Shown here: positions 1-30,305 of the stretch, one piece after another
How positions within the stretch are numbered: the first letter of the stretch is position 1
How the letters are laid out: every line of letters starts with the position of its first letter
Source: Oscillospiraceae bacterium
Lineage (GTDB): Bacteria; Bacillota; Clostridia; Oscillospirales; Ruminococcaceae
Direction: 5' to 3'
DNA length: 30,305 nt
Assembly (NCBI GenBank): GCA_017483405.1
Contig: JAFUWP010000033.1
Span: forward strand, 1 to 30,305
The notes under the pieces: generated by a model
What the model was told of the DNA's origin: nothing
Database searches by the model: none
Seen by the model: the letters and a program-made list of their open reading frames with translations, nothing else
Translations under genes and position numbers: made by a program

Positions 1-345
1 ATCCTGAAACAATATCAGCCCAGAGGCATCCTCCACTGTTTCAACAGCTCCGCCGAAACGGCGAAGGAATTACTCAAGATTCCGGATTTGTATTTCAGTT
101 TCTCCGGCGTTATCACTTATTCCAACGTCCGGAAACCTCTCGAAGCCCTTCGGGTGCTCCCTCCTGAACGAATCCTCATCGAAACGGATTCCCCCTATCT
201 CGCGCCCGAACCCTTCCGCAAACGCCGCTGTGACAGCACCATGATTACCCTGACAGCCGAAAAAGCCGCGGAAATCAAACAAATCCCCGTACAGGATTTT
301 ATTACAATCTGCTGTGAAAATGCCTGCCGTATCTTCCGTATTTGA
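1..345 (+). CDS. tatD: TatD-family deoxyribonuclease, C-terminal part (5' end outside window)
   Basis: Frame is open from base 1: ILKQYQPRGILHCFNSSAETAKELL...FSFSGVITY...ILIETDSPYLAPEP. HCF and ETDSPYLAP are TatD motifs. Confidence 0.9.
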   Translation: MLKQYQPRGILHCFNSSAETAKELLKIPDLYFSFSGVITYSNVRKPLEALRVLPPERILIETDSPYLAPEPFRKRRCDSTMITLTAEKAAEIKQIPVQDFITICCENACRIFRI

Positions 346-373
346 TAATTTGCTGAAAATCTTCCGCAAACTA

Positions 374-402
374 TTGACTTTATCATTATTTTGTAATATA
401 AT
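374..402 (+). promoter_or_regulatory. sigmaA promoter for secDF
   Basis: TTGACT(374-379)-17 nt-TATAAT(397-402). Confidence 0.75.
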
Positions 403-482
403 ATTAATGATTGTCGTGAAATACGGCTGATTCTTAAAAAATTTTTTAAAAAATCCAAGTCAAAACAGGAGGTTACACAAAC

Positions 483-2801
483 GTGAACAAACGAATCGGA
501 AAACCCGTCTTTTTCGTGGCTTTTGTCCTGATTATCGCGTTCGCCCTCACAACCGTGTTCGGCGTGGCGACCTATAACGGCGACATCAAGCACACATGGG
601 TTCACAGTCTCGAAGACATCCGCCTCGGTATCGACATTCAGGGCGGCGTAGATGTGACTTTTGAACCCGATGACGGCGTAGAAGCTACAGATGAACAGAT
701 GGACGCTGCTTTGCAGGTCATCAAGCTCAGACTTACCAATCTTGGTATCAATGACAGTGAAACTTATGTGGATTATAATAATGACCGCATTATTGTCCGC
801 TTTCCGTGGCAGTCCGGCGAGGAAAATTTCGACCCTGCCGCCGCTGTCAACGAACTCGGCCAGATGTCAGAATTAACATTCCGCTATGGTTCTGATATTT
901 CCGGTGAAGTCATTCTCACCGGTTCAAGCGTGGATACCGCTACCCCAGGTTATGACCAGCAGAATGACCAGTGGGTCGTTCAGCTGAAACTCAACGATTC
1001 CGGTAAAGAAGCTTTTGCTACTGCGACTACTACGCAGGCCGCCAACAGCGGTTATATCTCTATCTGGATGGATGAAACCTGCATCTCAAACGCGACTGTC
1101 AATGAAGCCATCACCAGCGGTGAAGCTGTTATCTCCGGCAGTTTCACTTCCGAAACCGCTAAACAGCTCGCTGACCAGATTACTTCCGGCGCGTTGCCGT
1201 TCTCTCTGCATTCTACCAGCACAAAGACACTTTCTCCGACACTCGGTTCAGGTGCGCTCCGTGCGATGGTTCTCAGCGGATTAATCGCGCTTGCGTTTAT
1301 CTGCGTTTATATGCTCGTCCTGTACAGACTCCCTGGGTTTGTTGCTGTTATCGGTCTTATCGGACAGGTTGCCGGTATGCTCGCCGCCGTTTCCGGATGG
1401 TTCGGATTCCTGCCCAGCTCGACTCTCACAATCCCTGGTATCGCTGGTATTATCCTTTCTGTCGGTATGGGTGTTGACTGTAACATCATCACCGCAGAAC
1501 GTATCAAAGAAGAACTCGCAAGAGGAAAATCTGTTGAATCTTCTCTCAAAGCCGGTTATGCAAACGCATTTTCTGCTATCCTTGACGGTAACCTGACACT
1601 TGCTATCGTTGCCCTCATCCTGATGGGCGCATTCGGTACAGATAATGCGGTTACAAAACTTCTGAATGCAACTATCTTCCGTTTCTTCGGTGCTACGACA
1701 GAAGGCTTTATTTATTCTTTCGGCTTTACGCTTATCATGGGTGTTATTCTCAACTTCATCATGGGTGTGTTCGCCGCAAGACTGATGACCTTCTCTCTCG
1801 CAAAATTCAAGGCTTTCCAGAAACCGGAACTCTTTAATTATCAGAAAGACAAGTACAAAGAAGCCAGAATCTTCCATTTCAGCGAAACTAAGAAGAAATT
1901 CTTCATCATCTCCGCAGTGCTGGTTGTAGTTTCTCTCTGCACAACTTTCTTAGGTGTGGAAGTCTCCATCGACTTCAAGGGCGGTACTATCGTTTCTTAC
2001 TCCTACAGCGGCGATTTGGATGAAACTGCCTGCCAGTCCGCGATTGAAGGTATTCTCAATACTCCCGTTACTCTCCAGAAGGGTGAAAGCTTTGACGCTG
2101 ATACCAACATCCTGACAGTTTCCTTCAGCTATGATGACAGCCTGACTCTCGACCAGCAGGAATCTATGCTCAATGCGATGCTCGAAACCTATCCGAGCAA
2201 TAACATTCAGGAACTGGAAAGCAATGATGTCAGCCCGTCTTCCGGCCGCGAATTCTTCGCAAAATGTATCGTTGCCGTTATCTTCGCCGCAATCCTCCTG
2301 ATTATCTATATCGCTCTGCGATTCAAGAAAATCAGCGGCTGGTCTGCCGGTGTATTCACTATCATCACACTGTTGCATGATATTATCATCACTTACGGCA
2401 GTTTCGTGCTCTGCGGCTTTGAAATCGACTCTAACTTCATGGCTGTTGTTCTGACCATCTTCGGTTATTCTATCAATAATACCATCATTGTTTATGACAG
2501 AATCCGTGAAAATCAGAAACTTCTTGGTCAGGATACGACTATTGCAGAACTCGTCAACAAGAGCGCAAGCCAGACAATGCGCCGTTCTCTCAGAACATCT
2601 GTTACAACTGTTTCCACGATGATTATCATCAGTGTAGTGGCATCTATCTTCAATGTCAACAGCATCCTGAGCTTTTCCGTGCCGATGACATTCGGCCTGA
2701 TTGCAGGTACTTATTCTTCCCAGTGCATCGCCCCGACCCTCTGGGTTTGGTGGAATGAACGTCTTGGAAACAAAACCGTCAAGGACGTTGCTGTCAAGTA
2801 A
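483..2801 (+). CDS. secDF: Protein translocase subunit SecDF (fused SecD-SecF)
   Basis: GTG start after CAGGAGG. Motifs RLGIDIQGG, LSPTLG, GIILSVGMGVDCNI..ERIKEE (SecD) and IDFKGGT, GYSINNTIIVYDRIREN (SecF); many TM helices. Confidence 0.96.
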   Translation: MNKRIGKPVFFVAFVLIIAFALTTVFGVATYNGDIKHTWVHSLEDIRLGIDIQGGVDVTFEPDDGVEATDEQMDAALQVIKLRLTNLGINDSETYVDYNNDRIIVRFPWQSGEENFDPAAAVNELGQMSELTFRYGSDISGEVILTGSSVDTATPGYDQQNDQWVVQLKLNDSGKEAFATATTTQAANSGYISIWMDETCISNATVNEAITSGEAVISGSFTSETAKQLADQITSGALPFSLHSTSTKTLSPTLGSGALRAMVLSGLIALAFICVYMLVLYRLPGFVAVIGLIGQVAGMLAAVSGWFGFLPSSTLTIPGIAGIILSVGMGVDCNIITAERIKEELARGKSVESSLKAGYANAFSAILDGNLTLAIVALILMGAFGTDNAVTKLLNATIFRFFGATTEGFIYSFGFTLIMGVILNFIMGVFAARLMTFSLAKFKAFQKPELFNYQKDKYKEARIFHFSETKKKFFIISAVLVVVSLCTTFLGVEVSIDFKGGTIVSYSYSGDLDETACQSAIEGILNTPVTLQKGESFDADTNILTVSFSYDDSLTLDQQESMLNAMLETYPSNNIQELESNDVSPSSGREFFAKCIVAVIFAAILLIIYIALRFKKISGWSAGVFTIITLLHDIIITYGSFVLCGFEIDSNFMAVVLTIFGYSINNTIIVYDRIRENQKLLGQDTTIAELVNKSASQTMRRSLRTSVTTVSTMIIISVVASIFNVNSILSFSVPMTFGLIAGTYSSQCIAPTLWVWWNERLGNKTVKDVAVK

Positions 2802-2808
2802 AAAAACT

Positions 2809-2843
2809 ATCCGGCAGATTCAGAAATCTGCCGGATTTTTTTA
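2809..2843 (+). terminator. Intrinsic terminator after secDF (A-run upstream, so possibly bidirectional)
   Basis: ATCCGGCAGATT-caga-AATCTGCCGGAT followed by a T run. Confidence 0.85.
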
Positions 2844-2850
2844 TGCCGAA

Positions 2851-2883
2851 AAGGGCGTTCCCTTGCGCAGTGGGAACGCCCTT
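2851..2883. terminator. Second GC-rich hairpin; T-tailed on the minus strand
   Basis: AAGGGCGTTCCC-ttgcgcagt-GGGAACGCCCTT (12-bp perfect stem). Confidence 0.55.
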
Positions 2884-3079
2884 CCGGAATTTTACCTCTT
2901 TACGAAAAGCGATTAGCTCTGAAGCCTTGTTTATCCGTGGAAAATAATTCTTTCTTCTGATTTTTTGCTGAAAAAGAGATTCCTGAAATAGGGCTTCACT
3001 TATATAACAACCAACTGGGAAAAATATTGGATATTTTTTTAAAAAAATTCTCAAATTTCCAATCTTCTATCAATTACAC

Positions 3080-3108
3080 AAAAACTCCCTGAAAAATCAG
3101 GGAGTTTT
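3080..3108 (-). terminator. Intrinsic terminator of the trpS-mazG-hup-S4 operon
   Basis: AAAACTCCCTGA-aaaa-TCAGGGAGTTTT, just downstream of the S4 gene stop. Confidence 0.8.
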
Positions 3109-3116
3109 TATTCTGA

Positions 3117-3356
3117 TTATACAACTTCATACATAGTCGCCGCGTTTGCTTTGGTGGCGTTTTCTGCCAGATTCAGCACACGGACTTTCACAGCCTTTGC
3201 GCCCATCTGGATTTCAATCACATCATTGATTTTTACATCATAAGATGCACGGGCTACTTTATCATTCACAAGCACTTTTCCGGCATCACAAGCTTCATTC
3301 GCGATTGTCCGGCGTTTTATCAGCCGTGAATTTTTCAGATATTTATCCAAACGCAT
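3117..3356 (-). CDS. yabO: RNA-binding S4-domain protein (YabO/RqcP/Hsp15-like)
   Basis: MRLDKYLKNSRLIKRRTIANEACDAGKV. ATG at 3356 preceded by AGGAGA. mazG-hup-yabO synteny. Confidence 0.9.
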   Translation of the reverse strand: MRLDKYLKNSRLIKRRTIANEACDAGKVLVNDKVARASYDVKINDVIEIQMGAKAVKVRVLNLAENATKANAATMYEVV

Positions 3357-4338
3357 ATTTTCTCTCCTGTGTTTCGGAAGTTCCTTCCTGTTCATCCGCA
3401 TCCTGCACACCGAATACAGCGTTCAGACCTTCTTCCGTGATTTCGTATCTCTGGACGGATGTACTGTTTTCCAATACATCCGGTACGGTCAGCCAGCTGC
3501 TGCCGGTGTTGTTCTGTCTGTCCGGATGAATATCCAGTTCCGGTGCTTTGTCAAGGTCGATGTTCATGCCGCGTTCGGCATAGATTTCATAACTGTAATC
3601 CCGTGTCGGATAACAGTATGTTTCTTTCAGCACCAATCCTGACGGCGATGTCCGCGAATTCTCAAATTCATAAATTTCCAGATATGTCCCGTCCGCCATG
3701 ACAGAACCCTGCAATGACCCCAGACAATTATGATACGGCCGATAGTAAAAATTATAAGTATAATGACTCGGATAAAAACTGTCTACATACAGAACATTCT
3801 GATTATGATACGCATAAATCAGCACTTCCATTGTTGTCTGAATAAACAGTTCCGGTACATTATCTTCATTCAGATATAATAGCAGAAACCGCGTATCCGC
3901 TTCCTGTACATCTGCCGAAATCTGACGCTGAAAACTCTTGTTTTCCAGAAATGTCCGGTAGGCATTTTCCCATTCTTCCGGCGGAATCTCCGGTTCTTCC
4001 GTAACCGGTTCGGTCGGAGGTTCGGTTGTCGGAGGCTCAGTTTCCGGTTCGGTCGGTATGGGACGTGTTTCCGTTACGGGAACGGTTTCCGGCACTTCTG
4101 TCATCACGGCCGTTTCCGGCTGAAAGAAAAATCCCTGATATTCCGTTTCTGATTCGGTTTCGGTATCATACCAGCCGGAGCGCGTTTCTGTTTCCGTTTC
4201 CTGCTCGTTTCGTTTGGGATTGAGAATATCTTCGATAGTATCAGGCGATTCTATCTCCGTACCGCAGGCCTGACAGCACAGCAGCACACAGCAGAACAGC
4301 AGACAGCAGGAAATGGATTTTTTCAGGATATTCTTCAT
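3343..4338 (-). CDS. Putative lipoprotein with Pro/Thr/Glu-rich linker; unknown function
   Basis: Basic N-terminus, hydrophobic stretch and ..CQAC-G lipobox-like site; PETVPVTET..TEPPTTEPPTEP linker; globular C-terminal half. Confidence 0.7.
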   Translation of the reverse strand: MKNILKKSISCCLLFCCVLLCCQACGTEIESPDTIEDILNPKRNEQETETETRSGWYDTETESETEYQGFFFQPETAVMTEVPETVPVTETRPIPTEPETEPPTTEPPTEPVTEEPEIPPEEWENAYRTFLENKSFQRQISADVQEADTRFLLLYLNEDNVPELFIQTTMEVLIYAYHNQNVLYVDSFYPSHYTYNFYYRPYHNCLGSLQGSVMADGTYLEIYEFENSRTSPSGLVLKETYCYPTRDYSYEIYAERGMNIDLDKAPELDIHPDRQNNTGSSWLTVPDVLENSTSVQRYEITEEGLNAVFGVQDADEQEGTSETQERKYAFG

Positions 4339-4346
4339 GAATCAAT

Positions 4347-4634
4347 TCAGTCCTTTGTTTTCGGATTTACAGCTTCTTTCAGGCCTCTGCCTGCCTTGAA
4401 TGCCGGTGCTTTGCCTGCCGGCAGCTGAATCGGGTCACCTGTACGGGGGTTCAGACAGCGTTTTTCCTTGCGTTCTCTGACATCAAAAGTTCCGAAACCT
4501 GTCAGAACTACCTTTTCACCTTCGGCCAGAGAGGCGCAGATAGTATCAAAAATAAAATTCACATCTGCCTCAGCATCTTTTCTCTTGCGGTCACGGCTCT
4601 TAGCATACATAGCGATTAATTCAGATTTTGTCAT
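4347..4634 (-). CDS. hup: DNA-binding protein HU
   Basis: MTKSELI...GEKVVLTGFGTFDVRER..NPRTG..I..PAGKAPAFKAG..LKEAV; RBS AGGAGG. Confidence 0.96.
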   Translation of the reverse strand: MTKSELIAMYAKSRDRKRKDAEADVNFIFDTICASLAEGEKVVLTGFGTFDVRERKEKRCLNPRTGDPIQLPAGKAPAFKAGRGLKEAVNPKTKD

Positions 4635-4657
4635 GATAATTTCCTCCTGTAAGTAAA

Positions 4658-5467
4658 TCAGTTTAAATTTTCTTTTGCCTGTTTCCAGTATTCGTCAAGT
4701 TCTTCAATCGGCAGGTCAGGCATATTTCTGCCGGATTCTGTGACGAGCTGTTCTGTCTGTTCAAAACGCCGGATGAATTTTTCTGTCGCCTTTGAAAGCG
4801 TCTGTTCTGCATCCAGCCCCAGATGACGCGCGGTATTCACACATGAAAACAGCAAATCGCCGAATTCTTCTTCAATACGCTCCTGATTTCCGGATTGCAT
4901 GGCTTCGCTTAATTCATCACGTTCCGCCTGAATACAGGAAAATGCATCCTCCGCAGTACGGAAATCCATACCGGCTTTCTTCGCGCGCTTGCCGACTTTC
5001 TGTGCTCTCGACAGTGCCGGAAGTGATTTGGCTACCGCATTCAGCGTATCTGTATAAGTCTCCTGATGCTTGGTTTCCATCTTGATAGCATCCCAGTTAT
5101 TCAGAACCGTTTCGGTATCTTCGGCCTTGACATCGCCGAACACATGCGGATGACGAACTATCAGCTTTTTGCAGATTTCATCACATACAGCATTGAAATC
5201 AAAAGCTTTTTCTTCTTCGGCGAGCGTACAGTGAAATACTACCTGCAACAGCACATCGCCTAATTCTTCGCGCATCATAGCCATATCCAGCAGGTCAATC
5301 GCTTCTACAGCCTCGTAGGCTTCTTCCAGAAAATCATTCCGGATAGAAGTATGATTCTGTTCCTTATCCCACGGACAGCCGTCAGGACTTCTCAGAAGTT
5401 TCACGATTTCCTGCAAATCATGAATATCATAAAAATTTTTCTGCGTATATTCTACCATAACGCTCAC
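4658..5467 (-). CDS. mazG: Nucleoside triphosphate pyrophosphohydrolase MazG
   Basis: GCPWDKEQ, LEEAYEAVEAI, EELGDVLLQVVFH and a second EEFGDLLFS repeat. The start may be ATG 5458. Confidence 0.95.
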   Translation of the reverse strand: MSVMVEYTQKNFYDIHDLQEIVKLLRSPDGCPWDKEQNHTSIRNDFLEEAYEAVEAIDLLDMAMMREELGDVLLQVVFHCTLAEEEKAFDFNAVCDEICKKLIVRHPHVFGDVKAEDTETVLNNWDAIKMETKHQETYTDTLNAVAKSLPALSRAQKVGKRAKKAGMDFRTAEDAFSCIQAERDELSEAMQSGNQERIEEEFGDLLFSCVNTARHLGLDAEQTLSKATEKFIRRFEQTEQLVTESGRNMPDLPIEELDEYWKQAKENLN

Positions 5468-6486
5468 CTGATTTCAGAGGGAATAAAGCCGATTTTCTTA
5501 TAGACTTTATTCAGCACTCTCTGCGAATAGCGCAGAGCCTCCGCTCCGCATCTGGTATAACATTCTTTCAGATAGGCCTTATCTGCAATTAATTTTGCAT
5601 ATTCCTCACGGACAGGCGCGAGATGGTCGGCTATCGCTTCGCCGACTGCCATCTTAAACGTACCGTAGCCCTGACCGGCGAATTCCTTTACAGCATCTTC
5701 GATAGATTTTCCTGTTACGGCGGAATAAATCGTCAGCAGATTGTTAATGCCATCCTTACCCTCACGGAATGCGACTTCGGTTTCACTGTCGGTGACGGCT
5801 CTCTTGCATTTCCGGATGATGGTATCTTTATCATCAAGAATCAGAATGACAGCATTCGGATTTTCATCAGATTTGGACATTTTCTTAGTCGGTTCTTGCA
5901 GGGACATAACCTTTGCACCCACGGGGGCAACATAGCCTTCCGGCACGGTAAATGTATCACCATAACGGCCGTTGAATCTGCGTGCAATCGTCCGCGCAAG
6001 CTCCAGATGCTGCATCTGGTCTGCGCCGACTGGTACTAAATCCGCATTATAGACCAGAATATCCGCCGCCATCAGTACCGGATAATCAAACAATCCGGCA
6101 TTGATGTCATCAGGATGTCTCTGACTCTTATCCTTGAACTGCGTCATTCTCGAAAGTTCGCCGAACTGAGTCGAACAGTTCAGCACCCACGAAAGCTGGG
6201 CATGTGTCGGAACATGACTCTGAATGAATAACAAAGATTTATCCAAATCAATCCCACATGCCAGTAACTGCGCGTAGGCCTCCAGTGTCTTCTGACGGAG
6301 CTTTGCAGGGTCGATTTTTACGGTAATTGCATGTTCATCGACAACACAGTAAATACATCTGTAATCTTCCTGCAATGGTTTCCAGTTCCGGATTGCTCCG
6401 ATGTAATTCCCCAGCGTGAATGTGCCTGTCGGCTGAATTCCGCTGAATATCAGCTTTTTCTGTTCCGTGGTATTTTGTTCGCTCAT
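5464..6486 (-). CDS. trpS: Tryptophan--tRNA ligase
   Basis: FSGIQPTG..TLGNYIGA, YPVLMAADIL, VPVGADQ..HLEL, KMSKS. Confidence 0.98.
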   Translation of the reverse strand: MSEQNTTEQKKLIFSGIQPTGTFTLGNYIGAIRNWKPLQEDYRCIYCVVDEHAITVKIDPAKLRQKTLEAYAQLLACGIDLDKSLLFIQSHVPTHAQLSWVLNCSTQFGELSRMTQFKDKSQRHPDDINAGLFDYPVLMAADILVYNADLVPVGADQMQHLELARTIARRFNGRYGDTFTVPEGYVAPVGAKVMSLQEPTKKMSKSDENPNAVILILDDKDTIIRKCKRAVTDSETEVAFREGKDGINNLLTIYSAVTGKSIEDAVKEFAGQGYGTFKMAVGEAIADHLAPVREEYAKLIADKAYLKECYTRCGAEALRYSQRVLNKVYKKIGFIPSEIR

Positions 6487-7022
6487 GCCTGCTTACCGCC
6501 TTCCGGCAAGTTTTCGGCATCACGGAGCTGGGCTACTCTCAGCGCACCCATTACTTGCTGATACAGATAATAAACCACTCTTTTTTCTTTATCATCCTGC
6601 TGGATGGTTCTGGGGTCAATTTCTGCCTTGAATATGCCTCTCTTAGTCATCATGTAGATAAAATGCTTTCCGGCTACCGGCAGAGGGAACTGTGATGTTC
6701 TCTTGCATGTCTGCTTCAGAGGGGTTGCATTCACTACCAGATTTCTCGCGGCCTGTACAACAGATTTGTATTTTGTGGATGCACCTGTATATTCACTTCC
6801 GTTGTTGAAATACAGATTTGCCGCGCCGTTGATAAAGCATACCATTGTTACCATGATGGTCTGACCCATCGGAATATCAATGACAACACCATATACTTCA
6901 TCGGACTTGAACTTCATGTTCGAGAACTGTACCGGCGGAATATGCAGTGCGCTGTTGCGGGTTGCTAAATATCCAGATGTTACCGGATACGGGTCTAAGG
7001 GGGAACGTCTTACAATTGCCAT
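6483..7022 (-). CDS. Hypothetical protein (179 aa), overlaps trpS start by 4 nt
   Basis: Fills the gap between aminotransferase and trpS with an ATGA overlap and a plausible RBS (AAAGGA); no motif recognised. Confidence 0.75.
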   Translation of the reverse strand: MAIVRRSPLDPYPVTSGYLATRNSALHIPPVQFSNMKFKSDEVYGVVIDIPMGQTIMVTMVCFINGAANLYFNNGSEYTGASTKYKSVVQAARNLVVNATPLKQTCKRTSQFPLPVAGKHFIYMMTKRGIFKAEIDPRTIQQDDKEKRVVYYLYQQVMGALRVAQLRDAENLPEGGKQA

Positions 7023-7061
7023 GATAAATTTGTCCTTTCTTCAATAAAAATAATATGATTA

Positions 7062-8255
7062 TTAATCAAACATCTCTTTTGTGAGCTGTCCTAAAATTGC
7101 GATGCCTTTGTCAATCGCTTCGTCTGTCGGTGTGGAATAGTTCAGTCTGAATGAATATGTCACATCGCTCTCCGATACCATGAACGCATTGCCAGGTACA
7201 ACCGCGATTTTATATTCCTGTACTGCCTTTTTGCAGAATCCGGACATATCACTGCCTTCCGGAAGGGTACACCACAGGAACAAACCGCCTTCCGGTTTGG
7301 TATAGGCAACATTGCCGGAAAAATGTTCTGCGATGCCGTTCAGCATTCTTTCGGCCTTCTGCTTGTAGATGCCTCTGAGATTCGCAAGATGGGCATCAAA
7401 ATCCACTTTCTGCATGAACTGATATGCCAGCATCTGTCCGAAATTGTTCGTCTGTACGTCAGATACCTGCTTGCAGACTACCATTTTCGAGATGACTTCC
7501 TTCGGCGCGATGCCGTATCCTACTCGGATGCCAGGTGCAAGCACTTTCGAAAAACTTCCGGCATAAATGACTCTGCCATCGGTATCCATACTCTTGATGC
7601 TCGGTACATCTTCACCGGAAAACCGCAAATCACCATAGGGATTATCTTCAATAATCATTGTATTATATTTCTGTGCCAGTGCATATAATTCCTTACGGCG
7701 TTTGAGAGTCGTTGTCTTGCCGGTGGGGTTCTGGAAATTCAGAATCAGATAAATCAGTTTTGTATTCGGATTTTCTTTCAGAGCCTTTTCCAGAAGTTCC
7801 GGATTCATGCCCTCATCATCCAGAGGCACGCCGACCAGATTCACGTTATAGGACTTGAACGCGTTCAGCGAACCGATAAAGCTCGGTGCTTCGCAAATCA
7901 GGGTATCACCAGCGTTGCAGAGCGATTTGCAGGCAAGCTCCATCACCTGCTGTGCGCCGGATGTGATAATCAGTTCTTCACTGTCTGCCTTGAAATTGCC
8001 CTGTGCGGTCATGCGCTCTTTCATCAGATTTCTTAAAGGCAGATACCCTTCTGTAATTCCATACTGTAATACAGAAATCGGGTCATTCTGAAACAGTTCC
8101 GATGCGATTTCACGCACTTTCTCTACCGGAAATGCTTCCGGTGCGGGATTTCCTGCCGCAAAGGAAATCACATCAGGTTCAGATGTAAATTTCAGAATCT
8201 CACGAATGGCAGATGCCTGCAAGTGAGAAACTTTTTCGGAAAATTGATAATTCAT
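7062..8255 (-). CDS. PLP-dependent class I/II aminotransferase (LysN/Aro8-like, no wHTH)
   Basis: ISFAAGNP, QYGITEG, ITSGAQQ, NFQNPTG, IIEDNPYG, GSFSKVLAPGIRVG (PLP lysine). ATG 8255 with AAGGTG RBS. Confidence 0.9.
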   Translation of the reverse strand: MNYQFSEKVSHLQASAIREILKFTSEPDVISFAAGNPAPEAFPVEKVREIASELFQNDPISVLQYGITEGYLPLRNLMKERMTAQGNFKADSEELIITSGAQQVMELACKSLCNAGDTLICEAPSFIGSLNAFKSYNVNLVGVPLDDEGMNPELLEKALKENPNTKLIYLILNFQNPTGKTTTLKRRKELYALAQKYNTMIIEDNPYGDLRFSGEDVPSIKSMDTDGRVIYAGSFSKVLAPGIRVGYGIAPKEVISKMVVCKQVSDVQTNNFGQMLAYQFMQKVDFDAHLANLRGIYKQKAERMLNGIAEHFSGNVAYTKPEGGLFLWCTLPEGSDMSGFCKKAVQEYKIAVVPGNAFMVSESDVTYSFRLNYSTPTDEAIDKGIAILGQLTKEMFD

Positions 8256-8314
8256 AATTGTTTTTTTCACCTTTGCATTTCAGATTCTCTGTCTGGTTAC
8301 AGAGTGCTGTTATT

Positions 8315-8343
8315 ATTATAGCACAAAATTTTGATTTCGGCAA
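8315..8343 (-). promoter_or_regulatory. sigmaA promoter (extended -10) for the aminotransferase-trpS operon
   Basis: Minus strand TTGCCG-17 nt-TATAAT with TGc before the -10. Confidence 0.7.
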
Positions 8344-8413
8344 TAGCATTTTCAAAAAAAATCCTTGTATTCCGTGAATTTTTTTTGGAAATTCTTCTGA
8401 AAGGAGTCTGCTT

Positions 8414-10036
8414 ATGAAAAAACAGTCTTTTTTACAAGGCTCTCTGCTGCTGACCATCTCGGCCGTATTTGCCAAATTATGCGGTGCGATGTTCAAGCTG
8501 CCGCTGACGGCTCTGCTCGGAGGCACGGGCATGGGATATTTCAGCTGTGCTTACGGATTGTTTCTGCCGATATATGCTGTTCTGGTAACAGGGCTTTCCA
8601 CGGCTGTTGCGAAACCTGTTGCCGATTTCATCGGAAAAAACAAATCTGCCTGTGCTCTCAAAATCCGCAGAACAGCCAGATTTTTATGTCTCTTTATGGG
8701 ACTTGCCGGCATGACCGGTGCTCTGCTTTCCGCGAAAGCCTTCACCATCCGGACGGCCGGCACTATGGAGGCATTTCCGGCCGTACTCGCGATGACTCCG
8801 GCGATATTGTTCTGCTGTCTGACCGCTGTCGAACGCGGCTATTATGAAGGCCTCTGCTCTATGACTCCTACGGCAGTTTCTCAGGCTGTCGAAGCCGTTA
8901 TCAAACTGACTGCCGGACTGCTTTTCTGTCATTTCTTCCTGAATACAGATATTTCTTTCCTGAATCGCTATACTCCGGAAAGCCGCGGCGCATTCGGCGC
9001 AGTACTCGGTGTAACGCTTTCCACCGGCGCAGGATGGCTCTATCTGGTTATCCGGAATCAGTTTCGGAAACAAGATGCACTCTCCCATGAAATTCCGCCT
9101 TCTTCGGGAAGAATTATTAAATTATTATTTAGAATCATGATTCCGGCCGCACTCGGCGCACTCGTGACAAATCTCACATCCCTGACTGATTTGTTCACCA
9201 TGATGAATGCATTTTCTAAAATGCTCGCATCCAGCCCCGAAATCTTCTATCAGAAAGCGAATCTTTCCAAAGAGATTCCTGCTGAACAAGCTTCGGCATT
9301 CGTTTACGGCTCATTTATGGGTTTATCCGTGACGGTTTTCAATCTCGTGCCGTCACTGACAAATATGCTCGCCAAGAGCGTTCTGCCCTGTACCGCGCAG
9401 GCATGGTCTTCCGGCAATCATCAGCAGGCATCACGCTATGCAAGACAAGTTCTCATCCTTACCGGACTGATTGCCATCCCTGCCGGATGCGGTATCTTTG
9501 CGCTTTCTGATGGCATTCTTGCCTTTCTGTTCGCCGGAAGAACTGCCGAAATCCGGACGGCGGTTTCGGGTCTGCGGTATCTCTCCTTCGGCTTGATATG
9601 CCTTTGTCTTGCATTTCCGATATTCAGTCTTCTTCAGGCAATCGGCAGAGAAGACCTCCCTGTCAAAATCATGATTCCGGCGATTCTGGTGAAAATCCTC
9701 TGCAATCTGATTCTGATTCCTCATTTCTGCACCGCCGGTGCATCCGTTTCTACAAGCCTGTGCTATTTCCTGATTCTGATGCTTTCTCTTATCTGCCTGA
9801 AAAAAGAACTCGGTCAGTCCATCGCAATTGCCAAGCCCTTATTTTTCCAGTTCTGGGGCGGTATTCTCTGTGCCGGAACAGCATGGCTCTGTTATGACAG
9901 ACTTCTGTTTTTCTTCCCTCAGAGAATCACCTTTCTGATTTCCATCCTCTTTGCCGTGATGGTTTATCTTGCCGTCCTGCTACTGACCTGCCGGAATGAC
10001 CTGAAAGAATTTCTGACACAAAATCATCTTTCCTGA
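8414..10036 (+). CDS. MOP-family flippase (MurJ/SpoVB/YabM-like polysaccharide biosynthesis protein)
   Basis: MKKQSFLQGSLLLTISAVFAKLCGAMFKLPL..LGG.GMG, RGYYEG...PTAVSQAVE; about 14 TM segments; RBS AAGGAG. Confidence 0.88.
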   Translation: MKKQSFLQGSLLLTISAVFAKLCGAMFKLPLTALLGGTGMGYFSCAYGLFLPIYAVLVTGLSTAVAKPVADFIGKNKSACALKIRRTARFLCLFMGLAGMTGALLSAKAFTIRTAGTMEAFPAVLAMTPAILFCCLTAVERGYYEGLCSMTPTAVSQAVEAVIKLTAGLLFCHFFLNTDISFLNRYTPESRGAFGAVLGVTLSTGAGWLYLVIRNQFRKQDALSHEIPPSSGRIIKLLFRIMIPAALGALVTNLTSLTDLFTMMNAFSKMLASSPEIFYQKANLSKEIPAEQASAFVYGSFMGLSVTVFNLVPSLTNMLAKSVLPCTAQAWSSGNHQQASRYARQVLILTGLIAIPAGCGIFALSDGILAFLFAGRTAEIRTAVSGLRYLSFGLICLCLAFPIFSLLQAIGREDLPVKIMIPAILVKILCNLILIPHFCTAGASVSTSLCYFLILMLSLICLKKELGQSIAIAKPLFFQFWGGILCAGTAWLCYDRLLFFFPQRITFLISILFAVMVYLAVLLLTCRNDLKEFLTQNHLS

Positions 10037-10127
10037 ACTTTTTTCTGCACCGACTTATCAATAAAAACGCCAAAAAAACTTATTTTTTATCAATATCGCT
10101 GATTTTTATTCAGGAGTTAAATTTTTC

Positions 10128-10156
10128 TTGACAATCGGTTTTGAATATGCTAAGAT
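10128..10156 (+). promoter_or_regulatory. sigmaA promoter for the hydrogenase-like gene
   Basis: TTGACA(10128-33)-17 nt-TAAGAT(10151-56), with TGc extension. Confidence 0.7.
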
Positions 10157-10230
10157 TTAATATGTTAAAAAACTATTAACATTTTGCTGTGAAAGAAATT
10201 TTTTTGAATTCTAAAAAGGAGAAGTCAGCA

Positions 10231-12009
10231 ATGGAGATTATTACAGTAGACGAAAATCATTGTGTCGGATGCAATGCCTGCGTCCGTGTCTGTCCCGTTC
10301 ATGCCAATATCACCAGACTGAAAGAAGATACTACTGATGAATTTATCACAACCATCGACCCCAATGCCTGCATCAACTGCGGTGAATGTGTTAAAATCTG
10401 CCGCCATAATGCCAGAAACTATCACGACCATATTGATACGTTCGCAGAGTACTTTGAAAGCAAAAAAGAAATGATTCTTATCGCTGCCCCCTCTATCCGC
10501 ACCAGCTTTCCGGATGGTACTTGGAAAACTCTGCTCTCTCTGCTCAGAATGCACGGAAACTGCCGTATCTATGATGTCGGATTCGGTGCTGATATATGCT
10601 CTTATGTCTATAACAAGTATATGACAGAACACCCAAGCAAAAAAATCATCACCCAGCCATGTCCTGCCGTTGTCAACTACATCCAGAAATATAAGCCCGA
10701 ACTGCTTTCCTATCTTTCCCCCGTCCTCAGTCCGGCCGGATGCCTTTCTGTATGGCTCAAAAAATATCAGCATGAAACCGCCCCGATTTTTATGCTCTCC
10801 CCCTGCATCGCCAAAACCAGCGAGGCCGAACGCGAAGGCTTCTATGATTATAACGTCACCTTCCGGAATCTCGCAAAATATATGGATAAACACAAGGCTG
10901 ACCTCAATCAGCTCGAAGATTTTGAATTCGATGCGAAAGAAGGCACTATCGGCAGAATGTATCCCATGCCCTCCGGTCTGAAACAGACTATGCTTATGCT
11001 GAATCCTTCGCTTGTTATCCGTAATACCGAAGGAATTCAGGATTTATACCCCAGTCTTGACCGCTACGAACAAACCCCCGATGCTAAAAAACCCGATATT
11101 CTTGATGTGCTCAACTGCCGTCACGGTTGCAACTGCGGTACGGCTCTCCCCGAAGAAGAAACCTCTCTGCTCGAAGTCGAACAGGTGATGAATACCATCA
11201 TGGAAGACAGTGTCAGCGAAACCGCCGGCGGTTTTCTCGGAATCGGCAAGTTCAAGCAGTTCAAGGAATTTGAAAAAACACTCCGTACAGAAGATTTTAT
11301 GACAAGCTACAAAGACGAAAGCATTCACCGACCCAGCCTCACAATGCAGGAATATGAAGAAATCTTCACGCAGATGCATAAACATGACCCTGCCTCCCAT
11401 AATCTCACCTGTGGTGCATGTGGTTACAGTCAGTGCCGTGATATGGCTTATGCAATTCATTATCATCTGAATGTCAAGGAAAACTGCTTCGATTATCTCA
11501 AAAAGCGCATGAAGGACGAATATAGCGAATTACAGGAAAAATATAATACCCTTCTTGTGGAAACAGGTCATGAACCTATCGAACTGCCTAAGAAAGAAAC
11601 CCAGTCTCAGCAGACAGCAAGTCAGAATATCACATCCGCACCGATGCCGTATCCCAATTCTGCACATTATCAGAATCCTGTTCAGTATTCCAGTCAGGGC
11701 AGTAATCCGCTGAATCCGAATCCTTATCCCAATCCCAATCAGTATCCGAATGTGATGCCATATCCTGCACCTGCACCCTATCCAATGCAGACTCCTATGG
11801 TTACTCCCGTTCAGAATCCTGCTCCTATGCCCGTGCAGATGCCTATGCCTGCCCCCGTGCAAGCACCTGTCCAGACTCTCAATCAGTATGCGGCGATGAA
11901 TCCTGTTCAATATCAGTACGGAAATTCCGGACAAGCTCCCGTTCAGAATCCGAATCCTTATGCTCCTCAGCCTAACCAGTATATCCCTGACCCTGATAAA
12001 AAATTCTGA
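10231..12009 (+). CDS. [FeFe]-hydrogenase-like protein (sensory group C-like): 2x[4Fe-4S] N-terminus, divergent H-cluster domain, FeS domain, low-complexity C-tail
   Basis: CVGCNACVRVCP and CINCGECVKIC ferredoxin motifs; TQPCPAVV, SPCIAKTSE and DVLNCRHGCNCG align to L1/L2/L3; CGACGY..C..MA..I....C FeS domain. ATG 10231 after AAGGAG. Confidence 0.85.
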   Translation: MEIITVDENHCVGCNACVRVCPVHANITRLKEDTTDEFITTIDPNACINCGECVKICRHNARNYHDHIDTFAEYFESKKEMILIAAPSIRTSFPDGTWKTLLSLLRMHGNCRIYDVGFGADICSYVYNKYMTEHPSKKIITQPCPAVVNYIQKYKPELLSYLSPVLSPAGCLSVWLKKYQHETAPIFMLSPCIAKTSEAEREGFYDYNVTFRNLAKYMDKHKADLNQLEDFEFDAKEGTIGRMYPMPSGLKQTMLMLNPSLVIRNTEGIQDLYPSLDRYEQTPDAKKPDILDVLNCRHGCNCGTALPEEETSLLEVEQVMNTIMEDSVSETAGGFLGIGKFKQFKEFEKTLRTEDFMTSYKDESIHRPSLTMQEYEEIFTQMHKHDPASHNLTCGACGYSQCRDMAYAIHYHLNVKENCFDYLKKRMKDEYSELQEKYNTLLVETGHEPIELPKKETQSQQTASQNITSAPMPYPNSAHYQNPVQYSSQGSNPLNPNPYPNPNQYPNVMPYPAPAPYPMQTPMVTPVQNPAPMPVQMPMPAPVQAPVQTLNQYAAMNPVQYQYGNSGQAPVQNPNPYAPQPNQYIPDPDKKF

Positions 12010-12017
12010 TTTTTCTT

Positions 12018-12056
12018 TCCCTGCTTTCCTCAACGAAAGCAGGGATTTATTTTTTC
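12018..12056 (+). terminator. Intrinsic terminator
   Basis: TCCCTGCTTTC-ctcaac-GAAAGCAGGGA then a T-rich tail. Confidence 0.8.
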
Positions 12057-12061
12057 TTTGC

Positions 12062-12090
12062 TTGACATCATTCGCAAAACAGTGTATAAT
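12062..12090 (+). promoter_or_regulatory. Consensus sigmaA promoter for the EAL gene
   Basis: TTGACA-17 nt-TATAAT. Confidence 0.85.
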
Positions 12091-12138
12091 AATAGCAAGC
12101 ATCAACTATTTATTTTTCCATCACCAGAAAGGAGCTTT

Positions 12139-14097
12139 ATGATAATTCTTAATGATTTGAACCTCGGACTCAGTATTTCCGCTTTTCTGGTATGTATGTG
12201 CAATCTGCTGTTCACCGGACTTGACAGACGCGTCACAAAACCTCAGAATAAAATCTATATCTCTATGATGATGTTGCATTCTGCCAGCGCACTCTGCGGA
12301 ATTGCCGCTTTCCTCGCCGAGAAAAACAAACTGCTTTCCGATTCCGCTTTCCATACGCTCGAATTGTCCAGATATATCTATTTCCTGACACATTCCCTTC
12401 TTGCACCGTCCTTTTTCTGCTATATCTCGCTGGTTATCGGACGTTCCGTCAACTGGAAAATCCATTACTCCCAGTTCCGGACAAAGCGCAGTCTGATGCT
12501 GGATGTCTTTCTTAATGCTTCATGGCTCGCTATGGAACTGATAATTATCCTCAATCCGCTTCTGCATTGGACATGGTATTTCGATAACTCCCGTACATTC
12601 CAGAGAGAATGGGGCGAAATTGTTTTATATATCCAGTCCGCTGTGTGGATGATAGGCTCATTCGTCATGGTCATGCGTTCTTGGAATATCCTCTCCCAGA
12701 ACCGCAAACGCTCCTTTGCTGTCTGCTATATGCTCGTCATCACCGGCATTGTGATTCAGCTCGTTTTCCCTCAGCTCTATATTGAACTCCTTATGGAAGC
12801 CCTCGGCTTTACTGGTGTGCTCCTTTTCATCGAAAACGAGGACGACCGCCGAGATGTCGCTCTGGATGTCTATAATTCTGCGGCCTTCTCACTCGATGTC
12901 TCCGCCGCCCTCAGAAATAAAATCCCTGTGAAACTCATTATCGTTCGGGATGTCAGATTCAACCGCACTGCAAATCCCATGCTCCGCGGAAAAACTGACA
13001 ATCATTGTTTCCGCCGTGCTGTTGCCGATTATCTCGGCACAAAAATTCAGAAATATTATATCTACAATATCGGACATAAAGCCTTTGCCCTCACCGTCTA
13101 CCGCACTGCCGATGCCGAAGCTATTGCAGAGGAAATCTCCGAACGATTCCGGAAACCATGGAAAATTGACGAAACAGATGTTTATCTCAAAGCCTCCGTG
13201 ATGCTCGTTTCCCTTCCCGAACGCGCTCAGAATATCGCCGATATTCTCTATATCGCAGAATGTCCCATCCCCGAAAAATTTCAGAATCAGGTCATGCAGG
13301 GCAGTGACCTTGACTGGATTATCCGCTATTCCACGGTGGAATCCGCTGTCACAAGAGGCCTCAAGGAAGGCAGTTTTGAAGTCTATTATCAGCCGACTTA
13401 TTACATCAACAAACATCCCTTTGGCGCAGAAGCCCTGCTCCGGATGCATGACAGTCAGCTCGGCAATATCTATCCTGATGAATTTATCCCTATTGCTGAA
13501 AAACTCGGCATTATTGATGAAATTGATGATTTCGTCCTCCGGCAGGTATGCAGACTTCTTTCCACCGGTGTTCCGCAGAAATATGGCATCGAGCATATCA
13601 ATGTCAATCTTTCTGTTCTGGAGTGCATGAAAGAAGGCTTTGCAGAACACATCATCAGCATTGTGGAGAATTCCGGCGCGGATAAGCATCATATCAGCTT
13701 CGAGATTACCGAATCCGTTGCCCCGAAAGATTATCACCATCTGGAAGAAGTCATCGAAAAGCTTAAACAGGCCGGTTTCATGTTCTATATTGATGACTTC
13801 GGAACAGGCTTTTCCAATCTGAATGCCCTGTTCAGTCTTGAAGCCGATGTCATCAAGATTGATAAAAGTGTTCTCTGGGGTGCTGAAAAAAGTGAACTCG
13901 GCATGGTACTCCTGAAAAGTACTGTCGAAATGGTCAGGGATATGCATAAGAAAACCCTTGCCGAAGGTGTCGAAACCGAAGCGCAGATTCAGATTCTCGA
14001 ACATCTCGGATGTGATTACTTACAGGGCTATTACTTCTCGAAACCCGTTCCCGAACAGGATTTTTTGTCTGTTATTGACAAAATGCATCAGATATAA
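12139..14097 (+). CDS. Membrane-anchored c-di-GMP phosphodiesterase (multi-TM sensor, degenerate GGDEF-like region, EAL domain)
   Basis: About 7 hydrophobic segments, then FEVYYQP, AEALLR, INVNLS, FEITES, IDDFGTGFSNL, IKIDKS, AEGVET, QGYYFSKP. ATG 12139 after AAAGGAG. Confidence 0.9.
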   Translation: MIILNDLNLGLSISAFLVCMCNLLFTGLDRRVTKPQNKIYISMMMLHSASALCGIAAFLAEKNKLLSDSAFHTLELSRYIYFLTHSLLAPSFFCYISLVIGRSVNWKIHYSQFRTKRSLMLDVFLNASWLAMELIIILNPLLHWTWYFDNSRTFQREWGEIVLYIQSAVWMIGSFVMVMRSWNILSQNRKRSFAVCYMLVITGIVIQLVFPQLYIELLMEALGFTGVLLFIENEDDRRDVALDVYNSAAFSLDVSAALRNKIPVKLIIVRDVRFNRTANPMLRGKTDNHCFRRAVADYLGTKIQKYYIYNIGHKAFALTVYRTADAEAIAEEISERFRKPWKIDETDVYLKASVMLVSLPERAQNIADILYIAECPIPEKFQNQVMQGSDLDWIIRYSTVESAVTRGLKEGSFEVYYQPTYYINKHPFGAEALLRMHDSQLGNIYPDEFIPIAEKLGIIDEIDDFVLRQVCRLLSTGVPQKYGIEHINVNLSVLECMKEGFAEHIISIVENSGADKHHISFEITESVAPKDYHHLEEVIEKLKQAGFMFYIDDFGTGFSNLNALFSLEADVIKIDKSVLWGAEKSELGMVLLKSTVEMVRDMHKKTLAEGVETEAQIQILEHLGCDYLQGYYFSKPVPEQDFLSVIDKMHQI

Positions 14098-14107
14098 CAT
14101 ATTCTCA

Positions 14108-14142
14108 AAAGGCAGGAAAGCTCATTTCCTGCCTTTCTTTTC
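14108..14142 (+). terminator. Intrinsic terminator
   Basis: AAAGGCAGGAAA-gctca-TTTCCTGCCTTT followed by CTTTT. Confidence 0.8.
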
Positions 14143-14173
14143 GTACACCCGTTCAAGCTTTTTGCGTTTTGCC

Positions 14174-14203
14174 TTGACAAGTCCCGTTCCGGTGTGGTAT
14201 ACT
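14174..14203 (+). promoter_or_regulatory. sigmaA promoter for ispDF
   Basis: TTGACA-18 nt-TATACT with TGg extension. Confidence 0.65.
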
Positions 14204-14253
14204 TATTTATATAGAACTTTATCTATCACTCCTGAAAGTAAGGTGAATTTTTT

Positions 14254-14928
14254 ATGCCGGATACTTCCGTGATTCTCGTCTGTGCCGGAAATGCCTCCCG
14301 TATGGGCGGAATCAATAAAATCCTGATGCCCCTTAAAGATACTACTGTTATCGGCGTTTGTATGTCCGCATTCCAGAACTGCCTTGATGTCGCTGAAATT
14401 ATCATCGTCACCAAAGAGGAAAATTTTCAGCCCATTCAGAAAATCGCCGATGATTTGCATATCTCTAAATTAGCCCATATCACCACCGGCGGAGATACCC
14501 GTCAGCAAAGTGTGATGCAGGGGCTTAAATTAGTCTCTAAAGATTCCAGCTACATCGCCGTGCATGACGGCGCGCGTCCGCTTGTCAAAACCGAACATAT
14601 CTCCAGCGTCATCCATGATGCCAGAGTCTTCGGCGGTGCGACACTCGGCGTTCCCGTTAAGGATACCATCAAAGTCGTTGACGGCGGACTGATTACCGAT
14701 ACTCCCCCCAGAGCCTCCCTCTGGATTACCCAGACTCCGCAGGTATTCCGGAAACGACTCTACTTTGAAGCTGTCGATTTCGCTCTCGAACATCATCTTG
14801 ATTTTACTGATGACTGTCAGCTTGTCGAAGCTGTCGGCGGTAAAATCTGCATGACACAGGGAGATTATACTAATATCAAAATCACTACCCCTGAGGACAG
14901 GGAGATTGCAGAGGTGCTGTTATCATGA
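14254..14928 (+). CDS. ispD: 2-C-methyl-D-erythritol 4-phosphate cytidylyltransferase
   Basis: [53 protein letters not shown]. Confidence 0.95.
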
Positions 14929-15413
14929 GTAATATCAGAATCGGTCATGGCTATGATGTTCATAAACTTGCTGAAAACAGAGATTTGATTATCGGCGGAG
15001 TTAAAATCCCCCATACGCTCGGATTGTTAGGGCATTCTGATGCAGATGTGCTGTTACATGCCGTTTCGGATGCACTGCTTGGCGCACTCGCACTCGGCGA
15101 CATCGGAAAACATTTCCCCGATACCGACCCGAACTACAAAGGCGCGGACAGCCTGAAATTACTGGCCAAAGTCGTGGAACTCATCGGCGAAAAAGGCTAT
15201 GAAGTCAGCAATCTGGATGCTATCATCATCGCCCAGAAACCGAAACTCGCGCCGTACATCGACCAGATGCGGAAAAATATCGCGGATACCTGTCATGCCG
15301 ATATTTCTCAGGTCAGCGTGAAAGCGACTACAGAAGAACGTCTCGGCTTTACCGGCAGGGAAGAAGGCATCTCCGCGCACTGTGTGGCACTTCTGGAAAG
15401 GAAAGAATCATGA
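14925..15413 (+). CDS. ispF: 2-C-methyl-D-erythritol 2,4-cyclodiphosphate synthase
   Basis: [44 protein letters not shown]. Confidence 0.97.
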
Positions 15414-15805
15414 CTGAACGGGATGCAAAACTTCTCGCTGAACCCTTTGTGAAAGCTGTCGTCAACTGCATGGCGGACGGGAATTATCAGGATATTCCCC
15501 AGTATGCCGAATTTGAAGTTGATACTGTCGAATTGTTTCAGGAATCCGCCGAAGGCTATCTCGAAATCAATCAGTTATCCCATTTTGACGGCTATGATGT
15601 TCCCTGCAATTTTAATCCGCATTATCAGAACGGAAATGAATATCATAAATTTGAAGTCTTTCTCTGGAAAAATAATAAGGGCTTTTCCGTCGATTATGAT
15701 TTGACGACCAACGGCGATATTAACGACCTCACGCTACAGATGGATTTCTTCTTTCAGGAAGACGGCTCACTGAAAGCCGTTATCACGGATATTCACGTCC
15801 TGTAA
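15410..15805 (+). CDS. Acidic hypothetical protein (131 aa)
   Basis: ATGA overlap with the ispF stop; RBS AAAGGAAAG; ends DLTLQ...DIHVL. Confidence 0.7.
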
Positions 15806-15871
15806 TTCTCCCGAAACACTTTCCCCCTACTTATCATATAATATAGTATTATCCTGATAAGAGGTGATACT

Positions 15872-16093
15872 ATGATTTATACAGCCATTCTGCCTTCGGA
15901 AACCTATACTAGAAAGGCACAGAGACTTCTGACCGCAAACGGCTATACCAGTGAAATCATCCGCCTGACAAACCCGAAAGAAGGCTGTCATTTCGGCCTG
16001 AAAATTGTCGGCAAACCAGAGGAAATACAGACGATTCTCAAAAAAGCCGGCATCCCTGTCAGATATTTCGGAAATGAGCGTGACGGATTATGA
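15872..16093 (+). CDS. Small hypothetical protein, DUF3343-like
   Basis: RBS GAGGTG. Size (73 aa), S.T.A.KA..LL...G and GC.F/YGL pattern, and position overlapping a cysteine desulfurase gene match the DUF3343 arrangement. Confidence 0.65.
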   Translation: MIYTAILPSETYTRKAQRLLTANGYTSEIIRLTNPKEGCHFGLKIVGKPEEIQTILKKAGIPVRYFGNERDGL

Positions 16094-17223
16094 CAGTCAA
16101 TTTCGATAACGCCGCCACTACCTTCCCGAAACCTCCCGAAGTCCGACTCGCTGTCGAGAAAGCTCTCGTCCGCTATGGCAGTTCCGGAAGGGGCAGTCAT
16201 CCCATCGCCGTCAGGGGTTCGGAATTAATCTATTCCGCACGGGAAACTATCGCGGATTTCTTCGGCGCACAGCCGGAAAATGTTGTTTTTACGGCAAACT
16301 GCACCCATGCACTGAATCTTGCCGTTCAGGGCATCACCAAACAGGGCGGTCATGTCATCATCAGCCGGATGGAGCATAATTCTGTTGCCCGTCCCGTCTA
16401 TGCCCTTGCCAAAGCCGGAAAAATCAAATACAGCATCGCGGATGTTTCCCCTTCCGATAACCAGACTCTTGAAAATTTTGCAAAGCTCATCCGCAAAGAT
16501 ACAAAAGCCATTATCTGCACCATCGCGAGCAATGTCACCGGACAGATTCTGCCGTATCAGAAAATCGGCGCACTCTGTCAGGAGAAGAATATCTGCTTTA
16601 TCGCGGACGGCGCACAGGCCTGCGGTGTGCTCCCCGTCAGTCTGGAAACCGATAATATCAATATCCTCTGTACTGCCGGCCATAAAGGGCTTTATGGCAT
16701 TACCGGAACAGGCATTCTCATTTCGGACGGAAAATTCAGCATTCCCCCTCTGATGCAGGGCGGTTCGGGAAGTCTCTCGGCTCTGCCGGAAATGCCGGAT
16801 TTTCTGCCTGATGCTCTCGAAGCCGGTACACTCAACATCATCGGTGCGGCATCGCTCAGAGCCGGTGTTCAGTATGTTCAGAAAAAAGGCATTGAAAATA
16901 TCTACAGAACGGAAACCGCTCTCTGTGAGCACTTCTGCCGGAAACTCCGGAACATGCCGGATGTGATACTTTATCGCCATCCGGAGGCGAATTATGTGCC
17001 TATTGTATCTTTCAACATCCGGAATAAGCCGGCTGAAGAAATCGCCTCTGAACTTGCAAAACAAGGGTTCTGTCTCCGTGCCGGCCTGCACTGCGCACCG
17101 CTGGCACATTATGCCCTCGGTACGGCGGAATCCAATGCCGGAACTGTCCGCTTTGCACCTTCGGTATTCTCCGATATGACACATGTCAGCCGTCTTGCAG
17201 ATGCGGTTTCTGCCCTGCAATAA
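16090..17223 (+). CDS. Class V aminotransferase / cysteine desulfurase family protein
   Basis: NFDNAATTFPKP, FTANCTHALN, EHNSV.RP, DGAQ, TAGHKGLYG (PLP Lys), RAGLHCAPLAH (catalytic Cys). Confidence 0.92.
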   Translation: MTVNFDNAATTFPKPPEVRLAVEKALVRYGSSGRGSHPIAVRGSELIYSARETIADFFGAQPENVVFTANCTHALNLAVQGITKQGGHVIISRMEHNSVARPVYALAKAGKIKYSIADVSPSDNQTLENFAKLIRKDTKAIICTIASNVTGQILPYQKIGALCQEKNICFIADGAQACGVLPVSLETDNINILCTAGHKGLYGITGTGILISDGKFSIPPLMQGGSGSLSALPEMPDFLPDALEAGTLNIIGAASLRAGVQYVQKKGIENIYRTETALCEHFCRKLRNMPDVILYRHPEANYVPIVSFNIRNKPAEEIASELAKQGFCLRAGLHCAPLAHYALGTAESNAGTVRFAPSVFSDMTHVSRLADAVSALQ

Positions 17224-17229
17224 CTACTG

Positions 17230-17259
17230 CCGGAGAGTTTCTCCGCTCTCCGGTTCTTT
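17230..17259 (+). terminator. Possible terminator
   Basis: CCGGAGAG-tttctccg-CTCTCCGG then TTCTTT. Confidence 0.5.
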
Positions 17260-17292
17260 GAAAATTTTTTATCATAACCAATCAGAAAGGAA

Positions 17293-18237
17293 GTGCCTTC
17301 CGCAATGTCAGGACTGACAGAAATCTTAGAATCTATCTACAGTGTTGTCAAAACCATGAAGCCTGTTGATTTTGTCGATATTGCACTGATGTCCTATATT
17401 ATCTATTTCTTCCTGAAACTAATCAGGGAAACCAGAGCCGGACAGCTCTTTAAGGGCATTGCTTTCCTGCTGGTGGTTTATATTATCGGCAAATTTATAG
17501 AATTAAAATCTATTACTTATATTCTCGAACGTGTATTCAATATCGGGATTCTGGCGATTTTTATCGTCTTTCAGCCGGAAGTCCGCCGCGCTGTCGAAAA
17601 ATTAGGCCATTCCAAATTAGGCCTTCGGGCGGTGATTCCCGTTTCTCCCGATGATGAGCGCGCCAAATGGGAAAAGGCGATTGAGGAACTCAGTGAAGCC
17701 TGCGCTAAAATGGGGGCAGTCTGTACCGGTGCGATTATCGCCATTGAACGTCAGACCCGACTCGGCGAACATATTGATGAGAAAAAAGCCACATATCTCA
17801 ACGCTGTTCCCAGCGATACGCTGTTCAGAGCCATTTTCTTCCATAACGCGCCCATGCATGACGGTGCTGTCATCCTCCGTGACGGCATGGTCCTCGCCGC
17901 CGGATGTTTCTTCCCGATGCCCCAGAAAGAAGAATTTGTCGAGAAAGAACTCGGTTCGCGCCATCGTGCTGCTATCGGCATGAGCGAAAATTCTGATGCT
18001 ATCATCATTGTGGTTTCCGAAGAAACCGGTCAGATTTCTGTTGCCGAAAATGGGACTCTTACCAGAAATTTCACAAAAGAAACACTCCGTCAGTATCTTA
18101 CGGACAGGCTGATTCCCAAGCCTATCGACCAGAATCAATGGTTCAAAAAATTCCGGCAGTCTCTCAGGATGCCGTCAGCAGAGATGCAGAAAAAAGAGGT
18201 GAATTCCGAAGATGAGCAAAAACACAAAAATTCATGA
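17293..18237 (+). CDS. cdaA: Diadenylate cyclase CdaA (DacA)
   Basis: Three N-terminal TM segments, FQPEVRRA.E.LG, HDGAV (DGA) and GSRHRAAIG (RHR) motifs. The start may be ATG 17305. Confidence 0.95.
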   Translation: MPSAMSGLTEILESIYSVVKTMKPVDFVDIALMSYIIYFFLKLIRETRAGQLFKGIAFLLVVYIIGKFIELKSITYILERVFNIGILAIFIVFQPEVRRAVEKLGHSKLGLRAVIPVSPDDERAKWEKAIEELSEACAKMGAVCTGAIIAIERQTRLGEHIDEKKATYLNAVPSDTLFRAIFFHNAPMHDGAVILRDGMVLAAGCFFPMPQKEEFVEKELGSRHRAAIGMSENSDAIIIVVSEETGQISVAENGTLTRNFTKETLRQYLTDRLIPKPIDQNQWFKKFRQSLRMPSAEMQKKEVNSEDEQKHKNS

Positions 18238-19582
18238 TATTCCCCGATTCTTCGGCAAATTATTCGATACAAGACCTTTTTCCATTGTGTTTTCCGTCAT
18301 GAGTGCCATTCTTATCTGGTTCGCTGTTTCGGTAACGGCCTATAAAACGACTCATGTCACGTTCTATAATATCCCCGTTTCCGAAGATATTTCCGGTACG
18401 CTCGCCGAAGCCAACGGCCTCAGTGCCGTTTCCTGCGATGTCGAAAAAGTCAATGTCGAAATCGAAGGCAACCGCTCTCAGATTGGCCGCCTGACACAGG
18501 AAGATTTAACTGCTTACCTCCAGCTCGGCAATATCAGCACCAACGGAGAATTTAATCTTGAAATCGCCGTCCGTTCCGATACCAATATTTCTTTCAATAC
18601 TAATAAAATTACTCCTGCTTATGCTACTGTCAAGCTCGATAAAATCGAAACCAGAACATTCGATGTTTCCGCATCGTTCCCGAATGTCAAAGTCAGCTCC
18701 GGACATGTCCTCAATAAAGAAGATGTTATCTGTGAACCTTCCGTTATTGAAATTACAGGCCCTTCCGCCCAGCTTGACGAAATCGCAAGAGTTGACGTTT
18801 TTTCCGATAAATCTGTAGAAATCGACAGTCTCTATTCCCTCTATGCGAGTGAGGTTAAACTCTATACCGAAGAAGGCGCGCTCATGGATACCGATAATCT
18901 CGAAATCCCCAGCACCAATTTTCAGATTAGCATTCCTGTCCTCACGCAGAAAGAACTTGCCCTTACTTATGACATCCGGAACGCGTTCAGCGGTTTCGAT
19001 TTGAACTGGCTCAGAGAACGTCTCCATCTTTCCGAAGAAAGCATCACGCTCGCATCGCAGACAAATACCGTTTTCGCCGACCGCGATAACTATAATGTCG
19101 GCTTTGTTACACTCGATGCCATTTCCCTCGAATTTTCCAAAGATTTCGAGATTGACCTGAAAGAAGATTTCATCAATCAAAGCGGTTTTCAGCAGGTGAG
19201 TCTGACGCTCGATAACGAAGGACTTGCCTCACGGGAAGTCTGGATTACCAGCGATAATATCTCGATTATCAACGCGCCGAAAGATTATGACTATCAAGTG
19301 ACTACTACCAAAATGCTGATTAACGTCATCGGCGATAAGGACGAGCTCGAAAATCTCAGTACGCAGGATATTATCGTCACCGTTGACCTGATGAACTACA
19401 ATGTTCAGCAGAGTATGACCGGCAGTCCGGATGCTACGATTTCCATCTCGCCTAAGAATGAGGATTCTTCTGATGATAACCTCGTCCGGATGTGGGCGGT
19501 CGGGAATTATCGCGTTGTGGTCGAGTTTACCGAACAGACTCCGGAAACTGTTCCGGAAACCAATTCCCCTGAAACAGAATAA
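18212..19582 (+). CDS. cdaR: CdaR/YbbR-like regulator of diadenylate cyclase
   Basis: Single N-terminal TM (ILIWFAV), repeated YbbR-like beta domains (V.ITGPS..L..I), overlaps the cdaA end. Confidence 0.82.
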   Translation: MSKNTKIHDIPRFFGKLFDTRPFSIVFSVMSAILIWFAVSVTAYKTTHVTFYNIPVSEDISGTLAEANGLSAVSCDVEKVNVEIEGNRSQIGRLTQEDLTAYLQLGNISTNGEFNLEIAVRSDTNISFNTNKITPAYATVKLDKIETRTFDVSASFPNVKVSSGHVLNKEDVICEPSVIEITGPSAQLDEIARVDVFSDKSVEIDSLYSLYASEVKLYTEEGALMDTDNLEIPSTNFQISIPVLTQKELALTYDIRNAFSGFDLNWLRERLHLSEESITLASQTNTVFADRDNYNVGFVTLDAISLEFSKDFEIDLKEDFINQSGFQQVSLTLDNEGLASREVWITSDNISIINAPKDYDYQVTTTKMLINVIGDKDELENLSTQDIIVTVDLMNYNVQQSMTGSPDATISISPKNEDSSDDNLVRMWAVGNYRVVVEFTEQTPETVPETNSPETE

Positions 19583-19589
19583 TCACCGA

Positions 19590-19621
19590 AAAGCCCCTGA
19601 ATTCTTCATTCAGGGGCTTTT
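19590..19621. terminator. Bidirectional terminator between cdaR and mazF
   Basis: AAAGCCCCTGAAT-tcttc-ATTCAGGGGCTTT. Confidence 0.85.
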
Positions 19622-19628
19622 GGCAGGA

Positions 19629-19976
19629 TTAATGCAGTCCGAAACTGATGGACAGCGCATTATCCACCCGATTCATCGCACTCGAATCCAGTGAACCCAT
19701 ACGGTCTTTCAGACGCTTTTTATCAAGTGTGCGAATCTGTTCCAGAAGGACAATGCTGTCTTTCTGCAATCCGCAGGAAGATGCTTCCAGTGAAATGTGT
19801 GTCGGCAGTTTGGCCTTATCCAGACGGCTCGTGATTGCCGCCGCTATTACCGTAGGGCTGTGACGGTTTCCGACATCATTCTGTACGATAAGTACCGGAC
19901 GGATACCGCCTTGCTCTGAACCGACAACCGGACTTAAATCTGCATAATAAATTTCTCCTCGTTTCACGGACATCAT
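19629..19976 (-). CDS. ndoA: MazF/PemK-family endoribonuclease (NdoA/EndoA-like)
   Basis: [60 protein letters not shown]. Confidence 0.95.
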
Positions 19977-20125
19977 AAGCAAAAACAACTCCTTTGAAGT
20001 TCTGGCGTTCTGTGTGACTTCTTATTGATAGTATCGCATCTGGGACGCGTTTTATACAAAGCCGGCGAAATTTTTCTACAGTCCTGCTATTAATCTATGC
20101 TGATAATTCAGGAATGTGCAGGGAC

Positions 20126-20154
20126 TTGACAAATGATAAAAAATATGCTATAAT
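20126..20154 (+). promoter_or_regulatory. Consensus sigmaA promoter for tRNA-Gln
   Basis: TTGACA-17 nt-TATAAT with TGc extension. Confidence 0.88.
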
Positions 20155-20168
20155 AATTACTGTCATAC

Positions 20169-20244
20169 TGGGGCGTAGCCAAGCGGTAAGGCAACGGACT
20201 TTGACTCCGTCATCCCGTGGGTTCAAATCCCGCCGTCCCAACCA
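20169..20244 (+). tRNA. tRNA-Gln (anticodon TTG), CCA encoded
   Basis: Acceptor TGGGGCG/CGTCCCA, D arm GCC..GGC, anticodon arm ACGGA-CTTTGAC-TCCGT, T arm GTGGG-TTCAAAT-CCCGC, 3' ACCA. Confidence 0.97.
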
Positions 20245-20246
20245 GT

Positions 20247-20275
20247 GCAGAAGCCTTTCCGGCTTCTGCTTTTTT
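20247..20275 (+). terminator. tRNA terminator
   Basis: GCAGAAGCC-tttcc-GGCTTCTGC-TTTTTT. Confidence 0.88.
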
Positions 20276-20604
20276 CATGATTCCAGCTTCGCATGGCGCA
20301 GATATTCCAGATAAACATGCAGAAATTTATAAATTCTGGCTTTCGCACGGGTCAGCGTCCGCGAAACACTCGATGCATCCAGATTCAGAACTCTGGCTAT
20401 CTCTTTATTGCTCATACTGTGATAATATTTCAGCAGAATGATTTCTCTCTGTCGGGATGTCAAGTCATTCTGGATAATCTGCTGTAATGCCTGTTTTGAG
20501 ATTTCAAGCTGTATCCGGTTGGTATGCGGAATTTCCAGTAAATCCTGTATCAGAGACGGGTCAGATTCCGCGATATGCTCCGGTATGCGCTGGGCAAGTT
20601 TCAT
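20275..20604 (-). CDS. Sigma70 region-4-only HTH protein (109 aa)
   Basis: LTSRQREIILLKYYHSMSNKEIARVLNLDASSVSRTLTRAKARI is a sigma region 4 pattern; no region 2; RBS AAGGAGG. Confidence 0.85.
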   Translation of the reverse strand: MKLAQRIPEHIAESDPSLIQDLLEIPHTNRIQLEISKQALQQIIQNDLTSRQREIILLKYYHSMSNKEIARVLNLDASSVSRTLTRAKARIYKFLHVYLEYLRHAKLES

Positions 20605-20815
20605 CAGGCAGTTCCTCCTTTCTGAGATGTTTTTTCATTTCGTTGATATGCACGAGCAGTTCGAGACGTTCTGTCATCAGCAAATCGCGCCGAGCTGTCA
20701 GGGCTTCGCGTTCCATAGTGAGCATGTTCTCGTCTTTCAGCAGACAGTTCAGCCGGTTGATTCTTTGCTGAAGCTGATACCTTGTCTGTTCATAGTCATA
20801 AATCAAGTCGAGCAT
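20561..20815 (-). CDS. Small coiled-coil hypothetical protein (84 aa)
   Basis: RBS AAAGGAGG; heptad-like helix (YQLQQRINRLNCLL..LTARRDLLMTERLELL); overlaps the next gene. Confidence 0.75.
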   Translation of the reverse strand: MLDLIYDYEQTRYQLQQRINRLNCLLKDENMLTMEREALTARRDLLMTERLELLVHINEMKKHLRKEELPDETCPAHTGAYRGI

Positions 20816-20844
20816 AAAAACCTCCTTTGTGAGTCGTACATAAA

Positions 20845-20858
20845 AGAACGTATGTTCT
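20845..20858. promoter_or_regulatory. LexA/DinR (SOS) box
   Basis: AGAAC-GTAT-GTTCT matches the Firmicute GAAC-N4-GTTC, about +10 to +23 of the minus-strand promoter. Confidence 0.75.
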
Positions 20859-20874
20859 TCTTTTTATGTTTTTT

Positions 20875-20903
20875 ATTCTACAGGATTTTTTTTGATTTGT
20901 CAA
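20875..20903 (-). promoter_or_regulatory. sigmaA promoter for the coiled-coil/sigma-r4 operon
   Basis: Minus strand TTGACA-17 nt-TAGAAT. Confidence 0.8.
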
Positions 20904-20920
20904 TAGGAGTTTCTAAATTT

Positions 20921-22231
20921 ATGATAGAATTTTTAACCCATTTTTTGGACAATTATACCAAAAATCAGACATTCCGCGCCCACATGCCAGGCCATAAGGG
21001 GAAAAGTCTCCTTCCGGAGCTGAATCCGGCTTATGCCCGTGATATTACTGAAATCAAAGGCGCGGACAGTCTCTTTGAGGCTGATGGCATCCTCCGGCAG
21101 GCGGAACGGCAGACTGCTGAAATCTATCACGTTCCGGAATCCTGCTGGAGTGCCGGAGGTTCGACTCTTTGCATTCAAGCCATGCTCGCCCAGATGAAGG
21201 CTGAACGGAGAACAGTTATTTCTGCAAGAACTGTTCACCGAGCTTTTCTCAACAGCTGTATTCTGCTCGATTTGCCCGTGAAATGGGTCTTTCCCGAAAA
21301 CGGAAACCTCATTTCCGGAAACTATCGGGTTCAGGACTTTGAAAAAGCGTTGCAGGAAGTTTCCGCTCCGGCCTGTATCTATCTCACTTCGCCCGATTAT
21401 GCCGGAAATCTTCAGCCGATTGCCGAAATTGCGGAACTCTGCCGGAACTATCACGCGAAACTGCTTGTCGATAACGCACACGGCGCACATCTCGCATTTC
21501 TGGAAAAAAATCTGCATCCGATAGCACTCGGCGCGGATTACTGCTGTGATTCTGCTCATAAGACTCTGCCAGCCCTCACCGGAGGGGCATTTCTGCATCT
21601 CAAAGATGCCTCTCAGGTCATGCAGATAAAACAGCACATGCAGATGTTCGGCTCGACAAGCCCTTCTTATCTGATTATGCAGTCTCTCGAATCCTGTACG
21701 GCATGGCTTGCCGATTCCGGAAAAGAAAAGATTCAGTTATGTGTCCGCCGTGCCGAACGCCTGAAACAGAAATTATCTTCTGCATATCGGTTTATCGGCA
21801 GTGACCCCCTGCATCTGACCATCTCGGCAAATGGTGAACTTCTTGCCGAACAGCTCCGGAACTGCCCTTATCCTGTCGAATGTGAATATGCTGATAAAAC
21901 CTGCCTTGTATTATTATTATCTCCTGTGATGACAGAACAGGATTTTGATTATCTTGCATCGGCACTCGAATCCGTTCAGCCTGTTCTGCCGGAATGTCCT
22001 CCGCCACTCCCCGAACCGATGAAACAAATCTGCTCCCTTCGGGATGCCGGCCTTGCCCCTTTTGAAATTATCCCTCTTGAACAGGCTGAAAACAGAATCT
22101 GCGCATCTGTACAAGTACCCTGTCCGCCGGCTGTTCCCATCGCGGTCAGCGGAGAAAGATTCAGCCGCCAATGGCTGGATTTTATGGCTTTTTATGGACT
22201 TAAACAGGCCGCTGTCGTCAGAAATTCGTGA
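20921..22231 (+). CDS. Orn/Lys/Arg decarboxylase family PLP enzyme (YaaO-like)
   Basis: RAHMPGHKG, RDITEI.GADSL, LLVDNAHGAH, DSAHKTLPALT (PLP Lys), FGSTSPSYLIM.SL, PCPPAVP. ATG 20921 after TAGGAG. Confidence 0.88.
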   Translation: MIEFLTHFLDNYTKNQTFRAHMPGHKGKSLLPELNPAYARDITEIKGADSLFEADGILRQAERQTAEIYHVPESCWSAGGSTLCIQAMLAQMKAERRTVISARTVHRAFLNSCILLDLPVKWVFPENGNLISGNYRVQDFEKALQEVSAPACIYLTSPDYAGNLQPIAEIAELCRNYHAKLLVDNAHGAHLAFLEKNLHPIALGADYCCDSAHKTLPALTGGAFLHLKDASQVMQIKQHMQMFGSTSPSYLIMQSLESCTAWLADSGKEKIQLCVRRAERLKQKLSSAYRFIGSDPLHLTISANGELLAEQLRNCPYPVECEYADKTCLVLLLSPVMTEQDFDYLASALESVQPVLPECPPPLPEPMKQICSLRDAGLAPFEIIPLEQAENRICASVQVPCPPAVPIAVSGERFSRQWLDFMAFYGLKQAAVVRNS

Positions 22232-22283
22232 AATGTATAATATCTGGACAAAAAAGAATTATAAAATTTGTAGATATTTGCAA

Positions 22284-22312
22284 TAGACTTTTTGTCAGAA
22301 ATGTGCTATAAT
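22284..22312 (+). promoter_or_regulatory. sigmaA promoter
   Basis: TAGACT-17 nt-TATAAT with TGc extension. Confidence 0.7.
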
Positions 22313-22399
22313 GACAATGAGGTTTTGTGCGGGTCTCCGCCCGATTCCTCGGGCAAGACTCTGAAATTATATATTATCATAAAAGGAGAATTTTTTATC

Positions 22400-23278
22400 A
22401 TGAGACTGAAAAATATGCTCGCTGTTGCAGCTGCTTTCGCGTTCTGCACTGTATCTTTCGCTTCTCTGGCCGCTAACGCAGGCGAAGAAAAAACTATCGA
22501 CTGCTCCAATGCCAGCGACCTCGGTTTAGGCGATGAGGGTAACGCTGTCCGCAGAAATATCTATAATACATGGGGCAACAATGTGACTGATATTGATGCC
22601 AATACAGCCGTTTCTGAATATATTTCCATCGAATTCACCATCAGCGGCATCGGTTCTGATTCCGCCAGAAAAGATGCTGATTCCACTACAAAATATGATG
22701 GCGATGGTACAAACTATGTTGCTTTTGTAGGCGGTTCTGTAGCTGGTACAGCTCGTCACTCCATCACCGGCGGTGACCCGACTGATGAATATATTACCAT
22801 CAGTGGTGACGGTACTTATACTGCAACATGGACACTCGGCGACCTCAGCTCCGAAAATATCAGCTGCCTGTATCTCCAGACAAATATCGACTTTACAGAT
22901 TATGTTGCTGAAGCTGACAAGGAAACTGCTGAAAAAAATAAAGATGTTGCCGCATCCGGCATCACCCTGACTATCAATTCCATCAAGACAGTAGAGCCTG
23001 ATGCTGCCGAAGAAACCAGCGAAAGCGAAACCAATGCCGAAACAGAAGGTTCTTCTGAAACAGATGCCGCTACAGAAAGCACAACAAAGGCTACTACTAC
23101 CACAACAGCAAAATCCAGCACAACAACTACTACTGCGAAATCCGCATCTACAACTGCGGCTACTACTTCCAGCACTGTTACAAATACTCCTACAGGCGAT
23201 ACTTCCGGTATTGCAGTGGTAGCATCTGTTCTGACAGCTGCCGGTGCTGCTGCTGTTGTTTCCAGAAAGAAAAAGTAA
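22400..23278 (+). CDS. Secreted, probably sortase-anchored (NPXTG-like) surface protein with beta-rich domain and Ser/Thr-rich stalk
   Basis: Signal peptide MRLKNMLAVAAAFAFCTVSFASLAANA; TTTTTAKS repeats; NTPTG, hydrophobic helix, RKKK tail; RBS AAAGGAG. Confidence 0.8.
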   Translation: MRLKNMLAVAAAFAFCTVSFASLAANAGEEKTIDCSNASDLGLGDEGNAVRRNIYNTWGNNVTDIDANTAVSEYISIEFTISGIGSDSARKDADSTTKYDGDGTNYVAFVGGSVAGTARHSITGGDPTDEYITISGDGTYTATWTLGDLSSENISCLYLQTNIDFTDYVAEADKETAEKNKDVAASGITLTINSIKTVEPDAAEETSESETNAETEGSSETDAATESTTKATTTTTAKSSTTTTTAKSASTTAATTSSTVTNTPTGDTSGIAVVASVLTAAGAAAVVSRKKK

Positions 23279-23313
23279 TTTTTCTGATGATTAATATCTC
23301 AAATGGTTCAAGC

Positions 23314-23344
23314 AAAATGCCCTCTGTTCCGGAGGGCATTTTTT
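23314..23344 (+). terminator. Intrinsic terminator
   Basis: AAAATGCCCTC..GAGGGCATTTT plus a T run. Confidence 0.8.
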
Positions 23345-23364
23345 CTAAGTGAGGCGATTTTATC

Positions 23365-24243
23365 TTGAAAAAATATTATCTGTTCCTGCTCCTGACGGCT
23401 TTTCTCCTGACGGGGTGCAGTCAGAATACAGATTCTTCCCAGCAAACAGCGGAAACTTCTGCTCCCCAAGAAATCACAGAATCCGAAACGGAATCCCTTC
23501 CGCCGCCGACTAACGCGCCCTTTCCGGAGGCTGACCCTAATGCCGTTACGTTCGATGACGGGAATTTCAGTTTCGTTTCTGTTGTCAAAGATGATGATAC
23601 TGCCGTGGATGGCTCTCTTTCTGTCGAAACTATTGACGGAAATGCAATGCTCAAATTCACGGATAATTCTACCAATGCCGAAAATCTTGATAAAGCCGTG
23701 CAGAAAATCAGAATTTCTGTCGGTCAGCTCCTTCGGCCTGACCAGCTTGAAAGCGTTTATCGGATTACTTTTGATTTGTATGCCGAAGCCAAAGATGCGC
23801 TTTTTCTCAGCGATGACGGCGAATATCGCAAAGTAGCCGGCTGGATTGGCGGAGGCGGAGGGACTATCTGCGCCGATGGCAACTGGTATAGTTTCGCCGA
23901 TTTTTCTGCATCCGGCATTAATGAATTCGATTTGGAGCGTTCCGATGCGTGTCATGTCGAATTCAAGTTTCTGCTTGCCGAGTCCGGCAAAAAATGGGAC
24001 AGCTCGGTCGAAGATGTCAATTTTTCTGTCATGAGATGGGGAATGCAGAATCTTTCTGATTTCTATCTGGATAATATTACATTCTACGACCAAGAAGGCA
24101 ACCCCATTCCGCTGAATCCTTCCGAACCCGAAACTTCTGCCGTTCAGGAATCAGAACTTTCTGAAACAGAATCATCAGAAGAAGAAACTGTTCCGAAATC
24201 TGAAACGGCACTTCCCGAAACCGAAACAGAGGCCGTATCATGA
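23365..24243 (+). CDS. Putative lipoprotein with beta-sandwich-like central domain and acidic termini
   Basis: TTG start after GAGG; MKKYYLFLLLTAFLLTG-C lipobox. Confidence 0.75.
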   Translation: MKKYYLFLLLTAFLLTGCSQNTDSSQQTAETSAPQEITESETESLPPPTNAPFPEADPNAVTFDDGNFSFVSVVKDDDTAVDGSLSVETIDGNAMLKFTDNSTNAENLDKAVQKIRISVGQLLRPDQLESVYRITFDLYAEAKDALFLSDDGEYRKVAGWIGGGGGTICADGNWYSFADFSASGINEFDLERSDACHVEFKFLLAESGKKWDSSVEDVNFSVMRWGMQNLSDFYLDNITFYDQEGNPIPLNPSEPETSAVQESELSETESSEEETVPKSETALPETETEAVS

Positions 24244-24869
24244 AAAAAATATTCCCTCTGCTCGTGATGTGCGCTGTTCTGCTCAACGGATGCGGTTTCG
24301 CCGGCGAAAACTACCGGAATTATGTCACGGCTATCCTTGACTGTACCTATCACGGCGAATCTTCCGCTTATCGTGAACTCACAAACGCTTCTGAACTGAG
24401 TGCCGATGCTATCTATCAGAACGAATTTCAGGAGCTGAATCAGCTTATTTATGATACTTACGGCATCCGGCCGGATTTGATTTCCGAGGAAACACGCGAG
24501 GATTATCAGAAACTTACCAGAAACATCCTCATGAAAACAAAATACAATGTTCGGGATGTCATGCACGAAAATCAGGCATATACTGTCGTTCTGGTGCTGT
24601 CGCCGGTCGATTTCTGGAAAACTTCTCAGGAAAAAATCAGAATATATTACTATTCTGAATTTTTCCGCAAATTCCGAACCGCCCCCACGCAGGCCGATGC
24701 CGATAAGCTCGAACAGGAATATGCATCCAGAGTTCTCCAAATCCTTACCGATTCTGCCGAACATATAGAGTATCTCGAACCCGTTGTCTATACCTGCACG
24801 ATTCAGAATAATACTGTCTCTGCCGATGACTGGCAGGCAATCGACAGAATTCTTCTCAGTCTTGATTAA
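24240..24869 (+). CDS. Putative lipoprotein
   Basis: MKKIFPLLVMCAVLLNG-C lipobox; ATGA overlap with the upstream gene. Confidence 0.75.
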   Translation: MKKIFPLLVMCAVLLNGCGFAGENYRNYVTAILDCTYHGESSAYRELTNASELSADAIYQNEFQELNQLIYDTYGIRPDLISEETREDYQKLTRNILMKTKYNVRDVMHENQAYTVVLVLSPVDFWKTSQEKIRIYYYSEFFRKFRTAPTQADADKLEQEYASRVLQILTDSAEHIEYLEPVVYTCTIQNNTVSADDWQAIDRILLSLD

Positions 24870-24876
24870 TCTCATC

Positions 24877-24910
24877 AGAAAGCCGGAAAGTGTATGCTTT
24901 CCGGCTTTCT
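24877..24910. terminator. Hairpin terminator after the lipoprotein pair
   Basis: AGAAAGCCGGAAAG-tgtatg-CTTTCCGGCTTTCT (14-bp perfect stem). Confidence 0.7.
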
Positions 24911-24914
24911 GCGC

Positions 24915-24944
24915 AAAAAAAAGCAGACCGTCTTTCAGGTCTGC
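24915..24944 (-). terminator. Intrinsic terminator (candidate sRNA and ricT operon)
   Basis: Minus strand GCAGACC-tgaaagac-GGTCTGC-TTTTTTTT. Confidence 0.85.
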
Positions 24945-24976
24945 CCAAAAAATAATAAGGATGTAGGATTTATGAT
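24915..24976 (-). ncRNA. Candidate ~62-nt small RNA
   Basis: Own sigmaA promoter, predicted +1 A at 24976, no AUG, and an intrinsic terminator. Confidence 0.6.
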
Positions 24977-24982
24977 AGTTAT

Positions 24983-25011
24983 ATTATAGCATATATTACT
25001 GATTTTGTCAA
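24983..25011 (-). promoter_or_regulatory. Consensus sigmaA promoter with no downstream CDS
   Basis: Minus strand TTGACA(25011-06)-17 nt-TATAAT(24988-83) with TGc extension. Confidence 0.85.
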
Positions 25012-25083
25012 GTTTTTTATCATCTTTTTGTATGCTTGACCAAATTCATAAGCCGATATTCTACATAATCCACAAAAGCAAAA

Positions 25084-25944
25084 TCAGCCTTCGAGCTTTT
25101 TCAGTTCTTTTTCTTCTTTGGAAACCTTTGGTTTTCCGGCTTTTAAGATTTCCACTTCGGAACGGTCTACCGTATACGGCACATCATCAGGGTTTTCCGG
25201 CCGGATGCGCAGTTTTCCGGTTATCAGATTGGCATCCTCGACACGACCCTTTCCGTGTGATGTCTTGACAAACGAACCGATGCGCGGTGTAATCTTCTGT
25301 AAATCTTCATAGGCCTCCTGTTCGTGCTTGAGACAGCACATCAGACGGCCGCATGTGCCGGAAATCTTTGTCGGATTCAGAGACAAGCCCTGTTCCTTCG
25401 CCATCTTGATAGATACCGGCTGAAAATCTCCCAGATACCCCCGACAACAGAATTCCCGTCCGCAGACTCCCAGTCCGCCGAACATTTTTGCTTCATCGCG
25501 GACTCCTATCTGACGGAGTTCAATCCGCATCCGGAATACAGAGGCTAAATCTTTTACCAGTTCACGGAAATCCACACGGTTATCAGATGTAAAATAAAAT
25601 AATAATTTACTGTTATCGAATGCACAGCTGACATCGACAAGCTTCATCTTGAGCTTGTGGGATGCGATTTTCTGTTCGCAGACCGTGAAAGCCTTTTTTT
25701 CTTTCTGCTTATTCTGCTCCAGAGTCCGGAAATCTTCCTGATTCATTATCCGGAGCACGTTCCGCAGGGGAGCGGTAACGGCTTCATCCTGCACATTCCG
25801 GTTCGGAATCGAAACAATCCCGCATTCCGTGCCTTTTGCCGTTTCGACTACGACTTTATCTCCCATCTGAAGACGGAGGCCGGCCGGTGAAAAATAATAG
25901 ACTTTTCCGGAGTTCTGAAAACGAATTCCTACAATTTCAGTCAT
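25084..25944 (-). CDS. ricT: PSP1-domain protein RicT/YaaT
   Basis: EIVGIRF...GKVYYF, FYFTSDNRVDFRELVKDLA, RIELRQIGVRDEAK..GG.G.CGR..CC, ISG.CGRLMCCLK.E. Confidence 0.95.
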   Translation of the reverse strand: MTEIVGIRFQNSGKVYYFSPAGLRLQMGDKVVVETAKGTECGIVSIPNRNVQDEAVTAPLRNVLRIMNQEDFRTLEQNKQKEKKAFTVCEQKIASHKLKMKLVDVSCAFDNSKLLFYFTSDNRVDFRELVKDLASVFRMRIELRQIGVRDEAKMFGGLGVCGREFCCRGYLGDFQPVSIKMAKEQGLSLNPTKISGTCGRLMCCLKHEQEAYEDLQKITPRIGSFVKTSHGKGRVEDANLITGKLRIRPENPDDVPYTVDRSEVEILKAGKPKVSKEEKELKKLEG

Positions 25945-25965
25945 AAATACATAATCCTTTCTCAA

Positions 25966-26943
25966 CTAGTTCAGAAGCAGATTTCCGCCAAGCGCAGATA
26001 ATACCAGTTTCAGGCTGACACTTGCCTGTGATGCCTCATAAGCTGACTGTACTGCCTGACAAAGCCGTTCCGCACGGGATGCCGTCAGCATTCCTGAAAG
26101 CAGTTCCGCAGACTGCCGGTCACATCCGGTCAGAATATCATCTCTGTATTTCAGCGTACAGGCATCGCGAAACTGCAAAAGCAGTAACTGCAACAGCTTT
26201 TCCGCCTGTACACGGTCTTTTTCATAGCCTGACAGAATTCTTAAAATTTCATATTGTCTTCTCTGTGCGACAGCGAATGTCAGTTCCGATGCGTGACGGG
26301 TCATCTCCTGCATGGAAGTATCTTCCAGCCATCGGAGCGCAAGGCCGATATTTCTGCCTCCTGTCGATTTGATTGCCCTTCCGGCATCTTCCGGCGTACA
26401 GTCATGCTGTTCTGTCAGGGCGCGGAAACAGTCTTCCGGCGTACACGGCCGGATGGCTATCTGCATCATTCGGGAAAGCATCGTTTCCAGAAACGCGCTT
26501 TTCGATACTGCGGTGAATAATAACAAAACATGTTCCGGCGGTTCTTCCGTCAGTTTCAGAAGTGTGTTCTGTGCCGGAATCCCGATATTATCACAATCCG
26601 CAAATAAATAAATCTTCCTGTCGCTGTCATTCGGGGCAACTATGGCATCACGGCAGATTTCCCTGACCGTTTCGACCGAAAAACCCTGTTTTTTGCCGGA
26701 ATGTTCCACAGGAATCAAATCCGGATGGACTCCGTGCAGAATCTTCTGACAGTTCCGGCACGTTCCGCAGGGGGCATCTTCTCCCGTGCATAACACCGTC
26801 ATAGCGAAATATTCCGCGAGCGTTTTCCGTCCCGAACCCTTTTCCCCATAAAACAGACACGCATGGGGAATGTGTCCGTTCTGATGCATTTTCCGCATCA
26901 GATGCAGATTTTCATCATTGCCATAAATGTTCAGACTGCTCAT
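25966..26943 (-). CDS. holB: DNA polymerase III subunit delta'
   Basis: HACLFYGEKGSGRKT, PCGTCRNC zinc motif, HPD, AQNTLLKLTEEPP, L.T..SR. Confidence 0.9.
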   Translation of the reverse strand: MSSLNIYGNDENLHLMRKMHQNGHIPHACLFYGEKGSGRKTLAEYFAMTVLCTGEDAPCGTCRNCQKILHGVHPDLIPVEHSGKKQGFSVETVREICRDAIVAPNDSDRKIYLFADCDNIGIPAQNTLLKLTEEPPEHVLLLFTAVSKSAFLETMLSRMMQIAIRPCTPEDCFRALTEQHDCTPEDAGRAIKSTGGRNIGLALRWLEDTSMQEMTRHASELTFAVAQRRQYEILRILSGYEKDRVQAEKLLQLLLLQFRDACTLKYRDDILTGCDRQSAELLSGMLTASRAERLCQAVQSAYEASQASVSLKLVLSALGGNLLLN

Positions 26944-27257
26944 AATTTTTCAAATCGTTCGACATCCGTCACGAATACCGTTGCACCGCCGACTTCGACT
27001 TCTACCGGCAGTTCGATTCCGGAATTGATGGGCGTACTGTTCGGAACAGTTTTCTTCCGCTTATGGCTTTTTTCACGGATGACGCTGATTAATTCTTCCA
27101 GACGGTCTTCCTCCACGCAGGTCAGAAATGTTGTATTTCCTGCACTCAGGAATCCGCCTGTTGATGCGAGTTTTGTCGCGTAAAATCCGGCATTCAGAAG
27201 TGCTTTTCCGACTGCCTGACTGTCATCACTGTTGACGATGGCAAATACCAGTTTCAT
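26940..27257 (-). CDS. darA: c-di-AMP receptor DarA/PstA (PII-like, YaaQ)
   Basis: MKLVFAIVNSDD, ATKLASTGGFL.AGNTTFL, VEVGGATVFV; upstream of holB. Confidence 0.92.
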   Translation of the reverse strand: MKLVFAIVNSDDSQAVGKALLNAGFYATKLASTGGFLSAGNTTFLTCVEEDRLEELISVIREKSHKRKKTVPNSTPINSGIELPVEVEVGGATVFVTDVERFEKL

Positions 27258-27293
27258 AAATTTAAAAATCCCCTTTCGAGAGTGTCTGTTTCC

Positions 27294-27322
27294 AGTATAG
27301 CATATTTTCAGAAAAAATGCAA
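27294..27322 (-). promoter_or_regulatory. sigmaA promoter for darA-holB-ricT
   Basis: Minus strand TTGCAT-17 nt-TATACT with TGc extension; the -35 overlaps the upstream terminator. Confidence 0.65.
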
Positions 27323-27342
27323 GTCTGTATCACAGACTTGCA
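27312..27342 (-). terminator. Terminator after mccA
   Basis: TGCAAGTCTGT-(3 nt)-ACAGACTTGCA followed by T6 on the minus strand. Confidence 0.75.
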
Positions 27343-27354
27343 AAATTTATCCTG

Positions 27355-28266
27355 TTATTGATATAATCCGGCACTGAAATATCTGTCTCCGCGGTCGGGA
27401 AGGACGGTCACGATTCTGCCCTTGCCGACTTTTTCAGCAAGCTTTACCGATGCCGATAATGCCGCACCTGAACTCGAACCTGCAAAGATACCTTCACGTT
27501 CGGCAAGCAGGCGGGAATACTGAAACGCTTCCTCATCGTTGATTTTAATGACTTCATCGACAAGATTCATATCCATCGTGGCCGCGATGAAATCATTTCC
27601 GATACCTTCGATATTATAATCATGATGTTCGCCGCCGCCCATTGTTGAGCCATCAGGGTCGGCCAGAATTCCTTTAATATCGGGATTTTTTTCTTTCAGA
27701 TAACGCAGAATTCCGGTGTATGTTCCTCCGCTCCCTGCTCCGGCTACGACATAATCTATCTGACCGTCCAAATCTTCATAGATTTCCTTTCCGGTCGTTT
27801 CGTAATGCGCCAGCGGATTGCTTTGATTCTCAAACTGTGCCAGAGAAATCGCATTCGGAATTTCTTTCTTGATTTCTTCCGCCTTGCTGACTGCGCCTAA
27901 CATTCCGAATTCACGGGGGGTATTGATGATTTTCGCCCCCAGTGCCCTGACAAGTGTCTGCTTTTCGATGGAAAATTTATCCGGAATCACAAAAATCACC
28001 TGATACCCTCTGTTCAGTGCCGCGAATGCAATGCCTAATCCCGTATTTCCGGCAGTTGCTTCGACAATGACTCCGCCGGCTTTTAGAAGGCCTTTCCGTT
28101 CGGCATCCTGAATCATATATAAGCCCGTTCTGTCTTTCACACTTCCGGATGGATTGTATAATTCCAGTTTCGCAAATATCTGAATTTCCGGATTCGTCTC
28201 GAAATGATGCAGTCTGACAAGAGGCGTATGGCCGATTAATTCTTGCATAGAATCATAATAATGCAT
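27355..28266 (-). CDS. mccA: O-acetylserine-dependent cystathionine beta-synthase (cysteine synthase family)
   Basis: AKLELYNPSGSVKDR, EATAGNTGLG, KFSIEKQ, VAGAGSGGT, EGIGNDF, GSSSGA. Closely resembles B. subtilis MccA/YrhA as I recall it; adjacent to mccB. Confidence 0.8.
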   Translation of the reverse strand: MHYYDSMQELIGHTPLVRLHHFETNPEIQIFAKLELYNPSGSVKDRTGLYMIQDAERKGLLKAGGVIVEATAGNTGLGIAFAALNRGYQVIFVIPDKFSIEKQTLVRALGAKIINTPREFGMLGAVSKAEEIKKEIPNAISLAQFENQSNPLAHYETTGKEIYEDLDGQIDYVVAGAGSGGTYTGILRYLKEKNPDIKGILADPDGSTMGGGEHHDYNIEGIGNDFIAATMDMNLVDEVIKINDEEAFQYSRLLAEREGIFAGSSSGAALSASVKLAEKVGKGRIVTVLPDRGDRYFSAGLYQ

Positions 28267-28267
28267 C

Positions 28268-29428
28268 TTACTTTACCTCGCTTTTTTCAATTGCCTGCTG
28301 TAAATCTTCCAGAATATCGGCAATATCTTCAATGCCTACTGATAACCGGATTAAGCCGTCTGTAATGCCGACCTGTTTCCGGATTTCTTCCGGAATGGAG
28401 GCATGTGTCATAGTTGCCGGATGGCATACGAGTGATTCGACTCCGCCGAGACTTTCCGCTAACATGATGAGTTTCAGACTCTTGAAGAAGGTTTTAATAT
28501 CATAATTGTCATGCAGTTCAAAAGAAATCATGACACCGCCGTTTTTGGCCTGTTTTTTGTTGATTTCATAACCCTGACCGGATTCCAGTCCGGCATAGTA
28601 CAGATTTCTGACAGCTCGGTGATGCTGAAGGAAATGTACGACTTTTTCAGCATTTTCGACATGTCTGTCCATGCGGACTCCTAATGTCTTGATGCCCCTG
28701 ATTAACAGGAACGAATCGAACGGAGGCAGAACACCGCCTGTCGAATTCTGGATAAAGGCAATCTGTTCGGCGAGTTCCTTTGTCGAAACAACAATCAGTC
28801 CGGAAACGACATCGCTGTGACCGCCGAGATACTTTGTCGCGGAATGTACGACAATATCTGCACCGAGGTCGAGAGGCTTCTGTAAATAGGGGGTCATGAA
28901 GGTGTTATCGACAATCACAAGCAAATCATGCTTATGAGAAATTTCCGAAATTGCCTGAATATCTGTAACTGTCATCAGCGGATTGGCAGGACTTTCAATC
29001 ATAACGGCTTTGACATCGGGGGTAATCTGGGTTTCAAATACTTCCGGATTTGCGGTATCTGCGATAGTATAATTGATATTGAAATGATTGAACACTTTAT
29101 CCAGCACTCTGAATGTACCGCCGTAGACATTGCTGGAAATCAGCACTCTGTCACCGGATTTCAGCAGGCTCAGTACTGCGGTGATGGCCGCCATACCGGA
29201 GGCGAATGCAAATCCTGCATAGCCGTTTTCGAGTTCGGCAATCAGGGCTTCAAGGGCTTCTCTGGTCGGATTGCCTGTTCTGGAATATTCATAGCCGCGC
29301 ATTTCGCCGAGGCCATCCTGTTTATAGGTCGATGTCTGATAAATCGGAATATTGACTGCTCCGGTTCTCTCATCAATAGAAATTCCGCCGTGAATTAATG
29401 CTGTACTGATATTCTTAAACTGACTCAT
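28268..29428 (-). CDS. mccB: Cystathionine gamma-lyase
   Basis: IHGG, GAVNIPIYQTSTY, YEYSRTGNPTR, FASGMAAI, VDNTF.TPY.Q.PL.LGADIVVHSATKY, AESLGGVESL. ATG 29428 after GAAAGGAG. Confidence 0.88.
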   Translation of the reverse strand: MSQFKNISTALIHGGISIDERTGAVNIPIYQTSTYKQDGLGEMRGYEYSRTGNPTREALEALIAELENGYAGFAFASGMAAITAVLSLLKSGDRVLISSNVYGGTFRVLDKVFNHFNINYTIADTANPEVFETQITPDVKAVMIESPANPLMTVTDIQAISEISHKHDLLVIVDNTFMTPYLQKPLDLGADIVVHSATKYLGGHSDVVSGLIVVSTKELAEQIAFIQNSTGGVLPPFDSFLLIRGIKTLGVRMDRHVENAEKVVHFLQHHRAVRNLYYAGLESGQGYEINKKQAKNGGVMISFELHDNYDIKTFFKSLKLIMLAESLGGVESLVCHPATMTHASIPEEIRKQVGITDGLIRLSVGIEDIADILEDLQQAIEKSEVK

Positions 29429-29456
29429 GATAAAAAATCTCCTTTCAAATAAGCAC

Positions 29457-29492
29457 AAAAAACCGGAGAATACAGAAAACTGCATTCTCCGG
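29457..29492 (-). terminator. Leader (attenuator) terminator upstream of mccB
   Basis: Minus strand CCGGAGAATGCAG-TTTT-CTGTATTCTCCGG-TTTTTT: a 13-bp stem whose G-U pair works only on the minus strand. Confidence 0.88.
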
Positions 29493-29536
29493 AAAAATTT
29501 TCAGAATTGTAATTTTATAATAACGATATGATAAAA

Positions 29537-29635
29537 TTACCCTGACACGCGGGAGCTGTTTCTCTGCTTCATAATTATGCAATTATAGTGAGCACAACAG
29601 CAACAACATGCAGTCAGGGTATTCACAGAAAACAT
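29537..29635 (-). CDS. Cys-rich leader peptide MFSVNTLTACCCCCAHYNCIIMKQRNSSRVSG (32 aa)
   Basis: GAAAGGAG RBS 9 nt before ATG 29635; codons TGT TGT TGC TGT TGT at 29608-29594; TAA at 29539-37. Confidence 0.8.
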   Translation of the reverse strand: MFSVNTLTACCCCCAHYNCIIMKQRNSSRVSG

Positions 29636-29696
29636 GAGAAACGACTCCTTTCAGATAAAATCAATAATAATTATATAAGATAACGAACAAACAATA

Positions 29697-30305
29697 TTAT
29701 TCAAACATAGGGGTGGACAGATAACGCTCACCGGTATCCGGCAGAAGTGCGACAATTGTCTTACCCTTGTTTTCCGGACGCTTTGCGAGCTGAATGGCTG
29801 CCCATACGGCCGCACCGGAAGAAATACCTACCAGAACGCCTTCACTTCTGGCGATGAGTCTGCCTGTTTCAAAAGCATCTTCATTTTCAACAGCAATGAC
29901 TTCATCATAAATATCTGTATTCAGTGTTTCCGGAACAAATCCAGCACCGATGCCCTGAATCTTGTGAGGGCCGGAAACGCCTTCACTCAGTACAGGTGAA
30001 CCCTTCGGCTCTACTGCAACAATCTTGACATCCGGATTCTGGGATTTCAGATATGTGCCTACGCCGGTGATAGTTCCGCCTGTGCCGACACCGGATACGA
30101 AAATATCAACTTTGCCATCGGTATCGTTCCAGATTTCCACACCGGTTGTTTTTTCATGTGTGGACGGGTTAGCCGGATTTGTGAACTGGGACGGAATAAA
30201 GCTATCCGGAATTTCTGCGGCAAGTTCCTGTGCCTTTGCGATTGCGCCTTTCATACCCTTTGCGCCTTCTGTCAGTACGATCTCCGCACCATAGGCTTTC
30301 AGGAT
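29697..30305 (-). CDS. cysK: Cysteine synthase A, C-terminal part (5' end outside window)
   Basis: Frame open from the window end: [22 protein letters not shown]..., [39 protein letters not shown]. Confidence 0.95.

What the first reader, a model, noticed from the sequence alone, without database searches (positions are those of the whole stretch)
24915..25011. Orphan consensus promoter driving a ~62-nt sRNA with anti-Shine-Dalgarno-like motifs
Seen in sequence: a minus-strand TTGACA-17-TGcTATAAT promoter lies 3' of ricT with no CDS downstream. The predicted transcript from A24976 is AUCAUAAAUCCUACAUCCUUAUUAUUUUUUGGGCAGACCUGAAAGACGGUCUGCUUUUUUUU. It has no AUG, a low-structure 5' half with tandem AUCCU/AUCCUU, and a terminator. 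UCCUU is complementary to AAGGA ribosome-binding sites. Established: Firmicute sRNAs such as RoxS/RsaE and FsrA use unpaired C-rich seeds against SD sequences. Inference: an undescribed trans-acting translational repressor.
Basis: partly seen in the sequence, partly recalled or inferred. Interest (0 to 1): 0.75.

Follow-up and report, generated by a model that had tools for sequence, protein, structure and literature searches.

The report
Conserved 62-nt Ruminococcus small RNA gene
The flagged promoter-to-terminator unit is a real, previously uncatalogued small RNA gene kept in nearly every species of one rumen Ruminococcus genus; its unpaired 5' end is unchanged across species and is complementary to a ribosome-binding site plus start codon, so it probably blocks translation of some mRNAs, though no transcript data or confirmed target exist yet.

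Summary
A 12/12 TTGACA-17-TGnTATAAT promoter (25011..24983, minus strand) sits 30 nt upstream of a terminator hairpin with a U8 tail. There is no ORF, and the next gene is convergent.

Comparative genomics shows this is a gene.
- A covariance model finds exactly one copy in 47 of 50 species of the genus. It finds no true copy in 149 other genera of the family.
- From the predicted +1, 23 nt (AUCAUAAAUCCUACAUCCUUAUU) are invariant, while the promoter spacer is only about 50% conserved.
- The terminator stem changes sequence but keeps pairing: 6 of 8 pairs covary.
- In five species the whole cassette is inverted between the same neighbours, so it is not merely the ricT 3'UTR.

The 5' end is unstructured. 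It reads as the antisense of an ideal translation initiation region: A-rich tract, AAGGA, 10 nt, AUGAU. Diverged copies still keep CAU and ACAUCCUU at the same spacing. Hfq is present and CsrA was not found.

Translational repression is inferred, not shown. No RNA-seq data could be found. Target prediction is not better than shuffled controls that keep the anti-SD and anti-AUG. The best candidates are an MraY/WecA-family transferase and yajC.

It matches nothing in Rfam 15.

The parts
24915..24976 (-). Predicted sRNA transcript, 62 nt (+1 = A24976; 3' end inside the U8 tract)
   Evidence: The promoter geometry puts +1 seven nt after the -10. Sequence invariance across species begins exactly at this base. 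The covariance model R1 scores 78.7 bits here, and there is one hit per genome in 47 of 50 species of the genus.
24954..24976 (-). Invariant single-stranded 5' region AUCAUAAAUCCUACAUCCUUAUU (seed). It carries CAU (anti-AUG, nt 3-5) and two AUCCU motifs, the second being the anti-SD UCCUU (nt 16-20).
   Evidence: Column identity is 1.00 over +1..+23, against 0.53 in the promoter spacer. The region is unpaired in the MFE and consensus folds. Diverged copies in G212, G012 and G024 keep CAU and ACAUCCUU at the same spacing.
24947..24953 (-). U-rich linker (AUUUUUU) before the terminator; possible Hfq proximal-face or rim site
   Evidence: It is U-rich in nearly all 45 variants, but its length and sequence vary. 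Hfq genes were found in 5 of 5 genomes tested. Hfq binding is inferred.
24915..24946 (-). Intrinsic terminator: stem 24946..24938 / 24929..24921, loop 24937..24930, U8 tail 24922..24915
   Evidence: Found by the terminator scan. In RNAalifold, 6 of 8 consensus pairs show compensatory double changes across 45 sequences.
24983..25011 (-). Sigma-A-type promoter: -35 TTGACA (25011..25006), 17-nt spacer, extended -10 TGcTATAAT (24991..24983)
   Evidence: 12/12 match with the TG. Column identity is 0.97 for the -35 and 1.00 for both the TG and the -10, while the spacer is 0.53. Its closest look-alikes in the genome are tRNA gene promoters.
25012..25044 (-). Conserved upstream blocks: an A-tract or UP-like region (-49..-36) and tTTnGnnaa...caAaa (-68..-50)
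   Evidence: Column identity is 0.65-0.68, against 0.43 for the neighbouring -80..-69. These blocks travel with the cassette where it is inverted.
25057..25075 (-). Semi-conserved palindrome-like element TTGTGcAnTnTGcAcAAnA at -99..-81 (a degenerate version in this window: TTGTGGATTATGTAGAATA); candidate transcription-factor site
   Evidence: Column identity is 0.71, against 0.43-0.45 in the flanks. It is present in the inverted cassettes as well. Similar palindromes lie upstream of other strong promoters in the genome. Function is unknown.
25084..25944 (-). ricT (PSP1-domain protein, 286 aa), the usual upstream neighbour. No terminator separates it from the sRNA promoter, so ricT read-through probably ends at the sRNA terminator.
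   Evidence: Pfam PSP1, 5e-36. The synteny holds in most of the 64 loci. The ATG at 25944 follows the conserved AGAAAGGAU SD.
24877..24910 (+). Separate perfect hairpin that closes the convergent + strand operon (ORF 24240..24869); not part of the sRNA
   Evidence: Read from the sequence. The convergent ORF is conserved next to the sRNA in most relatives.

Best explanation
This is a stand-alone gene for a roughly 62-nt regulatory RNA. A very strong, tRNA-gene-like sigma-A promoter starts transcription at A24976, and an intrinsic terminator ends it in the U8 tract. The RNA has three parts: an unstructured 23-nt 5' seed, a U-rich linker, and a terminator hairpin with a poly-U tail. That is the minimal layout of Hfq-type base-pairing sRNAs. 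The seed is the antisense of a canonical translation initiation region. UAUUAUUCCUU pairs with the A-rich tract plus the AAGGA Shine-Dalgarno. Ten nucleotides further on, CAU (with the flanking U2 and A1) pairs with AUGA(U). The most likely action is pairing with the ribosome-binding region of a set of mRNAs so that the 30S subunit cannot bind, giving translational repression, possibly followed by mRNA decay. The best current target candidates are the mRNAs of an MraY/WecA-family glycosyltransferase and of the Sec accessory protein YajC. Both carry GGAUUUAUGA(U/A), which matches sRNA nt 1/2-11. What is shown: the gene anatomy, its conservation, the covariation, its independence from ricT, and the complementarity. 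What is inferred: expression, Hfq dependence, repression, and which mRNAs are targets.
For: Gene anatomy.
- A 12/12 promoter and a terminator are present.
- The 5' 30 nt are unpaired.

Conservation.
- There is one CM hit per genome in 47 of 50 species of the genus, at 58-84 bits in 44 of them.
- A 48th copy is cut by a contig end.
- There is no true hit in 149 other genera of the family.
- Invariance starts exactly at the predicted +1. Column identity is 1.00 over +1..+23, 0.53 in the promoter spacer, and 0.43 further upstream.
- Six of 8 terminator pairs covary.
- The cassette, including about 100 nt of upstream sequence, is inverted between the same neighbours in 5 species.

Seed design.
- Diverged copies keep CAU(3-5) and ACAUCCUU(13-20) at the same spacing.
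- A whole-genome duplex scan puts translation initiation regions at the top.
- The real RNA gives 11 TIRs at or below -18 kcal/mol, against 0.6 for full shuffles.

Candidate targets.
- The yajC TIR scores at or below -18 in 23 of 30 genus species. In 28 other genera of the family it never goes below -14.8.
- The GT4 TIR keeps GGAUUUAUGAU in the distant species G005, at -23.0 and -18.4.

Cofactors and precedent.
- Hfq was found in 5 of 5 genomes, and CsrA in 0 of 5.
- csRNAs of Streptococcus carry anti-SD and anti-AUG sequences in an unpaired region and are thought to block ribosome access (PMC3091779).
Against: - No transcript evidence. No RNA run holding this DNA could be listed, and the two metatranscriptome runs that were laid showed nothing over the sRNA.
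- Target prediction is not specific. Shuffles that keep only CAU and UCCUU in place give similar numbers of strong TIR hits: at or below -18, the real RNA gives 11, the shuffles a mean of 4.9 and a maximum of 16.
- In the two-genome ortholog test only one pair (GT4) is strong in both genomes, and 6 of 40 such shuffles do as well.
- Complementarity of yajC, GT4 and ftsE is lost in some species that still keep the canonical sRNA.
- The yajC contrast between genera is confounded by shared ancestry.
- An 11-nt seed does not explain why all 23 nt are invariant.
- Two species (G001, G008) have lost the cassette at the ricT locus, so it is dispensable.
Confidence: 0.6

Rival explanations
1. Global anti-initiation RNA. 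It would be an abundant RNA made from a tRNA-type promoter. It would imitate, in one linear strand, the two elements a 30S initiation complex uses to read an mRNA: a 16S-tail-like anti-SD and the initiator-tRNA anticodon CAU. It would compete broadly with ribosomes for many start sites, or tune initiation with growth rate, rather than control a few specific targets.
For: The complement of the seed matches the genome's own TIR consensus: A-rich, then SD, then a U-rich spacer, then AUGA. The features that survive in diverged copies are just CAU and ACAUCCUU at canonical spacing. The promoter resembles tRNA promoters. No specific conserved target stands out.
Against: Most TIRs are predicted to pair only weakly, with a median of -8.4 kcal/mol. 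Invariance of the spacer-pairing nucleotides 6-15 suggests specific partners. The gene is dispensable in two species. There is no abundance data.
Confidence: 0.12
2. Protein-binding or sponge RNA. The invariant 5' sequence, with its tandem AUCCU motifs and U-tract, would be the binding site of an RNA-binding protein (Hfq itself, a KH or S1 protein, or an RNase). The RNA would then act by titrating or guiding that protein rather than by pairing with mRNAs.
For: Invariance over all 23 nt is more than a typical seed needs. The AUCCU motif is repeated in tandem. Target prediction gives no significant signal.
Against: No candidate partner is linked to the locus. CsrA, the classic titrated protein, was not found, and the motifs are not GGA. 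The anti-SD and anti-AUG spacing is exactly that of a TIR and survives in diverged copies, which base-pairing explains more simply.
Confidence: 0.12
3. A ricT-linked cis element. The sequence would serve mainly as the 3'UTR and terminator of the darA-holB-ricT operon, or as an RNA made from it by processing. Alternatively it would act as an antisense or transcription-interference device against the convergent operon.
For: There is no terminator between the ricT stop and the sRNA promoter, so ricT transcripts should run into the sRNA terminator. The sRNA sits next to ricT in almost all species. In this subclade the ricT TIR matches 15 of 20 positions of the seed complement.
Against: The unit has its own consensus promoter, conserved as strongly as the RNA. 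The cassette is inverted relative to ricT in 5 species. In most species the ricT TIR has an SD-AUG spacing of about 6 nt, which does not fit the 10-nt spacing of the seed.
Confidence: 0.08
4. A DNA-level element (operator, recombination site or replication site) or a tiny leaderless ORF, rather than an RNA regulator.
For: It is single copy per genome, invariant, and intergenic between convergent genes.
Against: The invariant block is not palindromic. It begins exactly at the +1 of a conserved promoter and is followed by a covarying hairpin plus a U-tract. It has no AUG, GUG or UUG at the 5' end. Reading frames are broken by indels in the linker.
Confidence: 0.03

Closest known systems
csRNAs (cia-dependent small RNAs) of Streptococcus (PMC3091779)
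   Same: Short non-coding RNAs from very strong promoters. Their unpaired region carries both an anti-Shine-Dalgarno and an anti-start-codon (CAU) sequence, and they are proposed and partly shown to block ribosome access at translation initiation regions.
   Different: csRNAs are about 90-150 nt. Their anti-TIR lies between two stem-loops, they occur as multi-copy paralogues, and they depend on a CiaR direct repeat (TTTAAG-N5-TTTAAG) in place of a -35. Here the RNA is 62 nt and single copy, with the anti-TIR at the very 5' end, one hairpin, a consensus -35 and no TTTAAG. There is no Rfam match. The host lineage is also different (Oscillospirales-type Ruminococcus).
5'-seed, Hfq-dependent enterobacterial sRNAs such as RybB, OmrA/B and MicC (general knowledge)
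   Same: The layout is the same: a highly conserved single-stranded seed starting at +1, a U-rich stretch, and a Rho-independent terminator with a long U tail. Conservation is concentrated in the 5' end while the terminator drifts.
   Different: There is no sequence relationship. Those sRNAs are sigma-E or EnvZ/OmpR controlled and target outer-membrane protein mRNAs. Hfq dependence here is only inferred from the presence of hfq.
   Same: Firmicute trans-acting sRNAs that use pyrimidine-rich unpaired motifs to pair with SD regions.
   Different: RoxS/RsaE use C-runs (CCCC/UCCC) displayed in hairpin loops of a roughly 100-nt structured RNA. This RNA has no C-run (its longest is CC), no loop display, and an added anti-AUG. 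There was no Rfam hit at or near threshold.
rseX (Rfam RF01401), the best sub-threshold Rfam hit
   Same: A short AU-rich RNA ending in a GC hairpin plus a U-tail.
   Different: The score is 29.9 bits against a gathering score of 50, with E = 0.34. The aligned stretch (24916..25005) includes untranscribed promoter DNA. This is a chance resemblance.

Membership tests
csRNA (Streptococcus cia-dependent sRNAs) | CiaR-dependent promoter with the direct repeat TTTAAG-N5-TTTAAG replacing the -35 | tested here: not met
   There is no TTTAAG within 110 nt upstream of +1, and the -35 is the consensus TTGACA.
csRNA (Streptococcus cia-dependent sRNAs) | Unpaired anti-SD plus anti-start-codon region flanked by two stem-loops | tested here: not met
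   The anti-SD and CAU are present and unpaired, but they lie at the 5' end and there is a single (terminator) hairpin.
csRNA (Streptococcus cia-dependent sRNAs) | Sequence and structure similarity to the curated family model | tested here: not met
   cmscan against Rfam 15 at E up to 10 lists no csRNA family for 24000..26000. Nothing reaches gathering score in the window except a tRNA.
RoxS/RsaE (RF01820) | Several C-rich (CCCC/UCCC) motifs in loops or unpaired regions; match to RF01820 | tested here: not met
   The transcript has no run of three or more C. There is no RF01820 hit even at E up to 10.
Hfq-type base-pairing sRNA (functional class) | Single-stranded conserved seed | tested here: met
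   +1..+23 is invariant and unpaired.
Hfq-type base-pairing sRNA (functional class) | Rho-independent terminator with a tail of at least 6 U, preceded by a U-rich stretch | tested here: met
   A hairpin with a U8 tail, and a U-rich linker (AUUUUUU) just upstream.
Hfq-type base-pairing sRNA (functional class) | Hfq encoded by the organism | tested here: met
   PF17209 hits above cut-off in 5 of 5 genomes, including this one.
Hfq-type base-pairing sRNA (functional class) | Physical binding to Hfq and Hfq-dependent regulation of a target | not testable with these tools
   This needs co-immunoprecipitation or RIL-seq, plus genetics.
Hfq-type base-pairing sRNA (functional class) | The RNA is expressed as a discrete primary transcript | tested here: inconclusive
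   No RNA run holding the locus was listed. Two metatranscriptome runs that were laid gave no contig over the sRNA. Short RNAs are usually lost from such libraries.
rseX (RF01401) | Score at or above the Rfam gathering threshold (50 bits) | tested here: not met
   29.9 bits, E = 0.34, and the alignment spans promoter DNA.

The most novel reading that the evidence does not exclude
The RNA is a genus-specific 'initiation-complex mimic'. It would be a single 62-nt strand, made at tRNA-like levels, that presents a 16S-tail-like anti-SD and the initiator anticodon CAU at ribosomal spacing. It would compete globally with 30S subunits for start sites. That would set a translation-initiation threshold across the proteome, favouring mRNAs with strong or atypical start regions, rather than regulating a small regulon.
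Probability: 0.12. Interest if true: 0.8.

Novelty: new member of a known kind. Interest (0 to 1): 0.48.

Why it matters
Regulatory RNAs of rumen and gut Ruminococcus, most of them uncultured, are essentially uncharted. Here comparative genomics alone defines a complete sRNA gene at single-nucleotide resolution: upstream control elements, promoter, +1, seed and terminator.

The seed is unusual in joining an anti-Shine-Dalgarno and an anti-start codon at the very 5' end of one of the shortest sRNA layouts possible. This gives a convergent counterpart to the streptococcal csRNAs and a clean model for how start-site-blocking RNAs evolve.

If the candidate targets hold (a lipid-carrier glycosyltransferase of the MraY/WecA family and YajC of the Sec machinery), the RNA would link envelope synthesis or secretion to an as yet unknown signal. 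That signal would presumably be read by the conserved upstream palindrome. The covariance model built here can be used to annotate the RNA in rumen metagenomes and metatranscriptomes.

Tried and rejected
1. Rfam 15, at gathering score on the whole window and at E up to 10 on 2 kb. Only sub-threshold chance hits appeared (rseX at 29.9 bits, rli61, sbrA and others), driven by the hairpins.

2. Expression. Two run searches and one read-laying found only DNA metagenomes from bovine, sheep and other animal guts. Two metatranscriptome runs from the same study as one DNA holder gave no contig over the sRNA. No conclusion is possible.

3. Homologues outside the genus.
- The CM hits in genome G136 are the antisense of a real TIR and a coding stretch, so they are false positives.
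- The two 'Patescibacteria' hits of the 20-mer have neither promoter nor terminator.
- A relaxed promoter-plus-seed pattern in metagenome contigs gave one chance hit.
- Nothing was found in viral contigs.

4. A second copy in the own genome. The C237 match is the antisense of another gene's TIR.

5. ricT as a universal cis-linked target. This was rejected because the SD-AUG spacing of the ricT TIR is about 6 nt in most species, against 10 nt in the seed.

6. ftsE as a conserved target. Complementarity is confined to close relatives, 7 of 30.

7. Statistical support for targets. The count of strong TIR hits and the two-genome ortholog test (G000 against G005, 563 pairs) do not exceed shuffles that keep CAU and UCCUU.

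8. Small peptide. There is no start codon at the 5' end, and frames are not preserved across species.

9. dif-like or operator DNA site. Rejected on anatomy: not palindromic, with promoter-registered conservation and a covarying hairpin.

10. Literature. Full-text searches for Ruminococcus sRNAs found nothing describing this RNA.

Full report
**What is in the sequence**

On the minus strand, ricT (PSP1 domain, Pfam 5e-36) ends at 25084. Seventy-three bases further on lies TTGACA (25011..25006), then a 17-nt spacer, then TGcTATAAT (24991..24983). It is the only 12/12 promoter match in the 2 kb scanned.

Seven bases after the -10 is A24976. From there the strand reads AUCAUAAAUCCUACAUCCUUAUUAUUUUUU. 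A 9-bp GC-rich hairpin (24946..24921) and eight U (24922..24915) follow.

The fold leaves the first 30 nt unpaired (-14 kcal/mol, z = -2.7). There is no AUG. The next gene (24240..24869) is on the + strand, convergent, and has its own perfect hairpin at 24910..24877.

**Is it a gene?**

BLAST of the 181-nt intergenic stretch against 40 relatives gave two kinds of match.
- The promoter part resembles many other promoters. The best of these drive tRNA genes, including the tRNA at 20169 in this window.
- The -10 plus the first 45 transcribed bases are 93-96% identical in species whose flanks do not align.

Reading the loci shows that the variable discriminator ends, and invariance begins, exactly at the predicted +1. 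An exact 20-mer scan of one genome per species found 44 further real copies, all in MAGs named Ruminococcus sp., Oscillospiraceae or Clostridia from rumen and animal gut. It also found two chance hits lacking promoter and terminator.

In the 45 distinct sequences (alignment A1):
- 22 of the first 23 columns are invariant and the other two are above 90%.
- The terminator stem differs in sequence but keeps pairing, and 6 of 8 consensus pairs show double compensatory changes.
- Column identity is 1.00 for +1..+23, the TG and the -10; 0.97 for the -35; 0.53 for the promoter spacer; and 0.43 for -80..-69.

There is an ascertainment caveat. About half of those sequences were fished with an exact 20-mer. 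The BLAST set and the census below were not.

A covariance model (R1) finds exactly one hit in 47 of the 50 species held for the genus, and 44 of these score 58-84 bits. Of the three without a hit:
- G019 has the copy cut by a contig end.
- G001 and G008 lack the cassette at the ricT locus.

In 149 other genera of the family there is no true hit. The two hits in G136 are the antisense of a transporter gene's start region and a coding stretch. Nothing was found in viral contigs, and a relaxed pattern in metagenome contigs gave only a chance match.

**Independence from ricT**

In most species the order is holB, ricT, sRNA, all co-directional, followed by the convergent 209-aa ORF. In five species (L018/L038, L022/L046, L026/L048, L062, L071) the sRNA points the other way between the same neighbours. 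In those cases it carries about 100 nt of upstream sequence with it.

The unit is therefore a self-contained cassette, not just the ricT 3'UTR. In the common orientation ricT has no terminator of its own, so its mRNA probably also ends at the sRNA terminator.

**Upstream control region**

Three further blocks are conserved besides the promoter:
- an A-tract at -49..-36;
- tTTnGnnaa...caAaa at -68..-50;
- a palindrome-like TTGTGcAnTnTGcAcAA at -99..-81, degenerate in this window.

Similar palindromes lie upstream of other strong promoters in this genome, for example those of pyruvate phosphate dikinase and an EF-G paralogue. No functional theme is clear.

**What the RNA looks like functionally**

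The complement of the seed is AAUAAUAAGGA-UGUAGGAUUU-AUGAU. That is an A-rich tract, an SD, a 10-nt spacer (8 nt if counted from the end of a full AAGGAGG) and a start codon followed by A. It mirrors the genome's own start-site consensus.

The three diverged copies are:
- G212: AUCAUAAACCCUACAUCCUUUGU
- G024: AUCAUAGAUUCUACAUCCUUAUU
- G012: GUCAUAAGAUAUACAUCCUUUAU

They show what is least dispensable: CAU at nt 3-5 and ACAUCCUU at nt 13-20, at unchanged spacing.

A whole-genome duplex scan places start regions at the top. With 1,627 crude gene starts, 11 score at or below -18 kcal/mol, against 0.6 for full shuffles. Shuffles that keep only CAU and UCCUU in place give 4.9 on average (maximum 16). 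The tendency to hit start sites therefore comes from those two elements.

Hfq is encoded in 5 of 5 genomes tested, and CsrA in none. The U-rich linker and long U tail fit an Hfq-type sRNA, but binding is untested.

**Candidate targets**

The best start regions in this genome belong to:
- a glycosyltransferase-4 (MraY/WecA-family) gene, -23.0;
- ftsE, -22.8;
- yajC, -21.8.

Names are, energies.

Across the genus, yajC keeps a score at or below -18 in 23 of 30 species, usually through GGAUUUAUGAA. In 28 other genera of the family the yajC start region scores -5 to -15 and never has that motif. This is suggestive but confounded by ancestry.

The GT4 gene keeps GGAUUUAUGAU in about a dozen species, including the distant G005.

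To go further I fetched the whole G005 genome and compared 563 ortholog pairs. Only GT4 is strong in both genomes (-23.0 and -18.4), and 6 of 40 anti-SD/anti-AUG-preserving shuffles do as well.

ftsE complementarity is limited to close relatives. The ricT start region fits only in this subclade.

The targets are therefore unresolved. The mechanism rests on anatomy and analogy.

**Comparison with known RNAs**

Nothing in Rfam 15 reaches threshold. The rseX hit (29.9 bits against 50) spans promoter DNA.

The closest functional analogue is the streptococcal csRNA family. These RNAs carry anti-SD and anti-AUG sequences in an unpaired region and are thought to hinder ribosome access (PMC3091779). 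This RNA fails their defining features: it has no CiaR box, one hairpin and a 5'-terminal seed, is single copy, and does not match the model.

In layout it resembles the 5'-seed Hfq sRNAs of enterobacteria.

Text searches found no description of this RNA. That is not independent evidence.

**Verdict**

This is a real, well-delimited, genus-restricted sRNA gene (confidence about 0.9). A base-pairing, start-site-blocking mode of action is the best-supported mechanism (about 0.6). Expression, Hfq dependence and targets remain to be shown. It is a new family of a known kind of regulator.

Noticed in passing
window 25057-25075 (-), and G000 contigs C420:3181, C428:1009, C405:496, C399, C344: A palindrome-like motif TTGTGCAnnnTGCACAA lies about 45-65 nt upstream of the -35 of the sRNA promoter. 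It also lies upstream of several other strong promoters: pyruvate phosphate dikinase, an EF-G-family gene, a divergent pair on C420, and others. It may be the site of a global regulator. It is not a clear match to the Rex, cre or Fur boxes that I recall.
   Followed up: partly
window 20124-20241 (+): The tRNA gene at 20169..20241 is driven by a promoter (TTGACA-17-TGcTATAAT) very like that of the sRNA. The same promoter type precedes tRNA-Gln and tRNA-Ser elsewhere in the genome (L002, L007). This suggests a shared class of very strong stable-RNA promoters.
   Followed up: partly
window 22292-24869 (+): Three co-directional ORFs (328 aa; 292 aa with a lipoprotein signal; 209 aa) converge on the sRNA. 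They have no Pfam or NCBIfam family beyond a lipobox hit. The 292-aa and 209-aa ORFs are syntenic with the sRNA across most of the genus.
   Followed up: no
window 25084-27257 (-): The darA(CdAMP_rec)-holB-ricT block of Firmicutes is present, with a darA/holB overlap. The ricT start is most likely the ATG at 25944, preceded by the genus-wide AGAAAGGAU SD, and not the TTG at 25965 given by the mechanical ORF list.
   Followed up: partly
L253 (G008) and L254 (G001), downstream of ricT: Two species of the genus have lost the sRNA cassette. In G008 the ricT stop is followed directly by a bidirectional terminator. In G001 a different promoter and gene follow. A close relative of G008 (G012) keeps a strongly diverged copy (GUCAUAAGAUAUACAUCCUUU).
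   Followed up: partly
L035 and L065 (MAGs labelled Patescibacteria): Both contain the same 24-nt string AGCATAAATCCTACATCCTTATAT without promoter or terminator, apparently inside coding sequence. This is probably a conserved codon string and unrelated to the sRNA.
   Followed up: no

Follow-up and report, generated by a model that had tools for sequence, protein, structure and literature searches.

Why should a reading frame of only 32 codons, five of them consecutive cysteine codons, lie between two genes of cysteine metabolism, cysK and mccB, in a member of the Oscillospiraceae? The window analyzed here, which comprises 30,305 nucleotides and to which all coordinates refer, is an entire contig (JAFUWP010000033.1) of the assembly GCA_017483405.1. 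In Bacillota, control of amino-acid supply is usually ascribed to T-boxes, riboswitches and repressors, and leader-peptide attenuation is regarded as mainly proteobacterial and actinobacterial. From the comparison of sequences described below, we consider it very probable that the short reading frame is the leader peptide of a ribosome-mediated transcription attenuator, which would sense charged tRNA-Cys. Its most likely function is to control whether transcription continues from cysK into mccB-mccA, whose products form cysteine from homocysteine and methionine.

The leader and its neighbors

All genes of the putative operon lie on the minus strand. The 3' part of cysK (O-acetylserine sulfhydrylase, 29697-30305) matches NCBIfam TIGR01139 over model positions 98-298 with 315.8 bits, and the end of the contig falls within this gene. 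On the other side of the spacer lies an mccB-like gene (cystathionine gamma-lyase/homocysteine desulfhydrase, 28268-29428) that scores 567.7 bits against NCBIfam NF005810, for which the cut-off is 594, and that has an SD sequence of its own at 29446-29439. It is followed by an mccA-like gene (27355-28266), a CysK-family member of the OAS-dependent cystathionine beta-synthase type, whose match to the cysK/cysKM family is slightly below the cut-off. The mccA-like product shares 43% identity with that of the upstream cysK, and, among proteins of solved structure, its best matches carry the names O-acetylserine lyase and cystathionine beta-synthase, corresponding to the MccA type. A terminator with an 11-bp stem and a T-run (27318-27342, minus strand) closes the operon past mccA, and beyond it follow darA, holB and ricT. 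The identities that the initial annotation had given to cysK, mccB and mccA are thus borne out by profile matches.

Reading of the minus strand likewise confirmed the parts that the initial annotation had described between cysK and mccB. The SD sequence GAAAGGAG (29645-29652) stands 9 nt ahead of the ATG of a 32-codon reading frame ending in TAA (29537-29635), the product of which is MFSVNTLTACCCCCAHYNCIIMKQRNSSRVSG. This frame starts 61 nt 3' of the cysK stop codon and ends 108 nt 5' of the mccB ATG. Codons 10-14 (29608-29594), the proposed sensor, read TGT TGT TGC TGT TGT, and a sixth cysteine codon, codon 19 (29581-29579), falls within a conserved block, AATTGCAT (29584-29577), which we call element 2. 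An intrinsic terminator, as claimed, separates the reading frame from mccB: its stem of 13 perfect base pairs with a 4-nt loop (29492-29463, -21.6 kcal/mol) begins 44 nt past the leader stop, and the T6 run that follows (29462-29457) ends 28 nt ahead of the mccB ATG at 29428. A further hairpin, hairpin C (29509-29540, inverted repeat I1), lies between the leader stop and the terminator and is present in every fold.

The arrangement of a Cys5 leader ORF and a terminator is not a product of chance. Both strands of the 2.23-Mb genome contain 26 short ORFs of 8-60 codons that start with ATG and encode CCC or CC..CC, and of the 26, the mccB leader alone combines an SD with a strong terminator. The 211-nt leader is, moreover, more structured than its shuffled counterparts, with a folding z of -6.0. 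The sequencing runs in which this stretch occurs are all of DNA and none of RNA.

Two relatives whose contigs reach further than the window, G184 and L060 (described below), have a TTGACA-17 nt-TATAAT promoter and a conserved palindrome upstream of cysK. No convincing promoter was found in the spacer between cysK and the leader, where the window and its relatives have only weak -10-like hexamers at non-conserved distances. Since the promoter precedes cysK and none is conserved in the spacer, the leader most likely occupies an intercistronic position in a cysK-leader-mccB-mccA transcript; to judge from these sequences, it is probably transcribed from the cysK promoter and is not a 5' leader. 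Searches of both strands of positions 27000-30305 at E <= 10 gave no match to the T-box (RF00230), to SAM/S-box (RF00162) or to any other Rfam family, and Rfam revealed nothing relevant in L060, in locus L002 or in 40 related loci. Elsewhere, the same genome does contain four T-boxes, two of which precede aminoacyl-tRNA synthetase genes, and one SAM riboswitch. Rfam 15 itself holds no family of Cys leader-peptide attenuators for Clostridia or Bacillota.

Conservation of the leader and recurrence before mccB

The close set of leaders consists of four distinct sequences: that of the window; G184, from a genome of the same genus and 83% identical; L060, from an Oscillospiraceae rumen metagenome-assembled genome with an MccB 97% identical; and L151, from a metagenome contig that was found with a motif excluding the Cys codons. 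A fifth, divergent homologue, L061, comes from Porcipelethomonas. All four close sequences keep the SD (the same GAAAGGAG in each), a 32-codon frame free of indels, cysteine at codons 10-14 and 19, and the terminator. Outside the cysteines the pattern is quite different from that of a conserved protein. Variable sites among the four are distributed 10/9/10 over the three codon positions, with no third-position bias, and 14 of the 16 variable codons alter the amino acid, so that the peptide itself is not under selection. The check proposed in the initial annotation, namely whether a Cys run with variable flanks is kept in orthologous leaders, therefore had a positive outcome in these four sequences. 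Conservation is instead seen at the nucleotide level, in blocks comprising the Cys run, AATTGCAT, CAGAGAAACAGCT and TCAGGGTAA. Element 3, CAGAGAAACAGCTCC (codons 24-28, 29552-29566), is nearly invariant: the four relatives have CAGAGAAACAGCT in common, and variation within element 3 is confined to C/U changes at its final two bases.

The divergent leader of L061 precedes a methyltransferase-mccB operon, has cysteine at codons 10-12 and retains the helix pattern. In all five sequences, L061 included, the Cys run starts nine codons after the ATG. The terminator is paired in 98.5% of cells across the five, with one pair varying as U-A, U-G or C-G, and a hairpin occupies the position of hairpin C in 5/5, its sequence differing in L060 and L061.

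By sequence, the family of the window leader is a narrow one. A scan of 400 genomes of the taxonomic family for the terminator motif matched G184 alone, as did a DNA search. A metagenome scan with the conserved 3' motif returned mostly chance matches and two real leaders, of which L151 was the sole new one. A search of the 400 family genomes for five successive TGY codons (TGYTGYTGYTGYTGY) was too noisy to be used, as it gave matches in 331 genomes, mostly in other frames of CTG/GCT repeats.

Beyond this narrow family, Cys-rich leaders recur before mccB. We scanned all DNA upstream of mccB, 183 kb in total, at 80 loci encoding MccB relatives that are 64-97% identical. Short ORFs starting with ATG and encoding CCC or CC..CC numbered 29 on the gene strand versus 1 on the opposite strand, where about 1 would be expected from the genome background (26 per 4.46 Mb of strand). 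An SD is present in nearly all of these leaders and a hairpin with a T-run in most. Their position follows the operon: where mccB is the first gene they lie ~100-130 nt before it, and where it is not they lie ~1.0 or 1.5 kb upstream, ahead of the first gene of a methyltransferase-mccB or luxS-mccB operon. They occur in rumen Oscillospiraceae, Ruminococcus, other Clostridia and Fibrobacter, and their peptides fall into families that are unrelated except for cysteine: the types include ..CCCCC..RNSSRVSG, MKCMCCCMSYTRAM..CCLN.IRC, the Fibrobacter-type MNMCCCCW, and MCCCMC..TYAQRCC, the last of which is also found in an isolate, Ruminococcus flavefaciens ND2009. Because these peptides have nothing in common but cysteine, they carry the signature of codon-sensing leaders and not that of a protein family.

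Predicted RNA pairing and a candidate switch

Besides the terminator, the strongest structural feature in our models is a long-range helix, helix A, which is predicted to sequester the leader's own ribosome-binding site (RBS). It joins the SD, spacer and AUG (29648-29636, to about +4) to codons 23-29 (29564-29552). Its 5' strand, GGAGTCGTTTCTC (29636-29648, inverted repeat I3), comprises the SD core and the spacer to the ATG, and its 3' strand is element 3. The duplex has a predicted energy of -20.1 kcal/mol compared to -10.2 +/- 2.1 for shuffled sequences (z = -4.7), and 0 of 200 shuffles were as good. In the five sequences, 92% of cells in helix A are paired and all changes are compatible with pairing, one of them compensatory; compensatory changes are few because the covariation base is only 4-5 related sequences. 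An RNAalifold consensus contains helix A, hairpin C and the terminator. A second long-range pairing, helix B, is mutually exclusive with helix A. It would join TACCCTGAC (codons 6-8, 29613-29621) to GTCAGGGTA (codons 30 to stop, 29546-29538) as a perfect 9-nt inverted repeat (I5) of -14.3 kcal/mol; 80% of its cells are paired, and it is absent in L061.

For an antiterminator, element 3 is the best candidate in the window copy. Its CUCC is predicted to pair with the GGAG at the terminator base, and its CAGAGAA with the loop and the first CUG of the 3' arm (-11.6 kcal/mol). In all four close sequences, element 3 is the best upstream complement of the terminator 5' arm and loop or within 0.1 kcal/mol of it, with duplex energies of -11.2 to -12.0 kcal/mol and 95-96% of cells paired. 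Such a duplex is not above chance (z = -0.65; 122 of 500 shuffles were as good), and the paired probability of element 3 with the 5' arm is 0.66 versus 0.43 in shuffled sequences (5/30 shuffles). Element 2 could pair with AUGCAGUU, the distal 5' arm and loop, at -8.0 kcal/mol with 85% of cells paired, which is not above chance either. RNAalifold on a truncated alignment recovered local hairpins only, and not the candidate antiterminator. Since the pairings of elements 2 and 3 are no stronger than chance and RNAalifold misses them, we can only infer the antiterminator of the window copy. In folds with the 5' part masked as by stalled ribosomes, the mean probability of upstream pairing of the 5' arm was 0.55-0.69, as against 0.01-0.32 with a ribosome at the stop. 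With the 5' RNA masked and the 3' arm not yet made, the folds predict a pairing of element 3 that encloses hairpin C in the window and L060, and a pairing of element 2 in its place in G184 and L151.

Several other candidates were set aside. A pairing of ACUGCAU with AUGCAGU (29614-29608 with 29485-29479) as antiterminator is lost in G184 and L060, and a hairpin 1:2 between the Cys run and element 2 is weak (-4.6 kcal/mol). Ribosome-masked, constrained minimum-free-energy folds in which helix A could close around the ribosome gave the terminator in every state and were hence uninformative. The stall-versus-stop probability also failed as evidence, averaging 0.69 for the real leaders and 0.53 for shuffles with no separation between them.

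Leaders of other families offer related arrangements. In several sister families, the ORF contains a copy of the terminator 3' arm just past the Cys codons, and the pairing of this copy matches the terminator in energy. Relative to shuffles, the antiterminator duplex reaches z < -2 in 8 of 26 leaders, and sequestration of the RBS by a distal ORF segment does so in 10 of 29.

These elements suggest how the leader might operate. Charged tRNA-Cys is the expected input, since ubiG-mccBA of Clostridium acetobutylicum uses a Cys-specific T-box (PMC2566862). Without any translation, helix A and the terminator would form, so that the default state is off. When Cys-tRNA is ample, the ribosome would reach the stop codon and cover the CUCC end of element 3; alternatively, the ribosome might leave, whereupon helix A would re-form and sequester element 3. 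By either route the terminator would fold and transcription would end at ~29457-29462. When Cys-tRNA is scarce, the ribosome would stall at codons 10-14 (or at codon 19), and element 3, possibly together with element 2, would be free. Closed by hairpin C, the free element 3 could then clamp the GGAG base of the terminator and its tip, consisting of the loop and CUG. A terminator clamped in this way would fold late, allowing RNA polymerase to enter mccB-mccA.

This switch has an atypical geometry, which our models resolve only in part. A ribosome at codons 10-14 would have a footprint of about +10 to +57, which touches neither strand of helix A, and a stall alone, unless a second ribosome is queued, therefore does not explain the opening of helix A. 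The Cys run lies one ribosome length (nine codons) past the ATG, and a second, queued ribosome would consequently sit on the RBS. There it could, speculatively, hold helix A open. The more elaborate model, in which the leader serves the cysK-leader-mccB-mccA transcript as an intercistronic valve and queued ribosomes relay the stall, freeing the 3' strand of helix A to clamp the base and tip of the terminator, is a tentative one and, on these predicted structures, rather unlikely to hold in full.

Alternative readings and known systems

The leader can be read in other ways. The terminator might be a constitutive partial terminator or insulator that fixes the ratio of cysK to mccBA, with a repressor at the cysK promoter sensing cysteine and the ORF being incidental. 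The consensus promoter and the conserved palindrome that follows it upstream of cysK in the relatives would fit such a repressor, and the window antiterminator is statistically unsupported, but preservation of frame, length and six cysteines, with 14 of 16 variable codons altering the residue, would not be expected of an incidental ORF. Helix A also builds the leader RBS into the structure, and unrelated Cys-rich ORFs recur before mccB operons (29 versus 1); we regard the insulator as improbable. That the ORF encodes a functional Cys-rich peptide, be it a RiPP precursor of the SCIFF/ranthipeptide type, a metal binder or a redox peptide, appears highly improbable. Six cysteines in 32 residues would suit such a product, and Cys-rich precursor peptides are common in Clostridia. 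Against this, the leader peptides match no family in Pfam or NCBIfam, no maturase gene lies nearby (the neighbors being cysK, mccB, mccA, darA, holB and ricT), the residues are free of purifying selection, and the other mccB leader peptides are unrelated except for cysteine.

It is also conceivable, if quite improbable, that a stalled ribosome acts post-transcriptionally, on the translation of mccB or on mRNA stability, as for the polycysteine short ORFs of mycobacteria, which provide a precedent (10.1101/834739). The mccB SD is indeed partly paired at equilibrium (mean unpaired probability 0.39), but its partner is weak local AU-rich sequence and not the leader. A conserved hairpin of 13 bp and -21.6 kcal/mol with a T6 run, moreover, separates the ORF from mccB, and a terminator is likewise present in most related leaders of other families. 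The logic could, finally, be inverted: a ribosome at the stop would mask the 5' arm of hairpin C, the freed 3' arm would pair with the 5' arm of the terminator, and full translation would lead to read-through and stalling to termination. A fold constrained by a ribosome at the stop does predict weak pairing of the hairpin C 3' arm and spacer with the terminator 5' arm. This pairing is AU-rich, amounts to ~-6 kcal/mol and is absent in L060, where the spacer is missing; physiologically, it would also be senseless to shut down cysteine production during cysteine starvation, and limitation of cysteine induces the homologous operon (PMC2566862). We consider such an inversion very unlikely indeed. 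Attenuation by a cysteine-sensing ribosome, the reading put forward in the initial annotation, is the one that our analysis supports: all the components it named were found, and the orthologous leaders agree with it.

Of the features that define a leader-peptide attenuator, the mccB leader has an RBS of its own, conserved tandem cognate codons with varying flanks, and a terminator, along with a candidate antiterminator. Classical attenuators include E. coli trpL, Salmonella hisL, pheL, thrL, leuL and the ilv leaders. Like these, the mccB leader combines a short ORF carrying tandem cognate codons with an intrinsic terminator behind it and mutually exclusive helices. The 1:2, 2:3 and 3:4 helices of trp have energies of roughly -11, -12 and -20 kcal/mol, and the predicted helices of the window, at -16 to -20, -11.6 and -21.5 kcal/mol, resemble them. 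The mccB leader differs from the classical ones in its amino acid, cysteine, and in its host, a member of the Oscillospiraceae, in whose phylum (Bacillota) T-boxes and riboswitches prevail. Its control codons are located not inside region 1, as in the classical leaders, but in the loop that separates region 1 from region 2, and the place of region 1 is taken by the leader's own RBS. Furthermore, the element is situated between two genes and not at a 5' end, and its candidate antiterminator is weak.

Cysteine codons have been implicated in control in other bacteria. Canestrari et al. described a 'Cys ribulon' of polycysteine short ORFs in mycobacteria; these ORFs are leaderless, and their effect is on translation (10.1101/834739). 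The Cys leader peptides that Seliverstov et al. reported for Actinobacteria in 2005 are without terminators (PMC1262725). With these the mccB leader shares a very small upstream ORF that lies before genes of cysteine metabolism and contains a series of Cys codons, which would report cysteine supply through ribosome pausing. In contrast to the mycobacterial leaderless ORFs, it combines a canonical terminator with a strong SD; no pairing is seen between the leader and the mccB SD, and the sequences are unrelated. Brewer et al. (2021) predicted a ribosome-mediated attenuator with two Cys codons, uORFC-8-2, upstream of cysS in Rhodobacterales (PMC8632094). A Cys-codon upstream ORF, a terminator stem and a U-run are common to both, but uORFC-8-2 belongs to Alphaproteobacteria, has cysS as its target and adopts another structure, and the mccB leader has no Rfam match. 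A comparison in terms of genes is offered by ubiG-mccBA of C. acetobutylicum (PMC2566862) and C. perfringens (PMC2940859), which is controlled by a Cys-specific T-box and an S-box antisense RNA. The pathway genes, the signal (tRNA-Cys charging) and transcription antitermination are shared with the proposed attenuator. The Clostridium sensor, however, is an RNA that binds uncharged tRNA, whereas in the window leader, which has neither T-box nor S-box, a ribosome would read the Cys codons. The leader is a functional replacement of the Cys T-box and not its homologue.

The kind of regulator is thus known, and what is new here is the amino acid, cysteine, the host, Oscillospiraceae, and the intercistronic position. 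In the full-text literature covered, which includes few papers from subscription journals and so does not prove novelty, we did not encounter Cys leader-peptide attenuators of Clostridia or of any other Bacillota; what the initial annotation had stated about the literature holds within the same body of work. To our knowledge, cysteine leader-peptide control has been shown experimentally only in mycobacteria, where the mechanism is translational.

The leader draws attention to a class of short ORFs that are at present missed by both genome annotation and Rfam. To judge from the many unrelated Cys-rich leaders before mccB, cysteine attenuators of the terminator type are apparently common in gut anaerobes, where they may take the place of the Cys T-box by which Clostridium controls this operon. 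In rumen organisms, which live on sulfide, cysteine and methionine, the leader provides a testable sensor of cysteine status.

Repeats within the leader and genes beyond the terminator

The motif UUUUCUGU occurs twice in the window, once within the 32-codon Cys-rich leader (29633-29622), where it forms codons 2-4, and again in the terminator (29480-29469), where it makes up the loop and the beginning of the 3' arm. The sequence CAGAGAA of element 3, the candidate antiterminator strand, is complementary to both copies. Beyond the mccB-mccA (mccBA) terminator and on the same strand lie darA (c-di-AMP receptor), holB and ricT (25084-27257), and this order after mccBA is common to the window and L060, the locus of an Oscillospiraceae rumen MAG.

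Regulation upstream of cysK and elsewhere in the genome

The window stops within cysK. Ahead of this gene in relatives, the loci L060 (1229-1300) and L002 (459-530) both carry a consensus promoter (TTGACA, 17 nt, TATAAT, with TG) followed by a conserved block of approximately 45 nt that holds the palindrome AGATAGGA.ATAAGTACTATCT. This palindrome is probably an operator for a repressor, perhaps of the CymR/Rrf2 type, that would control cysK and hence the entire cysK-leader-mccBA transcript. The genome of the window also holds four T-boxes (C29:1160-1391, C134:805-1048, C96:546-787 and C288:1302-1523) and one SAM riboswitch (C188:2578-2679). Aminoacyl-tRNA synthetase genes, of class I and class II, lie downstream of two of the four T-boxes, and within the assembled genome (77% complete) no T-box or SAM riboswitch is close to a cysteine gene.

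Leader variants and the probable spread of mccB

Ruminococcus-type leaders (L064, L065, L066, L068, L073 and L078) each contain two Cys clusters, MCCCMC close to the start and RCC, preceded by a conserved TYAQ, immediately ahead of the stop. Together with their conserved TATGCGCAG, which is similar to the terminator 5' arm, these clusters suggest a multi-site design. In two Ruminococcus MAGs (L074 and L076), mccB lacks a preceding Cys leader, and its place is taken by palindromes that recur in the forms CTGACAACGTTGTCAG / CTGATAACGTTATCAG (2250-2500 in each locus), which suggests that a protein operator substitutes for the attenuator.

Cys-rich leaders with terminators (MNMCCCCW.., ..CCWCRCRAGD) also precede mccB in Fibrobacter (MAGs L099, L104 and L127; also locus L097), and here the 3' arm of the terminator is duplicated (GAGCGGG/GAACGGG) within or right after the ORF. 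MccB relatives, 64-72% identical, are likewise carried by Treponema, Prevotella, Succinivibrionaceae and Methanomethylophilaceae MAGs, a distribution suggesting that the gene has spread horizontally among rumen organisms.
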